Below, piece by piece: positions 1 to 64,000 of a stretch of 64,000 bases of DNA. Numbering within the stretch: position 1 is the first letter of the stretch; each line of letters starts with the position of its first letter. The notes under the pieces are model-generated. The model made no database searches. It was not told the DNA's origin and was given only the letters and a program-made list of their open reading frames with translations. A program made the translations under genes and the position numbers. Source of the DNA: Chloroflexota bacterium (GTDB taxonomy: Bacteria; Chloroflexota; UBA11872); the NCBI GenBank assembly GCA_965262745.1, contig OZ253558.1, positions 1,090,567-1,154,566 on the forward strand. The letters run 5' to 3'.

Positions 1-1391
1 CGGCCGGGTTCTCGGCAACCAAGGCCGATGCGCTGCGGCGGGCAATGAGCCGCAAGCGCTCCCTGGCGCATATCCAGGCGCTCCAAGACGATCTGATGCA
101 GGGCATGGTCCGCAACGGCATCCCCGCGCCGACGGCGGAGCAGATCTATGCCCAGATCGAAGGCTACGCGGGCTATGGATTTCCCGAGGCCCATTCCTGC
201 GCCTTCGCTCTGTTGGTGTACGTCTCGGCCTGGCTCAAGGTGCACCACCACACGGAGTTCACCTGCGCCATCCTCAACAGCCAGCCCATGGGCTTCTACA
301 GCCCTCACACACTGATCGGCGACGCCCAGCGGCACGAGGTGACCGTGCATCCCGTGGACATCCAGCACAGCAGCTTCGAGTGCACGGTCGAGCCGGACGG
401 CGCGGTGCGCTTGGGCTATCGCTATGTGGAGGGCTTGGGCGAGGCCCACCGCAAGCGCCTGGATGGGGGTCTCACCCGCGGGCCGTATCGCTCCTTGGAA
501 GACTTCTGCCGCCGGACGCGGTTGCCGATCAACGTCTTGGAAGCGCTGGCCACCGCCGGAGCCTTCCGCAGTCTGGGGCTGAGCCGGCGTGCGGCTCTCT
601 GGCAGGTGCGGGCCTACGCGCCCACGGCCCGTGGCGGGGAGTTTCCCGGCCTTGTGGCCGACCTGGAAGAGCCGGTTGCGCTGCCGTCGGCCGACGCGCT
701 GGTGCAGGTCCGGATGGACTTCGCCGCCACCGGCCTCTCAACCCGCTGGCGCGGCCTGGAATTCCTGCGGCCGGCTCTGGCACAAGCCGGCGTGCTGCGC
801 GCCGCCGACCTGCAAGACCTCGCCGCCACGCGGCGGCGTGCAGGCCCGGACGGTGCATCGCAGCCACACACGCCCAAGAGGCGGCGGCGCGCTCACATCC
901 ACCGGGTCTCAGTCCCGACAACCGTGCCCCGACCGAACCGCCGCAGGCGCCACGGTCAAGGCCGACCGCCACGCCAACCCATGGCAGGACGCTACGGCGA
1001 GCGGGCCCACCGCACGGGAAATAGCTACGACGGGCGGAGCAGCGGCCGGCAGTTCCAGGGCTTGGGCGACAGCGGTGTTCCCGAAACCCTGCGCGAACAG
1101 GCCCGCACCGGAATCATGGTCACCGTGGCCGGCATCGTGATCAACCGTCAGCACCCGCCCACCGCGCGTGGCTACACCTTCCTCTCCCTGGAAGATGAAA
1201 CCGGGCTGGTCAACGTCATCATTCGCCCGCCGGTCTTCACCCGCTACCAGCGCGCGATCCTGGATTCCCCGGTGATGCTGGTCGTCGGCGAGCTCCAGGA
1301 CGAGCACGGCGCCGTGCAGGTCATGGCCCACACCTGCACACCCGTCACGTCCAACAGCCTGGGCGCGCCGCCCGCTCGTGATTGGCAGTGA
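1..1391 (+). CDS. dnaE2: DnaE-family DNA polymerase III alpha subunit, C-terminal part (error-prone DnaE2/ImuC-like), 5'-truncated by the window edge
   Basis: Frame-3 ORF 45..1391 is open back to nt 1. It carries an FPEAHSCAFALLVYVSAWLKVHHHTEF motif typical of DnaE2 and a C-terminal OB-fold-like block (GIMVTVAGIVINRQHPP...FLSLEDETG). An Arg/Pro-rich low-complexity stretch at about nt 820-1080 is atypical for the family. Confidence 0.55.
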   Translation, partial: AGFSATKADALRRAMSRKRSLAHIQALQDDLMQGMVRNGIPAPTAEQIYAQIEGYAGYGFPEAHSCAFALLVYVSAWLKVHHHTEFTCAILNSQPMGFYSPHTLIGDAQRHEVTVHPVDIQHSSFECTVEPDGAVRLGYRYVEGLGEAHRKRLDGGLTRGPYRSLEDFCRRTRLPINVLEALATAGAFRSLGLSRRAALWQVRAYAPTARGGEFPGLVADLEEPVALPSADALVQVRMDFAATGLSTRWRGLEFLRPALAQAGVLRAADLQDLAATRRRAGPDGASQPHTPKRRRRAHIHRVSVPTTVPRPNRRRRHGQGRPPRQPMAGRYGERAHRTGNSYDGRSSGRQFQGLGDSGVPETLREQARTGIMVTVAGIVINRQHPPTARGYTFLSLEDETGLVNVIIRPPVFTRYQRAILDSPVMLVVGELQDEHGAVQVMAHTCTPVTSNSLGAPPARDWQ

Positions 1392-1394
1392 GCC

Positions 1395-2009
1395 GTGGGC
1401 ACGGTTCTGCCGTCGCTTTCTTCGGGAACCCGCAATGTGCTCCCCGTCCCGTTCCGATGTGTATTTACCATGACCCAGCCGAAGCGGTATGCCGTCCTAT
1501 CGTGCGGCAAGCGTAAGCGAGCTTTGGGTATCCAGACGGATGCACGAAGACGAAGACCCATGACTCTCACAGAAAGCACTGCGACCCAACAGCTAAGTTT
1601 GTCCGAAGAACTCGTGCTGATGCTCCTCAACGAGGAGACCGGCTATTTTCACCAAGTCCCCGGCTGGCATTTGAACTGCGCCGTCGTCGACGCCGTCCTC
1701 GCGAAACTTTCACTCATATCTCGCATTGATACGGATATGGAATCTCTGTTCCTTTTGGAAGAGACAGCAACAGGCAATCCCGCTCTGGACCTTATCCTCA
1801 AGGAAATTGCAAGCGAACCAGTGCAACGAAATGCCCAGTTCTGGATCGAACGGCTCGCACCCCGCGCGGAGTCAATCATTGATTTGACGCTGGATCGCTT
1901 GGTTAGGCTGAAGATCCTGGACTCCCACGAGGGCGAATTCTGGACGCTGTCTCGTAGTGTCCTGCAGACGGAACTGTTGAACAGCTCCCCAGAAGGCACT
2001 GCGGTTTAG
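1395..2009 (+). CDS. GOLPH3/GPP34-family protein (phosphoinositide-binding Golgi phosphoprotein 3-like)
   Basis: The ORF has a GPP34-like core (LSEELVLMLLNEETGYF...AVVDAVLAKLSL...LDLILKEI). The true start is probably an internal ATG at 1470 or 1560. GC here is clearly below that of the flanks. Confidence 0.45.
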   Translation: MGTVLPSLSSGTRNVLPVPFRCVFTMTQPKRYAVLSCGKRKRALGIQTDARRRRPMTLTESTATQQLSLSEELVLMLLNEETGYFHQVPGWHLNCAVVDAVLAKLSLISRIDTDMESLFLLEETATGNPALDLILKEIASEPVQRNAQFWIERLAPRAESIIDLTLDRLVRLKILDSHEGEFWTLSRSVLQTELLNSSPEGTAV

Positions 2010-2165
2010 TTCGTAAGAACGCGCATCGGCAAGGCGATCTTCAACAACGAGATTCCTGACCCGAGAGATATCATAATTGTTTGCCTCATCAATACGTGCG
2101 ATGTATTTCGCTTTATATTCCAGCTTGAAGACGAGGATGAAGAACGGATCCAGTTCATCTGCAAG

Positions 2166-3589
2166 ATGGATTTGATCGGCCGATCCATCGCCGATGCGGT
2201 TGCCCAAAGCCTTGCCGGCCCGTTGCTTCGACGTTCCTCCCTGACCAAGAAGATTCCGACGGTCTCGCTGCGTCGATTGCTTCTCAATCCACATGTCCGC
2301 AGCGGAAACATTCCCGCCCTCTTCGCAGATCTCGCAGAAGACTACGGCCCTGTGTTTGCGATCCGGCCGCCGTTGGCGGAACCCTTGATCTTCTTGGCTG
2401 GTCCCGAGACAAACCGCTGGGTGCATCGGAGCGGGCGCATGCACCTGCGCGCCAAGGACTTTTCGCCGATTTCGAGAAGGTCTATGGTGCCTCTGGAGTA
2501 CTACCATCGCTTGATGGCGCCGATCATTTCCGGCTTCGCAAGTCCATGGGGCCGGCGTATTCTCACGGGAGACTAGCTGGGCAGCTGGATCAGCTCTATC
2601 ACCATGTCCATACATATATGGCGCATTGGACGGTTGGAGACTCGGCGTCAGCGACCACCATGTGCCGGCGAATGATTAACGCGCAGATCTCGCCACTTTC
2701 GGTCAGCGTTGATTCGCAGGACATCATCGACGATCTCATGAAGTACAAGGAGCGAGCGCTCAACACACACATCGTGAACGTCTTGCCCAAATTCATGCTG
2801 TATACCCCGGGAATGAGACGCCGGGCGAAAGCCATCGGCACCTTGCTGGAACGGGTTCAGAGCGTCCATACAGCCGCCCAACGGGCTGGATGTCCGCGGA
2901 ACCTTGCGGATGACATCCTAAGCCTACACGCCAGCGATCCGCAGTTCCTCCCTGAGTCGAATCTGCGTTTCGCCCTTTCGGCAGCGCTGACTGCCAGTGT
3001 GTACCTTGGCGATGCGCTGAGCTTCGCGGTCTACGCCATGGCGTCACAACTCGAGCTTTACGAAGAGATTCGGAATGAAGCCGATGTTCTATTTGCAAAC
3101 GGCGACCCGGATCAGGAAGACCTCAACCCATCGGCAGGCGGAATCGACGTCACGCACCGATTCCTCATGGAGTGCCTGCGTATGTACGCGATCGTCCCGA
3201 TGTCGATTCGAAACGTGATGAATACGTGTGTGGTCAAGGACTACGAACTACCAATAGGGTCACGGATCTACATCGCCCAAACAGCCGCGCATTATATGAG
3301 CGATGTCTTCCCCGACCCCTTCTCATTCGATATCGACCGTTACAAGCCTCCGCGCAATGAGCATCGTAGCCCCGGGTACGCCCCGTATGGGCCGGGCCCG
3401 CACACCTGTCTCGGCTCACGGTGGATGGACCTGCAGCGGGCGGTCAACGTGCTGATGATCACGCACTACTTCAACCTTGAAATATCCCCCGCGAACTTCA
3501 AGCTCCGGTTCAGCCCACTTCCATCGATGAAGCCGAGCAAGAAGCTGAAGTTCGTTATCGCTGAGCGGAGGCGCGAGGTAAGCGTCTAA
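2166..3589 (+). pseudogene. Cytochrome P450, split by a frameshift around nt 2546-2576 into ORFs 2166..2576 and 2546..3589
   Basis: The C-terminal ORF has the EXXR motif (ECLRMY) and the heme-binding loop FxxGxHxCxG (YGPGPHTCLGSRW). The N-terminal ORF has a P450-type N-terminus. The two frames overlap by about 30 nt and sum to about 475 aa, a normal P450 length. Confidence 0.65.
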
Positions 3590-3628
3590 TGCACCTGGGA
3601 TCGCCCGAGTGACAGGGGCAGCGAGAGC

Positions 3629-4666
3629 CTAAAGGGGTTTGCGAGCCAGGAAACAGTACAACGGCGTGAAGATCTCGGCCCTGCCGCCTGCGACGCAGGC
3701 ATTGGCGGTCCGATTCAGCAGCCCGACGACGTCCGCGGAGCCCTTCGGGAAAATCCCCAGCGCCTCGACCAGCCTAGATGTCCCGATGAACGCCTTGCGG
3801 CCTAGCGGAGTCCTGTACAGGGTGGTACCCAGCGCCTTACGCCGGGTCACCATGGGCTGATACCACGGCGTGGTCAGGCCATTCTCCGCGACGGCCCGGT
3901 CCCGACCCTCGATGATCTGAAATCCCGCCGTTTCAAGGGCTCGGTTCACCTCGCCCATAGTCGCGATATCCTTGAGCGCGATGCCGTGCATCAGATCCTG
4001 CTTGATGGCCCGGTGCCGGTTGTCGTCGGGATCGAACTTGTCCGTCATGCACATTTCCTGACCCCAGAAGAGGGCTCCGGGTTTCAGCACGCGGTAGATC
4101 TCGGCGAACGCGCCCGCCTTGTCCGGAGCATGGCACGTCGATTCGATCGCGTAGCCCCGGTCGAACGTGTCGTCCGCGATGGCGCCCATGTCCATGAAGT
4201 TGCATGCGAGGTAGTCGGCCATGTGGTCGAGTCCCGCCTCAGCGTTTAGCGATTTCGCGTTGTCCAACTGGATTTCATTGTTATTGACCCCGACGACCCT
4301 GACACCAGCCTCCCGGATGACCCGGCGCATCGGGCCGCCGATCCCGCAACCGACATCGATCACCGTCATGCCCTTGCGCAATTCCAGCTTGGCGATCATC
4401 AGTCGCTGGTGCCGGGTCTTGGAGTCCTCCAGGCTCTCCCGCGGCGACAGCGGCGCGAAGTGGAGGGATTCGCCCCAACCGAACACCATGAACTCGCCGC
4501 AAAGGTCGTAGTATTCCTTGACGGTTTGGGTGTGGTCGTAGGCCGTCGCGCCGGCATTCTCCGCGGTCGTTCTGTGCATCCATCCATCGAAGTGTTTCAC
4601 ACGACGGCGGGTGTCCATCCCACGGTACGCAGCCTTCAGCCCGTTGGATAGTTTGCGGAGTTGCAT
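3629..4666 (-). CDS. Sterol 24-C-methyltransferase (ERG6/SMT1-type SAM-dependent methyltransferase)
   Basis: Recalled from memory of yeast Erg6, blocks align along the whole length. Examples: YYDLCGEFMVFGWGESLHF vs ATDFYEYGWGSSFHF, IDVGCGIGGPMRRV vs LDVGCGVGGPAREI, VVGVNNNEIQLDNAK vs VIGLNNNDYQIAKAK, and YAIESTCHAPDKAGAFAEIYRVLKPG vs [26 protein letters not shown]. The C-terminal sterol-MT domain also matches (AGGRAEIFTPLYCFLARKP vs AGGKSKLFTPMMLFVARKP). Confidence 0.8.
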   Translation of the reverse strand: MQLRKLSNGLKAAYRGMDTRRRVKHFDGWMHRTTAENAGATAYDHTQTVKEYYDLCGEFMVFGWGESLHFAPLSPRESLEDSKTRHQRLMIAKLELRKGMTVIDVGCGIGGPMRRVIREAGVRVVGVNNNEIQLDNAKSLNAEAGLDHMADYLACNFMDMGAIADDTFDRGYAIESTCHAPDKAGAFAEIYRVLKPGALFWGQEMCMTDKFDPDDNRHRAIKQDLMHGIALKDIATMGEVNRALETAGFQIIEGRDRAVAENGLTTPWYQPMVTRRKALGTTLYRTPLGRKAFIGTSRLVEALGIFPKGSADVVGLLNRTANACVAGGRAEIFTPLYCFLARKPL

Positions 4667-4942
4667 AAGCTCCCTGTGAAAATAGGAATTGCATGCCTAG
4701 CTAGAGTATCAATTCAGGGGCTGGGTGCGCAAGAGTGAACCGATTGTCATAGCTCTATGCCGTCAAAGCACGCCCGGTGCGTCAATCACCAAGATCTATG
4801 TACCAGTAGAAGGAGAGATCGCCATAAGCTATAGAACACTTAGCCAGGAGGATTGACCACCCTGGGAACCAGATTGACAACCATTGCTGGAGCCTGGATG
4901 CAAGGAGCAGCGATGGCGGACAGAGAGGGGCCGAGAGTGGAG

Positions 4943-7199
4943 CTAGTGGACGTGGTTCGCCGCTGGGAGTCGGGCAACAGCCAACGGCGAGGCCGCCAGC
5001 ACTCCCAGCCCGAGCGCGGTCGTCAGTGCAGAGCCCAACAGCGCCGACCCAGTGGTCGCGAGCGTGCGGACTGCCGCTTCCTCCGGGTTGCGCAGGCGGG
5101 CGAACTCTTCCCGGTAGCGATGAATCACATGGATGGTGTAGTCCACGCCGATCCCGATCGAGAGCGCCGTGATGATTGACGTGATGAGCGAGTAGGGGAT
5201 ACCCAGCAGCGCCATGGTGCCCAGCACACAGATGAGCACGAGCACGATGGGACCCACCGCGACGATCGCCAGCGCCGGCTGGCAAGCGTCACCCAGAAGA
5301 AGACGGCGAGGACGGTAAGGGCCGCCGCGATCGTCGTGGCGACCGCCGCTGTCTGTCGCGCAGTGACTGAGTCGGTGACAGTGATCGAGATGATGCTCTC
5401 CGATGTCGCGGTAATGGCGTCGTCGTCGCCGGCCCAGAGTTCCTCAAGTTCCCGCTGAAGCTCCTTGGTTTGCGTGGGATCGCTTCGGTAGCTCGGGAAC
5501 TGGAGCAGCATGGCGTCGATGCCCTGCGGATTGTTGACCAGCACGCGCGCGACGGCGGGACCCAGGGCTTCAAGCCTGTCGAGGACTGCCTGCATCAGCG
5601 CTGGATCGAGTTGCACCCCTGCCGAGGCTTCCCGGAAGAGCGCCGCAAGTTCTGGGTCGTACTTGTCGCCGGGCTCCCCGCTGTCGGTGGTCCAGTCGCG
5701 CAGCAGCAACTCATACGATGTCTGAATCGGTCCAGCGGCGGTCGACGGGCGCCGGGTTTCGTCCTGAAAGGCGGTTGTGAGGTCGCGCACGTTGAGAAGC
5801 GTGCGGGTCTCCGTAGCCTCGGCCTTGATGAGCACATTGGTCACCTCGCTCGAGCCACCGACGGCCGCTTCGAGGGTGTCCATATCCGCGAGCACGGTTC
5901 CACCTCTGGGGAGGACGTCGCGGATGCTGAATTCCGACTTCAGCCCGGGGGTTGCAATCCCGAGCCCAACGGTGACCGCGAGCACGACGAGGATGTAGGG
6001 GGCCGGCCAGCGGGTCACGCTCCGGCCCAGCAGCCCAGCCAGACGCTCAATGCCCGGCAACGCATTCACGATTGGGTGGGCTGGCTTCAACGTGCCGCGC
6101 GACTCGCGCCGCCGGTCGATGATCGTCCGGCCGGGACCAGCGTCAGCATGACGACTAGGCTCATCCCGACGCCCAGCCCCGCGACGATGCCGAAGTCGCC
6201 AACGATTCCGATCGGGGAGAACAGGCTGGCCAACATACCTACGATGGTGGTGACGGCGGCCAGTAGCAGCGGGACGGCGACGTTACGCAGTCCCAAGCGA
6301 ATGGCCACGAGCACATCCTCACCCTCCGCACGTTGCTCGCGATAGTGCGAGATGGTCTGAATGGCATAGTCCACCGTGAGGCCGATCACGATGATCGGCA
6401 CCATCGTGGTCAGCGAGTTCGGTGGGCCGATCAGACCCAGGGCATTCGGCCCCAGCCAGCCTTCCGCACCGATAATCCAAATGATGGACGTGAGAAGTCC
6501 GCCCAGCGTCAGCCACATGTCTGACAACGTGCGCATGAAGAGCAGCAGCAGCAACGCGATCAGCAGGAAGGCCGCGCCTATCAGCGGCATCATCCCCGTC
6601 TCGGTGGCTACCTTGTTCTCGTCCTCAATCACGATGAACGACACGCTGCTTGCGCGCAGCGGCCCCTCAGCCGCGGCGGCCAGTTCGTTGATCTTGCGCT
6701 CAGCGTCTGCAACTCGCGCGTCGCCGGTGTCGAGCAGGCGAATGTTGGCGATGGCGATCCGCGTGCCGTCCGTATCGGTTCCGGTCATCGCCGCGAGGGC
6801 CGGCTGGATCTCCGGGAGTACGCGAACGGTGTCGATTTGCGCCTGCGTGACCGACTCGAAGCCGTCCACACCGAGCAGGAACTTGACCAGCGACGAAGGC
6901 GCGATGACCGGATCGGCAGGCGCCAGAAGCTCTTGCACGCCCGGGTCGCTGACAACGTCATTGAGGAGGGCGTCCATCTGGGAGAGGCCGGTGGGCGTGA
7001 GCGCTTCCCCTCGAAATAGAAGCGTAACGGCGCTGATCTCACCGTGGTCTCCGAAGAGCTCGTTGGTCTCATCCATCGCTTCGGCAACGGCGCTGCCGTC
7101 GGGCAGCGTGTCCGCGGTCTCCGGGGGCGGCGCGTGGGATAAGGCCAGCAACCTTGCCGCCCTCTGCGAGCCGTGCCACATCCGCGCCCACGGCAACAA
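4943..7199 (-). pseudogene. MMPL/RND-superfamily lipid transporter (HpnN/BstA-like), 5'-truncated and frameshifted
   Basis: Three minus-strand ORF pieces are collinear with one MMPL protein. ORF 6087..7199 holds periplasmic domain 1 and the first TM bundle (GLTVDYAIQTISHYREQ). ORF 5125..6090 holds periplasmic domain 2. ORF 4943..5257 holds the second TM bundle (GVDYTIHVIHRYREE). The frames differ between pieces, and TM1 and the N-terminus are missing. Confidence 0.6.
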
Positions 7200-7386
7200 G
7201 CCGCGTCAGGTGAGCTACCTGCGGCCAGCGGCCACGCCAGCCGAGCATCCAGAGCAGCCCCCTCAGCGCCCCCACGTGCGCTACGAACGGCGGCGCGGCC
7301 AGTTGGTCCGTCGCTGGACGAAAGCGGAACGGGCGGCGTGGGCGATCGAGCGTGAGGCGCGCAGCCAGCGCGCAGGCGAGCAGTGA
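7130..7386 (+). pseudogene. HNH endonuclease C-terminal remnant
   Basis: The C-terminal tail of plus ORF 6376..7386 reads WDKASNLAALCEPCHIRAHGNK, an HNH-type motif. No upstream nuclease body is present, since the upstream sequence is antisense to the MMPL gene. Confidence 0.3.
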
Positions 7387-7822
7387 CTCGCGCACCAACG
7401 CCAGATGGGATGCGACCCCTGCCCGCCACCGGCGAGAACCCCCACGCGCGGCGAACTCGCCGCTGAGTCGGCCAAAAGTGCCGTGCTCAACGCCCTAATC
7501 TTCGGCGTCGTCATTGCGGCCGGCGGTGCCTTCGTCCAGTTAGTGCTGCTGGGCTAGCCGTCCGGCGCGGCGGGCTACCTCGGCCCTGGGCGAATCAAGT
7601 TGTCCATACCGGCGCCCCGGAGCTTGGCCTCCAGCGCGGCCGTCGTGCGCTAACCGTAGCCTCAACCGCCGGCGTGTCGACGTCCGGTGGCGGAATCTGT
7701 GCCGCACCCCACGAGCAACGCGACCCACCACCGGGTATTGCTGTACGCCCACACCCAAAAGACCGACGCCAGGGGGGCGCGGCCACGGAGCTTGCCGTCG
7801 TCGATTCGTCCCTGGAGTTGCT

Positions 7823-9085
7823 TCAGAGGACCGTCTTGGGGCGCTCCTTGGTCGGATCGAAGAAGGGGACGCGTGCCACCTCGGCGTCGACGATGCCGTC
7901 CTTGGGGAGCAGCACGTTGACACGGGTGCCTCGCCGCCAGTGCGTCCGAGGCATCACCGCCAGGGCGATATTCGATCCGACGCTTGGGGACCAGAAGGCG
8001 CTGGTGACGTAGCCCACGTCATGGCCGGCGTCGAGGTCCTTGACCAGGTAGAAGTCCTCGTTGTACCAGGTGATCGGTTGACCGCCGACCCTCAAACCAA
8101 CCAGGCGCTGCTGCACTCCCTCGTCCTTGATCCTGGCCAGTGCGTCTCTACCTATAAAGTTGCTCTTGTTCAGATCCACCTGCCAGCCGAGCCGGACTTC
8201 ATAGGGATTGTTCTCGATGTCCAAGTCCTGGCCGTAGGACAGGATTCCGGCCTCCAGGCGCCGGATGTGACTGGGAGCGATCACGCGCAGGTTGAACTCC
8301 GCGCCCTGCTCCAGGATGTAAGGCCAGACATCGTCCGCGTGAAGCATGGCGTCGTGCAGGTATATCTCGAAGCCGACCTCAGCCGAGAAGCCTGTGCGCG
8401 AAATCGTTACCGCGTGGCCGTTCAGCGTCTCGTGAATCAGTCCGTAGTAGGGAATGTCTCTCACGTGCGAGCCGAACATCTTCTCCAGCAGCGGGGCCGA
8501 CTTGGGCCCCTGAATCTGGACCGGGGCCACGTCGATCTCGTTGATGTCGACGTTGTATCCGGCGCTGGCGTTGACCCCCTGCGCCCAGAGGAGCACGTCG
8601 GAATCCGAGATGCTGAACCAGAACTCGTCATCGGCGACCCGCAGCAGCACCGGGTCGTTGATGACGCCGCCGTGCTGGTTGCACAGGATCACGTAGCGCG
8701 CCTGCATCGGTGGCAATAGCGCGTGAACGTCACGCGTGATCAGCAGGTTGACGAAGTCGGCGGCGTCCGGGCCTTTGACCTGGATCTGACGCTCCACCGC
8801 AACGTCCCACATGCTCACGTGCTCAGTGAGGTAGCGGTACTCCTCGAGCAGCCCGCCATCCTCGGGTTTGATGTACGCGCGCGGGTGGTACAGGTGGTTG
8901 TAGGTCGTGTAGGCCCAACATCCGGCGGCCTTCGACAGGTGCCACCACGGAGACTTTCTGATGCGCGTCGATATGAGGATCCGTGCGTCGCTGTCCCCGC
9001 TCTGCCGCAGGTTGATCGGCACCCGACGCCGCTTGAGTCCGTCGATCACCAGCGTTTGCGTCACCTGAGGACCTCCAGTCGCCAT
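7823..9085 (-). CDS. Aminomethyltransferase-family protein (GcvT/DmdA-like folate-binding)
   Basis: The 420-aa ORF has GcvT-family architecture. It lies next to a dimethylglycine dehydrogenase-family gene. Confidence 0.65.
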   Translation of the reverse strand: MATGGPQVTQTLVIDGLKRRRVPINLRQSGDSDARILISTRIRKSPWWHLSKAAGCWAYTTYNHLYHPRAYIKPEDGGLLEEYRYLTEHVSMWDVAVERQIQVKGPDAADFVNLLITRDVHALLPPMQARYVILCNQHGGVINDPVLLRVADDEFWFSISDSDVLLWAQGVNASAGYNVDINEIDVAPVQIQGPKSAPLLEKMFGSHVRDIPYYGLIHETLNGHAVTISRTGFSAEVGFEIYLHDAMLHADDVWPYILEQGAEFNLRVIAPSHIRRLEAGILSYGQDLDIENNPYEVRLGWQVDLNKSNFIGRDALARIKDEGVQQRLVGLRVGGQPITWYNEDFYLVKDLDAGHDVGYVTSAFWSPSVGSNIALAVMPRTHWRRGTRVNVLLPKDGIVDAEVARVPFFDPTKERPKTVL

Positions 9086-9204
9086 CGGTCGTTGTACCGC
9101 TTCGGCCTGTCGCCAACCGAGGGCGTCGCGTAACTTCTTGTCATTCCAGCGAAAAGCCTACCCCGTACTCGATACCGGGCCGGAATCCAGGCCCCACCCA
9201 ACCT

Positions 9205-9341
9205 GGAACCGCGCAGGGTTCTCCCAGCACATTCATAGCCAGTCGGGGTTATGCGAACGTACCCAATCCGGAGGGAACCAGTGCAACTCACGCCTTCATC
9301 CGCCTGCCGTCCAGATCGTATAGCGGTTCATTCGCCACCGT
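9205..9341. repeat. Copy A of an approximately 137-bp imperfect direct repeat (about 85% identity to 11105..11240)
   Basis: Direct alignment of the two stretches matches. The last 60 bp (ccttcatccgcctgccgtcc.gatcgtatagcggttcattcgccaccgt) are near identical. Confidence 0.85.
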
Positions 9342-11012
9342 GAACGTATAGCTCGCCGCGCCGAGCGTGGGCGGCGGGCCGCAGCCCGGAGCGGTGGCGA
9401 CGTCGGGGAGCGCGGTGGCGCTGTGATGCAGGCGCAGCATCAGCTGGTCGTCGGCCTGCCAGGGCGCGGCGCAGGCCCGCCAGCGCCACGCCTGCCCGCC
9501 GGAGTCGGTGGCGGCCGTGGTGGCGTCGTCGAGGCGCAGCCGCAGGGTGACCGTGCCGTCCAGCGCGATGACGTCCAGGTAGTGGTTGGCCAGCGGCGCG
9601 GCCACGGAGAGCTCAAGCTGGAGCTGCTGGGCCTCCCAGATCAGCCGCTGGATGGTGGCGGCGGTGTCGCCGACGGTGAACGCCGCTGGCTGGAGCACGC
9701 CGCGGCTGCCGTCCGCACCCACGCCGGCCCCGATGGCCACCGGATCGAAGAACGCCTCATGCACCGTTCGCGCCGGCGCCGTGACCTGGATCGTGAAGGC
9801 AATGTAGGCGTCGTCCGGCATGAAGTTGCACGGAATATCTTTGTAGTGCTGCGTGTGGTAGTGCACGCGATAGGTGCCGGCGGGCAGCGGACGGGCGGTG
9901 GCCAGCGCGTGGTCGTAGCCAGTGCTGGACTGGTCGTCGTCGTCGATGATCCGGGCCTGGAAGCGCTCGTGGTCCGGGCCGCTGAGCCAATACTGGTTGT
10001 ACTGTGGGTCCGATCGTTCGATCGTCTGCGTGTAAACGTTGGTCACCGTCGCCGTCCCCGAGGCCAGCGGAATGTCGAAGGGGATTGGGGTCAGCGGATC
10101 GGCGCGATTGATCCGTTCCAACAGAATCCTGCCGCGGACACAGTCTTCGTAGCCAGGGACGCCTTCCCCAGCCCGCAGCTCGGCAGCCAGCGCCGCGATC
10201 TTGGCCCGCAGGTCCGTCATGGACACCACCGGCGGCGGCGGCGACTCCGCCCCGTCGGTGATGAACACCGTGCCGGCGCCGTCCGCCGCCCGCGTCTGGC
10301 CCGTCGCCCCGCCCGCGTCCCGCGCCGGCAGCCACGCCCGGCTCAGCGTGTCCACGCTGTAGTCCCACTGTTGCTCCCGGTAGAAGTTGGATCGCGTGAA
10401 TTGCAGCGCGGGCGCAGTCGCGCGCCCCGCCGCCCCGCCGCTCGCCGCGGCGGAGGTATAGGGCTCGAGCGGCGTTTGCAGGAAGAGCACCCCTTGCCGG
10501 TCGTCCCAGGCGGTGACGCGCTGCGCCACCGCATAGACCGCGTCCGCGCGCGCCTCGGCCTCGGTCAGGAAGGTATGGGTGCCGCGCACCACCACCACCA
10601 GCGCCGCCGGCCCCGTCCCCTTGAGGTATTCGTGCACCGTGAAGCGCAGCTCCTGCACCGGGCGATAGGTGGGCGCGACGCCGGGAGTGCTGGGCACCGT
10701 CTCAACTGCCGCCGCCGCCGCCTGCAGCGAGGCCCGCACGATCACCGGCGAGGTGAAGACCTGCTCCTCCAGCGACGGCGCGACCTGCCAGGTGATGTCC
10801 GGATAGTCCTGCACGATCGGGGTCGGCGTCGGCCGCAGGAGCGCCGGCGTGGGCGCGGGCATTGCCGGCGCGGGGTCGGGTGCCGCCATATCTGTGGCCG
10901 GGGCGGTCGCGGGAGCGCCCGCCGGTCCGCAGGCGGCGGCCAAGGCGAGCAGCAGACCGAGCGTCAGGCACCGCCAGGCGCGCCGTGGCAGCATGCGGGG
11001 CCAAGGCGGCAT
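9288..11012 (-). CDS. Secreted lipoprotein of unknown function with a Pro/Ala/Thr-rich linker
   Basis: There is a signal peptide and lipobox (MLPRRAWRCLTLGLLLALAAACG). The ORF is callable from 11132 but the likely start is near 11012. Its last 15 aa (ANEPLYDLDGRRMKA) are encoded by repeat copy A and mirror the C-terminus of the downstream DMGDH gene. Confidence 0.5.
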   Translation of the reverse strand: MPPWPRMLPRRAWRCLTLGLLLALAAACGPAGAPATAPATDMAAPDPAPAMPAPTPALLRPTPTPIVQDYPDITWQVAPSLEEQVFTSPVIVRASLQAAAAAVETVPSTPGVAPTYRPVQELRFTVHEYLKGTGPAALVVVVRGTHTFLTEAEARADAVYAVAQRVTAWDDRQGVLFLQTPLEPYTSAAASGGAAGRATAPALQFTRSNFYREQQWDYSVDTLSRAWLPARDAGGATGQTRAADGAGTVFITDGAESPPPPVVSMTDLRAKIAALAAELRAGEGVPGYEDCVRGRILLERINRADPLTPIPFDIPLASGTATVTNVYTQTIERSDPQYNQYWLSGPDHERFQARIIDDDDQSSTGYDHALATARPLPAGTYRVHYHTQHYKDIPCNFMPDDAYIAFTIQVTAPARTVHEAFFDPVAIGAGVGADGSRGVLQPAAFTVGDTAATIQRLIWEAQQLQLELSVAAPLANHYLDVIALDGTVTLRLRLDDATTAATDSGGQAWRWRACAAPWQADDQLMLRLHHSATALPDVATAPGCGPPPTLGAASYTFTVANEPLYDLDGRRMKA

Positions 11013-11104
11013 CGTGGTCCTCCTAAGGCGTGGGCGTGGGGTGGTGCGCCTGGGTCGCCCGCGCGCCTTACGTGTCATTGTCGGAAAGACCGCAGCGGAT
11101 CTCC

Positions 11105-11240
11105 GGAACCGCGAAGGCTTCTCGCAGCACATTCATCGCCTGTGAGGGCTATGCAAACGTCCCCAATTCGGAGGGACCCCTGCGGCTCACACCTTCATCC
11201 GCCTGCCGTCCGGATCGTATAGCGGTTCATTCGCCACCGT
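11105..11240. repeat. Copy B of the approximately 137-bp direct repeat, covering the DMGDH 3' end and downstream spacer
   Basis: See copy A. Confidence 0.85.
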
Positions 11241-13655
11241 CGCTTGCAGGCGCTCGCCAAAGTAAAGGACGTCGACGGTTGTTCCTGCCGCGGCATGGTC
11301 GACGGGCAGATAGCCATACACGATGCCGCGGCTGATGGAGTGGCCGTAGTTGGCGCTGGTCGCGTAGCCCAGCACGCGGTCGCCGTCCAGGATGGGCTCC
11401 TTGCCCACGACCACGCAGCTGGAGTCGTCGAGCGTCATGCAGCACAGACGGCGCGTCAGTCCCTGCGCCCGCAATTTGCCGAGCGCCTCCCTGCCGACAA
11501 ACTCGCCTTTTCTCATCCGCACCGCGAATCCCAGGCCCGCCTCGAATGGGTTGTACTCGGTGTGGATGTCGTTTCCCCAGAGCCGGTAGCCCTTTTCCAA
11601 CCGCAGCGAGTCGAACGCGCCGCCGCCCGCGGCGATCAGGCCGAGCGGCTGGCCCGCCTCCCAGAGTGCGTCCCACAGCCGCAACCCCTGCTCGGCGGGA
11701 GCGTAGATCTCCCACCCAAGCTCGCCCACATATGAGATGCGCAGCGCCAGCGCGGGAACCCCGCCAACGGTGATCGCCTTCGCGGTCATGTAAGGGAATG
11801 CGGCGTCGCTCACGTCGTCCTCGCAGACGCGGCTGAGCACTTCTCGTGCCTTCGGTCCCCACAGACCGAGGCAGCATTGCCCCGACGAGACATCGGCCAC
11901 GCTCACCGAGCGGTCATCCGGCAGATGCGACCGGATCCAGTCCAGATCGTGCGGTCCCGTAGCTCCGGAGGTGACCACCAGGAAGCGCTCGCTGCCGAGC
12001 CGCGTAACCGTCAGGTCGCACTTGATTCCCCCGCTCGGCGTGAGCATCGGCGTGTAGGTGATCGACCCGACGGGCCTGTCCATCTGGTTGGACGCGAGTC
12101 GTTGCAGTGCCTCAAGCGCGCCGCGCCCGGTCACCTCGAACTTTGCGAATGGGCTGAGGTCGAACAGGGCCGCGCGCTCACGGGTGGCCACGTGCTCGGC
12201 CGCCACCGTCGGCGACCATTCACGCGCCGCCCAGCCGGCACGCGATTCGCCGGTGACGGGGAGTGAGTCGAGCAGGTCCCGGTTGGCGTCGTGCCACTGC
12301 GGCCGTTCCCAACCAGCGTTCTCGAAGAACACGGCGCCGAGTTCCCTTTGCCGCGCAAAGAAGGGCGTCAGCCGGATGTTCCGGGGATTGGTCGCCTGCT
12401 GCCGCGGGTGGATGATGTCGTACACCTCGCGGTATTGCTGCGCCGCCCGCGCCCGGACATAGGGACGGCTGAGCGCGTGGGGGTGGAAGCGCCTGATGTC
12501 GCACTCTCGAAGGTCGGTGGTCGGCTCGCCGTTCACGATCCACTCGGCGACCGCCTTGCCGACGCCTCCGGCGTGCGTGATCCACACGGCCTGCGCCGAC
12601 CAGAATCCGCGCACCTCGGGCGACTCGCCAAGCACAGGAAACCCGTCGGTGGTGAACGAGAACAGGCCGTTGAACTTCCGCGTCAAGCCCGCGCCCACGA
12701 GGCTGGGAAGCACCTCCCGCGCCGCCGCCATCCCACTCTCGAAGTGTTCCGGCGTGAACGACATCTCGGCCGGGGCGATGGGCGCCTCCCCGTGGTCGAG
12801 GATGTCATCCGCTTCCACAACCAGGGGTTCGTGGCGGTATGAGCCAATGCCGACGGCCTCACCCACCTGGCGGAAATACATGGACTTGTCCTGGTGGCGC
12901 ACGATCGGCAGGGAGATGTCCTCGGTGCTGCCGGTCAGGTCAGGCAGCGGCGTGGTAACCGCGTAGATGTGCTGCAGTGGCGACAGCGGTATGGGCACCC
13001 CGGCCTCGGCGCCGAGCCTCGGTGCCCAGATGCCGACGGCAGAGACCACCAGGTCTGTCGTGATGTCGCCCTGGGTGGTGTGCACCGCGGCAATGCGGCC
13101 GTCGGCGATTCCGAAGCCGGTGACCTTGACGTTGCCATGGAACGCCGCGCCGTTTCGCTCGGCCTCGCGCGCCATCGCCTCGGCCGGCCTGGTCGCGTTC
13201 GTCTGGATGTCTGAAGGGACATAGATCGCGCCCAGCACGCGCTCGGAAAGCAGCGGGAAGAGACTGCGCGCCTCGGCGGCGCTGAGCAGGTGGGCCTCTA
13301 CGCCCCAGCTCAGGCCGTAGCCGACCTTTCGTTTCAGGTCGGCGAGCCGCTCAGGAGTCCAAGCCACCTCCAGACTGCCGACGGTTTTGGCGCACGGAAC
13401 GCCGTCGAGCTCCAATTGCGACCACAGATCAACGGTGGTGCGCGCGAAGCTCGTCATGGTCTTGGAAGGGTTGACCTGGAAGACCAGTCCCGGCGCGTGA
13501 GACGTGGAACCGCCGGTTTCGAAGAGTGGGCCCTGATCGACGACAACGATGTCCCGCCACCCGAGCGTTGTCAGGTGGTAGGCCACGCTGCAACCGGCGA
13601 TCCCGGCGCCAACGACGACTGCTCTAGCGTGTCTCGGCATCATGCCGTCAGGCAC
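11187..13655 (-). CDS. Dimethylglycine/sarcosine dehydrogenase-family protein (FAD oxidoreductase N-domain plus GcvT-like C-domain)
   Basis: The 822-aa ORF has a Rossmann GxGxxG N-terminus (AVVVGAGIAGCSVAYHL) and a C-terminal aminomethyltransferase-like folate-binding domain. Confidence 0.8.
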   Translation of the reverse strand: MPDGMMPRHARAVVVGAGIAGCSVAYHLTTLGWRDIVVVDQGPLFETGGSTSHAPGLVFQVNPSKTMTSFARTTVDLWSQLELDGVPCAKTVGSLEVAWTPERLADLKRKVGYGLSWGVEAHLLSAAEARSLFPLLSERVLGAIYVPSDIQTNATRPAEAMAREAERNGAAFHGNVKVTGFGIADGRIAAVHTTQGDITTDLVVSAVGIWAPRLGAEAGVPIPLSPLQHIYAVTTPLPDLTGSTEDISLPIVRHQDKSMYFRQVGEAVGIGSYRHEPLVVEADDILDHGEAPIAPAEMSFTPEHFESGMAAAREVLPSLVGAGLTRKFNGLFSFTTDGFPVLGESPEVRGFWSAQAVWITHAGGVGKAVAEWIVNGEPTTDLRECDIRRFHPHALSRPYVRARAAQQYREVYDIIHPRQQATNPRNIRLTPFFARQRELGAVFFENAGWERPQWHDANRDLLDSLPVTGESRAGWAAREWSPTVAAEHVATRERAALFDLSPFAKFEVTGRGALEALQRLASNQMDRPVGSITYTPMLTPSGGIKCDLTVTRLGSERFLVVTSGATGPHDLDWIRSHLPDDRSVSVADVSSGQCCLGLWGPKAREVLSRVCEDDVSDAAFPYMTAKAITVGGVPALALRISYVGELGWEIYAPAEQGLRLWDALWEAGQPLGLIAAGGGAFDSLRLEKGYRLWGNDIHTEYNPFEAGLGFAVRMRKGEFVGREALGKLRAQGLTRRLCCMTLDDSSCVVVGKEPILDGDRVLGYATSANYGHSISRGIVYGYLPVDHAAAGTTVDVLYFGERLQATVANEPLYDPDGRRMKV

Positions 13656-13721
13656 CTCGTATGTCTCCTCGACAGGACGACGCCGCCAAGCGATTTGGAG
13701 CTACCGGCTGCCAGGCCTGCC

Positions 13722-14600
13722 TCAGTATTCATACCGCGCGGCAAACTCCGGCTGATGTTTGCTCAGCCACGCTCGCAGCGGGACGGTCTCGTCGGAGGTC
13801 TCCATGCGCCTACCGGAGCCTTCGATGGTGTCAAGCAGCTGTCGGCGAATCGGGTCCCCTAGGTTGCGCGCCTCGTGCCCGTGCGGTAGCACGTTGTCCG
13901 AGTGCAACCAGCGGTATGCATAAGCGTAGAACAAGACTTTCCGCGTCACTTGCGAGTAGTTTGGACTGCCGCTATGCCACAATCGGGCATCGAAGATCAC
14001 CGCGTCACCGGCACGCGAGAGAATGGGCTCGGCGCCGGGAACAAGACCGCCGGCCCCCGGCTTGACCTCGATGCTTCGTCGTCGGTGGCTTCCCGGAATC
14101 ACCCAGAAATTGCCCATGTCGCGTCTGGTGACATCCGTCAGAAAATAGCCGGCTTTCAGCGACAGTCGCGCTGGAATCTCGATCTCGGCCATGTCAAGAG
14201 ATCTGCGGCCGTTATCTTGATGCCACCCCCCGGGTCCCCGTGGACCGTCGCACGGCTCTGGCGGCGTGAGCATGAGATGCGTGTTTTGCAGGAAGATATT
14301 CCAGCCAAGAATCCCCCAAACCTTAGGAAAGGTCGTCGGGTGATCGATGAGGTTTACGAATGCCGGAGCGAGCCCCACCGCGTTCAAGTGCTGCACCCGG
14401 TTGGTGACGCCGGCATAGGTTTCGCCGGCCGCGAGTCGGCCGTCTCGATGCAGACGGTCGATCACATCGACCAGCCCTGCCGCGTGATCCTGGGTAAGCG
14501 CGCCCTCGACATGCAAATACCCGTTGCGCTCGAAGGCTTTCCCTTCCTCCGCGGTGAGCGCATGCCTCAGGCAGTCGGCGTCCAATGTTTGCCCCCCCAC
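13722..14600 (-). CDS. Phytanoyl-CoA dioxygenase (PhyH)-family Fe(II)/2-oxoglutarate oxygenase
   Basis: A HxD...H facial triad sits in a PhyH-like context (GGWHQDNG ... LWHSGSPN). Confidence 0.7.
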   Translation of the reverse strand: MGGQTLDADCLRHALTAEEGKAFERNGYLHVEGALTQDHAAGLVDVIDRLHRDGRLAAGETYAGVTNRVQHLNAVGLAPAFVNLIDHPTTFPKVWGILGWNIFLQNTHLMLTPPEPCDGPRGPGGWHQDNGRRSLDMAEIEIPARLSLKAGYFLTDVTRRDMGNFWVIPGSHRRRSIEVKPGAGGLVPGAEPILSRAGDAVIFDARLWHSGSPNYSQVTRKVLFYAYAYRWLHSDNVLPHGHEARNLGDPIRRQLLDTIEGSGRRMETSDETVPLRAWLSKHQPEFAARYEY

Positions 14601-14654
14601 GCACGCGCCTGCGACGCGAACCTAGCACACGGCGCAAGTGGCGGCAGCACTTAT

Positions 14655-15218
14655 CTAGACCGCGCTCTCGGGCATCCGCTCCCACTCCTCGCGCAGGACC
14701 CCGTAGTAGACAAAGTCCACATGTTCGTCCCGCATCTTGCGATGGCCCCGCAGCAAGCCCTCACGCGTCATGCCGACTTTTTCCATGACGCGCCACGACT
14801 GACGGTTCCTCACATCCGAGCGCGCGAAGACTTTGTGCAGGGCGTATCTCTCGAACCCCCAGTCGATGACGGCCCGAGCTGCCTCCGGCACAATTCCGCG
14901 ACCCCACGCCTGCCTAGCCAGTGCGTAGCCCATCTCAGCTATCTCGTGCCGCACATTAACATGCAAGCTTATGCTGCCGACAACCTGCCGCTCCCAGACT
15001 ATCGCGAACGTTGGTTCGGTCGACCAATCATCAAGAATCCTTCGTGCGACGTACTCCACCGCATCATCGTGCGTGTACGGATGGGGAATCGGCAGATATC
15101 GTCCGACCTCGGGGCCCGACGCGTAGGCCAGCACGTCGTCGACATCACCGAATTCGAACGGCTGCAGCAAGAGCCGCTCCGTCTTCAACTCGACGCGCTC
15201 GTTCGGATCGTGGCTCAT
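14655..15218 (-). CDS. GNAT-family N-acetyltransferase (RimJ/RimL-like)
   Basis: The GNAT core is present (ERLLLQPFEFGD ... GYALARQAWGRG). The ORF extends to 15491 but the first plausible start is MSHDPNE at 15218, just below the upstream gene stop at 15233. Confidence 0.65.
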   Translation of the reverse strand: MSHDPNERVELKTERLLLQPFEFGDVDDVLAYASGPEVGRYLPIPHPYTHDDAVEYVARRILDDWSTEPTFAIVWERQVVGSISLHVNVRHEIAEMGYALARQAWGRGIVPEAARAVIDWGFERYALHKVFARSDVRNRQSWRVMEKVGMTREGLLRGHRKMRDEHVDFVYYGVLREEWERMPESAV

Positions 15219-15232
15219 CGCTTCATCGCTAG

Positions 15233-16210
15233 TTAGTCCTCCGACAGCCCGGCGAACCTTGCCGCGTTCGCGCCGAGGATCAGCCGCTTTTCCTCGTCCG
15301 AGAGGAAGTTCGCATGCGTCGTGACCATCGTGAGGTTCTGCTTGTACGTGCAGCGGCCCTCGGTCCATGGCCAGTCCGTGCCCCACATCACACGCTCCGC
15401 GCCGGCGCCCTTGACCAGCCCCTCCAGTAGCGCGAGTCCGTTGGCGTACGGGTACTCCCATTCCGGGCCTTTCAGCCGGCCGTTCGTCCACGCGATCTCA
15501 TCCCCAAAGAAGATCGTGATGGCGGCGATGTCGGTGTAGAGGTTCTCGTGCCTGTTGAGCAGCCCCACGAAGGGCTCCAACGACGGAAACGGCGGGCGGC
15601 AGTTCGCCAGCCATTGGTCGCCCCAGGTGAAGCACCCCCAATGGGTCAGCAGGAACCGCACCGACGGGAAGTCGCGCGCGACCGGTTCGAATAGGTTGAG
15701 GAACTCCTGATAGTCCGAAACGCAGGCACGCAAGCGAGGATCGTTCCAGCGTTCCCAGGCCATGACGATCGGCACGTCGCGCTCCGCACACAGCTCGTAG
15801 ACCTTGCGCAGGCCGGGGTCGGACGGCCAGTGGCCGGTATAGGCCGGGAACAGCTTGAGCCCCACCGCCCCCGCGTCGAGATCCGCCCGGATCCGGTCGA
15901 GGTAGCCCGGTCGATCGGGGTTGATGTGATCGGTGAACCAGATGAAGCGATCGTGGTCGGCCGCCTTCAGCGCGTCGAGGAAATACTCCTTGGTGATCCG
16001 GTTGATGGCCGGATCGTCCCAGGTGTCGCCGAGGTCCGGCCAGATGTCCTCGGCCGTGTAGCTGATCAGAAAGCACTTGTCCACGCCGGCATAGTTCATC
16101 TCGTCGAGCAGCAGCTCGGCCGACATCGGGTGCCAGGTGTAGTGCATCCGGATACTGCGCTCAACGCCGTGCGCCTTCTCCAAGATGTGGACTTGGGTGT
16201 CGATGATCAT
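15233..16210 (-). CDS. Amidohydrolase-2 family metal-dependent hydrolase (TIM barrel)
   Basis: The protein starts with the metal-ligand motif IDTQVHI and has an HxH-like pattern. Its 325-aa length fits the PF04909-like family. Confidence 0.65.
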   Translation of the reverse strand: MIIDTQVHILEKAHGVERSIRMHYTWHPMSAELLLDEMNYAGVDKCFLISYTAEDIWPDLGDTWDDPAINRITKEYFLDALKAADHDRFIWFTDHINPDRPGYLDRIRADLDAGAVGLKLFPAYTGHWPSDPGLRKVYELCAERDVPIVMAWERWNDPRLRACVSDYQEFLNLFEPVARDFPSVRFLLTHWGCFTWGDQWLANCRPPFPSLEPFVGLLNRHENLYTDIAAITIFFGDEIAWTNGRLKGPEWEYPYANGLALLEGLVKGAGAERVMWGTDWPWTEGRCTYKQNLTMVTTHANFLSDEEKRLILGANAARFAGLSED

Positions 16211-16437
16211 TCGTGCCTCGTTTCTCGGGCATGCGGCCGACGCGTCTTGGTCGCAAAGTCCGCAGCTGTGACCGCAGCGTACTCAGATCGCCCGTGCCTG
16301 GCCCTCAGAGTGCGGGAAGCGGGTCACCCTGACGCAGGCCGGAGCCTCACCTAGCCACCACGGCCCGCGAGCCGCAGGCGAGGAATCTAAGGGGCAGGCC
16401 ATCAGGCTCAGCGCCTGTCGCCTGCTCACTCCTTTCG

Positions 16438-17547
16438 GTGGTCCAGAGCTATGCTGATCCGCATATGGGCGCCGGCTCGGTGCCCGAGGACCCGGCCTAC
16501 CGAACCTCCGCATTGCCCGACCACCGCATCGTTCTCACCTACGACCCTGACGGGACGCTCGTCGACCGCGTCCGCGCCGCACTGCCGCACCGTTCGCTCG
16601 AGATCGTCCGGGCGCTGTCGGCGGACGCCGTGCCCGGCGCGATGCCCGGCACGACGATCTTCTTTGGCAACTACCTCGCCCCGTCGGCGCTGCGACAGGC
16701 GGGCGCGCTGCGCTGGATTCAGACGGTGGGCGCCGGCGTCGACGTGCTGCTGTCCGTCGATCTCGCGGCCACCGACATCGTCGTCACGAATACCAGCGGC
16801 GCCTTCGGCGCCCAGATAGCCGAGCACGCGCTATCGCTCATGTTCGCCCTGGCCCGTCGCCTGCCTGGCGCGCTGCGGTCGCAGGCGGCCCGGCACTACG
16901 CCCCCGAACCCCGCGATGAACTGTTCGAGCTGGCCGGCAAGACTATTGGCATCGTGGGCTTCGGCGACGTCGGCCAGGCGCTGGCGCGGCGCGCGCGTGG
17001 GATTGGCATGCGGGTAATCGCCATGCGGCGACGGCCACGCGGCTCACCTGTAGCCCACCCGTTGATACCGAATCTGCCGCTCGACCCGCTCGCCGGCTCG
17101 GACCCCGACGATCCGTCGGCACTCGCGGACGAGATCGTTGGACCCGACCGCCTGGACGACTTGCTGCGCGACTCCGACGTGGTGGTGAACGCCGCGCCGT
17201 TGACGCCCGCAACGGTGCGCCTCTTCGTCCGGGAACATTTCGCGCGCATGCGGCCGACCGCGTGCTTCATCAACGTGGGCCGCGGTGAGACGGTGGATCA
17301 GGACGCCCTCATCGACGCGCTCCGCGACGGTGTCATCGCCGGCGCCAGCCTGGATGTCACCACCCCCGAGCCGCTGCCGCCCGATTCACCCCTGTGGGCG
17401 CTGCCCAACGTGATTCTCACCGCCCACTACGCCGGCTGGTCCAACACCATGCTCGACCGCATCTACGCGATCTTCACGGACAACCTAGGCCGCTTCGATC
17501 GCGGCGATCCCCTCCGCAACCAAGTGGATGTGCGCGCCGGCTATTGA
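16438..17547 (+). CDS. D-isomer-specific 2-hydroxyacid dehydrogenase-family NAD-binding oxidoreductase
   Basis: It has the NAD-binding motif GKTIGIVGFGDVGQA and the catalytic region FINVGRGETVD...LDVTTPEPLP...LTAHYAGWS. Confidence 0.8.
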   Translation: MVQSYADPHMGAGSVPEDPAYRTSALPDHRIVLTYDPDGTLVDRVRAALPHRSLEIVRALSADAVPGAMPGTTIFFGNYLAPSALRQAGALRWIQTVGAGVDVLLSVDLAATDIVVTNTSGAFGAQIAEHALSLMFALARRLPGALRSQAARHYAPEPRDELFELAGKTIGIVGFGDVGQALARRARGIGMRVIAMRRRPRGSPVAHPLIPNLPLDPLAGSDPDDPSALADEIVGPDRLDDLLRDSDVVVNAAPLTPATVRLFVREHFARMRPTACFINVGRGETVDQDALIDALRDGVIAGASLDVTTPEPLPPDSPLWALPNVILTAHYAGWSNTMLDRIYAIFTDNLGRFDRGDPLRNQVDVRAGY

Positions 17548-17645
17548 TCAGCTCCGCGCTGGCCAGAACGGATCACCAACCTTTTCTGCGATTTGCGCGT
17601 CGGGTTCGGCAATCCGGATCCGATTCGCGACAAGCCTCAACCTGA

Positions 17646-18068
17646 TCAGTCCTCATCCGCCGTAAGGTCCCTATGTGATATCGGTGGCGTTCCGGGAACG
17701 CAGCTCCACGGTTCCCGGTGAACCTCGCTGCCATCGGCTCGGGTGATATGCCAGCTCGCGCTTTCGGGCTCAATGTCTCTGCAATGCTCAATCTTCGCCG
17801 TCCGAATGCACTTGCCGTCGAGGACATAGCTGGTCGCAGACGCGACCCTATGCATAGTTCCATCTCCCGAAATGCGATCTATGGCGAACATCCCCATCTG
17901 GATGTGTCTGTCCAGTTCGTCATCGAACGGCCGGCCATGTACTGCCTCCGCCTCGGCTACGTCGAACAACAAAACCTGTTCCACAGTGTGACCCTCGACG
18001 ATGACATCGATCCATCGCACAGTTACGCCCCGAATCTGCCCGGTTCGCTCAGTGACCTCGGCGGTCAT
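17646..18068 (-). CDS. Hypothetical protein (140 aa), last gene of the 3-gene cassette
   Basis: The ORF overlaps the upstream ADP-ribosylglycohydrolase gene by 4 nt, which suggests translational coupling. I recognise no family for it. Confidence 0.4.
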
Positions 18069-19132
18069 GACGAGTGGCGCTGGTGCAGCACAGCGGGCAA
18101 GGACTGCCGCGCGTGGTCATAGAGGCTGTCGGCCATTGACGTGATCTCCGTCGCCATCGTGAGCAAGTTTCGCCATTGCACCGGAATTGCTTCGGCTCCA
18201 TAAGTGGCGCCGGCGATCTGCCCGTAGATTGCAGCGGTGGTGTCGGCGTCGTCTCCGAGGTTTGCAGCCAGAAGAGCCCCCTCACGAAAGTCCTCGGACT
18301 TGTGAAAGGCCCAGAGAGCCGCCTCCATCGATTCCACAACGTAGCCCGTTCCTCTGATTGCTGGCGGTTCTCGATGCTTGAACGACCCGTCGGCGACGTC
18401 GGCAATCTTTTCCGCCAAGGGGCTTCTTTCCCAATGACCTTCCGCCGGGCAATAGCGTGCGGACAGGAGCGTCTTTTTGTCGACGCCACGCAACGCCCCG
18501 ACTAGCAGGCCGGAGAAGTAGCGGCAACCGTCAACTGCTTCTTCGGCCCCATGGGTGGTTCGCGAGCTATCAGCGCTTCTTCTGATTGCTTGGGAAACAT
18601 CGCCTGCAAAGTACATCGGCACCGGAGCCAGCCGCATGAGTGACCCATTACCGGCGGAATAAGGGTCGGAAGAGCCCGCAAAGGGTTCGTCGGACTCCAT
18701 GAAGCGTGACAACGCACGTGCGACGGTGTTCCCGATGTCGAAGCATGTGCCAGTGGACGAGAGATAGCCCTCATCACGCCAACGCACATAGCGTCGCATC
18801 TGGTCCATCGGGTCAAACTCGCCCCGCTCGATCAAGCTCGCGGCGAGGCACAGGGCCATGGATGTGTCGTCAGTCCACTGGCCGGGTTCTAAGTTAAACG
18901 GTCCGCCACCGATCATGTCGTCGATTGCCTGGAAAGTTCCGGGCCGATTGAACTCCAGCGTGGTGCCGAGCGCGTCACCCGCCGCTAGACCTAGCAGGCT
19001 TCCGCGAAAACGGTCCCGTGTCGCTGGCTCAGTCAAGGTCAATGATGAGGCGGCAATGGTCGCTCGGGCCCCAGTCGTCAGGACTGTTGAGGGCGTGCAC
19101 CGACACGCGGTCGGCGATGTTCTCCGTGGCAA
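18065..19132 (-). CDS. ADP-ribosylglycohydrolase (ARH/DraG-family)
   Basis: The ARH N-terminal motif is [22 protein letters not shown], and the family sequence continues in the rest of the ORF. The real start is probably downstream of 19132. Confidence 0.75.
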
Positions 19133-19826
19133 AGACGTAGTCGGCTTGCGCCCAGGCCTGCGCGGGCGTCGCGCCGATGGATTGGAAAGTCACCACATCG
19201 CCGCGGTCGCTGCGGCGCCCCTCAGGCATGACCTCGCGAAAGCCCAGCGCCTGCATCCGGTCGAAGGCTGTCTGGAAATGCAGGGCCTCGCGTTCGTTCC
19301 AGATCGTTGTCGGATGGGCACTCCAGCCTGGGTAGATGACCCAATCGCCAGCGGCAATGACGCGGCTCTGGCGGCCGACCAAGCGCGCCAGATCAGAGAT
19401 CAGCCGGTGAACCGAGCCAATGCACTCTCGGCGACTCGGCGAGCCCGACTCGCGCGTAAAGGCGTTGTACGCGGGGGCCATGGAGACGACGATAAGCGAC
19501 TCGTCTCCGTCGATCGGGTTCACTATCGCGGCTCCGAGCGTGCCCCACTCGCTCGTGTAGAAGTCGTGGCTGAAGTGATCGCCCATCGGCAGAGTCGCGA
19601 TGAAGCTGACGGAGACCCGGTTGGAAAGCCTGGCCACGACTGAGGGATACCCCAGGGAGGCGTTGTGGTGGTCGGGCCAAAGCCTGTGGTCGACTTCGAC
19701 GTCGTGACGGAGCTCGTCGGGCAGGGGTGACGCCTCCTGCAGCAGCGCAATATCGACACCGGCCATCCGGAGCAGCTCGTTCCATGATTTGCGCGAGTGC
19801 GCCATGTTCCAGCAAACGATCTTCAT
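19029..19826 (-). CDS. Endonuclease/exonuclease/phosphatase (EEP)-family protein
   Basis: The EEP start block is [15 protein letters not shown]...DIALLQEA, and the C-terminus has DH motifs ([12 protein letters not shown]). Confidence 0.7.
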
Positions 19827-20179
19827 GGGGTTCTCCCGGCAGGCAGTTCAGCATTCGTTCGACCATGGGTCCGGCCCGAGAATCCATCGTTTCCGGGCGG
19901 CCCAAGAGCCAGGCGATTGGCGTCTCGCACCTGACCCACGACGAACTCGCTGTGTGGATTGATGATGCCTACATCGTGTCATTCCTGGTTCGGACGGTTT
20001 CTCTCGCGGTACTGGAGTTCGTAGTCGAAATGCTCGATCCGAGCCATCCTGGGTTGCCCTCCCGGCAGGCGACTTGGGAGGATCACCCCGCTCCGTCGTC
20101 GCCCACGAGCCTCAATATTCGTTCGAGCGGGATCTCTGCCTGGATCTGTTCCGGGAGCTACTCACAAGTCCGATAGATC

Positions 20180-20385
20180 GCACTCACCAGGCTGTCGCCA
20201 CGCCCGAACCGCTGCCGCCGGATTCCCCCCTGTGGGCGCTGCCAAACGTGATGCTCACCGCCCACTACGCCGACTGGTCCGACACCATGCTCGACCGCAT
20301 CTACGCAATCTTCACCGACAACCTCCGCCGCTTTGATCGCGGCGAGCCCCTCCGCAACCAGCTCGACGTGCGGGCTGGATATTAG
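20180..20385 (+). pseudogene. Duplicated 3' fragment (about 65 codons) of the 2-hydroxyacid dehydrogenase gene
   Basis: Nt 20180..20385 are about 88% identical to 17345..17547. The remnant encodes PEPLPPDSPLWALPNVMLTAHYADWSDTMLDRIYAIFTDNLRRFDRGEPLRNQLDVRAGY, against the same tail in the intact gene, and ends at the equivalent stop. Confidence 0.85.
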
Positions 20386-20676
20386 GTGGCTCCCGCCAGT
20401 ACGGTTCCAACGAGCCTCGCTTTCAACGGTCGACCGGATTCGAATACCACGGCGTGCTCTGGCCATGTTGTGCATCGGGAGCCGAACAAAGCCGCTCCAA
20501 CAAGGCACTCCACAGTCTGTCGCCGTTTAGTTCCGACAGCACCCGGCACACACCCAGCAGGCCGTCGCCAACGGTCAAGGGCGTCCGCACGTCTACATCG
20601 TCGCATCACCGAAGCGGCAAGCGTACTCTTTGCCCCGGCAGACCTACCAACCCATGCTCGCCGTCACATAAAGCAT

Positions 20677-21330
20677 TTAGTAGATACGCGCGAGGTTCCG
20701 CACCGCGTCCCGAAACACTTGACAGCTTTTCGATCGGTTCCTATCCACGTCCAGGAAAGGCGCTATTTGCTCAGCCCACTCAGCCTTGGCCCGCCCCATC
20801 TCGGGGTACCCCGCTCTAAGGAGCCGCGCCGATCCACCTTGGTATATGGCGTCCGCCAAAACCTCCCACGTTCCGCATATACTGTCCTGAGAGTATCTGT
20901 TCAGAACTGAATTCTTTGCGTTGGGATAGGCAGCCTTTATAGCGTCGCGATCGCCCAGTAGCCACGCCTCAATTTCCTCGATGGCGATCCTAAATACCGT
21001 TTGTGGACGCGGGTAGCATGCCTGGAGCACATTGAGCAGTTGTTGCTTGAATGACAGGCAATCTCTATCGTCCAAGTCCACAATCACCAGTACTGCCTGG
21101 CAAGATCCGAGACTCCTACCATATCCGCGCAAGAGGCGAGGCAGGTGATCCAGTAGCAGTCGCTTCGTTGGATCCGGCACACCGTACAGATTCCTCGGTA
21201 TACGACCAATACCTCGGTAGGAATGAATCCTCCACGAATGCATGGTATTATTTTGACCTAGAATCTTTTCCAGAATAGCCTTGACCGTGATACTTCCAGA
21301 TCTATCCTCAACCAATATTTCGAAATGCAC
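20677..21330 (-). CDS. DUF4276-like protein (predicted TOPRIM/OLD-like nuclease partner)
   Basis: The N-terminus reads HFEILVEDRSGSITVKAILEKILG, followed by an acidic VIVDLDD block typical of DUF4276. The likely GTG start at 21330 lies 4 nt after the ATPase stop. GC is lower than the flanks. Confidence 0.6.
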   Translation of the reverse strand: MHFEILVEDRSGSITVKAILEKILGQNNTMHSWRIHSYRGIGRIPRNLYGVPDPTKRLLLDHLPRLLRGYGRSLGSCQAVLVIVDLDDRDCLSFKQQLLNVLQACYPRPQTVFRIAIEEIEAWLLGDRDAIKAAYPNAKNSVLNRYSQDSICGTWEVLADAIYQGGSARLLRAGYPEMGRAKAEWAEQIAPFLDVDRNRSKSCQVFRDAVRNLARIY

Positions 21331-21334
21331 TTGT

Positions 21335-22618
21335 CTACTGCTGATCGAAGTAGTCGCTGTACCAGAGACCGCCAAGCGGCAGACCTTCTTCGACCAGAGC
21401 TCGGACAATATGATCGTTGCTCGCCCTAGTAATGGTCGCGAAGCCGTCCGCCGATTTCTCCAAGATCCACGTTTCCTCGGGTGTCAGAGCATCGACGAAG
21501 TAGGGTTGGTGGGTCGTGACAAATATCTGGGGCGCGTTCCGGCGCCCCGAGGCGTGGCGGCGAAACTCATCGGCCAGCAATTCCAATAGTTTGTGATAGA
21601 GACCGTTTTCCGGCTCCTCGATGCATATGAACGGCGGCGGCTGCTGATCCTCCAGCATCAGCAGATACGCAAAGACTTTGAGTGTGCCGTCGGACACTTG
21701 CTGCGCGTAGAACGGGTCAGCGAAGCCCTTATCGTTGAAGCGCAGCAGCAAGCGACCGTCAGGACTGCGTTCCGTATCGATGCGGTCGATGCCGGGAACT
21801 CTCCTGGCAATCCGTCCAAGGATGCGTTCAAACCTATCGCGGTGCTCCCGCTCCATGAATTGCACGACGTTGCCCAGATTGTCTCCGTGGATATTCAGAT
21901 GCCGCTGGGGTCCAGCCATTGGCAACCCGCGCGCGGCGTCCGGCGTAAAGTAGCTCAGATACCAGCCTTCGATAAACTGACGAAAAGCCGCGATTCTCGG
22001 ATGTTGCTTCAGTGCCCCCAGGGTTGCAATACCCAGCTTGCGCTTGTCCTGAAGTTCAATAATCTCCCGTCCCGCGCCCTCCTCGTTTTCTAACCCTCTC
22101 AGTAGCGCTGAAAGGTCCACTTCCAGTCGGCCATCTTCATCGACCTGCAAACCCTGCACCTCGCCTGCCCAGGCCATTCCCTTGCCCTCGTTCAGCATCA
22201 AGAACGAAAATGGCCAGCCGCGTCTCTGTCCTCGACGACGCTGGCGCAGGCGTTCGCGTGAAACATAGGGGCGGCCCGAATCGTCCTTGTCGATCGCAAA
22301 TTCGTATGTGATCGGTCGAGCCTTCGAATCCTGCCGGTAATAGACCTCGAACTCGATGGGGGTGTCGCTACCCTGTGATCGTATGCGGTCGAACCCGCCG
22401 CGCCCACGCACGTCGCAGGCCTCTTCGACACCGAGCTTCAGGCAATCCGCCAGGAATCCGAAAGCATCGAATAGGGAGCTCTTGCCAACCCCGTTCTTTC
22501 CAATCACCGCCGTCAGCGGCTCTAACGGCTGGGCGGCAGGCGTGTTCCACAGCTTGCCTAGGGTGATGTCGTGCAACACCCGGTAGTTCCTGATGCCGAT
22601 GCCTTCGATACGGGCCAT
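21335..22618 (-). CDS. AAA_21/ABC-type ATPase (OLD/AbiL/PARIS-AriA-like ATPase component)
   Basis: There is a Walker A (GKNGVGKSSLFDAF) near the N-terminus, and a distal signature/Walker B region (FICIEEPENGLYHKLL...VTTHQP). Confidence 0.75.
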   Translation of the reverse strand: MARIEGIGIRNYRVLHDITLGKLWNTPAAQPLEPLTAVIGKNGVGKSSLFDAFGFLADCLKLGVEEACDVRGRGGFDRIRSQGSDTPIEFEVYYRQDSKARPITYEFAIDKDDSGRPYVSRERLRQRRRGQRRGWPFSFLMLNEGKGMAWAGEVQGLQVDEDGRLEVDLSALLRGLENEEGAGREIIELQDKRKLGIATLGALKQHPRIAAFRQFIEGWYLSYFTPDAARGLPMAGPQRHLNIHGDNLGNVVQFMEREHRDRFERILGRIARRVPGIDRIDTERSPDGRLLLRFNDKGFADPFYAQQVSDGTLKVFAYLLMLEDQQPPPFICIEEPENGLYHKLLELLADEFRRHASGRRNAPQIFVTTHQPYFVDALTPEETWILEKSADGFATITRASNDHIVRALVEEGLPLGGLWYSDYFDQQ

Positions 22619-22788
22619 GCGGTCAGTTTCTCTCGTTTAGCGCAGCACCGCTAGCAGCATAGCGTCGAGCAGGCTTGTTTCCACTGCCGCGAGGACAGAG
22701 AGCGGATAGGGCGTTGGCCAAGCGCCCGCGGTCGACGTCGCGGACCTTCTCGGGCCTCCAACAGATTGCGCACTGTCGCCACTTCGAA

Positions 22789-22835
22789 TGGTGCCCAGGA
22801 CGGGACTGGAACCCGCACAGCCCGGAGGCCACCAG
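22789..22835 (-). other. tRNA 3'-end remnant (variable arm, T-arm, acceptor 3' strand and CCA), a probable island att-site duplicate
   Basis: The reverse complement (tggcctccgggctgtgcgggttccagtcccgtcctgggcacca) matches the 3' 45 nt of the intact tRNA-Leu at 35720..35803 with 3 mismatches. The 5' part does not fold as a tRNA. Confidence 0.6.
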
Positions 22836-23031
22836 ACCCTAAACCGAGGTCAACCCACCGCCAGGCACTGCCGCAGCGCCTTGACCATGGCCGGTCGCTG
22901 CTCACGGCTCCTCGTGCCGACCGGATTGGCGATCGCCCGCATCACGACCTGTTGATCGGACGCTGAGAAGCGTAATCCCCGGCGCTGCTCCGCGGATGCC
23001 TGATACCCGCCACAGCCTCTGTCGCCCTGCA

Positions 23032-26000
23032 CTACGCGGGTGTGAGCGGGCTCTCAGCCTCGTCGTGGGCCATTTCAAACAGCCGCGCCAGGGCGTTGGC
23101 CAGGTGCATTTGGCGGGGCGTGCGGCAGCGCACGGCGAGCAAGCCCGGACTGGCCACGACTACCGCCAGGCACTTGGCGCGGCTGGTGGCGACGTTCAAG
23201 CGGTTGAGGCTGTAGAGAAACTCCATGCCACGCGGCGCCTCGTCGGCAGAGCTTGTGGCCATCGAGTAGATGGAAATCGGGGCTTCCTGGCCTTGGAACT
23301 TATCGACAGTGCCGATTCGCAACTCCCGGAGCTCAGGTCGGGATGCAAGCTCCCCGATCTGGCGGTTGTAGGGCGTGATGATGAGCACGTCTTGAGCGGT
23401 CAGCGCGTGGGTCGCGCCTTCGGCGTCAGTCCATGAGGCGCGCGACCGGAGCAACCGGTCGACGCTCTCGGCAATCGCCGCCGCCTCTTCCTCGGAGTCG
23501 CTGATGCGGCGCTCGTGCGACACGGCCACGAAGCGCAGTCCTGTCCCGAGGAACGGGGACGAGCCGGCCAGGTCCAAGTTCTCGCGGCCGGGATGCGCGC
23601 GCAGGTTGTCCTCGTAGAAGACTTCCGAGGTGAACTCACAGATGCTGGGATGCAGGCGCCACGTGCCGTCGAGAAACAGTCCGAAGTCCTTGGGCATCAC
23701 TCGTGCGTCATCGAGTACGTGCGCCAGCACCGAACGATCCGCGCCTGGCGGATGCACGCCCTGCAGCGGCTGATCCAGCTGCTGCGGGTCGCCCAGCAGC
23801 AACAGGCTCTTGGCGCAACGTGCCGAGGCCAAGGCGTCGGCCAGCGACATCTGCCCGGCCTCGTCGATGCAGAGCACGTCCACCAAGCCCTCCGCGTCGT
23901 CACGCGCCCAGAGCCAGGAAGTTCCGCCCACCACGTCAAGCGTTCCTCTGGCCAGGGCCATGCACGCATCCTCGGTTTTCGCGAGGGGTACCGCGTCCGC
24001 GAATTCGGGCTCGGCTGACCGGTAGCGGGTCCGCTGGCCGATCCTGACCGGGACGCCGCGCTCGCGGGCCACCCGCGCCGTCTTCTCCAGCAACTCACCG
24101 ATCACCTTGTGGCTGTTGGCCGTCACGCCCACGCGCTTACCCGCCTCCACGAGGTCCACGATCATCTCGGCACCAACCGTGCTCTTGCCCGAGCCGGGCG
24201 GTCCCTGGATCGCCAGGTAGCTCTCGTCCAGCATCTGCACCAGCCGCCGGGCCGCATCCTGCGCATCCTCGCCGTCCGCCGTCAGCGGTGATCCGTCGGT
24301 CTGTCCAACCCGTGGCGGACAGCGCATCAACAGGTCTCGGGCCGCCTGGTACGGCCCGGGCGCGTCGATCCCGTGCTCAATCACCCACGTCGCCAGATTC
24401 CGAAGGCTCGACGGTTTTGGCCCTGGATTGACATATTCGTAGGCGATCAGTGATGTCGGCGCCGGTGCTGCCCGGTTGGACCCAACCTTCAGGTCGATCA
24501 CGCCGTCTCGATCGTTTACCGCGACCACTTCGCCGATCGAATTTCCGTGCTGATCGCGTGGCCGGTCGCCGACTTCGATCTTGTGGTCCTGTGGCGGGAA
24601 CCGAAAGCTGTAGATCTTGGAACGCGACTTGGGCCTGGGATCGGCCCGACTGCGCACGTAGCTGAGCTGGCCCAGCGCGTCCGTCTCGCCGACTCGCTCT
24701 TCGTCGGTGAGTTCGTCCTTCAGGTGGAAATAGCGCCACCAGAACGCCTTATCCTCGCGCCGGTGCCAGTCGAGCAGCTGCGCCAGGAGCCACCGCCCGC
24801 GTTGGCTCGGATCTTCGAGCGACCTGCCGTCCGTCAAGTCCTCGGGCAGGCCCGCTGTCAGCTGGGCCACGAGTTCCTGCACCTCCCGCTGGGCCTCCGT
24901 GTCCTCGGTCTCTTCGGGAGGCTTGACCGTAGGACGCGGCGGGGCTTCGGCGCCGACTTCGTTCACCAGCGCGGCGCGCTGGACTTCCAGCCACTCGCGC
25001 AGATAGCAGGTGGAAAGACAGTCGTCGCGGTTATAGGCCCTGATCTTCTCCAGCAGGCCGTCCCGGTCGGTCCCGTCCTCGGGTTCGAGCCAGTTCTCGA
25101 ACTCCACGATGCTCTCGCCCGCATCGCGTAGATCGATTTCCCGCTTGAATCCGTAGAGCGGCTCCAGCCGCTTGATGGAGTAGCTCTCCACCGAAGCGCG
25201 AACGCCCTGCCGCACGACGCGGTAGAGGTCCACGAACACACTGCCCCGCAGCAGCTGGTCCACCTCTGACTCACGCGTGGCGTAGCGCCCCGCCAGCCGC
25301 TTCATTGCCCCTGTCTCGTAGGGCGCGTAGTGATAGACGTGCATGTCCGGGTGGCCAGTCCGGCGCTCCATGATGAGGTCGATACAGTCCTCGAACGCCT
25401 TACGCTCGGCCGCCGGCGACACGGTGCCGTCCGCGATCGACCAGAACGCGTGAAACCTGGGGTCGCCCGCGGCGTCCGTCTGTCCCGGCTCGATCACGCC
25501 GAAGAGGTAGTCGATGCCGTCGATCTCGTCCGAGCCATAGAACGGATCGCCCTCCAGGTCCAGGAACAGGTCACCGGGCGACGGCTCCGGCAACAGCCAG
25601 AGACCGCGGTCCGGAACAACCACGTCCTCGCGGTCGCGTTCGGGCGGGATGCGCTCCGAGATCACCTGGCCTTCGCCGCGCACCTGGATCGCCGCCTGGG
25701 CCTGCACCCGGGCCAGCGAAACCGGGCTGACGCCGTCCAGCTGTTCCGGCAGCGGCCGCGACGGATCGGCCAGCCCACCCCGTGTGGTCACGTCAATGGC
25801 GTGCAGGGCGCGTCGCTGGCGGGACGTCAGGTTGGCCACCAACGCCAGATCGTCTTCCCGACGCCACTGGGCTCGGCATTCCTGGTTCCACCTGCAGAAG
25901 TCGCAGTGCTGCATGGGTTCCGGCTTGGTCGAGATTGGAAACGCCGATTCGGAGTCGTCGAGCAGCGTCTCGAACTGCCGCGCGACCAGGCGGTAGTAGG

Positions 26001-26577
26001 CCCCGTAGTCGGCGACCCGAAGGCTCGCGGTCCTGCGCGCGACGCCGCCCAGCACCAGATGCATCCGTTCCGGCGGCCGCCCCTGCATTCTCCCGAGCAG
26101 GTCTGAATACATGCTGATCTGCAAGACGGCGGGGGCCGTGGGTTGCCGCGCCAGCTTGGTGTCCCAGACTTCATAGCTCCATGCCCCGAGGTCGCTGGGT
26201 TTCTCGACGCGGCGCAGGAAGTCCGCGTACCCCAGCCGCCGGTCGCCGAGCAGCACGGCCTGGTAGATCACGTCAACGCCATCTCGCATCGCCTGCAGCG
26301 TGGCGGCGTGCTCGGATTCAACCACTCGGGACGGAGACACGGTGTCGGGCGGCCGGATTTCCCTGATTCCCAGGTTCTCGGCGTCCAGCGATTCCAGGAA
26401 GCGCGCCTCATACTCCCGACCGCGCCGCGCCAAACGGTCGAGCACTGGGTCGTCACGAAACGGCCGTTTGAGGTCATGCAGAACCGCGGCGCGCTCCAGG
26501 TTGGCCAGGTGCCGGCACTCCAGGAACGCGACCAGATCGGTGGCGGAGTAGACCAGACGCCTATCAATCAGTTGCAT
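23032..26577 (-). CDS. RecB-like nuclease + RNaseH-like domain + SF1 (Upf1/Dna2-like) helicase fusion protein (TM0106-family N-terminal region)
   Basis: The 1181-aa ORF has an N-terminal RecB/Cas4-like region with a Cys cluster (HCDFCRWNQEC). It has a C-terminal Walker A (GPPGSGKST), a Walker B (CIDEAGQ) and SF1 motifs (GDPQQL, VATSRAK). Confidence 0.7.
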   Translation of the reverse strand: MQLIDRRLVYSATDLVAFLECRHLANLERAAVLHDLKRPFRDDPVLDRLARRGREYEARFLESLDAENLGIREIRPPDTVSPSRVVESEHAATLQAMRDGVDVIYQAVLLGDRRLGYADFLRRVEKPSDLGAWSYEVWDTKLARQPTAPAVLQISMYSDLLGRMQGRPPERMHLVLGGVARRTASLRVADYGAYYRLVARQFETLLDDSESAFPISTKPEPMQHCDFCRWNQECRAQWRREDDLALVANLTSRQRRALHAIDVTTRGGLADPSRPLPEQLDGVSPVSLARVQAQAAIQVRGEGQVISERIPPERDREDVVVPDRGLWLLPEPSPGDLFLDLEGDPFYGSDEIDGIDYLFGVIEPGQTDAAGDPRFHAFWSIADGTVSPAAERKAFEDCIDLIMERRTGHPDMHVYHYAPYETGAMKRLAGRYATRESEVDQLLRGSVFVDLYRVVRQGVRASVESYSIKRLEPLYGFKREIDLRDAGESIVEFENWLEPEDGTDRDGLLEKIRAYNRDDCLSTCYLREWLEVQRAALVNEVGAEAPPRPTVKPPEETEDTEAQREVQELVAQLTAGLPEDLTDGRSLEDPSQRGRWLLAQLLDWHRREDKAFWWRYFHLKDELTDEERVGETDALGQLSYVRSRADPRPKSRSKIYSFRFPPQDHKIEVGDRPRDQHGNSIGEVVAVNDRDGVIDLKVGSNRAAPAPTSLIAYEYVNPGPKPSSLRNLATWVIEHGIDAPGPYQAARDLLMRCPPRVGQTDGSPLTADGEDAQDAARRLVQMLDESYLAIQGPPGSGKSTVGAEMIVDLVEAGKRVGVTANSHKVIGELLEKTARVARERGVPVRIGQRTRYRSAEPEFADAVPLAKTEDACMALARGTLDVVGGTSWLWARDDAEGLVDVLCIDEAGQMSLADALASARCAKSLLLLGDPQQLDQPLQGVHPPGADRSVLAHVLDDARVMPKDFGLFLDGTWRLHPSICEFTSEVFYEDNLRAHPGRENLDLAGSSPFLGTGLRFVAVSHERRISDSEEEAAAIAESVDRLLRSRASWTDAEGATHALTAQDVLIITPYNRQIGELASRPELRELRIGTVDKFQGQEAPISIYSMATSSADEAPRGMEFLYSLNRLNVATSRAKCLAVVVASPGLLAVRCRTPRQMHLANALARLFEMAHDEAESPLTPA

Positions 26578-26723
26578 CGCCGATTCACCAGCCCGTCCCC
26601 ATGGCCGACGGCTTCACCCCGGCCACGCGTGCGATCAGCGCGAGCGCGTTGCCAACATACTCCGCGAGGCGACACCGGGCCAGATTGTGGGCCGCCTGCC
26701 GCGGCATGAAGCTGGGGCGACGC

Positions 26724-27452
26724 TCACAGCGGCAGCAGGTGCCCCGCTTCGCGCAGCCGCTGACGCCGCTGTTGCGCGTCCGGCATCGCTCTAACCACCA
26801 GCCCCCAGAAGTCCGGCCCGTGGTTCTTTATTGACAGGTGCGCCAGCTCGTGCACCACGATGTACTCGACAAGGGCAGGCTCCAACATCATCGCCCGCCA
26901 GTTGAAGCGCAGCGTGCCGTCCGGCGCGCAGCTCCCCCAGCGCCGGCGTTGATCGCGGATCAGCACGCGCGGCCAGTCGCCGTGACCCAGGCGCGGCCAC
27001 CAGCGCTCCACGCTAGTTGGCAGGCGGTCTGCCGCCCGCCTCCGATACCAGGCCACGAGGGCGCGCTGGGCACTGCGGGTTCGCTCACTATCGGACGCCC
27101 CCGTTGGCACCGTGACGCGGAACCGCCAGTGATCGAAGCGCACGCTCACCGACCTGACGTCGGCGTGCTCGACCAGCAAACGCACGTTGCGGCCCAGGTA
27201 AGGCAACGTCTCACCGCTCACAAAGCGCTTCGGCGCGGCGGCCAGCGTCTCCGCGGTGCTGCGGCGCATGATCCAGGCCGCCCGCTTGCGCACGATCCCC
27301 CGCAACTCCTCGGCGGGCGTCGAAACAGGCGCGGCGACCTGGACCCCGCCCCCGTCCACGGTGATCTGCACCGTCTTCCTGCGCCGCTGACTGCGCTGCA
27401 CCTCGAACTCGATCGTGCTCTCGCCGAAACGGACGGATCCCCGCTCACTCAC
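26724..27452 (-). CDS. DUF45/YgjP-like M48-type zinc metallohydrolase
   Basis: The HExxH motif (VVHELAHL) sits in a YgjP-like context. The ORF overlaps the hsdR stop by 4 nt. Confidence 0.65.
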   Translation of the reverse strand: MSERGSVRFGESTIEFEVQRSQRRRKTVQITVDGGGVQVAAPVSTPAEELRGIVRKRAAWIMRRSTAETLAAAPKRFVSGETLPYLGRNVRLLVEHADVRSVSVRFDHWRFRVTVPTGASDSERTRSAQRALVAWYRRRAADRLPTSVERWWPRLGHGDWPRVLIRDQRRRWGSCAPDGTLRFNWRAMMLEPALVEYIVVHELAHLSIKNHGPDFWGLVVRAMPDAQQRRQRLREAGHLLPL

Positions 27453-30400
27453 GATCCCGACCTCTGACGCGCCACGTCCACGATCTGGTGCGCCAGCTCG
27501 TCCAAGCGCTCTTCCGTGAAGTCCCCCGTGCCTCGCAGCTCCCGCTTGATATCCCGGCGCATCTCGCGCTGCACTTCAAGGTTCGACTGCCAATCGATCA
27601 CGTCGCTGTGACGCTGGATGGCGCGTTCGATCGCGCGCGCCACGGCCGTCGTCTGCTCGTCCAGGGCAGTGCGATAGGAGCCTGAAGCTTCGCCCGCGTC
27701 CACGCTCGGAGAGGCCAGCAACTCGTAGACCGCAAACGACACTGGCGAGAGCCCGTGCTGCGCGGCGATGTCCGCTTCGCTTTGGACCTGCTTGCGCAAT
27801 TCGGCCAGTCGCCGGCAGGCCTCGGCAGCGTCGATCAGCCGCTGACGCAGTTCCTGGATGATGCGGTCCAATTGCTCCGAGAGCTTCTCATAGAACGCCG
27901 GGTTTTCCGCCAGTCGCTCGTTGATCTGGGCGCGGACCGCGTGCTCCATCAGCGACGCCCGCGCTTCGTCGTGCGGCAGGTCGGCAATCTTCGCCTCGAA
28001 GTCCTGATCCAGGATCGAGAGCGGCTGCATCAGGCTGCGCACCTTGGCGTCGATGCGCTCGTCGATCAGGCCCTTCACCTTCGCGCCAATATCGGTCCAA
28101 TCCAACTCCGCGTCCTCGCGCAGGAACTGCGCCCGCACATAGGCGCGAATCGCCGTCAGCCGCGCCAACCGCTGTACGTAGGGCTCGGCGCCCGGGTCCG
28201 GCAGGTAGCGGTCCATCAGGCGGGCGAACTGACGGTAGTCCGCGCTGAATCGCTCGAACAGGTCGGCCTTGAACGCGTCCTCCGAGGCGGCATCCGGCGC
28301 AAACAGCGCCGCGCAGTCCCACACGTTGCTCAGGTCGCGGCCCTTGAAGTGCGACTCCGCCTGCACCGCCGCGGCCTCGATCGCCGGCCCGGGATCCTCC
28401 TCCAGCTCGCGCATGGAGTCCTGCACGTCTGGCCAGTCGAACGTCGCCAGCGCCGCCTCCAGGTCCCGCGAGACCCCGTGATAGTCGATCACCAGGCCGT
28501 GCCGCTTCTCCGTGTCCACGTTGTCCGGCCGGTGCGCGAAGCGCCGGTTCACGCGGGCAATCGCCTGCAGCAGGCCGTGTTCCCGCAGCCCACGGTCCAG
28601 GTAGAGCACCTGCTCCACCGGCGCGTCAAACCCGGTCAGCAGCATGTCCACCACCACCAGGATCTGCGGCTCGCCCTCGGGGTCCACGAACGCGCCGGTG
28701 ATCTGCTCCTGGTTGAGATCGCGCGCCGCGGCGAACTCCGGGCCGTCGTTGTTATCGGTGGTGATGATCGGATAGGCGCTCAGCCCAAAGGTCTTCAGGC
28801 GCTCCGCGTAGCGCAGCGCCGCCGCCCGGCTGGGCGCCACCACCTGCGCCTTGAACCCGTTCGGCTGCACCTTGGCCTTGAAGTGCTGGGCAATATCCAG
28901 CGCGATCATCTCGATGCGACGCTCCGCCTCCGCCACCGTCTCCTTGTTCGCGTAGCGCCGCCGGATGCGCGCCTGCGTCTCCTCGGACTCCTGGCCGAAC
29001 ATCTCCTCGAACAGCGTGTCCAGCGTCTCCGGCCCCTCGATGTGCAGTTCCGGCAGCCGCGCCTCGTAGAGGATCGGCACGGTGGCGCCGTCGGCGACCG
29101 ACTGCGGAATCGTGTAGGAGTCGATCAGCGAACCGAATCGCCGCATCGTGCTGTGACCGAAGTCCTTGTCGATGGGCGTGCCCGTAAAGCCGATCAGCGC
29201 TGCGTTGGGAAGGGCCTTGGACATGCGCGCGCCCAGCAATCCGTATTGCGTGCGGTGCGCCTCGTCCACCATCACCACCACCTGCTCCGATGGGTTCAGC
29301 ACATCCAGCCGGCCCTTGGGAGTCGTCAGCGCGTCCTCGAACTTCTGGATTGTCGTCATCACCGTGCGGCCGCCGCCGCTTCTCAGCAGCCGGCGCAGGT
29401 TGCGGGCGTTGGTCGCCTGCTCAGGCGCCGGAAAGCCGCAGCGTTGGAAGGTGCCGCTGATCTGCCGGTCCAACTGCGTGCGGTCGGTCACCACCACGAT
29501 CGTCGGGTTGTGCAGCCGCGGCTCGCGCCGCAGCTTGGTGGCCAGCCACAGCATCGTCAGCGACTTGCCCGAGCCCTGCGTGTGCCACACCACCCCGCCG
29601 CGCTCCTCGGGACGGCGGCCCGTCAACAATCGCTCCAGCGCCGCTCGCACCGCGCGGTACTGCTGATAGCGCGGCAGCTTCTTCACCAGCTTGCCGGCCT
29701 GCGGCTCGTAGACCACGTAGTCGCGCAGGATGTCCAGTAGCGTGGCCGGCGCCAGCAGCCCCACGATCAGCCGCGCCTGGCCCTCTGGTTCCACCCCGAA
29801 GCGCTGCCGCGCCTCGGCTTCCGAATAGGGCAGCACCGACTTCCATTCCACGTAGGCGTTCTCGGGCGCGCCCAGCGTCGCGTACGCCGCCGCGGCTCCG
29901 CAGTGCGCCACGCACAGCAGGTTGGTGTGGAACAGCTCCGGCGCGCCCGTCCCGTGCCACTCGGGCCCCGCTTCTTGGTAGCGACGCAGCTGGCGCACCG
30001 CCTGCGTCCGCCACACGTCCAGCAGCGACGGCGATTTCGCCTCCATCACCACCAGCGGCACGCCGTTCACGAACAACACCAGGTCCGGCTTCACCACCCG
30101 CTGGTCGTCTTCCTGGTTGCGCCGCTCGTTACCCCGACGCACCCGGAACTGCGTCGTCACCACGAACTCGTTCAGCCCGCCCTCCGGATGATCGAAGTCG
30201 AAGAAGCGCGCAATCCGGCTCTGGCGACCACTGGGCGTGTCCACCCCCAGCGGCATGCCGTAGATCAGGTGCTCGTGCACGCGCTGATTGCGGGCCATGC
30301 CGCTGAAGTCGCTGCGCTCCAGATCAGCCACCACCCAGTCCGCCTGCGACTCGGTCATCCAGGCGTTCAACCGCAGCAACGCCCGCCGCAACCGCCCCTT

Positions 30401-30538
30401 TAGCAACACCTCCCGCTCGTCCCCGCGCTCCGCCGCCAGCGTTTCGCGTGGGACGTACGTCCAGCCCAGTCTTTCAAGCAGCTCCCGCGCCGGGTTCTCG
30501 GCGTGATGGAGCTCATTGAGCCTGGCGGGAGTGGTCAT
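27449..30538 (-). CDS. hsdR: Type I restriction enzyme R subunit (HsdR)
   Basis: The 1029-aa ORF has helicase motifs (DEAHRTQ, FTGTP) in HsdR-type architecture. It lies in an operon with hsdS and hsdM. Confidence 0.9.
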   Translation of the reverse strand: MTTPARLNELHHAENPARELLERLGWTYVPRETLAAERGDEREVLLKGRLRRALLRLNAWMTESQADWVVADLERSDFSGMARNQRVHEHLIYGMPLGVDTPSGRQSRIARFFDFDHPEGGLNEFVVTTQFRVRRGNERRNQEDDQRVVKPDLVLFVNGVPLVVMEAKSPSLLDVWRTQAVRQLRRYQEAGPEWHGTGAPELFHTNLLCVAHCGAAAAYATLGAPENAYVEWKSVLPYSEAEARQRFGVEPEGQARLIVGLLAPATLLDILRDYVVYEPQAGKLVKKLPRYQQYRAVRAALERLLTGRRPEERGGVVWHTQGSGKSLTMLWLATKLRREPRLHNPTIVVVTDRTQLDRQISGTFQRCGFPAPEQATNARNLRRLLRSGGGRTVMTTIQKFEDALTTPKGRLDVLNPSEQVVVMVDEAHRTQYGLLGARMSKALPNAALIGFTGTPIDKDFGHSTMRRFGSLIDSYTIPQSVADGATVPILYEARLPELHIEGPETLDTLFEEMFGQESEETQARIRRRYANKETVAEAERRIEMIALDIAQHFKAKVQPNGFKAQVVAPSRAAALRYAERLKTFGLSAYPIITTDNNDGPEFAAARDLNQEQITGAFVDPEGEPQILVVVDMLLTGFDAPVEQVLYLDRGLREHGLLQAIARVNRRFAHRPDNVDTEKRHGLVIDYHGVSRDLEAALATFDWPDVQDSMRELEEDPGPAIEAAAVQAESHFKGRDLSNVWDCAALFAPDAASEDAFKADLFERFSADYRQFARLMDRYLPDPGAEPYVQRLARLTAIRAYVRAQFLREDAELDWTDIGAKVKGLIDERIDAKVRSLMQPLSILDQDFEAKIADLPHDEARASLMEHAVRAQINERLAENPAFYEKLSEQLDRIIQELRQRLIDAAEACRRLAELRKQVQSEADIAAQHGLSPVSFAVYELLASPSVDAGEASGSYRTALDEQTTAVARAIERAIQRHSDVIDWQSNLEVQREMRRDIKRELRGTGDFTEERLDELAHQIVDVARQRSGS

Positions 30539-30906
30539 GGGCTCTCCCCGCGGGAGTCCTCCAACATCTTTCGCAGCTGCGGCAGCATGCTTGGGATCGC
30601 ATCTTGAATTATCGACCAGATGATGACGTCACTGATGTGCAAATAGGAGTGCGCCAAGCGATTGCGGACCCCGATGATTGCGCGCCAGGGAATCATGGGA
30701 TATGCCTCACGCGCGTCGGATGGGATATGCGTTGCCGCCTCACCGATCAGTTGGATGTTGCGCAACGTGGCGTCGTGGATGAGACCGTCGGCTGCGAAGG
30801 CGTCCTGATCCAGTCCATCCGTATATGACAGGACTTTCTCGGCGAACTCGATCATGTCCTGAACGTAAAGATTCCAGCGTCGACCTTCTTCATGGGTCTC
30901 ACACAT
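30535..30906 (-). CDS. HepT-like (DUF86) toxin of a HepT/MNT toxin-antitoxin pair
   Basis: The RX4HXY-like motif is present (RNRLAHSY). The start at 30906 overlaps the MNT stop by 8 nt. Confidence 0.65.
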   Translation of the reverse strand: MCETHEEGRRWNLYVQDMIEFAEKVLSYTDGLDQDAFAADGLIHDATLRNIQLIGEAATHIPSDAREAYPMIPWRAIIGVRNRLAHSYLHISDVIIWSIIQDAIPSMLPQLRKMLEDSRGESP

Positions 30907-31216
30907 CCACGGCCTCCCGTTCCACGTGCGGACGCATTTCGGCCCGAACGTCCTCCCGGGTCGCCAGTTCCACCGGTCGTTGCAGCAGGTCTTCCAGGTA
31001 GAACTGGGCTCCGAAGTAGGTCCGCCAGTTCGGAGGAGCGTCGAACCGCACCAGGATGTCAACGTCGCTCCCGTCGGTACCTTCGTCCCGGGCATAGGAG
31101 CCGAACAGGGCGAGATCCGCGACGCCGAATCGCTCCGCCAGCACCGGCCGGTGGGCTCGGAGCATCTCCAGCACTTCCGCTCTGGTCATGGCGTCACTCC
31201 GTCGAGGCGGGCGCAT
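30899..31216 (-). CDS. MNT-type nucleotidyltransferase antitoxin (PF01909-like)
   Basis: The 105-aa ORF has the GS...D.D nucleotidyltransferase motif (LFGSYARDEGTDGSDVDILV). Confidence 0.75.
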   Translation of the reverse strand: MRPPRRSDAMTRAEVLEMLRAHRPVLAERFGVADLALFGSYARDEGTDGSDVDILVRFDAPPNWRTYFGAQFYLEDLLQRPVELATREDVRAEMRPHVEREAVDV

Positions 31217-31370
31217 GCATTACGACTGGCAGCCTGGCATCCTCGTGTTCGCCCCCGCGCTCCGCCGCCAGTGTTTCCCGTGGCACGAAGGTCGAACCCA
31301 GCTTCTCAAGCAGCTCTCGGGCCGGGTTCTCGGCGTGATGGAGCGCGTTGAGCTTCGCGGGCTGGCTCAC
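31194..31370 (-). pseudogene. Duplicated 5' end of hsdR (about 40 codons), open as a 58-codon GTG-initiated ORF ending just before the MNT start
   Basis: The reverse complement translates to VSQPAKLNALHHAENPARELLEKLGSTFVPRETLAAERGG. The authentic HsdR N-terminus is MTTPARLNELHHAENPARELLERLGWTYVPRETLAAERGD. DNA identity to 30400..30538 is about 85%. Confidence 0.7.
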
Positions 31371-31924
31371 GACCTATTCGACCCTGTGGCCTTGCTGATG
31401 GCTCGACTTGCACCGTCCAGCCGACGCATTAGGTGATTCGCCAGCGTCAGAAGCTCAAGTGCAACGTCAGAATCATCCTCGAGCCCGTGCTCATGCGCAC
31501 GCGGATTCCTAATGCCCGTCATCGCCCCGGCATAGATATCCATGTAGCCAAGCTGTTCGTCACGGTCAGAGTTCGACTGAAAATCATTCATACAAAGAGT
31601 GGGTGAATTAACACTAAATGCTTTTCGCATAAGACTCGCACCATCCTGACCCAATATACCCGACTTTTGCTTGACTTCATTGTTCATGCATTTCAAAGCT
31701 TCTTCAACAGCCCGCGCATAGTGACCATCAGCAAACAATTGGCGGCTCACTGAACGAAGCGCCTCGCTTGTCACCACATCGTCGAATCGGTCAAGGACGG
31801 TTCGCTCGTCGGAGTGAGCACGATCCCGCCTTGATAACGTTCTCCCCAAGCCTGCCTCGTCTGCATCCATTTGAACATCGTTGGCTGCCTTGAGCCAGCC
31901 ACGATAACCTCCACGGTTAGCCAA
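31367..31924 (-). CDS. Hypothetical protein embedded in the type I R-M operon (possibly TIGR02391/PF09509-like)
   Basis: This is a 185-aa, lower-GC ORF. Recognisable blocks include ALKCMNNEVKQK and IRNPRAHE...LELLTLANHLMRRL. The family call is from memory only. Confidence 0.35.
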   Translation of the reverse strand: MANRGGYRGWLKAANDVQMDADEAGLGRTLSRRDRAHSDERTVLDRFDDVVTSEALRSVSRQLFADGHYARAVEEALKCMNNEVKQKSGILGQDGASLMRKAFSVNSPTLCMNDFQSNSDRDEQLGYMDIYAGAMTGIRNPRAHEHGLEDDSDVALELLTLANHLMRRLDGASRAISKATGSNRS

Positions 31925-31927
31925 GCG

Positions 31928-32716
31928 TCATTCATCCTTCCGACCGTACAGGTGTCGTGCCATGCTTCGAAAGATTTGGTCAATTTGATCGGCTGTAGCG
32001 CTAGAATCAATATGAATCTGACTGTCAATGTGTACAGATGGGTCAGCAGTCGCTACAGATACCGTAGTAGCCGAATTCAGTAAATCGTTGCCTTGAGGCG
32101 ATGGGTCCGCGCTTGGCTGAACATCATCCGGGATTTGTGATTTCGCACCGTCTGGCATGTTTTCTAGGGCATGGCCGATCGTTATCAGCCGCTCACTTCC
32201 ACTTACCTGTTGGATGATCCCAAGGTAGCGTGCATTTGCCATAACGATATTCCCAGCTTCCGCACGGTATCCATCGGGAACCCCTACCAGACCCAGTTCA
32301 TCTTTCAGCACATCGTCGGCAGGGACTCGCTGGTTCTTTAGCCGGCCGTACAGCTGGTTGAACGGATCGATCCGACCAATCGCATGCTCGAATTCCATCC
32401 GTAGCTTCGCCTGCCGTTCAACCGATTCATCGACGATAGATCTACCCTCTGGTGTGAGTTCCAGGAAATCCGCTTGATAGCCTCCTGATGTAAGGCCATA
32501 GCGTCCTGAACTCGTAACAAGCTCGCGGCTCGGACCGCTTTCCGGGGCACGGCCCAGCCTGTCAAACAGGGTTAGTCGCCGCATCCGGTCTCCCGCGCCT
32601 TCCATGGCGATGGTGCGTGCAATCGATAGCGCGTCCTCAAAGGTGACAGTCGGATAGGTCTTGGATGGACCGCGGCTTCGACGCGGGCTCGATGCGGTGT
32701 CCTTGGAATCTGTCAT
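31928..32716 (-). CDS. Hypothetical protein (262 aa), lower GC, between hsdS and the preceding unknown gene
   Basis: The ORF is clean and packed 4 nt from its neighbours. I recognise no family. Confidence 0.4.
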   Translation of the reverse strand: MTDSKDTASSPRRSRGPSKTYPTVTFEDALSIARTIAMEGAGDRMRRLTLFDRLGRAPESGPSRELVTSSGRYGLTSGGYQADFLELTPEGRSIVDESVERQAKLRMEFEHAIGRIDPFNQLYGRLKNQRVPADDVLKDELGLVGVPDGYRAEAGNIVMANARYLGIIQQVSGSERLITIGHALENMPDGAKSQIPDDVQPSADPSPQGNDLLNSATTVSVATADPSVHIDSQIHIDSSATADQIDQIFRSMARHLYGRKDE

Positions 32717-34011
32717 CGTTCCCCCTCTGTCGCTATCGGAACCCTCAAGGATCCCGTCAACAGTGTGTCCGTCATTGACGCTTTTAGCGATTGTACAGAG
32801 AATCGCTCCTGGAACGTCATTTCAATCGCACCCCTCGCACCGGCTATGATCTCGGCGATAGCCCGCTGCTCGCAAAGCGATGGGAGGGCAACGGTGAGTG
32901 ATCCTACTTGCTCAAGGTTGATATTCGCCTGCGCCAACTCTGAGCGAAGATCATCGACCTGCTTCTGTACCATCTTTCCGCTTAGCATGAGCGCCGTGAA
33001 CTCGGGCGTAGCCCGCTGATTCTTGGCCAATCGAACAATTGCGAGAGCCTGATTAACATTCGCGGGAAGGTGTTCACTCGTAATCAGAGCTGATCGACCG
33101 AGTGCACCAGCAATGCTCAAGAGGATGTCACCGGCTTGTAATATCGATCGCGAAAGCATCTGGTGGGTTTCACCGGTGATAAAGCGCAGTTCTCCACCTG
33201 TCACCAACCCGTCAGCGATGTTCTCGACGCGCAGGAATCGCACACCTGCTGGCACGTACTCGTGGCCCAAGGTGGTTGGCGTCGTTCCCTTGGTGATTCG
33301 CTCACATATCGCCTTCAGCCGCACGACTTGCCAGTCTGCCGGGATGATTCCCAGGCCGGGCACGCTGCGCCATTCGGTATGCCAGCCGGGAACGCCGCGG
33401 GTGAGGAGGTCGTGGAGCAGGGCGTCGCGCAGGCGCTCGGTGGCGCTGATGACCGCCTCGGTGTGTTCGATGGCCTCGTCAATGGCATCCAGCACGGCGG
33501 CGATAGCACACTGTTCCGACAGCGGTGGTAGAAGAATCGGTAGGGAACGCGTTGCATCCAGCGTCAGACCGAATCGCGTGATCCCGTTCGCCACACGAGC
33601 AAACTCTCGGCGTGATGCCTGAGAGCCCAATGCTTCTGCAAGGAATTGACCTTCTACGACCGTCGGCCGCGGTCGCGCCATTCCAAGGTGATAGCCGCAC
33701 AAGACATTAGGCATCGTGTCTGTGACATAAGCGGCGATACCTATTTCGTCAGGGGTTTCGGAGTCTTTTGTGAAGAGCACGTCACCACGCTTCAGGCTCC
33801 AGCGCTTGTGCTCTTTCGCAGTCGCCGTAGCTTCCATGAACGGCATTCCAGGTCCGATGAGTCGATTGTAAAACACGTCCGTATAGTTGCAGAGTTGAAC
33901 TGGTATTTCACTGTCCATTTTCTTCTTGTCTACTCCACTAAAGGCAATAGCTGCCACGTCCCCCAGCTGCACCACTCGCCACCCGTCCGGCAACTCACTC
34001 AGATCGCGCAT
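32713..34011 (-). CDS. hsdS: Type I restriction-modification specificity subunit (HsdS)
   Basis: The ORF has two target-recognition domains separated by conserved helical spacers, and sits between hsdM and hsdR. Confidence 0.8.
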   Translation of the reverse strand: MRDLSELPDGWRVVQLGDVAAIAFSGVDKKKMDSEIPVQLCNYTDVFYNRLIGPGMPFMEATATAKEHKRWSLKRGDVLFTKDSETPDEIGIAAYVTDTMPNVLCGYHLGMARPRPTVVEGQFLAEALGSQASRREFARVANGITRFGLTLDATRSLPILLPPLSEQCAIAAVLDAIDEAIEHTEAVISATERLRDALLHDLLTRGVPGWHTEWRSVPGLGIIPADWQVVRLKAICERITKGTTPTTLGHEYVPAGVRFLRVENIADGLVTGGELRFITGETHQMLSRSILQAGDILLSIAGALGRSALITSEHLPANVNQALAIVRLAKNQRATPEFTALMLSGKMVQKQVDDLRSELAQANINLEQVGSLTVALPSLCEQRAIAEIIAGARGAIEMTFQERFSVQSLKASMTDTLLTGSLRVPIATEGER

Positions 34012-34093
34012 GAGTTCCCGCCAGTGTTCATGGCCAAGCCGCTCACGCCATCGCGCCCATTCGGCTCATCAGGCACGGTCATGACCGGCTGCA

Positions 34094-35623
34094 TTAGCGC
34101 TCATAACCCAGCTCCGCCAGCAGCTTGTCCATCTTCGCCACCGCCTCATCGCGCCGCCGTTCGGCCTCTCGCAGCTGCGCCAGCGCCTCCTCCACGCTGA
34201 GCACCTCTATGGGCTCGCTGGTATCCACGTAGCGGCTGATGTTGAGGTTGAAGTCGTTGGCCTCGATCTCCGCCAGGTCGGCCACGTGGGCGAAGCGCTC
34301 GACATCCTCGAAGCCGCGGTAGGCGGCGACGATCTTTTGGATGTGCTCCCGGTCCAGGAAGTTCTGCGCCTTGCCCTGGCGGAAATAGCCCTCCTGCGCC
34401 GCGTCCACGAACAGCACCTTGCCGCGCCGCTCGCTGGGCTTGGCCTTGTTGAGCACGCAGATGGCCACCGGGATGCTGGCTCCGTAGAAGAGGTTGGGCG
34501 CCAGGCCGATCACGGCCTCGAAAAGGTCGCTTTCGACGATGCCGCGGCGGATCTTGCCCTCGGCGCCACCACGGAACAGCACCCCGTGCGGCATCACCAC
34601 GCCCACCATGCCCGTCATGGTGGTGACGGCCAGCATGTGCAGCAGGAACGCCAGGTCGCCCCTGGTGCGCGGCGGAATCGCGCCATAGCGGTCGAAGCGG
34701 TGATGCGGGTCGTCGGGCGCGAAATCGTGGCCCCAGTTCTTGAGGCTGAACGGGGGATTCGCGATCACCCGGTCGAAGGCCAGCAGGCGGCCGGCGTTGT
34801 CCAGCAGGCGCGGCTCGGCGATCACGTCGCCTTCCTCCAGCCGCGCGGCGGACAGCCCATGCAGCAGCAGGTTGAGCTTGCCGGCGGCCAGCGTGCCTCG
34901 GTTGCGCTCCTGCCCGTGCAGCACCAGGTTGCGCCGGTCGCCCCCCTGCTCCTGCACGAACTGCGCGGTGTAGATGAGCATGCCGCCCGAGCCGGCCGTC
35001 GGGTCGCAGATGCGCATGCCCTCACGCGGCTGCAGCAGCTCGACGATCAGCCGCACCACCGGGCGCGGGGTGTAGAACTCGCCGCCCTTCTTGCCGGCGT
35101 CGTCGGCGAACTGATTGATCAAGTATTCGTAGGCGTCGCCCAGCACGTTGTCCGAGCCGCCGTCCGCGCCGCGCAGGTTCGCGTCGCGCAGGTCAAGCTC
35201 GCTGAAGTGGTTGAGCAGTTGGCGGATGATGCGCTCGCGGTTGGCCGGGCTGCCCAGCCGGGATTCGTCGTTCCAGTTGACGCTGGTCAGCACGCCGTCC
35301 AGCCGCTGCACGTTCTCAATTTCGATGTTGTGCCCGGCCACGTTGAGGGTCTCGCCCAGGTTCATGGACGCCCTCACCAGGGCGGGCCAGCGAGCGGATT
35401 CCGGCACGAAGAACTCGTGCTCGTCGTGGTCCGTCAGTGCCGTCTGGCGCGGCACGCCCGAGGCCACGGCGGCCTCGACCTCTTCGTCGAACCGGTCCGA
35501 CAACCGCTTCAGGAACAGCACCGCAAAGATGTAGTTCTTGTAATCCGCCGCGTCGATCTGCCCGCGCAGGATGTCCGCGGCCTGCCAGAGCTTGGATTGC
35601 AGTTCCTGCTGACTGAGCGGCAT
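34094..35623 (-). CDS. hsdM: Type I restriction-modification N6-adenine DNA methyltransferase (HsdM)
   Basis: There is a SAM-binding motif, the catalytic NPPF motif (ANPPFSLKNW) and an HsdM N-terminal domain. The real start is MPLSQQELQSKLW at 35623, and the longer ORF would run into the tRNA. Confidence 0.9.
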   Translation of the reverse strand: MPLSQQELQSKLWQAADILRGQIDAADYKNYIFAVLFLKRLSDRFDEEVEAAVASGVPRQTALTDHDEHEFFVPESARWPALVRASMNLGETLNVAGHNIEIENVQRLDGVLTSVNWNDESRLGSPANRERIIRQLLNHFSELDLRDANLRGADGGSDNVLGDAYEYLINQFADDAGKKGGEFYTPRPVVRLIVELLQPREGMRICDPTAGSGGMLIYTAQFVQEQGGDRRNLVLHGQERNRGTLAAGKLNLLLHGLSAARLEEGDVIAEPRLLDNAGRLLAFDRVIANPPFSLKNWGHDFAPDDPHHRFDRYGAIPPRTRGDLAFLLHMLAVTTMTGMVGVVMPHGVLFRGGAEGKIRRGIVESDLFEAVIGLAPNLFYGASIPVAICVLNKAKPSERRGKVLFVDAAQEGYFRQGKAQNFLDREHIQKIVAAYRGFEDVERFAHVADLAEIEANDFNLNISRYVDTSEPIEVLSVEEALAQLREAERRRDEAVAKMDKLLAELGYER

Positions 35624-35719
35624 CGGTTCTCCCTGTGGCGCTGTGGGGGCGTAGGTACTGATGGCGCCGACAAGCGAGTCTCGCAGATGCTCACGGCGCG
35701 GCCGCGCGGTGTGAACGGG

Positions 35720-35803
35720 TGCCGAGGGCGGGACTCGAACCCGCACAGCCCGGAGGCCACTAGCCCCTCAAGCTAGCGCGTCTACCAATTCCGCCACCTC
35801 GGC
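35720..35803 (-). tRNA. tRNA-Leu (anticodon GAG), type II with a long variable arm
   Basis: The reverse complement gccgaggtggcggaattggtagacgcgctagcttgaggggctagtggcctccgggctgtgcgggttcgagtcccgccctcggca folds as a cloverleaf by hand. It has a 7-bp acceptor stem, a D-arm, an anticodon loop ttGAGgg, a 15-nt variable arm and a T-arm gcggg/ttcgagt/cccgc. Confidence 0.8.
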
Positions 35804-35902
35804 CGGGCGGTTGATTATAGGCGCGGCCGCGAAGGGTCGTTTGGCCGGGCGCCCCGCGCAGGCGGATGGCGTACGCTGAATGAAACTGAACGCCTGTCGG
35901 TA

Positions 35903-36349
35903 GTGTTTATGTCAAGCACCGCTCACGTTGCATGGCTCCGATTGTCCCCACGCTCCGGCCAGAACCTTGACGTCAGCAGCCTCAGCTTCGTCGCCGACGT
36001 CGGCATCGAGGGCGACCGCCACGCCAAGCCCGACACCCGCAATCAAGTGCTGCTCATGGACACCGAAACCCTCGACGCGCTGGAGCTCGCGCCCGGTGAC
36101 ATTCGCGAGAACGTCGCCACGCGCGGCATCGACCTCGCGTCGCTGCGTGAGGGCGACCGCTTGGGCATCGGCGCGGAGGCCGAGGTGGTGATCTCCCATC
36201 CCTGCGACCCCTGCTCCAAGATGGACGCGTTGCGGCCCGGACTTCAGGAAGAGATACGCGGACGCCGGGGCATGCTCGCCAACGTCAGCGCCAGTGGCGT
36301 GGTCGTTGCTGGAGACCCCATCACCTCCACGTCCGCCGCGGAGGCCTGA
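35903..36349 (+). CDS. MOSC-domain protein
   Basis: The 148-aa ORF contains GDRH and a conserved C-terminal Cys (HPCDPC). Confidence 0.6.
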   Translation: MFMSSTAHVAWLRLSPRSGQNLDVSSLSFVADVGIEGDRHAKPDTRNQVLLMDTETLDALELAPGDIRENVATRGIDLASLREGDRLGIGAEAEVVISHPCDPCSKMDALRPGLQEEIRGRRGMLANVSASGVVVAGDPITSTSAAEA

Positions 36350-36398
36350 CCGCCGCCGCGCATCCCGGCGCCGGAACCCCGCGCCCTCAGGAGGTCGC

Positions 36399-36929
36399 AT
36401 GAATCTCTACATCCTGCGGCACGGCAAGGCTGAACCCCTGGGACCGGCGTATCCCCGCGACGACGAGCGCCCGCTCAGCCCTGGAGGATGGCGGCGAACC
36501 GAACGGTCGGCAAAGGGCATGGCGTCCGCGAACGTCGCCGTCGGCGCGATCATCTCCAGCCCGTTGCTGCGCGCCCGCCAAACCGCCGAGATCGTTCACC
36601 TGGGACTCGGCGTCGCCGCGGAGATCGAATATTCCGACGCCCTTGCCACCGGTGATCTCATGGGCATCCTCTCGGCGGTCCGGTCCCATGAGCGCAGTAA
36701 GGGCGTCATGCTGGTTGGGCACGAGCCAACGCTGAGCCAGCTGATCTCGATCTTGGCGTTCGGCGCGCCGGGCGGGGCGCTCGATCTCAAGCCCGGCGGG
36801 CTGTGCAAGCTCCAGACGTATGCCATCGGGCTGCGGCAATGCGCCATGGTTCGGTGGTTCCTGACGCCCAAACAGCTGGCAGCGCTGGGCCGGCGCTCGC
36901 CTGCGGGCAATCGGGGCGCGGCGGCGTAG
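36399..36929 (+). CDS. sixA: Phosphohistidine phosphatase SixA-like (histidine phosphatase superfamily)
   Basis: It has the RHG motif ([10 protein letters not shown]) and a downstream catalytic His (LVGHEPT). The start is taken at MNLYIL. Confidence 0.65.
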
Positions 36930-37077
36930 AGCGGCCGAAAAGGTCCCCACGTATGGAGACCTTTGCAAAACCGTCATTTCCGCGAAACCGGGAAGCCAGC
37001 AACAGTGCGTACACATTGGCGGACACTGGTTCATCGACACAGACGCCTCCACCTGGGAGTCAGGCAAAGGTCTCCGT

Positions 37078-38316
37078 ATGAAACGCTGCGCGAGCTCGAC
37101 CCTGGCGTGTGCGCTAGCACGGACCGGACCGCGGGCCTTCGCAGCGGCGGCGGTTGGATCAGCATTGGCCGTCTCCATCGCCTGCGACGGCGGCTCGCCG
37201 TCCGTGATCCGCGTGCCGCTCGAGCGCATCACGATAGCTGCATCGTCGCCGGCGCCGAGCCCTGTAGCTGATCTTCCTGCCGGCCGACCCCGCCCCACTC
37301 CCACGTCTCCGGTGAGCGTGCCCACCCCCACGCCCAGCCCTTCCCCGACGCCGAGCCCAACACCCGCACCCACGGCCACGCCAGCCGCGGCGCCAACGGC
37401 CACGCCATCGCCCACGCCGACACCCAAACCCACGCCGACCCCGACGCCCGCGGCGACGCCAACGCCCACTCCAACGCCGTCCTTTCCCGAGACCCCGCCC
37501 CCGCTCCGCTGGATCGCCTACCAAGCGGACACCGGCCGCAACCTCGAAATCTTCGTCATCGCCAGCGACGGCACCGCCCGCAGGCAGCTCACCTTCAACC
37601 CCGCCGACGACGCGCAGCCCGCGTGGTCGCCCGACGGGACAACCATCGCCTTCGCCAGCAACCGGGACGGGGAATTCCGCATCTGGTTGATGGACGACCT
37701 CGGCCGCAGTATTCGTCCGCTCACCCAGGGTCCGGGCGACTCCCGCCCCGCGTGGTCGGCCGATGGCCGCCAGATCGCCTTCCAGTCTCAGCGCCGAGGC
37801 AGCCCCGACATTTGGATCGTGGATGTCGAGACGGCAACCGAAACGCTGGTGGTTGGCAGCGGCCGCGCCGAGACCTCGCCATCGTTCGCGCCCGACGGCA
37901 GCCGGGTGGCGTATAGCGCCGATCGATTTGGGCAGTACGACGTATTCACGGTGGCCGTTGATGGCACCGACGAACAGCGGTTGACCGACGCCGCCGCCCA
38001 CGACCTCGAGCCGAGCTGGTCGCCGGACGGCGAGCGCGTGGCCTACACCACATTCCGCGACCGCATCCCGTACGTCGCCATCGTCAACGCCGACGGCACG
38101 GGCAAGGCCGTGCTCGCGCTTTCCGAATTCAGATCCACCGTGGGGGATCGGGACCCCGTCTGGACGGCGGACGGCCGCGCGTTGATCTATGTGACGGCTG
38201 ATCCCGACTCGTCTAATCTGGCGCTGATGTGGGCCGATGGTTCGGGCCGGAGCCTCTTCGTGTATCGCTTTGGTGATGACTCAGCACCCTCACCCGGTCC
38301 CGCGGTAGCCCCATGA
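37078..38316 (+). CDS. Secreted TolB-like PD40 beta-propeller protein with a Pro/Thr/Ala-rich linker
   Basis: A signal peptide and a PT linker (nt about 37260-37500) precede repeated PD40 units ([65 protein letters not shown]). Confidence 0.65.
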
Positions 38317-39605
38317 GCCGCGGCGCAGAGATCGCGCGCCGCTCCGCGTTCTTCCTCGTCCGCATCAGCCTCTTCTGGTTCGGCCTGTCGTTCCTGTGGG
38401 GCGGCATGAACATCCAGCTCCTGCCGACCCGCGTGCCGGAGCTGGTCGGCGACGAGGTCAAGGGCACCGCCATCGGCGTGATCGTCGTCGTGGGCCTCAT
38501 CGTGGCCATCATCGTCCAGCCGCTGGCCGGCGCCGTCAGCGACCGCGCGCGCCTGCGCTGGGGACGGCGGCGGCCCCTCATGGCGGCGGGCATCGCCGCG
38601 ACCATCCCGTGCCTGCTGTTCGTCGCCTACGCGCCCAACTACGGCCTGCTCTTCGTGGCGATGGTGCTGCTCCAAATCGCCGCCAACATCGCCCACGGCC
38701 CCTATCAAGGCGTGATCCCGGACCAGGTGCCGCGCGAGGCGCGTGGCCGCGCGTCTGGATTCTTCGGGCTCGCCAACCTCACCGGCACGCTGGCGGGCGC
38801 CGGCATCGCCGGCATGTGGCTCAGCATGGCCGAGCAGGGCCAAGAACCCAACCCGTTCTTCGCCCCCGCGCTCTTCACCATCATGGTCGTCCTGGCCGTG
38901 TTCTCAGTAGCAGCCTGGCTGGCCGCGCGGGAGAAGCCGCCGCCCGAGACGGTTCCTTTCGAAGGAGTCCTGCACGAGGTTCGCCTGCGACTGCGCGAGC
39001 TCACCCAGAACTCGGCCTTCGTGTGGCTCATGCTCTCGCGGCTGCTGTACTTCATGGGCCTGCAGGCCATGGACAACTTCATCCAGCTTTTCCTGAAAGG
39101 GGACCGCGCGGACGGCGGCCTGGCCGAGACCGACCCCGAGTTGAAGACCACCATCGTCCTGGCCGCGGTCCTCTTGACGGCGCTCATCACCACCGTTCCC
39201 GCCGGATGGCTGGCCGACCGCTACGGCAAGCTGCGGCTGGTGGCGGCAGCCGCCGGGCTGGGGCTCCTCGCCGCCGCCGTGCTCATGACGTCGGATTCGT
39301 ACTGGCAAGTCGTGCTGTTCGCCGCCGTGCTCGGCGTCGGCGTCGGCCTCTTCACCGCCGCGGACTGGGCCGTGGCCATCGACCTCATTCCCGACCAGCG
39401 CGCGCCCGGTCTCTACATGGGCCTCTCAAACGTCGCCACCGCCGGCGGCGACGGCCTGGCTACGCTCTCCGCCGGCATCGCCCTCGACCTATTCGGCTAC
39501 CGCGCCGTCTTCGCCATGATGGCCGTCTTCTTCGGCCTGAGCATCGTCGTCCTCCCCATCGTCCGCGCCCGCCTCGCCGCCGCGCACGCGCCACCGCCTA
39601 CGTGA
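38313..39605 (+). CDS. MFS transporter
   Basis: The 430-aa ORF is hydrophobic throughout with about 12 predicted TM segments. A GRRRPLM motif follows the first TM helices. Confidence 0.7.
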
Positions 39606-39957
39606 TGTAGGGGCGCCCCTTGTGCGCGCCCGCCTCGTATCGCACCGTCCAGTCTCCCCCCTTGACGGACGATCTGGCCCGTACTTGATGGAATCCCCGC
39701 GCGACCCCTCGTCATACGCCCGTGAGCCGGTGGCCCACGCCGTCCGACTCCCTCTCCCCATGGGAGTGTCCAGACTGGGGAGATGGGTTACAGGTGTTCG
39801 GAGACATGGTTTACACATTTAGGCCAGATCCCGCCTAACCGGCTCAACCGCTTGGCGCTCATCGCCGCCCCGCCCATGGAACGAATCTACCGATCCACGC
39901 GTACTATCCATTGAAGCACCCAGCACCCAACGCCACCAACGCACGGGAGGCGGATCC

Positions 39958-42102
39958 GTGAGAGGCCATCGCCTGGCTTGGCGGCCGATCGTCGCTTTAC
40001 TGGCCGCGGTCGGGCTGGTGGCGAGCCTGTCAAGCTGCGGGCCGGAGACACCGGATGCGCCGAGCCCGGTTGCGCCTGGGGCGTCGTCGGCGGAAGTCGA
40101 TGGATCTGCCCATGCAGTCCGATCGCCGCTGCCCGCGGGAGCGGCCGAATCCCCCTTATCCACCACGCCGTCCGTGTCGCCGACGAACCAACAGGCGTCC
40201 GCGGCAGATCCCGCAGATACACCGGCCCAAGCACCGTTGACAACGAGGGAAGTGGTCCGAGAGGTTTCGGTGGAGCGCTCAATAGCAACGACGCCATGCT
40301 GGGGCAATCCGCCGACGGGCGTGGTGCAGTGGATTCCCGACGGTGGTGAAATCATCTTTATCTTCAATGCTCGAGTCTATGCTGCGGCGGCTGATGGGAG
40401 CAGCTTGCGGCATTTCGCGGACGCGCGGACGCAGTCGTCTTCTCATGAATCTTGGGGGACGGCGACCGAATTCCATGTCGCTCCCGACGGCGCAAGCCTG
40501 GCGTACGCCACGTGCGAGTTTCCGAGACTTGGTGCGGGGTCGCAGCCACACTCTTCGGACTACCAGCAGGATCTGGTAGTCGCGAGTCTCGATGGCGGGG
40601 AGCGCCGGCGGCTCACGGACTCCGCGGCCCTTGAGGGGCTCCCGACCTATTTGCGGTACGAGTCATGGGAGAGTCACCCGGCCTGGTCCCCCGATGGCAC
40701 ACAGATTGCCTATGTTTCCACCCAGCGACCATCGCTAGAACGCTTTACGCACCTGTACATCATGCAGGCCGACGGTGACAAACAACGAATGCTACCGGGG
40801 GGATTCGATTTCGTGGCCGGCCGAGCGCCGGCGTGGTCGCCGGATGGTCGCTGGCTGGCCGTCACGGGGGTCGGCGACGTCGAGAAGTGGATATTGGCCA
40901 GCCGGGAGGGGCGCAAGCTTGAGGGAGCCGCAGCTTGGGCCCTCCACCTCGTCGATGTCGCGACCGGAAAGGAGTTCGTGCGGCTTTCGGATGCCGTCAG
41001 CAGCGCATCCTGGTCTCCGGACGGTCAGCGGCTGGCATTTGCGAAGCCTGATGGCGCCGAGGTGGCGCTCTACACCATCGCCTCTGACGCGACGGACGCC
41101 CAGCGGGTGACGACGATCACGGGTTGGCATCCCCGCTACGGAGAGCCGGACCCGACTCGCGCCTGGATCGAGACGGTGGCCTGGTCGCCGGATGGCTCGA
41201 AGATTCTGTACTCGTGCGGTGGAATCTGTGTGGTGGACGTCAACGACGCACCGGCGAGTGAAGCGCCTCCGTCCAAGGAAGCGTCGTCGGCCAATGACGA
41301 TGTTAGCGCGGTGCCGAGCCGAGAGGCGGAGAAACGCCCGACAGTACTGCCCGGGGACGTGGCCGCGTGGTCGCCGGACGGCTCGCGGATCGTGACTGTC
41401 GACAAATACTCGAATGTGCGCACGATGGCCCCCGACGGCTCTGACCTGCGAACTCTGGTGGCGCCGGACACGGAGGGAGATCTCCAGAGCGCGTACGACT
41501 TACGACAAGCGGAGATCGCCGCGTGTAGCGCGGGGACGGCCGTCCCCAAGCCGGAGGCCAATCCCGACTTGGTGCGCGACTGCGAGACGCTGCTTCGGGT
41601 GCGGGATGCGCTACGCGGAACCGCCGAGTTGAATTGGGCCTCCAACCGCTCCATCGGCGAGTGGGACGGCCTGCAGGTCAGCGGGTGGCCACGGCGAATC
41701 TTCGAGATCTCTCTCAATGGGCGCGGCCTGACCGGGGAGATTCCCCCGGTGTTGGGCGAGCTGACGCACCTGCGGCGGCTGAATCTCAGTGGGAACAAAC
41801 TGAGCGGCGCAATCCCGCCCGAGTTGGGCCAGTTGACACAGCTTGCGCGGCTGGACTTGTCCGACAACTCGTTGACGGGAAGCATTCCCCCCGAGCTAGG
41901 CGCGCTAATCCGTCTGGTCGAATTGCGGCTCAACAACAACCAGTTGACGGGTCCAATCCCGCTGGAGGTTGGCCAATTGGCCAACCTAGAATTTGTCTTC
42001 CTGCGAGTCAATGGCCTGACTGGCTGCATCCCGCCCGCACTACTGACGGGTCCCCGAACTGATTTGCATGGCCAATGGCTGCCGGCGTGCGAGGCGGGAT
42101 GA
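39958..42102 (+). CDS. Secreted PD40 beta-propeller protein with C-terminal plant-type leucine-rich repeats
   Basis: There is a signal peptide and lipobox-like SSCGP, then multiple PD40 units (AWSPDGTQIAYVS, AWSPDGRWLAV, SWSPDGQRLAFA, AWSPDGSKILYS, AWSPDGSRIV). The C-terminus has five LRRs of the LxxLxxLxLSxNxLSGxIPxxLG type. Confidence 0.7.
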   Translation: MRGHRLAWRPIVALLAAVGLVASLSSCGPETPDAPSPVAPGASSAEVDGSAHAVRSPLPAGAAESPLSTTPSVSPTNQQASAADPADTPAQAPLTTREVVREVSVERSIATTPCWGNPPTGVVQWIPDGGEIIFIFNARVYAAAADGSSLRHFADARTQSSSHESWGTATEFHVAPDGASLAYATCEFPRLGAGSQPHSSDYQQDLVVASLDGGERRRLTDSAALEGLPTYLRYESWESHPAWSPDGTQIAYVSTQRPSLERFTHLYIMQADGDKQRMLPGGFDFVAGRAPAWSPDGRWLAVTGVGDVEKWILASREGRKLEGAAAWALHLVDVATGKEFVRLSDAVSSASWSPDGQRLAFAKPDGAEVALYTIASDATDAQRVTTITGWHPRYGEPDPTRAWIETVAWSPDGSKILYSCGGICVVDVNDAPASEAPPSKEASSANDDVSAVPSREAEKRPTVLPGDVAAWSPDGSRIVTVDKYSNVRTMAPDGSDLRTLVAPDTEGDLQSAYDLRQAEIAACSAGTAVPKPEANPDLVRDCETLLRVRDALRGTAELNWASNRSIGEWDGLQVSGWPRRIFEISLNGRGLTGEIPPVLGELTHLRRLNLSGNKLSGAIPPELGQLTQLARLDLSDNSLTGSIPPELGALIRLVELRLNNNQLTGPIPLEVGQLANLEFVFLRVNGLTGCIPPALLTGPRTDLHGQWLPACEAG

Positions 42103-42299
42103 TGCGTCGCCTGGGCCGGCTGACACGGCATGCCCACGAGGGCGCAACTCGCCGTTTCCCCCGACGGGCAGCCGTCGCCGGTTGGCTTGTGCTATTTGGG
42201 ATGGCCGTGCTGCTGGCGCTGGCGAGTTGCGCCGCGGGCCAGCAAGCTCACACCTAAGAAACTAGTCACTACCGCACGCACGACTGACAAGGCAGAGCC

Positions 42300-43316
42300 A
42301 TGACCGCCACACCGTCCGTCTACAAGCTCAACCTGCCGCCGGCGACCTACGTCTCGGTCCCGGCCGACCGTCTGCAACGCTTCGTGCGCGACGCCGCCCT
42401 GGCCTTGGGCCTCCCCGACGCCCACGCCGCCCAACTGGCCGAGATGCTCACCGCCAACGATCTGCGCGGCGTCCACTCCCACGGCACGCGGATGATCGCC
42501 CACTATGCCGACGAGCTTCGCGGCGGCCGGCTCAACCCGGCCCCCAATCCGCGCGTCACCCGTGAGACTCCGGTGAGTCTGACCGTGGACGGCGACGGCG
42601 GTCTCGGGTATTTCGCCTCCCACCTGGCCACGGAACGGGCCATCGCCAAGTCACTCGACATCGGCGTCGCCGTGGCCGTCACGCGGAATCACGGTCACAT
42701 CGGCGCCGCCGGCATCTACGCCCGCATGACCCTTCCGCACGACCTGCTGTGTTTCGTCACCAGCGGCTCGCGTCCCAACCTCGAGCCGGGCATGCCGGTC
42801 TACAGCTCGGCGATTGGCTCGCCGCTGTGCATCAGCGCCCCCGCCGGCGAAGCGGACCCATTGGTGGTCGACTTCTCGCCGGTGTACGACCTGCGCTCGT
42901 CGCCGCACCGCGAGCAGCTCGAAGACTGGATCCCCGGCACGATCTTTCGCTGCATCGGGCTGGGCAACATCGCCCAAGCGTGGGGCGGGATTCTGGCCGG
43001 CGTGCCTCAAGAGGCTGACGCCCCGCCGCCCCGCTTCGCATCGGCGCACCAGGCCGCGGCATTCATGATGTTCCGCATCGACCTGTTCCTCGACCCAGCG
43101 GAGTTCCGGCGTCAGATGGACGTGCTGGCAGAGCGCATCGCCGAGTTGGCGCCGCTCCCGGGCTTCCCCAAAGCGCAATTCGCCGGCGGACCGGAAGCCG
43201 AGCGCGCGCGCCGCTACGCGGTTGAGGGCATCCCCGTTGGAGACGAGCACCGCCGCGACCTGGAGACCCTCGCCGACGCGCTGGGCCTCGCCACGCCCTG
43301 GAAACGCACCGGCTAA
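42300..43316 (+). CDS. Ldh_2-family (malate/L-lactate/sulfolactate dehydrogenase type 2) oxidoreductase
   Basis: The family core is present (HGTRMIAHYADEL...VTRNHGHIGAAGIYA). Confidence 0.65.
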   Translation: MTATPSVYKLNLPPATYVSVPADRLQRFVRDAALALGLPDAHAAQLAEMLTANDLRGVHSHGTRMIAHYADELRGGRLNPAPNPRVTRETPVSLTVDGDGGLGYFASHLATERAIAKSLDIGVAVAVTRNHGHIGAAGIYARMTLPHDLLCFVTSGSRPNLEPGMPVYSSAIGSPLCISAPAGEADPLVVDFSPVYDLRSSPHREQLEDWIPGTIFRCIGLGNIAQAWGGILAGVPQEADAPPPRFASAHQAAAFMMFRIDLFLDPAEFRRQMDVLAERIAELAPLPGFPKAQFAGGPEAERARRYAVEGIPVGDEHRRDLETLADALGLATPWKRTG

Positions 43317-43352
43317 GTTCCATCGCCCACGCGGCACCGCAACGGCTCAGCC

Positions 43353-43643
43353 CTAGGGGCGGGTTTCAATCCCGCCCCTCGTATGTTGCAAGCCCCTCGG
43401 TTCGTCCGGGGGAAGCACCGAGCCGGAACCGACCGTACGCCCCCGCCCGCGGCGCCCCAAACCCGTTCGTGGTGAGCCTGTCGAACCACGTCCCGGCGTG
43501 CCTGGACCGGAGGGTAGGGGCGGTTCGCGAACCGCCCTCCGGGTCCACGCGCGCGGCGCTAAACGACCGGGTAGGGACAACCCTCGTGGTTGCCCTTGGA
43601 TTCTGTTTCGCCCGTTCGCGGGCGCAAGCCCGCTCCGACCCAA
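43353..43643. repeat. Cluster of REP-like palindromic elements (GTAGGG + GC-rich hairpin)
   Basis: Units sit at 43353-43379, 43512-43537 (gggtaggggcggttcgcgaaccgccc), 43569-43595 and about 43607-43635 in a 350-bp intergenic spacer. Confidence 0.6.
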
Positions 43644-43673
43644 GGGGTCGCGCCTACTCGCGCGGAGGACCGC

Positions 43674-44480
43674 CTAGTCGGTACACCCCAGCAGCACCCG
43701 CCGCATCGGATCGGTCTGTCGCGCGACGAACTCCGGCGAGTGGTGCCATTCCGGGCGCACGTCGTAGACCTGCGTGGACCACTTGTAGACCACCCACACC
43801 AGCCGGCGCGGGCGCGACGTCCGGTTGGGCATCGCCGTATGCCAGATATTCGTGTCGTTGATCAAGCACGTCCCCGCCGGCGCCGGCAGCGGCACCATGC
43901 CGGGCAGCGCCCGCGGCTGCCCGTCGTGGTTAGCCCAGGGCGGCGGCCGGTTTGGATCCTTGTGGCTACCGGGGACCACCGCCGTCGGTCCAACGTCCTC
44001 GGTCACGTCGTCCAGATAGATCGTCAGCCGCATATACGGGCCGCCGTCACGGTGCCAGAGCGTCGCGGCCGGCGAGTTCGGCGCCCGATAGTTGCCCATC
44101 CCGCTCGACAAGAGGACCACGTCGTGGTTCCGCGCCGCCTGGACGATTGGCAACACCGTCGGCAGGTCCATCAGTTCCTCGAACAACGGATCGAGCTCGA
44201 AGAACCGGTGCAGGTCGATCGACCCGACGCCCTTGACCGACGTGGACGCGCCGTCGACTACCGCTGACGGCACGTTCTCGTAGTCGGCGATCAGCGCGTC
44301 GAAGCGCTCGCGAATCGGCGCCAGGCGCTCGGCGCTGATCGCGTTTGGCACGACCGTATAGCCGACGTGGTCGAGCCGTCGCACGTGCATGAACAGCTCG
44401 TGCACATTTGGGATCGCTTCCATCAGGTCACCACTCACATGCGCCCGGGCGGCGCGCACTAGCCATCGAACGCGGCGCAA
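43674..44480 (-). CDS. Phytanoyl-CoA dioxygenase (PhyH)-family protein
   Basis: The Fe(II)/2OG oxygenase core is present (LWHRDGG ... IWHTAMPN). Confidence 0.6.
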   Translation of the reverse strand: MRRVRWLVRAARAHVSGDLMEAIPNVHELFMHVRRLDHVGYTVVPNAISAERLAPIRERFDALIADYENVPSAVVDGASTSVKGVGSIDLHRFFELDPLFEELMDLPTVLPIVQAARNHDVVLLSSGMGNYRAPNSPAATLWHRDGGPYMRLTIYLDDVTEDVGPTAVVPGSHKDPNRPPPWANHDGQPRALPGMVPLPAPAGTCLINDTNIWHTAMPNRTSRPRRLVWVVYKWSTQVYDVRPEWHHSPEFVARQTDPMRRVLLGCTD

Positions 44481-44497
44481 GCATACGCCGCCGCGCG

Positions 44498-45505
44498 CTA
44501 CGCCACCGGCTCCAGATCGACCGCCCGCCCCAGACGCATTGCCTCATAGAGCCCATCGGCCAACTGGACCGCGCGCACGCCGTCGGCGCTGTCGGCCAGC
44601 GGCCGTTCGCCCGTCCGCACAGCCGTGACGAACGAACCCAGCATGTCGGCAGGGCCCCAAGACTCACTCACCCGCTCCGGCGTCTCCACCACCACGCCTC
44701 CGCCGCCGTCGACGACCCGCGCGTGGTTCATATCGTCCCAGAGTTCGGCGCGGCGCACGGCATCGTTCACGCCGCCCCAGTAGGTTCCGCCACTCTCAGA
44801 CTTGCCAAATTCGCCCACGACGACCTGTGCCAGCCCACCGCCGGCAAACTTGATCGTCGCCGTGAGGGTGTCGGGGAGTTGGGCGCGGCGCACATAGCGG
44901 CCGCCGGTCCCGTAAACCCGTAGCGGGCGCGAGCCAAGCAAATGACCGGCCAGGTCCAGCGCGTGGCTGCCAATCGTCCCGAGCACTCCGCCGTGCTCGG
45001 CCTCGCCCTCCCACATGCCGCCCAAGGAGTCGACGGTGGCCTGTAGCACAGTCGTCTGCGGCTGCGTCACCGTTGAGCGAACCAATTGGACGCCGGGCGC
45101 CGCGCGCAACGAAAAGTCGACGCAGGCCACCACGCCAGCCTCGCGCACCGCCGCATGCGCCCGCAGCGCCTCGGGAAGCTTCGTCGCCAGGGGCGCCTCC
45201 ACAAATACATGCTTGCCCGCGCGAGCCGCGGCGGCTACCAGCCGCGCATGCGAGTCCGGCCGGGTGGCGATGAGCACCGCCTTGACCTGGCTTCGGTGCA
45301 GCACCGCCTCGACGTCGTCGTCCGCCCGAGGCCCCTCGAATTCAGCCGCAAGGCGCTCCGCAGCCTCGATGTCTTGATCGACGCACCACACCAGGCGGCT
45401 GTCCGATCGCTGCGCCACCGCTCGGGCCAGGCGGCCGCCCATCTTGCCGCACCCGATGAGCGCAATCGGCAGTGGGGACCCGGCGTCGCCGTTCATATTC
45501 GACAC
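44498..45505 (-). CDS. Gfo/Idh/MocA-family NAD(P)-dependent oxidoreductase
   Basis: The N-terminal Rossmann motif is IALIGCGKMGGRLARA, and the family's C-terminal alpha/beta domain follows. Confidence 0.75.
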   Translation of the reverse strand: MSNMNGDAGSPLPIALIGCGKMGGRLARAVAQRSDSRLVWCVDQDIEAAERLAAEFEGPRADDDVEAVLHRSQVKAVLIATRPDSHARLVAAAARAGKHVFVEAPLATKLPEALRAHAAVREAGVVACVDFSLRAAPGVQLVRSTVTQPQTTVLQATVDSLGGMWEGEAEHGGVLGTIGSHALDLAGHLLGSRPLRVYGTGGRYVRRAQLPDTLTATIKFAGGGLAQVVVGEFGKSESGGTYWGGVNDAVRRAELWDDMNHARVVDGGGGVVVETPERVSESWGPADMLGSFVTAVRTGERPLADSADGVRAVQLADGLYEAMRLGRAVDLEPVA

Positions 45506-45623
45506 CGACTTGCGCGCACGGTGCGTAACATCACGCCGACGCGCGGCGATCTAGCGCCAGAGACAGTGTTTCCCCGCACATCTGACGTCACATGTACGCC
45601 ACACGGCTCATGCCTGTCGTATA

Positions 45624-46823
45624 GTGACGAAACAATTCGACATAATGCCTGAACAGCCCATGCCCGACGGTTCGGAACGGCTTGCCTCGCGACTGCACCG
45701 TGGCGAGATCATAAGTCTCAGTGCCGCGTTGGCCGTCTTCGTGATCGTTGGAGCCATTGGGCTGTTCGTCTGGCGCAGCAACAGCACGGAGCTTGCGGCG
45801 CCGGTGTCGGTATCGACCCCTACCGTCAAGGCGCGTCCGCCCGCTCCCCCGCCACAACCCACGGCCGACGCGACATCGGTCGCCAGCGCAACCCCAGCGG
45901 TTAGCCCAGACGTCGATCCGATCACGATCACCAAGGAAGAGATCCCCGATCCTCTTGACCTGATCGCGACCTGGCCCAGCGACCGGCCGTTCTCCCTGCT
46001 CCTGCTGGGATTGGACCAGCGACCGGGCGAGGCCACGGGGCGCACGGATGCCATGGTGCTCACCCGAGTCGAGCCGGCAAACAAATCCGCGGCCCTCATC
46101 TCGATCCCGCGCGACCTGTGCGTGGCCAATTGCCGCACGGAACCCTATCGCATCAACTCGATCTACCAGAATGAAGGACCCGACGTGCTCCGGCAGCGCG
46201 TCGGCGAAATCATGGGCATCAATGTGGACTACCTGATCGTGCTTGACTTCTACGGCTTTCGGCAGCTCATTGACTTCTTCGGCGGCGTCGAGATCGATGT
46301 GACCAAGACGATCTACGACGAGAGCTTTCCGAACGCCACCGACACCGGCTTCGAGCCCTTCTACGTCGAGGCCGGCATCAACCTCTTCGACGGTGACAAG
46401 GCGCTGCGCTACGCGCGCTCCCGGCATCAGGACGGGGCCTTTGCTCGCGATCAACGGCAGCAGCAGATTCTGCTCGCGCTCCGCGAGCAGATCCTGACCC
46501 CTCGCACGCTCCTGCAGTCGCCGGCGTTCCTCGAGCGGCTCCGCGATACATTCAAGACCAACGTGCCGCTTGAGTTCGTGCCCTCGATGTTGAAGCTCGC
46601 GCTTGCCATCGACTCCACGCGCGTCGTCCAGGGAGCGGTGGGGTTGGATCGCGGCCTTTCGGCCACGGTTATCGCCGAAAACGGCGCCTACGTGCTCGAA
46701 CCCAACGTGCCGCTCATCCAGGCCTACGCCGCCGAGCTCGTCCGCCAGGGCGAGGCCCTGCCGGCGTCGGAAAGCACGGCGGACGGACCCCAATTCGCCG
46801 ACCGCCAGCACCTCGAACCCTAG
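45624..46823 (+). CDS. LytR-CpsA-Psr (LCP)-family cell-envelope phosphotransferase
   Basis: An N-terminal TM anchor precedes the LCP core (LGLDQRPGEATGRTDAMVLTRV...ISIPRD...LRYARSRH). Confidence 0.75.
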   Translation: MTKQFDIMPEQPMPDGSERLASRLHRGEIISLSAALAVFVIVGAIGLFVWRSNSTELAAPVSVSTPTVKARPPAPPPQPTADATSVASATPAVSPDVDPITITKEEIPDPLDLIATWPSDRPFSLLLLGLDQRPGEATGRTDAMVLTRVEPANKSAALISIPRDLCVANCRTEPYRINSIYQNEGPDVLRQRVGEIMGINVDYLIVLDFYGFRQLIDFFGGVEIDVTKTIYDESFPNATDTGFEPFYVEAGINLFDGDKALRYARSRHQDGAFARDQRQQQILLALREQILTPRTLLQSPAFLERLRDTFKTNVPLEFVPSMLKLALAIDSTRVVQGAVGLDRGLSATVIAENGAYVLEPNVPLIQAYAAELVRQGEALPASESTADGPQFADRQHLEP

Positions 46824-46827
46824 CGCG

Positions 46828-47634
46828 TCACTCCTCGGGCCTCCGGGCCACGACGTAGATCTCGGAAGGTTCGTAGGCAACCTCCAGCGCCCGGCGCACG
46901 ATACCGGCCACCCGCGTCAACTCGTCGCGCGTGTGGCGCAACTCCGCGCTCACCTCATGCAGCGCCGCCTCGAGATCCGCCGCGTAGCGCGTCCGCGCAA
47001 CGCGGCCGCCCAACCAGCGCGTCACGGTGTCTTCATCCGGCACGGTTGTGCTATCCGGCGATGGCCCCGCCGTTATGTCAAGATCGTCGAGGCGCACCGG
47101 CAACCCGCGCGCGGAGGTCGGATTGACACCAGAGGCCTGCACCTCAAGCCCCGCGCGCCGACATAGAAACTCGAGCAGATCGACGTCATAGGGCCGCACG
47201 TGCGTCGGGTCCTTCCAGAACTCGTGGGAGATTGTCGGCAGGCTGCCCGGATTCGGCGTGGCAAGGATCAATGTCCCACCAGCGACCAGGCGGCTTCCGC
47301 TGAGCCGCACCAGCGCGGCGCCCTCCTCAACCGGAAAGTGCTCAATCACATGCAGGGCGCTCACCACATCAAAGGTCTCGGGCGTCGACTGCAAGTAGTC
47401 GAGCGCCTCGGCCTCGATGACCTGGTGCGCCCCAGCATGCGCCAGCATGGCTCCATCCAGGTCGACGCCGTGCGTCTCCAGTCCCGCCGCCGCCGCGACA
47501 TCCAGGAACTCGCCGCGGCCGCAGCCCACGTCAAGCATCCGTCCGGCCGCGGGCAGGAACCGCGCGTACCAGGCGCGCGCGTCGCGGACCATTTCGGGAC
47601 CGAATTCGCGGAACGCGTACCAGTCGGCCGCCAT
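46828..47634 (-). CDS. Class I SAM-dependent methyltransferase
   Basis: It has motif I (LDVGCGRGEF) and motif post-I (ETHGVDLD). Confidence 0.65.
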   Translation of the reverse strand: MAADWYAFREFGPEMVRDARAWYARFLPAAGRMLDVGCGRGEFLDVAAAAGLETHGVDLDGAMLAHAGAHQVIEAEALDYLQSTPETFDVVSALHVIEHFPVEEGAALVRLSGSRLVAGGTLILATPNPGSLPTISHEFWKDPTHVRPYDVDLLEFLCRRAGLEVQASGVNPTSARGLPVRLDDLDITAGPSPDSTTVPDEDTVTRWLGGRVARTRYAADLEAALHEVSAELRHTRDELTRVAGIVRRALEVAYEPSEIYVVARRPEE

Positions 47635-47752
47635 CAGCGCGCGGCCCGGCGGACGTGTGCAGCGAAAGGTGTGGTCATGTGGATATCAGAAACGGCAGCT
47701 CGCGGCCCGCGCTCGACCGTACAATACCGAGCCGTCTTTGAGACCATGATGC

Positions 47753-48556
47753 GTGCGCAACGACGACGTCGAGATCTTCGCCATCGGCACTGAGCTTGTG
47801 ACGGGGCTGATCCTCGACACCAATTCGCACTGGCTGGCCGGCGAGGTTGCCGTGGCCGGCGGCGAGGTGCGACGCATCACGGTGCTGGCCGACGACCTCG
47901 AGGTGCTCACTGCAGAGTTGCGCGCCGCGGTCGCCCGCCGTGCCCGCGTCATCATTACTACCGGCGGCTTGGGACCGACGCCCGACGACCTGACCGTCGA
48001 CGCCGTAGCCAAGCTGGCGGGCTGTGGCGTCGCGACGCCGCCCGAGGTGCTCGCGGACTATGCGCGCCGGCGCGGCATCAGTCTCGAAGAAGCCTCGACC
48101 CCGCCGCGAATCAAGATGGGAACCGTGCCGGCGGCGGCGCGCGTTCATCTCAATCCGGTGGGATGGGCGCCCTGCTTCACAGTGCAGGTCGACGAGTCGA
48201 GCATCTGGTGCACGCCGGGGCCGCCGCGCGAGGTTGAGGGCTGTTTCCGCACCCACATCCAGCCCGTCATCGAACAATTGTTCGCGGGCCAATCGGCGCG
48301 GATGCGCGTCTTCATCGACGCTCACGAGTCCGAGACCTCGCCGCTCATGCAGTCGGTCATGCGCCGCATCCCGTCCGCCTACCTCAAAGCCTACGTCGGC
48401 CTCTCGAACCCCCACGGGCTGCCCGTCGACATCGTCGTGCGCAGCATGGACGGCGTGGCGCCCAACGCGCTGCTCCAGCAGACCTACGACGAGTTTTGCG
48501 CCGTGGCCGCCGAGTCGGGCAAGACCGTAACCCTGGAGGCGCCGGCCGGGTCGTAG
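47753..48556 (+). CDS. CinA-like molybdopterin-binding (MoCF-biosynthesis) domain protein
   Basis: The CinA N-domain signature is present (VEIFAIGTELVTG...ITTGGLGPTPDD). Confidence 0.6.
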   Translation: MRNDDVEIFAIGTELVTGLILDTNSHWLAGEVAVAGGEVRRITVLADDLEVLTAELRAAVARRARVIITTGGLGPTPDDLTVDAVAKLAGCGVATPPEVLADYARRRGISLEEASTPPRIKMGTVPAAARVHLNPVGWAPCFTVQVDESSIWCTPGPPREVEGCFRTHIQPVIEQLFAGQSARMRVFIDAHESETSPLMQSVMRRIPSAYLKAYVGLSNPHGLPVDIVVRSMDGVAPNALLQQTYDEFCAVAAESGKTVTLEAPAGS

Positions 48557-48599
48557 CCCACCGCCGCAGTAGACTGCGCCCGCCTGATCGGTTTCCGCC

Positions 48600-50615
48600 A
48601 TGGCGATTCCCATGCAGTCCCGCTGGTCGGACGAAGACGCGCGCGGCCTCGACGCCCTCGGACTTCGGGTGTACACCTCCAGGCTCATCGGCGCCGAACC
48701 GGCGTTGGTGCTGCACGGCGGCGGCAACACGTCGGTCAAGCTCGACGACCGCGACCACCGCGGACGTCCCTGCCGCGCGCTGGCGATCAAGGGCAGCGGG
48801 TCCGACCTGCGCACCATCGAAGCCGCGGACTTCGCGCGCCTGCGTCTGGATGACCTCCAGGCATTGCGCCCTCGGACCGAGATGCCGGACGACGACATGG
48901 TGGCCTATCTCGCGCGCAGCGTGCTGGACCCGAATGCCCCGCGCCCGTCGATCGAGACGCTGCTTCACGCCTTCCTGCCCGATGCCTGGGTCGACCACTC
49001 GCACGCCGACGCCGTGCTGGCCCTCACCAACCAGGCCGACGGCCACCGACTCCTGCGCGAGGTCTATGGCGATCGGGTAGCCATCGTGCCCTACGTGCTG
49101 CCCGGCTTCAGCTTGGCGCAGCTCGCCGCCGACGTCTACGCCGCCCACCCCGGCGCCGAGGGTCTGGTGCTCGACATGCACGGCCTCGTCACGTTCGGCG
49201 CGACGGCGCGCGAGTCGTACGAGCGGCACATCGAGTTTGTGACCTTGGCGGAGAAGCGTGTCCAGCCGCACCTGCCGACAAGGGGGAGCGAGCCTGGCGA
49301 TCACGCGGCGGCGGCCAAGCTGGCGCCGGTCCTGCGAGGCGCGCTCTCTACTGCATCGCGGGTCATCGTGCGCTACGACGGGTCGCCTCGGGTGCGCGCG
49401 TTCATCGACCGGCCCGACCTAGAGCAGATCTCGCAGCAAGGCCCGGTCACGCCCGACCACGTGCTGCGCACGAAGCGGCTGCCGCTGGTCCTGCGAACCA
49501 CAGACCCCGACGGCGTCCACGGCGCCGTTGCCGCCTACCGTTCGGCCTACGAGCATTACTTGGATGAGTACGGCGACGCCGCTACACCCCGGCACGATTC
49601 CGCACCACGCGTCATCCTGGTTCCCGGCATCGGCATGCTCACCACCGGCGCCTCGTGGGATGAGGCCGGCATGGTGGCCGACATGTATCGCCACACAATG
49701 GACGTCATCGAGGCCGCCAGCGCCATCGGGTCCTACCGTGCCCTCCCGCCGCACGACCTATATGCCATGGAGTACTGGCCGCTCGAGCTCTACAAGCTCA
49801 CCCGGGCGCCGCCGGAACGAGCCTTGGCGCGCCGGGTCGCGCTGGTCACGGGCGCTGGGCGAGGTATCGGCCGCGCCATCGCCGAGGCGCTTGCCGCGCG
49901 CGGCGCCTACGTGTTCGTCACCGATGTCGACTTCGAGGCCGCATCAGATGTCGCCCAGACCATTGCCGCCCACGGCGATCACGCGCAGGCGCTGCCGCTG
50001 GACGTCACGAGCGAGCACGACACGACGCGAGCCTTCGCCACTGCCGCCGCGCAGACGGGCGGCGTGGACATCGTGGTCTCCAACGCCGGCATCGCGGCCG
50101 CCGCGCCGATTGACGAACTGGCGCTCGACACCTGGCAACGAAGCCTCGACGTCAACGCCACCGGGCACTTTCTCGTGTGCCGCGCCGCGCTGCGCCAGCT
50201 GCGGGCGCAGGGTATTGGCGGAAGCATCGTGCTCGTCTGCACCAAAAACGCGCTCGATCCGGGAGCCGGATTTGGCGCCTACAGCGCCGCGAAGGCGGCG
50301 CAGCTTCAGCTCGGCCGCGTGCTCGCCATAGAAGCGGGACCCGACCGCATTCGCGTCAACATGGTCAACCCTGACGCCGTGTTCGAAAACTCCGGCCTAT
50401 GGGACGCCGACCTGCGCGCCGGGCGCGCGTCAGCGCACGGCGTGGCCGTTGAGGACCTCGAAGCGTTCTACGCGCAGCGGAACCTGCTGCGCCAGCGCGT
50501 CACCGGCCAGGATGTCGCCGAGGCCGTGGCCTTCCTCGCATCGGACCTGGCCGCCAAGACGACCGGCGCCGTGATCCCCGTTGATGGCGGCCTGCGCGGA
50601 GCGTTTCCCCGTTAG
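48600..50615 (+). CDS. Bifunctional class II aldolase/short-chain dehydrogenase (rhamnulose-1-phosphate aldolase/alcohol dehydrogenase-like)
   Basis: The 671-aa ORF has an N-terminal class II aldolase/adducin domain. Its C-terminal SDR domain has TGAGRGIGRA, NAG and a YxxxK-type motif (YSAAKAA). Confidence 0.8.
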   Translation: MAIPMQSRWSDEDARGLDALGLRVYTSRLIGAEPALVLHGGGNTSVKLDDRDHRGRPCRALAIKGSGSDLRTIEAADFARLRLDDLQALRPRTEMPDDDMVAYLARSVLDPNAPRPSIETLLHAFLPDAWVDHSHADAVLALTNQADGHRLLREVYGDRVAIVPYVLPGFSLAQLAADVYAAHPGAEGLVLDMHGLVTFGATARESYERHIEFVTLAEKRVQPHLPTRGSEPGDHAAAAKLAPVLRGALSTASRVIVRYDGSPRVRAFIDRPDLEQISQQGPVTPDHVLRTKRLPLVLRTTDPDGVHGAVAAYRSAYEHYLDEYGDAATPRHDSAPRVILVPGIGMLTTGASWDEAGMVADMYRHTMDVIEAASAIGSYRALPPHDLYAMEYWPLELYKLTRAPPERALARRVALVTGAGRGIGRAIAEALAARGAYVFVTDVDFEAASDVAQTIAAHGDHAQALPLDVTSEHDTTRAFATAAAQTGGVDIVVSNAGIAAAAPIDELALDTWQRSLDVNATGHFLVCRAALRQLRAQGIGGSIVLVCTKNALDPGAGFGAYSAAKAAQLQLGRVLAIEAGPDRIRVNMVNPDAVFENSGLWDADLRAGRASAHGVAVEDLEAFYAQRNLLRQRVTGQDVAEAVAFLASDLAAKTTGAVIPVDGGLRGAFPR

Positions 50616-50818
50616 GTGGTCCTGTAACCGGCGAGGCGCGAAACCTGGCGTCGGCCTGGAGCGACAGCAGTCTGGACCCGTTTCACCAGACAGTCCGGTC
50701 CGCTCTCCCTTGGTGAAAGAAGACTCCGGTCCCCTCTCCATTGATGGCAGAGGAATAGGGTGAGGCTGCCGGATCGCTCAACCCGCCAGCCACTCCCACG
50801 ACCTACGCGGGCCGAACG

Positions 50819-51277
50819 CTAGTGGCCGCAGGCCCCCGCCGTAACTCCGGCCCCGTCGGTGTTGAACGAGCTGCCGCAGCCGCAGGTCGTCTCCGCGTTG
50901 GGATTTCGCACCGAGAATCCGCGGCCCATCATGCTGTCGATGAAGTCGATCTCAGCGCCGGCAATCAAATGCGCCGTATGCCCGTCGATGTAAACGTCAA
51001 TGCCGTTCGACTGCGCCGTGATATCGGTCGGCTCCGGCTCGTGGGCCAGTGCCATCGCGTATTCGTAGCCCGCGCAGCCACCGCCCGTAACTGCGACCTT
51101 GAGCGCGCCCTGTGCGTGCCCGCGCTCCGTCAGGATCTCGCCGAACGCGCGCGCCGCTCGATTGGTGACCGTCACCGGCGAGGGCGGCGGCGGAGCGGCC
51201 ATGGGCAGCCCGAGTCGTTGTTCAGCCGGTCCATCCATCGGCAGAGCGATGCGCTCGTCGGTCTCCACTGCGCTCAT
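50819..51277 (-). CDS. HesB/IscA/ErpA-family iron-sulfur cluster insertion protein
   Basis: It has the three conserved Cys, including the C-terminal CGCGSSF signature. It also carries N- and C-terminal extensions. Confidence 0.7.
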   Translation of the reverse strand: MSAVETDERIALPMDGPAEQRLGLPMAAPPPPSPVTVTNRAARAFGEILTERGHAQGALKVAVTGGGCAGYEYAMALAHEPEPTDITAQSNGIDVYIDGHTAHLIAGAEIDFIDSMMGRGFSVRNPNAETTCGCGSSFNTDGAGVTAGACGH

Positions 51278-51456
51278 CGTGCGTCGTTCCTTACTGGACA
51301 GGTCGTTCGCAGCCTCATTCCGAAGCTAGCACGAGCGCGGCCCCACGGCGAGCCGGGTAGCGAGCCACGCTAGTCCCGTCATTCCCGCGGAAGCAGAAAT
51401 CCAGGCTCAGCTCACCGGCGGATCAAGCGAGCGTCCTGCGCGATCGCCCTCGGTTC

Positions 51457-52593
51457 ATGGGCCGCCCTGCCGCATCCTCAAGTCCAAGTGCCTCACCACC
51501 ACAAACCGCGGCGCCCGTGCACCACTCCAGCGCGGCCGCTGCCTGTGAAATAATCCGCCGCCGCAGTTCCTGCCAAAGGTCGCCCCCCATACTCGCCAGA
51601 TCAGCGCTCCCCTCCGCGCGGCGCCGCGTGCTCGACGCCATCCACCGCGCCCGGCGCCCCCTCGTGCTCTCACACCGAGATCCGGATGCGGACAGCCTCG
51701 GGTCCGCCCTCGCGCTCGGCGGTGCATTCGCCCAGCTGGGCGTCGAGGCCGTGCTCGCGATCCACGCCTCGGAGCGCATCGGGGCGCCGTTGAACGAGCT
51801 GCCCGGGGTCGCCGGCGTGGTTCCCCTGAGCACCGCGCTGGCTACCGCCAACCACGACATCGTGTTTGTCGTCGACACTGCCAGTCCCGCCCTCTTGGGC
51901 GGCGAGCCGGCCACGCGCCTAGCGCTGCTCACCGACCGGCCCGTCGTCAACATCGACCATCACGACTCGAATCAAGGCTACGGCACCATCAACTACGTTG
52001 AGTCCATGGCCGCGGCCACGGCCGAGGTGCTGTGGGGAATCTTGGCGGTCGCCGGCATACCGCTGACCCCAGACATGGCGACCAATCTCCAAGCGGGTCT
52101 CGTCGGCGACACCCTGGGATTTCAGATCGCCGACACCTCGCCCCGGACCCTCCGGGCGGCCGCCAGCCTGCTGGAAGCCGGCGGCGAGACGCATGGCATC
52201 CCACGCCGGGTCCTCAGCGCGCGAACCATGGTGGGCACCCGCCTCTACGGGGCGGCTTTGGCGGCCGCGACGACGTCCGCGGACGGTCGCATCGTGTGGA
52301 CCAGCGTCACCCAAGCCATGGCAGCGTCGGTGGGGGCCAGCGTTCAAAACTCACACGGGCTGCCCAATGCCCTGCAAGAAGTCGTGGGCGCGGAGATCGC
52401 GGCTGTCTTCTATGAAATCGGTGCAGCGACCACCCGCGGAAGTCTGCGCTCCACCGGCCGCCCGATCCAGGAAGTCGCGGAGCATTTCGGTGGCGGCGGC
52501 CATCAGCTCGCGGCCGGCCTCACGATCCAGCAGCCGATCGCGGTCGCGCAGCGGCTGGTGCTCGATCGGCTCAAGCTGCTGCTCGACGCCTGA
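51457..52593 (+). CDS. DHH-family phosphoesterase (NrnA-like oligoribonuclease/pAp phosphatase)
   Basis: The DHH motif reads NIDHHDSNQ, and the C-terminal DHHA1 region has GGGH (FGGGGHQLAAG). The real start is probably downstream of 51457. Confidence 0.7.
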   Translation: MGRPAASSSPSASPPQTAAPVHHSSAAAACEIIRRRSSCQRSPPILARSALPSARRRVLDAIHRARRPLVLSHRDPDADSLGSALALGGAFAQLGVEAVLAIHASERIGAPLNELPGVAGVVPLSTALATANHDIVFVVDTASPALLGGEPATRLALLTDRPVVNIDHHDSNQGYGTINYVESMAAATAEVLWGILAVAGIPLTPDMATNLQAGLVGDTLGFQIADTSPRTLRAAASLLEAGGETHGIPRRVLSARTMVGTRLYGAALAAATTSADGRIVWTSVTQAMAASVGASVQNSHGLPNALQEVVGAEIAAVFYEIGAATTRGSLRSTGRPIQEVAEHFGGGGHQLAAGLTIQQPIAVAQRLVLDRLKLLLDA

Positions 52594-52725
52594 GCGCCGC
52601 CGCGTGAGTGCCGGTGGCGATTGCTAGACTCCTCCGGCGCGCGGCGAAGCTGCCGGCGTTGAATCCGGTCCTGGTATCCGCCCGCAAAACCCTGTGGGTG
52701 GTGGCACGACCCCGAGGCGAGGTCG

Positions 52726-53442
52726 ATGGGCGAACGGCTCTCCCGGCTGGCGCCGACGATCATCGTGGGCGTGGCGGCATTGCTGCTAGCTGCGTGCGGT
52801 GACGCCGACACCGGCAATGTGCCGTCCGTGTCGCCATCCCCATCGCCGCGGACCACCGTGGCGACGACCGTGACCACACCGGCCCCAGTTCTCACGCCAA
52901 CGGCGGCGCCCTCCCCGGTACTGACCCGCCAGGCAATCCCCCAGACGCTGCAAACCCGCAGCGCCACGCCGCTGGCCACCGCAGCTGCCTCGCCTGCCAT
53001 CGCGCCGCCGCTGACGGCTTCGCCCGTCGCCACGCCGGCGCTGACCGCGCCGCCCCCACCCATCACGACGACGCCGACTGCGATCGTCCCCCCGCCCGGC
53101 GCGCGGGCCTCCGTCGGTCGCGTGGCCACCGCGGAGAATGTCGATGGTCTACAGCGGCCGGTGGGTGAGACCAGCACCTTCGAGCCCACGCAGCGGGTCT
53201 ACATCGCGGTCGAATTCATCGACGTGCAGACCGGTGCCGAGCTCGGCTTTTCCTGGCAGGCCGATGGTGGCTGCGCCGGCAGCTACACCCTGCCGCCTCG
53301 GTCGGCGCTGCGGCGTGGCTTCTTTGGCTTCTTCATCGACGAGACCGAATGCATCGGTCGTTACGTGGTGGAAATCCTGGTGGATGGCGTGGCCCATGCC
53401 GAGACCACCTTCGCCGTGGGAGCCGCCCAGCCCATCGGTTGA
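52726..53442 (+). CDS. Secreted lipoprotein of unknown function with a Pro/Thr/Ala-rich linker
   Basis: There is a signal peptide plus lipobox (LLLAACG) followed by a PT-rich linker. The C-terminal domain is of unknown function. Confidence 0.4.
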   Translation: MGERLSRLAPTIIVGVAALLLAACGDADTGNVPSVSPSPSPRTTVATTVTTPAPVLTPTAAPSPVLTRQAIPQTLQTRSATPLATAAASPAIAPPLTASPVATPALTAPPPPITTTPTAIVPPPGARASVGRVATAENVDGLQRPVGETSTFEPTQRVYIAVEFIDVQTGAELGFSWQADGGCAGSYTLPPRSALRRGFFGFFIDETECIGRYVVEILVDGVAHAETTFAVGAAQPIG

Positions 53443-53504
53443 CCCCTGAGGCCGCCGGTGGTTTGCTGCGTACATCCCCGCTCCACGATTGCCCGAGGTG
53501 CCCC

Positions 53505-54611
53505 GTGAAGGTGACCCGCGTTTCCGCCGAGGTCTACGCCAAGCCGCATGACCCGCCGATCACCAACGGCAAGTACACCTACACCCATTCCAAGAACGTC
53601 GTCGTCCGCATTCAGACCGACGAAGGCATCGAAGGTGTCGGCATTTGCGGCGGACTCGGCCTGCCCTCAGGGCGCGACGTGCTGGTCTCCCTGATCGAGA
53701 ACATGTCCGAGGCAGTCATCGGCGAGGACCCCTTCAACGTCGAGCGCATCTGGGACCGCCTCTACCAGCCCAAGATCTTTGGCCGCAAGGGCTTGACCAC
53801 GCGGGCGCTCTCGGCCATCGACATCGCCTTGTGGGATGTCATAGCCCGCGCCGTGGGACAGCCGCTCTACCGGCTTCTCGGCGGCTACACGGACGAAGTG
53901 CGCGCCTACATCGCCGGCGGCTACTACGAGGCCGGCAAGGGCATTCCCGAGCTGCAAGACGAGATGCTCGGCTACGTCGAGCAAGGCGCCAATGCCGTCA
54001 AGATGAAGATCGGCGCGGTGTCGCTGCGCGAGGATGAGCGCCGCGTGGCCGCCGTGCGCGACGCCATCGGCGACGACGTGGACCTGCTCGTCGACGCCAA
54101 CAACGCGTATGTCGCGGCCGACGCCGTGCGCATGGCGCGCATCCTCGAGACCTACAACGCCTTCTGGTTCGAAGAACCCGTCTCGCCCGACAACATGCGG
54201 GGCAGCGCCGCCGTCGCCAACGCCTCCAGCGTGCCCGTCGCCGCCGGCGAGAACGAGTACACCCGCTGGGGCTTTCGCGAGCTGTTTGAGACCGACGCCG
54301 TGCGCATCGCCAATCCCGACGCCATGGTGCTGGGCGGCGTGACCGAGTACCGCCGCGTGGCCGCGCTGGCCGCGGCCTACGAGATCCCCATCGCGCCGCA
54401 CGGCCTGCAGGAGATTCACATCCACCTGCTCGCCGCGTTCCCCCTCCCGCTCATCCTCGAGTTCTACAACCCGAACGTCGCCGGCCTCAACGAGGTCATG
54501 TTCCACGAGAAGCTCGAGTTGACCGACCGGGGCACCGTGATGCTGCCGCAGGGACCTGGCCTGGGCGTCGAGTTCAACTGGGAAGCCCTCCAGCAGTACC
54601 GCGAGGAATAG
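53505..54611 (+). CDS. Mandelate racemase/muconate lactonizing enzyme-family (enolase superfamily) protein
   Basis: The metal-ligand and catalytic blocks are KMKIG, LLVDANNAY and FEEP. The start is called at GTG 53505, which fits the family N-terminus better than the long ATG ORF from 53349. Confidence 0.75.
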   Translation: MKVTRVSAEVYAKPHDPPITNGKYTYTHSKNVVVRIQTDEGIEGVGICGGLGLPSGRDVLVSLIENMSEAVIGEDPFNVERIWDRLYQPKIFGRKGLTTRALSAIDIALWDVIARAVGQPLYRLLGGYTDEVRAYIAGGYYEAGKGIPELQDEMLGYVEQGANAVKMKIGAVSLREDERRVAAVRDAIGDDVDLLVDANNAYVAADAVRMARILETYNAFWFEEPVSPDNMRGSAAVANASSVPVAAGENEYTRWGFRELFETDAVRIANPDAMVLGGVTEYRRVAALAAAYEIPIAPHGLQEIHIHLLAAFPLPLILEFYNPNVAGLNEVMFHEKLELTDRGTVMLPQGPGLGVEFNWEALQQYREE

Positions 54612-54649
54612 CGCTGGGAGGGCTCGCATCCGCGTCCTGCGACCGCGCT

Positions 54650-54678
54650 TTCGTAGGGACGGTTCGCGAAGCGCCCTG
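54650..54678. repeat. REP-like palindromic element
   Basis: The unit reads gtagggacggttcgcgaagcgccc in an intergenic spacer. Confidence 0.6.
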
Positions 54679-54778
54679 CCCCAATCGCTCGTAGCCGGGC
54701 GTATCGAGCGCGATCTCCCGTTCGACCACGCGCCAGCCGTGTGGAACTATCGCGCAGTTCGATTCCGCTGCGAGTGCA

Positions 54779-55579
54779 ATGCGACCAAACAAACTGCGAG
54801 AACTGCTCAACACCGGCCAGCCCTCGGTCGGCACCCACATCTTGACCTCCTGGCCGGGCGTCGTGGAGCTCGCCGGACAGACCGGCGTCCTCGACTACGT
54901 GGAATTCGTCGGCGAGTACGCGCCCTACGACCTCTACGCGCTCGAGAACCTCGGACGCGCGGTCGAGCTGTTCGATCACCTCAGCGCCATGATGAAGATC
55001 GAGCAAGAACCCCGCACCTTCCTCGCCATTCGTGCCATCGGCTCGGGCATTCAGAATGTCCTCTTTGCCGATGTGCACTCACCGGCCGAGGCTGCGGACT
55101 GCGTGGCCGCGGTGCGCGCCGAGACTCCCTCCACCGGCGGACGCCACGGGGCCGGCGCCCGCCGCGACGTGGGCTATGGCTGGGAAAATGCCGGCGGCGG
55201 CAAGGCTTTTGTGCAGGCCCTTGAAGATTCCGTGGTGGCGCTGATGATCGAGAAAGACGGCGCCGTCAGGGACATCGAGAACATTCTTGCGGTCAAGGGC
55301 GTCGACATGCTGCAGTTCGGACCCGCGGACTACGCCATGAGCATCGATTTGCCCGGTGACTACTGGCATCCGCGCTGCCGCGCGGCGGAGGAGCACGTGA
55401 TCAAGACCGCGCTCGCCATGGGCAAGCATCCGCGCGCCGAGATCACCACGCCGGATGAAGCCAAGTACTACCTCGACCAGGGCGTGCGCCATTTCTCGAT
55501 CGGCACCGACGTCCAGATTCTGCGCGACTGGTGGCAGCAGAGCGCCGAGGGCGTACGGGACGCCATCGCCGGGCACTAG
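54779..55579 (+). CDS. HpcH/HpaI-family aldolase (2-keto-3-deoxy acid aldolase)
   Basis: The 266-aa ORF has a TIM-barrel aldolase core, with LAIRAIGSG and VALMIEK blocks. Confidence 0.7.
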   Translation: MRPNKLRELLNTGQPSVGTHILTSWPGVVELAGQTGVLDYVEFVGEYAPYDLYALENLGRAVELFDHLSAMMKIEQEPRTFLAIRAIGSGIQNVLFADVHSPAEAADCVAAVRAETPSTGGRHGAGARRDVGYGWENAGGGKAFVQALEDSVVALMIEKDGAVRDIENILAVKGVDMLQFGPADYAMSIDLPGDYWHPRCRAAEEHVIKTALAMGKHPRAEITTPDEAKYYLDQGVRHFSIGTDVQILRDWWQQSAEGVRDAIAGH

Positions 55580-55594
55580 CTCCCGGCAGGCTCC

Positions 55595-56236
55595 ATGCAC
55601 GCCGTCGTCGCGCTCGGCGGTGACGCCGATCCAACCCACGTTCGCCGGGCGCTCGCGCGCGCAAAACTGGTCATCGCCGCGGATGGCGGCGCAGCGCACG
55701 TCGAGGCCGCCGGCGGCGTGTGCGACGTGATCGTCGGCGATATGGATTCGGTGTGTCCGGAGACGCTGGACCAAGCGCGCAACGCCGGCGCGGACATCCG
55801 CGACTTTCCCACCGCCAAGGACGCAACCGACGGCGAGCTGGCGCTCCAAGAAGCCGTGAGCCGCGGAGCGACGTCCATCACCATCGTGGGCGCGCTCGGA
55901 GGCCCGCGCGTGGATCACCTGCTGGCCAACGTCGCGCTGCTAGCGCACCCCAGCCTCCGCCGCCTGGACACCGTGATCGAGGACGCCTCGCAACGGCTCT
56001 GGCTGGTGACCAAATCTTCAACCTGGCGCGGCGAGGTCGCCGACCGCGTCACGCTGCTGGCCGTCGCCGGCGACGCGCACGGCGTGACCACCCAGGGTCT
56101 GCGCTATGCCCTGCGCGACGGCACGCTCCGGCACGGCTCCAGCCTCGGCGTCAGCAACGAGATGACCGCCCCGCGGGCCGAGCTCTCCGTCGCCCGCGGC
56201 TCGGTCCTCGTCATCCACCAACGGCAATCCGGGTAG
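55595..56236 (+). CDS. Thiamine pyrophosphokinase
   Basis: The family signatures are VIAADGGA and VIVGDMDS, and the 213-aa length fits. Confidence 0.7.
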   Translation: MHAVVALGGDADPTHVRRALARAKLVIAADGGAAHVEAAGGVCDVIVGDMDSVCPETLDQARNAGADIRDFPTAKDATDGELALQEAVSRGATSITIVGALGGPRVDHLLANVALLAHPSLRRLDTVIEDASQRLWLVTKSSTWRGEVADRVTLLAVAGDAHGVTTQGLRYALRDGTLRHGSSLGVSNEMTAPRAELSVARGSVLVIHQRQSG

Positions 56237-56288
56237 GGACGGTTCGCGCAGCGCAATCCGGGTAGGGGCGATTCGCGAATCGCCCTCT
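56228..56288. repeat. Two tandem REP-like palindromic elements
   Basis: The units are gggtagggacggttcgcgcagcgc and gggtaggggcgattcgcgaatcgccc. The core gggcgattcgcgaatcgccc is a perfect 20-nt palindrome. Confidence 0.65.
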
Positions 56289-56653
56289 CCACGGCGCCCG
56301 CCGCCTACGAGATGCCCCGCCGCCCACGCTCTACCCGGTGTCCCACGCTGCGTGCAGCGTGGGACCGGCCACGGTCCAACATCCCAGTCGACGTGCCGCC
56401 CAGGAATACCACCAAAAAGCCATTCCCAACCTCACCTGCCCTTCCAGATCCTTATGTCAAGCCAAACGCAGTGAGGAATCTAAGACCTTCGTCTCCAGAC
56501 GCAAGCAGTGAACCTCCGGCGGCCCCAACCTGGCCCACCGCGGACCACGCAAGCATGAATGCGCCGAAAGAAAAGTCTGAGGCCGCAAAGTGCGGTGTAG
56601 AATCTGGTGCCGGCGGGCAATGGCGCCCGGCCAGGTGAATCTGGAGGCCGCAT

Positions 56654-56983
56654 ATGGGATCCAGGAAACAGGTCCTCATTGGGACCGCAGTGCTCTTCGC
56701 CGCCGTTGTCGCGACGCTCCTCGGGATATGGCTTTGGCTGCTGGTGTCGCCCATACCAGCGTCTACCGAGGCCGTGGCGATCCCCAACGGCACCACGACG
56801 ACCTTTCGTCCAGAGATCGCCGCGGAAAACTTCGCCGCTGGGATTGCAACCACGCTTGTCGCCGTGGTCTACATCAGCGCTGTCGCGGCCGTCCTATGGT
56901 TCATGCTCACCGTAGCTTGGCGGGCCTTTGCATATCTAGGGCATCGGAACCGGGAGTACGAACAGCGGCGTACGGGCGCCTGA
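56654..56983 (+). CDS. Small hypothetical membrane protein
   Basis: The 109-aa ORF has three predicted hydrophobic helices. I recognise no family. Confidence 0.3.
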   Translation: MGSRKQVLIGTAVLFAAVVATLLGIWLWLLVSPIPASTEAVAIPNGTTTTFRPEIAAENFAAGIATTLVAVVYISAVAAVLWFMLTVAWRAFAYLGHRNREYEQRRTGA

Positions 56984-57038
56984 CGAGGGTCTAAGGCAGT
57001 CGAGACTCGGCACCGGTCAGTCCAGGGCCGCCCGCCCC

Positions 57039-57404
57039 TCAGTTCGCCGACGGCTCCCCCGCCAGCATGCTCTCGCGGACCGTCGACGCATCCGCAGGCA
57101 GATCGGGGTCACCGTGGTAGCTCTGTTCCCGATAGCTCATCGACGTCCGCGACAGCCAGGCCAGCCGCGCGCGCCACTGCCCGCCGCCACCGCCGTTCTT
57201 GAGCTGCCGCAGCACCTCCAGGCGGGCCTCGGCCCGAGCTCGCAGAAAGGCGCATGCAAACTCGTCGTCGACGCGAATCCAGTTCCGCAGCGTATGACGC
57301 GTGACGCCTGCCAGCGCCGCGCAATCCTGCAGCGTCAAGCCGTCGCCGGCCGCCGCCACCAAGCGGCGGCGCACCGTCGGAGTGAGTTTCGTTGGTCGAG
57401 CCAT
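57039..57404 (-). CDS. Helix-turn-helix DNA-binding protein (terminase-small-subunit/transposase-OrfA-like HTH)
   Basis: The HTH reads LTLQDCAALAGVTRHTLRNWIR. The upstream region is lower in GC. Confidence 0.4.
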   Translation of the reverse strand: MARPTKLTPTVRRRLVAAAGDGLTLQDCAALAGVTRHTLRNWIRVDDEFACAFLRARAEARLEVLRQLKNGGGGGQWRARLAWLSRTSMSYREQSYHGDPDLPADASTVRESMLAGEPSAN

Positions 57405-57666
57405 GCGTTACTATTGTAACTACAGATTCCCTCTTGTTCCAAACCCACTTTCCCGGCCCGGCAGGTATTTCGACGACGAAGTTAAACCCCGAACAGGCAA
57501 AAAAACTGCCACCACGCACGAACAACCCTCACCGGAAATGCCTATCACCCGCCACGTCTGGACTGTCCGGGGACTAGCGCTCGCCCCACGCCCCGCGGGA
57601 TTCGGCCCTAGCAGCCCATAGACTTGAGCGGGGGAGGCACGGGGTCCCGCCCGGCCAGGAGCACGC

Positions 57667-59421
57667 GTGGCGGAACTGGACCTGTTCGGCGAGCTGGCGG
57701 TTATCGGCGGCCTGGCCGTGGCCGCCGCAATCGGCCTGCACCGCTTCGGACTTCCCTCAACGGTCGGGTTCCTGATCACCGGCGCCATCGCTGGACCGCA
57801 TGGCCTCGGGCTGGTTGGCGACTCGGAGCACATTGAGCAAATCGCCGAAATCGGCGTGATTTTGCTCCTGTTCGCGGTCGGGCTCGAGTTCTCGCTCTCG
57901 CGTCTGCGCTTCATCTGGAAGGCGGTCGCGTTTGGAGGCTCCTTGCAGGTCGGCGTCACCACCCTTGCGACGCTCGCCATTCTCCTGATCGCGGGAGACA
58001 CGGTCCCGCGCGGCATCGTCTTCGGGCTTGTCGTGGCGCTGTCGAGCACGGTTGTCGTGCTGCGCGTGCTCACGGTCCGCGGCGAGTTGGATGCGCCGCA
58101 CGGACGCTTCATCGTGGGCGCGCTGATCTTCCAGGACCTACTGGTGATCCCGCTCACGCTGCTCGTGCCGGCGCTGGCTGGCGGCAACAACAGTGGCGTC
58201 GCTTTGGAGGTCGCGTGGGAGTTGGCGCGCGCGGTCTTGGCCGTGGTCGCCCTGCTCGTCGTGGCTCGATTCCTGATCCCGCGAATCTTCCGCGCCGTGG
58301 ACGCCACCCGCACGCGCGAGGTGTTTCTGCTGACCGTGATTTCGATCGCCCTCGGTTCCGCGTGGCTGATGAACCAACTGGGGCTATCGGTCGCCCTCGG
58401 AGCGTTCCTCGCGGGCATGCTCCTCGCCGACACCGACTACGGTCACCGCGCGACAAGCGACATCATCCCGCTCCGCGACGCCTTCACCAGCTTTTTCTTC
58501 ATCTCGCTGGGAATGATTGTCGACTGGCAAGTCTTCGTGGACCATCCGGTCCTCGCGGTGCTCATCGTGCTCGGCCTCGTATTTGGCAAGGCCCTCGTGG
58601 CATCGGTGGCGGCGCTGGCGATGCGAAATCCGGCGAGCGTGGCCTGGCGGTCGGGCATCTACCTAGCGCAGTTCGGCGAGTTCGGCTACGTGGTGCTCCT
58701 CCTTGGCGCCAGCGTGGGCCTGGTCTCCGCCCCGGAGCTACGCCTCGTCGTCACCACCGGGGTCGTGAGCATGGTGTTGTCGCGGGTGCTGATGCATTGG
58801 ACCGGCGGCCTGCATGCGGGGGAGAAACTGCTGCGCCCGTTGGAACGGCTGCTGCGCGCGCGCGGCATCGACGAGCCGACCGTGCAGGACGCGCACCTCA
58901 CTGACCACGCGGTGATCGCGGGCTACGGGGTCGCGGGGCGGCTGCTCGCGCGCACGCTGGCACAGGCCGAGGTTCCCTACGTCGTCCTGGAAGTCGACGC
59001 CGACCGCGTACGCGAGGGCCGGCGCGAGCATGCCCACGTCTACTACGGCGACGTCACCAGCCCGGAGGCACTGGCGCATGCACGCCTCAACCACGCACGC
59101 GTGTTGGTTCTCGTCATCAACGACCCGCTCGCCGTGCGCCGCGCGATCGCTGCCGTGCGGACAGATTCGCCGGACGTGCCAATCCTCGCCCGGACTCGCT
59201 ACCTATCCGAGCGTGACGGCCTGGTCGCCTTGGGAGCCAGCCACGTCGTCTGCGAGGAAGTGGAAGGCGGAACGGAAATGACGGCGCGCGTGCTCAAGGC
59301 CCTTGGCCTCGACGCTCCCGCGATTCACGCCCAGATCGACACGGCGCTCGGCTCTTCGACCGACGAATACCTCGCCGGCGCGATGGACGACTGGACCGAA
59401 CCCGCCGACCAGAAGCCATGA
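57667..59421 (+). CDS. Kef-type monovalent cation:proton antiporter (CPA2) with a C-terminal TrkA-N/RCK domain
   Basis: The 584-aa ORF has about 12 TM helices. The C-terminal Rossmann motif reads VIAGYGVAGRLLAR. Confidence 0.8.
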   Translation: MAELDLFGELAVIGGLAVAAAIGLHRFGLPSTVGFLITGAIAGPHGLGLVGDSEHIEQIAEIGVILLLFAVGLEFSLSRLRFIWKAVAFGGSLQVGVTTLATLAILLIAGDTVPRGIVFGLVVALSSTVVVLRVLTVRGELDAPHGRFIVGALIFQDLLVIPLTLLVPALAGGNNSGVALEVAWELARAVLAVVALLVVARFLIPRIFRAVDATRTREVFLLTVISIALGSAWLMNQLGLSVALGAFLAGMLLADTDYGHRATSDIIPLRDAFTSFFFISLGMIVDWQVFVDHPVLAVLIVLGLVFGKALVASVAALAMRNPASVAWRSGIYLAQFGEFGYVVLLLGASVGLVSAPELRLVVTTGVVSMVLSRVLMHWTGGLHAGEKLLRPLERLLRARGIDEPTVQDAHLTDHAVIAGYGVAGRLLARTLAQAEVPYVVLEVDADRVREGRREHAHVYYGDVTSPEALAHARLNHARVLVLVINDPLAVRRAIAAVRTDSPDVPILARTRYLSERDGLVALGASHVVCEEVEGGTEMTARVLKALGLDAPAIHAQIDTALGSSTDEYLAGAMDDWTEPADQKP

Positions 59422-59685
59422 CAGCCGGCCTGGAGCTTCCGGCGATGCGCTGACCCGGTCGTTAGGCTAGCGGCGCTCATCGGATCCAGACCACATTTCG
59501 GGCTCCGGCCCCAGGTTGAATCCCTTTCCGCGCGACCGCTCACCGCACCCGCGCGCCTCGGCGGCCCTGCAAAACGTCGAGCCCCTCAGCACGTCCCGTG
59601 CGGCGTGGGATGCGGACGCATAGAATTGGGCAAGTCGTCGAAGTGCGATCACCGTGATCGCCACGCGCAACAAGAAGCGCCGCAT

Positions 59686-60567
59686 ATGGAAAAGAACACT
59701 CTCACCGTCAAGCGAGGCCTGGCCCAGATGCTCAAGGGCGGCGTGATCATGGACGTCGTCAACGCCGAGCAGGCGAAGATCGCCGAGGACGCCGGCGCGG
59801 CGGCCGTGATGGCCCTCGAGCGCGTGCCGGCTGACATCCGCGCGGATGGCGGCGTGGCGCGCATGGCCGATCCCGAGAAGATCATCGAGATCCAAACGGC
59901 GGTGACCATTCCGGTCATGGCCAAGTGCCGCATCGGCCACTTCGTCGAGGCCGAGCTGCTCCAGGCCCTCGGCGTCGACTACATCGACGAATCGGAGGTC
60001 CTTACGCCCGCCGACGAGGCGCACCACGTGGACAAGCAGGGATTTGACGTGCCGTTCGTCTGCGGCTGCCGCAACCTTGGCGAGGCGCTGCGCCGCATCG
60101 GCGAAGGCGCGGCCATGATCCGCACCAAGGGCGAGGCCGGCACCGGGGACATCGTCGAGGCCGTGCGCCACATGCGCGCGGTGATGGGCGACCTGCGCCG
60201 CCTCACGACCATGCGCGAGGACGAATGGCCAACCTTTGCGAAGGACATTCAGGCGCCGATCGACCTGGTCGCGGCGGTGGCGCGCGAAGGCCGGCTGCCG
60301 GTGGTGAACTTCGCCGCGGGCGGCGTGGCGACTCCGGCCGACGCCGCGCTGATGATGCGCCTCGGCGCCGACGGCGTCTTCGTCGGCAGCGGCATCTTCA
60401 AGTCAAGCGATCCAGCGGCGCGAGCCAAGGCGGTCGTCGAGGCCACCACGCACTTTCAAGACGCCAGCATCATCGCGACCGCCTCGCGCGGCCTTGGCGA
60501 GCCGATGGCGGGCATTGCCCGCGACACCCTCGAGCCGGAGGAGCTACTCGCTAGTCGTGGGTGGTAG
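59686..60567 (+). CDS. pdxS: Pyridoxal 5'-phosphate synthase lyase subunit PdxS
   Basis: PdxS blocks are present ([37 protein letters not shown]). The start is taken at MEKNTL. Confidence 0.9.
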
Positions 60568-60579
60568 GCCTCCGCGAGC

Positions 60580-61158
60580 GTGACCGCCGTCATCGGCGTG
60601 CTGGCCCTGCAGGGCGACTTTGCCGAGCATGTCGCCATGCTCCGGAGCCTGGGGGTCGAAACGCGCGAGGTGCGCGTGCCCCGCGATCTCACCGGGTTGG
60701 ACGGGCTCGTGATCCCGGGCGGCGAGAGCACGACCATTGGGCAGCTGCTGGAGACCTACGCGCTGCTCGAGCCGGTCCGCGCTCGCGGCGCGTCCGGGTT
60801 TCCCATCTGGGGAACTTGCGCGGGGCTGATCCTGCTCGCCAGGGACGTCGGAACCCCCCAGCCCGTGCTCGGCTTGATGGACATCGCGGTTGAACGCAAC
60901 GCCTTCGGACGCCAGACCGATAGCTTCGAAACCGATCTCGAGTTTTGCGGCTTGTCAGGCGGCGCGCTGCATGCGGTGTTCATCCGTGCACCCATCGTGA
61001 GTCGCGTGGGCGACAGCGTGGAGGTGCTCGCGCGGCTCGACGACGGCCGCATCGTGGCCGTGCGGCAAGAAAACCTGCTGGGAACGGCATTCCACCCCGA
61101 GTTGACACCCGACACGCGCCTGCACAGTCTGTTCGTGGAAATGGCGCAGGCCTCGTGA
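60580..61158 (+). CDS. pdxT: Pyridoxal 5'-phosphate synthase glutaminase subunit PdxT
   Basis: It has the GATase triad context (GTCAG, GTAFHPE). It follows pdxS by 12 nt. Confidence 0.85.
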   Translation: MTAVIGVLALQGDFAEHVAMLRSLGVETREVRVPRDLTGLDGLVIPGGESTTIGQLLETYALLEPVRARGASGFPIWGTCAGLILLARDVGTPQPVLGLMDIAVERNAFGRQTDSFETDLEFCGLSGGALHAVFIRAPIVSRVGDSVEVLARLDDGRIVAVRQENLLGTAFHPELTPDTRLHSLFVEMAQAS

Positions 61159-61172
61159 ACGTCTCCAGCTCC

Positions 61173-62150
61173 ATGCTCGGGCCCTGGCACGTGCCCACGC
61201 TCGTCGGCACGTTCGTCCTGGCCAACCTGCCGCGCGTGGACGTGGTGACCTACCACGGTCGCCATGTCCCCGCGCTCATGGCTGCCGGCGCCGCGCTGCC
61301 CGGAGTGGCGCCCGACCTGCAAGCGGTCGGGGCGTGGACCGGACCCCGTCTCCGGGGATTCGGCCTGTTGCGCTGTGCACCGGCGGCGCGCCGCGCCAGC
61401 GTGCAGGCCCTTACGCTGCTGGCCCCGCGCACCCCTCGCGACTCAGCGCGCCCACTGCAGTTGGAAATCGCCGAGGCCATGCTGCAACGCCTTGCCGTAT
61501 GCGCAGCGGCACAGGGGCGTCCAATCCTCGTGGCGCGTCTGTGGGAGGACAGCCCATACGCCCCGGCCTTCACGGCCAACGGTTTCTCGACCGCGGCAAT
61601 CGAAAACGAATATGAGCGATCGCCCGGGCCGGTTGGCGACCCGCCCGCGATCGAGGGGCTGCGCGCTCAGGAAGCTCCCGACGCCTGGGACGTGATGCAA
61701 CTCTATCGTGCGATTACACCGGCCGCCGTGCTGCGGGCCGAGGCACGGACCATGGAGGAGATGGAGCAACCGCCGCCGCGCACGTCGGGACTCAGACCCT
61801 GGCTAAGCGCGATGGACATTGAACGCAACGTGGTCGCCGACGAGCACGGACTCGTCGCCTGGCTGGAGCTGCGCCTGGATGCCGGGGAGAGTCATCGGCT
61901 CACGCTGATGCTCCACCCGCGCGGCAATCACCTGGCACCCGCGATGGTGCGCTGGGCCCTGTGGCGCTTGGCCGCCGCGGCGCCGCGCCCCGTGCGCATC
62001 GGGGTCCGCGAGGCCCACTCGCCAATCGGCGCCGCCCTGGAGGCGTTGGGATTCACGCTTGCCAGCACCCGTGCGCTCATGGTCAAGGACGTGGCCGAGC
62101 GCGTGGCCGCCCGGGTGCCCGGCGTGGTGCTGGATGGAGCGCCTGGGTAA
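61173..62150 (+). CDS. Hypothetical protein, possibly a tandem GNAT-like acyltransferase
   Basis: This is the in-frame continuation of ORF 60945..62150 past the pdxT stop. I see weak GNAT-like blocks only. Confidence 0.35.
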   Translation: MLGPWHVPTLVGTFVLANLPRVDVVTYHGRHVPALMAAGAALPGVAPDLQAVGAWTGPRLRGFGLLRCAPAARRASVQALTLLAPRTPRDSARPLQLEIAEAMLQRLAVCAAAQGRPILVARLWEDSPYAPAFTANGFSTAAIENEYERSPGPVGDPPAIEGLRAQEAPDAWDVMQLYRAITPAAVLRAEARTMEEMEQPPPRTSGLRPWLSAMDIERNVVADEHGLVAWLELRLDAGESHRLTLMLHPRGNHLAPAMVRWALWRLAAAAPRPVRIGVREAHSPIGAALEALGFTLASTRALMVKDVAERVAARVPGVVLDGAPG

Positions 62151-63642
62151 TCCCATGGAAGATCCAGCCGGACCGCTCACGGCCGCCGCCGGGCCGATAC
62201 CGCATCCGGCGGCCTCGGATCGCGAGGAGCTTGACCGGCTCGTGGCCGCGCTGCCGTCCGCGATGCGGGACGCGCTGCAGGCCTTGCCTGAATGGGAGAC
62301 GCTCGTCGAACTCGTGCTCGACATCGGCCGCTGTCCTGAAGCGCGGCTCGACAGCCGGTCGGTGGCGCTCATGGACCGCGAGGTCACGGGAGACGATCTG
62401 CATCAGGTCGTGGCGGCCATTGGCGCCTTCACCGCCGACAATCGCGCGGGTATCGCCCGCACCCTGCACCGCTTCTCGGCGCTGCGCAATCGCTCGGGCA
62501 GCATCGTCGGGCTCACCATCCGACGGGGGCGGGCGCTGCACGGCACCACGCACGTGGTGGCCGACATCGTCACCTCACGGTGCAATCTGCTGCTGCTCGG
62601 GCCGCCGGGCGTGGGCAAGACCACGATGCTGCGGGAGATTGCCCGCGTCTTGGCCAGCGACGAGGACCGCCGGGTCGTCGTGGTGGACACGTCGAACGAG
62701 ATCGCGGGCGACGGCGACATTCCGCACGCGGGCATCGGGCGCGCGCGCCGCATGCAGGTAGCGCAGCCGGACCTGCAGCACCGCGTCATGATCGAAGCGG
62801 TCGAGAACCACATGCCCGAAGTCGTGGTCGTCGATGAGATCGGCACCGAAGCCGAGGCCCGCGCCGCCCGCACGATCGCCGAGCGCGGCGTGCAACTCGT
62901 GGCCACGGCCCACGGCCAGACACTCGAAAACGTGCTGCTCAACCCGTTGCTGGCCGACCTCGTCGGCGGCGTCGAGGCGGTGACCCTCGGCGATGACGAG
63001 GCGCGCCGCCGCGGCACGCAGAAAACCGTGTTGGAGCGCCGCGCGCCGCCTAGCTTCCACATCCTCATCGAGCTGCACAGCCGCGACACGTTCGTGATCT
63101 ACACCGACGTCGCCGAGACGGTTGACGCGCTGCTGCGCGGGCTGCCGGCTCCCGGCGAGCGCCGCGTGCGCTTGGCCGATGGACGCGCCGAGCGCGAGCA
63201 GATCAACCAGCCGCCGCGTGATCCCGCCCGCCCTCCGCTCGCGTTGCGCGGGCCCAGCGCCGCGAATCCGAACCGCGCGGCGACCGGCAGTCTCCAAATC
63301 CTCCCGTTCGGCGTCGGGCGCAATCGCCTGGAGCAGGCCATCGTGAACACGGGCGTCGACGCTCGGCTTGTGCGGGACCTCGGCGGCGCAGAGGTCGTGA
63401 TGACGCTGCGCAGCTTCTTCCGCCGCCGTCCCCGCCTGCTGCGCGATGCTGAAGCCCGGGGAACGCCGGTCTACGTGCTGCGCAGCAACACCGTCTTGCA
63501 AATGGAGTCGTGCCTGACCGAGATGGTCGAGGCCGGCGCGGCAGCCAACGGTGACGCGTCGGCCCAGCCCCGCCCAGACGCGTCTGGGCCCAGTGGTCCC
63601 GCACAGCGGCTGCGGCTGGCCCTCACACAACCACGCACGTGA
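62134..63642 (+). CDS. P-loop ATPase of the SpoIIIAA/Ycf45-like (R3H-associated) family
   Basis: It has a Walker A (LLGPPGVGKTT) and a Walker B (VVVVDEIG). The start choice is uncertain. Confidence 0.5.
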   Translation: MERLGNPMEDPAGPLTAAAGPIPHPAASDREELDRLVAALPSAMRDALQALPEWETLVELVLDIGRCPEARLDSRSVALMDREVTGDDLHQVVAAIGAFTADNRAGIARTLHRFSALRNRSGSIVGLTIRRGRALHGTTHVVADIVTSRCNLLLLGPPGVGKTTMLREIARVLASDEDRRVVVVDTSNEIAGDGDIPHAGIGRARRMQVAQPDLQHRVMIEAVENHMPEVVVVDEIGTEAEARAARTIAERGVQLVATAHGQTLENVLLNPLLADLVGGVEAVTLGDDEARRRGTQKTVLERRAPPSFHILIELHSRDTFVIYTDVAETVDALLRGLPAPGERRVRLADGRAEREQINQPPRDPARPPLALRGPSAANPNRAATGSLQILPFGVGRNRLEQAIVNTGVDARLVRDLGGAEVVMTLRSFFRRRPRLLRDAEARGTPVYVLRSNTVLQMESCLTEMVEAGAAANGDASAQPRPDASGPSGPAQRLRLALTQPRT

Positions 63643-64000
63643 GCGTCGACGGCAAGCGGCGCGGGCTGTTCATTGCCTTCGAAGGGCCCGAGGGCTGCGG
63701 AAAATCCACCCAGGCGCGGCTGCTGGCCGATCGCCTGCAGCGCGCCGGCTTGGACGTGCTGCTGTCGCGCGAGCCCGGCGGCACCGATTTTGGCGAACGG
63801 TTGCGGACGCTCATGCTCCGGGAGCGATCCTTGCCGGACTTGGAGCCGCGCGTGCAGGCGCTGCTCATGCTCGCGGCGCGCGCCCAGCACGTCGCTGAGC
63901 GCCTCCGCCCCTGGCTCAGCGGCGGCGGCGTCGTGGTGTGCGACCGGTTCGCCGCGTCGACGCTGGCGTACCAGGGCGCCGGCTTTGGTCTCGACGCCGA
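63639..64000 (+). CDS. tmk: Thymidylate kinase, 3'-truncated by the window edge
   Basis: From GTG at 63639 the frame reads VSVDGKRRGLFIAFEGPEGCGKSTQARLLADRL...LSREPGGT...CDRF and stays open to the window end. This ORF is absent from the supplied track because it has no stop codon. Confidence 0.8.
   Translation, partial: MSVDGKRRGLFIAFEGPEGCGKSTQARLLADRLQRAGLDVLLSREPGGTDFGERLRTLMLRERSLPDLEPRVQALLMLAARAQHVAERLRPWLSGGGVVVCDRFAASTLAYQGAGFGLDA

Follow-up and report, generated by a model that had tools for sequence, protein, structure and literature searches.

A candidate two-gene winged-helix–HEPN conflict module as a passenger in a type I restriction-modification operon of a Chloroflexota bacterium

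Two small genes of low GC content located between hsdS and hsdR of a type I restriction-modification (R-M) operon raise the question whether they serve this operon or form a unit of their own. They lie within a stretch of 64,000 nt of a Chloroflexota genome (assembly GCA_965262745.1, contig OZ253558.1, positions 1,090,567 to 1,154,566; in the following, the window), and a first-pass annotation had proposed them as an accessory or novel defence pair. With a probability of roughly one half, we assume that the two genes make up an autonomous conflict module, which the type I R-M operon carries as a passenger and in which a putative RNase would be docked via a helix to the conserved tail of its partner.

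Genome organization of the locus

All genes of the region are located on the minus strand in the order hsdM-hsdS-P262-Ymh-(hsdR fragment-MntA-HepT)-hsdR, the two genes in question being co-oriented with the hsd genes. The tightly packed ORFs of the first-pass annotation were confirmed to the nucleotide, namely P262 (31928..32716, 262 aa) and a gene for a HEPN protein of the Ymh family (31367..31924, 185 aa). The ATG of P262 overlaps the hsdS stop codon by 4 nt (ATGA, 32713-32716), the Ymh gene starts with a TTG after a spacer of 3 nt past the P262 stop, and its own stop codon again shares 4 nt with the GTG of an hsdR fragment (GTGA, 31367-31370). Judged by their relatives, both ORFs are real genes and not chance ORFs, because sequence searches returned 173 homologues for P262 and 967 for the Ymh protein. 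A consensus scan, which carries little weight in a Chloroflexota genome, revealed neither promoters nor terminators on the minus strand within the operon. A programmed read-through from P262 into Ymh is unlikely, since the spacing that places both genes in one frame across TGA-CGC differs among relatives.

The context genes comprise hsdS (32713..34011, PF01420), hsdM (34094..35746, HsdM_N and N6_Mtase domains), and hsdR (27449..30538, 1029 aa, with HSDR_N, SWI2_SNF2, T1R_D3-like, and T1RH-like_C domains). The hsdM ORF is probably over-extended at its 5' end, with the true start near 35620; a tRNA-Leu gene (35718-35803) overlaps the start of the ORF, and hsdM relatives have 509-510 aa. While the position of the gene pair between hsdS and hsdR had been recognized correctly, further genes in the same gap had been overlooked, namely a fragment of 58 codons that repeats the 5' end of hsdR (31194..31370) and an MntA/HepT pair (30535-31216). 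The duplicate shares about 77% amino-acid and 85% nucleotide identity with the start of hsdR, and such a fragment was also found in four related loci (L001-L004). The MntA-like nucleotidyltransferase gene, part of this second passenger (30899..31216; PF01909, 1.7e-15; PADLOC PDC-S09, 4e-27), likely starts at M10 (31189), and its match to the NCBIfam MntA model falls under the cut-off of that model. It is followed by a gene for a predicted HepT-like HEPN RNase toxin (30535..30906; PF01934, 4.1e-26), the stop codon of which overlaps the hsdR ATG and the start of which was derived from the sequence with the aid of a 123-aa gene in L001.

Regarding base composition, the GC content of P262 (0.545, GC3 0.52) and Ymh (0.527, GC3 0.52) is clearly below that of hsdM (0.675, GC3 0.90), hsdR (0.677, GC3 0.89), and the whole window (0.659), as had been noted before; the contrast also claimed for hsdS is small, since this gene is GC-poor as well (0.570, GC3 0.62). 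Among 1253 sliding windows, the 1350-bp P262-Ymh stretch showed the third lowest GC content, with the minimum of the window falling within this stretch. Comparison with contig OZ244806.1 revealed 92-100% identity for the P262-Ymh cassette and 65-87% for the flanking hsdM and hsdR genes. In hsdS, the part from about 33400 down to 32713 was 99-100% identical to OZ244806.1, and the 5' half was unalignable. Going by these identities, the 3' half of hsdS is part of the same recently exchanged low-GC block as P262-Ymh. The local mosaic shows that passenger cassettes travel from one type I R-M locus to another through recombination in conserved hsdS and hsdR sequence, with a target-recognition domain moving along with the passenger cassette.

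The HEPN protein of the Ymh family

The first-pass annotation had suspected that the 185-aa protein belongs to the Hypoth_Ymh/TIGR02391 class, and profile searches clearly placed it there, with 105.8 bits against PF09509 (cut-off 25, 1.7e-30) and 80.5 bits against TIGR02391 (cut-off 39.45, 1.1e-22). The matches together span residues 55-173, the Pfam match alone residues 57-169. The C-terminal domain was also matched by the PADLOC models PD-Lambda-3_B and Aga_HEPN. The family and its occurrence with R-M genes, to which the earlier annotation had rightly referred, are already known, since this HEPN family, which has a conserved Rx4-6H motif, was documented "in operon with R-M" in 2013 and its members were predicted as active RNases (Anantharaman et al. 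2013, PMC3710099).

An AF2 model of the protein (mean pLDDT 86.7) displayed an amphipathic N-terminal helix of residues 6-23 (RGWLKAANDVQMDADEA; 31856..31909), tethered by a low-confidence linker (residues 24-42) to an all-alpha domain of residues 43-171 (31412..31798, pLDDT 95-98), the predicted HEPN catalytic domain. In the N-terminal region, A14, Q18, and G25 show a conservation of 90% or more. The predicted Rx4H active-site motif, R139-N-P-R-A-H144 (31493..31510), could be read directly from the sequence, and R139, N140, P141, R142, and H144 were invariant in 68 aligned sequences. Fold searches yielded no significant match for either protein of the pair; for Ymh, the best PDB folds included the HEPN proteins 2hsb, 1ufb, and 2q00, all with E-values of at least 1. 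No solved structure was found for the Ymh family, and a sequence search of the PDB returned no solved relative of Ymh or P262.

The upstream partner P262

P262 had been left unassigned in the first-pass annotation, and it indeed revealed no family match in Pfam, NCBIfam, or PADLOC (for the latter, none at an E-value of 1 or less), while tblastn against plasmid and phage collections resulted in zero matches. According to its AF2 model (mean pLDDT 84.9), the protein consists of three parts. Residues 20-185 (32162..32659, pLDDT 97-98) display an H-E-H-H-E-E pattern twice, corresponding to two winged-helix units, which are predicted from the model to bind nucleic acids; the best PDB/BFVD matches in the fold search were all weak and all winged-helix proteins, i.e., the recognition domains of FokI and BpuJI, MarR/DtxR, and MukF. 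A disordered linker follows (residues 186-225, 32042..32161, pLDDT 40-51), which varies in length and sequence among the aligned homologues. At the C-terminus, the alignment revealed a conserved tail of 32 residues (226-257, 31946..32041) with the pattern PSVHIDxQIHIDSSAxxxQIDQIFxSMARHLY, in which P226, H229, Q233, H235, I236, Q244, D246, F249, M252, H255, L256, and Y257 are invariant.

Such a tail might have a function of its own, as a degron, in homo-oligomerisation, or in the binding of a metal or ligand (H-x-D-x-Q-x-H-x-D face), and make no contact with the HEPN protein, the helix of which would then serve other purposes (autoinhibition or binding of the winged-helix domain), with the two proteins being coupled otherwise. 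In line with this, the tail has many invariant His, Asp, and Gln residues at alternate positions and reaches a pLDDT of 77-89 in the monomer model, i.e., with the partner absent. The evidence from relatives described below, where tail and helix are the sole constant elements, makes this explanation distinctly unlikely.

Distribution of the gene pair and its relation to R-M operons

The assumption that the two genes form a pair was borne out, as a Ymh gene directly follows a full-length P262 relative in 30 of 33 genomes. In all P262-type loci but one, it starts between -19 and +14 nt from the upstream stop codon. The association with R-M genes did not hold to the same extent. An embedding between hsdS and hsdR was identified in only four of the 33 full-length loci (L004, L008, L020, and L029), two further loci harbored R-M remnants, and in 27-29 of the 33 no type I genes were present within 10 kb. 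The remaining flanks are mixed, with transposases, type ISP enzymes, and housekeeping genes. Most P262-Ymh loci have ordinary neighbours rather than defence islands. Thus, the pair occurs mostly outside an R-M context and, with just four pairs in type I R-M operons, is an autonomous passenger and not an R-M accessory as first proposed.

In an accessory role, P262 would regulate the hsd operon in the manner of a controller protein, and Ymh would be a latent nuclease of the PrrC kind, which the Hsd complex keeps bound and masked. In favour of this, the two genes are found between hsdS and hsdR, as is prrC, their translation is coupled to hsdS and to the start of an hsdR reading frame, the Ymh family is documented in R-M operons (PMC3710099), and the pair was embedded in four independent cases. 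By analogy with PrrC (EcoprrI), also a HEPN RNase encoded between hsdS and hsdR, a second line of defence via RNA cleavage appears plausible. However, PrrC is a single protein with an N-terminal ABC-type ATPase and almost exclusively R-M-embedded, whereas the Ymh protein lacks such an ATPase domain, has its own partner protein, and is found mostly away from R-M genes; moreover, hsdM and hsdR do not travel along with the cassette. Taken together with the rarity of type I genes around the family, this renders an accessory role very unlikely.

Free-standing pairs in unrelated chromosomal contexts would also be expected for a classical type II toxin-antitoxin (TA) addiction module, with P262 as a DNA-binding, auto-repressing antitoxin, the C-terminal segment of which neutralises the HEPN toxin, and with a role in island stabilisation or stress-induced growth arrest that needs no dedicated phage sensing. 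The gene order is conserved, with the small regulator gene first and the toxin gene second, the genes are coupled or overlapping, a winged helix with a flexible C-terminal peptide is a typical antitoxin architecture, and a second TA pair (MntA/HepT) adjoins. Neutralising peptides, however, usually co-evolve with their toxin, and here one nearly invariant tail is combined with three unrelated effector types (see below). In addition, the fusions of winged-helix and TIR-like domains among the relatives suit a sensor-effector logic more than a separable antitoxin, and we therefore regard a plain TA module as rather unlikely.

Relatives of the P262 tail and exchange of effectors

At least 470 protein clusters (50% identity) carry the tail, always at their very C-terminal end, and among the full-length clusters that were classified, the majority is DUF5343-like. 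These DUF5343-plus-tail proteins match PADLOC PDC-M34A (2e-40 to 1e-11). The N-domain of P262 itself showed no Pfam match to DUF5343 (PF17278), and hhalign of its profile against a DUF5343-like profile resulted in a probability of 7.7% over 45 columns. A literature search for DUF5343, PF17278, and PDC-M34 found nothing.

The genes downstream of tail-bearing proteins encode Ymh, DUF4145-like HEPN, or SEFIR/TIR proteins. In 80 genome loci, P262-like N-domains were paired with Ymh in 30 cases and with a DUF4145-like protein in one, DUF5343-like N-domains with Ymh (18), DUF4145-like (19), and SEFIR proteins (4), and a third N-domain type with Ymh (2) and a DUF4145-like protein (1). Ymh and DUF4145-like effectors start with a similar N-terminal helix, and so do the four SEFIR partners, in their case by eye alone. 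When 11,854 sequences were searched with a profile of Ymh helices only, about nine DUF4145-like proteins outranked every background ORF, with the match always at the N-terminus; the four SEFIR partners did not rise above background in this search. In the AF2 models of P262 and Ymh, tail and helix are each placed on a flexible tether.

Long forms, in which the tandem winged helix is fused straight to a TIR-like domain, harbor neither the tail nor the helix. This domain also rules out that the relatives of 378-443 aa are P262-Ymh fusions. The long forms have AbiE, type I R-M genes, and an integrase as neighbours or are carried by a conjugative element next to HigBA. Both elements are hence absent precisely from the covalent fusions of sensor and effector, which speaks against a tail without contact to the effector. 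A search for covariation between tail and helix showed no signal, as an independent function of the tail would predict, although this comparison is confounded by phylogeny: the HIS and HID variants of the tail track the N-domain family and not the effector type. Since the tail variants follow N-domain phylogeny in this way, the result is neutral on a contact.

It is possible, and put forward here tentatively, that tail and effector helix form a universal non-covalent plug-and-socket joint, by which at least three unrelated sensors could each take up any effector from at least three classes. The consensus sequences are PSxHIDIQIHIxxxAxxEQIDQIFxSMAxHLY for the tail and +xΦLxxAxxIQxEvd for the helix. 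On the sensor side, tandem winged helix, DUF5343, and the third type are found, on the effector side Ymh HEPN, DUF4145-like HEPN, and SEFIR/TIR. If true, this would be an undescribed docking-domain principle for prokaryotic immune modules, spanning at least 470 clusters and having parallels in effector-associated adaptor domains or in the docking domains known from polyketide synthases.

The swapping of HEPN and SEFIR/TIR effectors, the PDC-M34A relatives, and the long forms on mobile elements point to a role of the pair and its relatives in genetic conflict or defence. A further explanation would be a housekeeping pair for RNA processing or regulation. Metabolic or transport genes flank many loci, and some HEPN proteins are regulators, e.g., MtlR (PMC3710099). 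A patchy distribution, foreign GC content, recent horizontal exchange, effectors replaced by SEFIR/TIR, a strictly conserved catalytic motif, and relatives that turned up as embedded defence candidates make such a function most improbable.

Proposed mechanism and comparison with known systems

We infer that P262-Ymh works by abortive infection or in a manner similar to a toxin-antitoxin system, with the effector helix being docked by the tail. P262 would act as sensor or regulator, and its tail would bind the N-terminal helix of Ymh and thereby keep the RNase inactive. A trigger, which may be phage infection, loss of a labile partner, or nucleic acid on the winged helices, would shift this held state, and the freed or activated RNase could then cleave cellular or phage RNA, so that growth or infection is aborted. 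The same tail-helix joint might couple DUF5343-like sensors to DUF4145-like HEPN or SEFIR/TIR effectors. The pair belongs to a larger, uncharacterised group of candidate anti-phage modules, in which sensors and effectors occur in changing combinations. A predicted role would be gained for the family of P262 (173 homologues) and for the wider tail family (at least 470 clusters, including DUF5343), and Ymh, DUF4145-like, and SEFIR effectors, which are found apart, would be joined in one modular system. A short, transferable tail-helix pair could explain effector swapping in defence modules and could double as a small orthogonal docking tag.

With the Ymh family as described, the protein of the window shares scores above both curated cut-offs, the Rx4-6H motif, and the R-M operon context; the respective paper mentions neither a tethered N-terminal helix nor an upstream winged-helix partner with a conserved tail (PMC3710099). 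AbiJ-type proteins carry Ymh, DUF4145, TIR, or deoxyribosyltransferase effectors fused to an AbiJ-NTD (PMC3710099) and resemble the P262 type in having interchangeable effectors (Ymh HEPN, DUF4145 HEPN, TIR-like) behind one constant N-terminal module. In contrast to this single polypeptide, the P262 type mostly comprises two genes, the products of which are apparently joined by tail and helix, with winged-helix or DUF5343 sensor domains instead of AbiJ-NTD.

PDC-M34 is a PADLOC candidate two-gene cassette obtained from guilt-by-embedding in BREX, DISARM, or type I R-M, its component PDC-M34B being defined in the supplement merely as FAM_01657 (Payne et al. 2024 bioRxiv). While DUF5343-plus-tail proteins carrying the tail of P262 match PDC-M34A over the full length (2e-40), P262 itself is not matched and shares the tail alone, its N-domain being a tandem winged helix. 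Since neither the Ymh protein of the window nor 13 partner proteins of related loci matched PDC-M34B, the catalogued cassette is a different combination.

Similarities were also found to PD-Lambda-3, which is likewise a two-gene system and the B component of which is matched in its C-terminal half by the Ymh HEPN domain (6e-18), with the match being limited to model positions 141-267 of 270. Its A component is a PD-(D/E)XK nuclease, which is absent here, where the partner is a winged-helix protein. Vassallo et al. in 2022 reportedly described PD-Lambda-3 as a PD-(D/E)XK protein together with a HEPN protein. The system is listed in PADLOC, has been reviewed among phage-defence systems, and was reported only in Proteobacteria.

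Finally, as in the HepT/MntA type VII TA system, a HEPN RNase toxin would be under the control of a small protein from the gene directly upstream, but P262 is not a nucleotidyltransferase, and the HEPN protein belongs to the Ymh and not to the HepT/DUF86 family. A genuine HEPN/MNT example is located immediately downstream in the same operon.

Organization of the locus and base composition

The type I restriction-modification (R-M) genes were found on the minus strand in the order hsdM (34094–35746, with HsdM_N and N6_Mtase domains), hsdS (32713–34011), a gene for a 262-aa protein (31928–32716; P262), a gene for a 185-aa protein (31367–31924; Ymh), further genes, and hsdR (27449–30538). P262 opens with an ATG that runs into the hsdS stop (ATGA), its own stop is followed after three bases by the TTG at which the 185-aa ORF starts, and this ORF in turn ends in an overlap with a GTG (GTGA), confirming the two co-oriented and tightly packed ORFs proposed in the first-pass annotation. 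Given 173 and 967 homologues, respectively, both are real genes. Their lower GC content, also proposed there, holds against hsdM and hsdR (0.675 and 0.677, GC3 near 0.90), with values of 0.545 for P262 and 0.527 for the Ymh gene (GC3 0.52 in both), whereas the contrast to hsdS is weak since hsdS is itself low (0.570). The 1350-bp stretch of both ORFs had the third-lowest GC content among 1253 sliding windows, the minimum also falling inside it. P262 and the Ymh gene share a reading frame with TGA-CGC alone in between (31925–31930, minus strand); programmed read-through is unlikely, because this spacing is identical in the related locus L001 but variable in other relatives.

The 550-aa hsdM ORF shares its 5' end with a tRNA-Leu gene (anticodon GAG; 35718–35803, minus strand) and is therefore over-extended (relatives have 509–510 aa); the R-M locus starts directly downstream of this tRNA gene, a typical island boundary. 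At the other end, a 4-nt overlap joins the hsdR stop to a YgjP-like metallopeptidase gene (26724–27452, minus strand), which is also present after hsdR in loci L001, L020, and L029. The next gene (23032–26577, minus strand) may also serve in defence; its 1181-aa product combines RNase_H_2 and SF1 helicase (AAA_11/AAA_12) domains.

A second passenger and mosaic structure

While both ORFs are located between hsdS and hsdR as annotated at first, the gap holds a second passenger that had been missed (30535–31370, minus strand). Three elements make it up: a 58-codon duplication of the beginning of hsdR (31194–31370; about 85% nucleotide identity to the real hsdR start), an MntA-like nucleotidyltransferase gene (30899–31216, PF01909), and a gene for a HepT-like HEPN toxin (30535–30906, PF01934), the stop of which overlaps the hsdR ATG; scores for the MntA and HepT NCBIfam equivalogs were 35.8 and 38.9, under the cut-off of 60. 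In both passenger cassettes, the final stop overlaps an hsdR start codon. Between about 33400 and 30520, a block running from the 3' half of hsdS through P262, Ymh, the hsdR fragment, and MntA to HepT revealed 92–100% nucleotide identity to contig OZ244806.1 (loci L001/L004), while outside it hsdM was 84% and hsdR 65–87% identical and no alignment was obtained for the hsdS 5' half. This pattern suggests that the passenger block, including one target-recognition domain, was exchanged recently by recombination between type I loci through conserved hsd sequence, which would also account for the duplicated hsdR start. In addition, hsdM and hsdS of the closest relative, L001, are separated by a DUF4160/DUF2442 gene pair (8290–8803) where our sequence has an 82-nt gap, which gives the operon a third insertion slot.

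The two proteins

As supposed from sequence alone, P262 is without a known family, matching no model in Pfam, NCBIfam, or PADLOC, and no relative was found in the PDB. Its AF2 model (pLDDT 84.9) displayed two winged-helix units (residues 20–185, pLDDT 97–98), a disordered and variable linker (about 186–227), and a C-terminal element (228–257, pLDDT 77–89). Foldseek resulted in weak matches alone, all of them winged-helix proteins (FokI and BpuJI recognition domains, MarR/DtxR, MukF). The tail (residues 226–257, 31946–32041; consensus PSVHIDxQIHIDSSAxxxQIDQIFxSMARHLY) is the best-conserved part of the family, with 12 of 32 positions invariant among 23 sequences of otherwise 35–53% identity. Residues H229, D231, Q233, H235, and D237 alternate on a predicted strand and H255 is invariant; this face, with H255, could bind a metal or ligand.

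The 185-aa protein was tentatively placed in the Hypoth_Ymh/TIGR02391 class by the first-pass annotation, and it clearly belongs there (PF09509, 1.7e-30; TIGR02391, 1.1e-22; both far over cut-off). Ymh has been placed among the HEPN families, conserving an Rx4-6H motif and occurring solo or fused to pMORC, AbiJ-NTD1, or AbiTii and reported "in operon with R-M" (Anantharaman et al. 2013, PMC3710099). Here the motif reads R139-N-P-R-A-H144, its five specified residues being invariant in 68 sequences. In PADLOC, only the C-terminal HEPN parts of PD-Lambda-3_B and Aga_HEPN were matched. The AF2 model (pLDDT 86.7) comprises an N-terminal helix (residues 6–23), a low-confidence linker (24–42), and a compact all-alpha domain (43–171). 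The protein had no significant match among solved structures in the PDB, the best non-significant folds including HEPN proteins. Since A14, Q18, and G25 in the N-terminal helix are at least 90% conserved, the TTG is the real start, and the internal ATG chosen by some gene callers was rejected. In one relative (P0228), the helix is replaced by a different 160-aa N-domain.

Conservation of the pair and its genomic settings

A scan of one genome per species yielded 80 loci, the closest being OZ244806.1 from a Chloroflexota MAG (97% identity, same gene order); our sequence is thus most likely of Chloroflexota origin. Full-length P262 relatives were present in 33, mostly from Chloroflexota with some Latescibacterota, Acidobacteriota, and Herpetosiphon, and in 30 of these the Ymh gene follows directly, so that the proposed pairing is borne out; in all of these but one, the distance between the upstream stop and the Ymh start is −19 to +14 nt. 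The pair lies between hsdS and hsdR in only four of the 33 (L004, L008, L020, and L029), in L031 hsdM is found 4.5 kb upstream, and the other flanks are mixed (type ISP enzymes, IS110 and ISAZ013 transposases, transporters, aconitase, ribonucleotide reductase). Because so few loci are embedded and the flanks elsewhere are heterogeneous, the pair is an autonomous cassette lodging at times in type I operons, and the idea of an R-M accessory did not hold up; this reading or a PrrC-like arrangement, PrrC being the closest positional analogue, is improbable.

In locus L034 (9956–11455), which has no R-M system, a 40-codon hsdR fragment comes after the pair. In L018 (10163–12199), a 5'-truncated P262 gene is joined by Ymh, MntA-like, and HepT-like genes, and the vicinity is free of hsd genes. 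Both resemble cassettes that left type I loci together with remnants of them.

Exchange of sensors and effectors

The remaining 47 loci, from very diverse phyla, matched by the tail only (62–78% identity over about 35 residues), their N-terminal regions being DUF5343 (PF17278), DUF5343-like, or of a third type. Scanning the 44-residue tail region against 1.84 billion representative proteins (E ≤ 1e-3) revealed at least 470 protein clusters, with the tail at the extreme C-terminus in 150 of 150 among the matches listed. Downstream partners were Ymh, a 170–175-aa DUF4145-like HEPN protein (Pfam E 4e-4 to 1e-3, under the gathering score), or a 290–330-aa SEFIR/TIR protein (PADLOC bSEFIR up to 7e-23). 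Among the 80 loci, P262-like N-domains were followed by Ymh in 30, a DUF4145-like protein in one, SEFIR in none, and another or no partner in two; the corresponding numbers were 18, 19, 4, and 1 for DUF5343-like, 2, 1, 0, and 0 for third-type, and 2, 0, 0, and 0 for short or fragmentary N-domains.

At their N-termini, Ymh and DUF4145-like effectors have a similar amphipathic helix, and a variable linker comes next. When all 11,854 ORFs from these loci were searched with a profile of Ymh helices alone, about nine DUF4145-like proteins outscored every background ORF, each at its N-terminus; for the four SEFIR effectors, the likeness is by eye only. Long forms of 378–443 aa, encoded by single genes (e.g., P0097 and P0113 at L084 6001–7176 and L086 6001–7173), combine a P262-type tandem winged helix in direct fusion with a TIR-like domain (CBASS TIR effector model, 3e-9) and lack both tail and helix. 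One adjoins AbiEi/AbiEii, hsdM/hsdS, RadC, and an integrase, another lies on a conjugative element adjoining HigBA. A function outside genetic conflict, to which pair flanks such as aconitase might point, is highly improbable.

Proposed mechanism and relation to known systems

Our main reading, held at a probability of roughly 0.5, is that P262 acts as a sensor or regulator holding a latent HEPN RNase, which a trigger would release or activate, so that RNA is cut and growth or infection aborted. Ymh has an intact catalytic motif and is nearly always preceded by its winged-helix partner, which would also fit a plain type II toxin-antitoxin module; we consider this unlikely, as sensor and effector types recombine freely around two constants, the tail and the helix. 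In the latent-RNase model, the tail of P262 would dock on the helix of Ymh. Both elements are short, conserved, and flexibly tethered, the tail at the C-terminal end of P262 and the helix at the N-terminal end of Ymh, and both are gone where sensor and effector are fused; a specific docking joint is thus tentatively proposed. Separate roles for the two, such as ligand binding by the tail, appear less likely still than a toxin-antitoxin module, given their joint loss.

Neither the Ymh gene nor its R-M setting is new. In the literature searched and in Pfam, NCBIfam, and PADLOC, we found neither the P262 family nor the tail nor a shared effector helix as a putative joint. The closest catalogue entry is the candidate system PDC-M34; PDC systems are candidates detected through their embedding in BREX, DISARM, or type I R-M systems (bioRxiv 10.1101/2024.01.29.577857). 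DUF5343-plus-tail proteins, unlike P262, match PDC-M34A over their full length (2e-40), and none of the partner proteins examined matched PDC-M34B. AbiJ-type proteins come closest in architectural logic, as one N-domain is joined there in a single polypeptide to Ymh, DUF4145, TIR, or deoxyribosyltransferase effectors.
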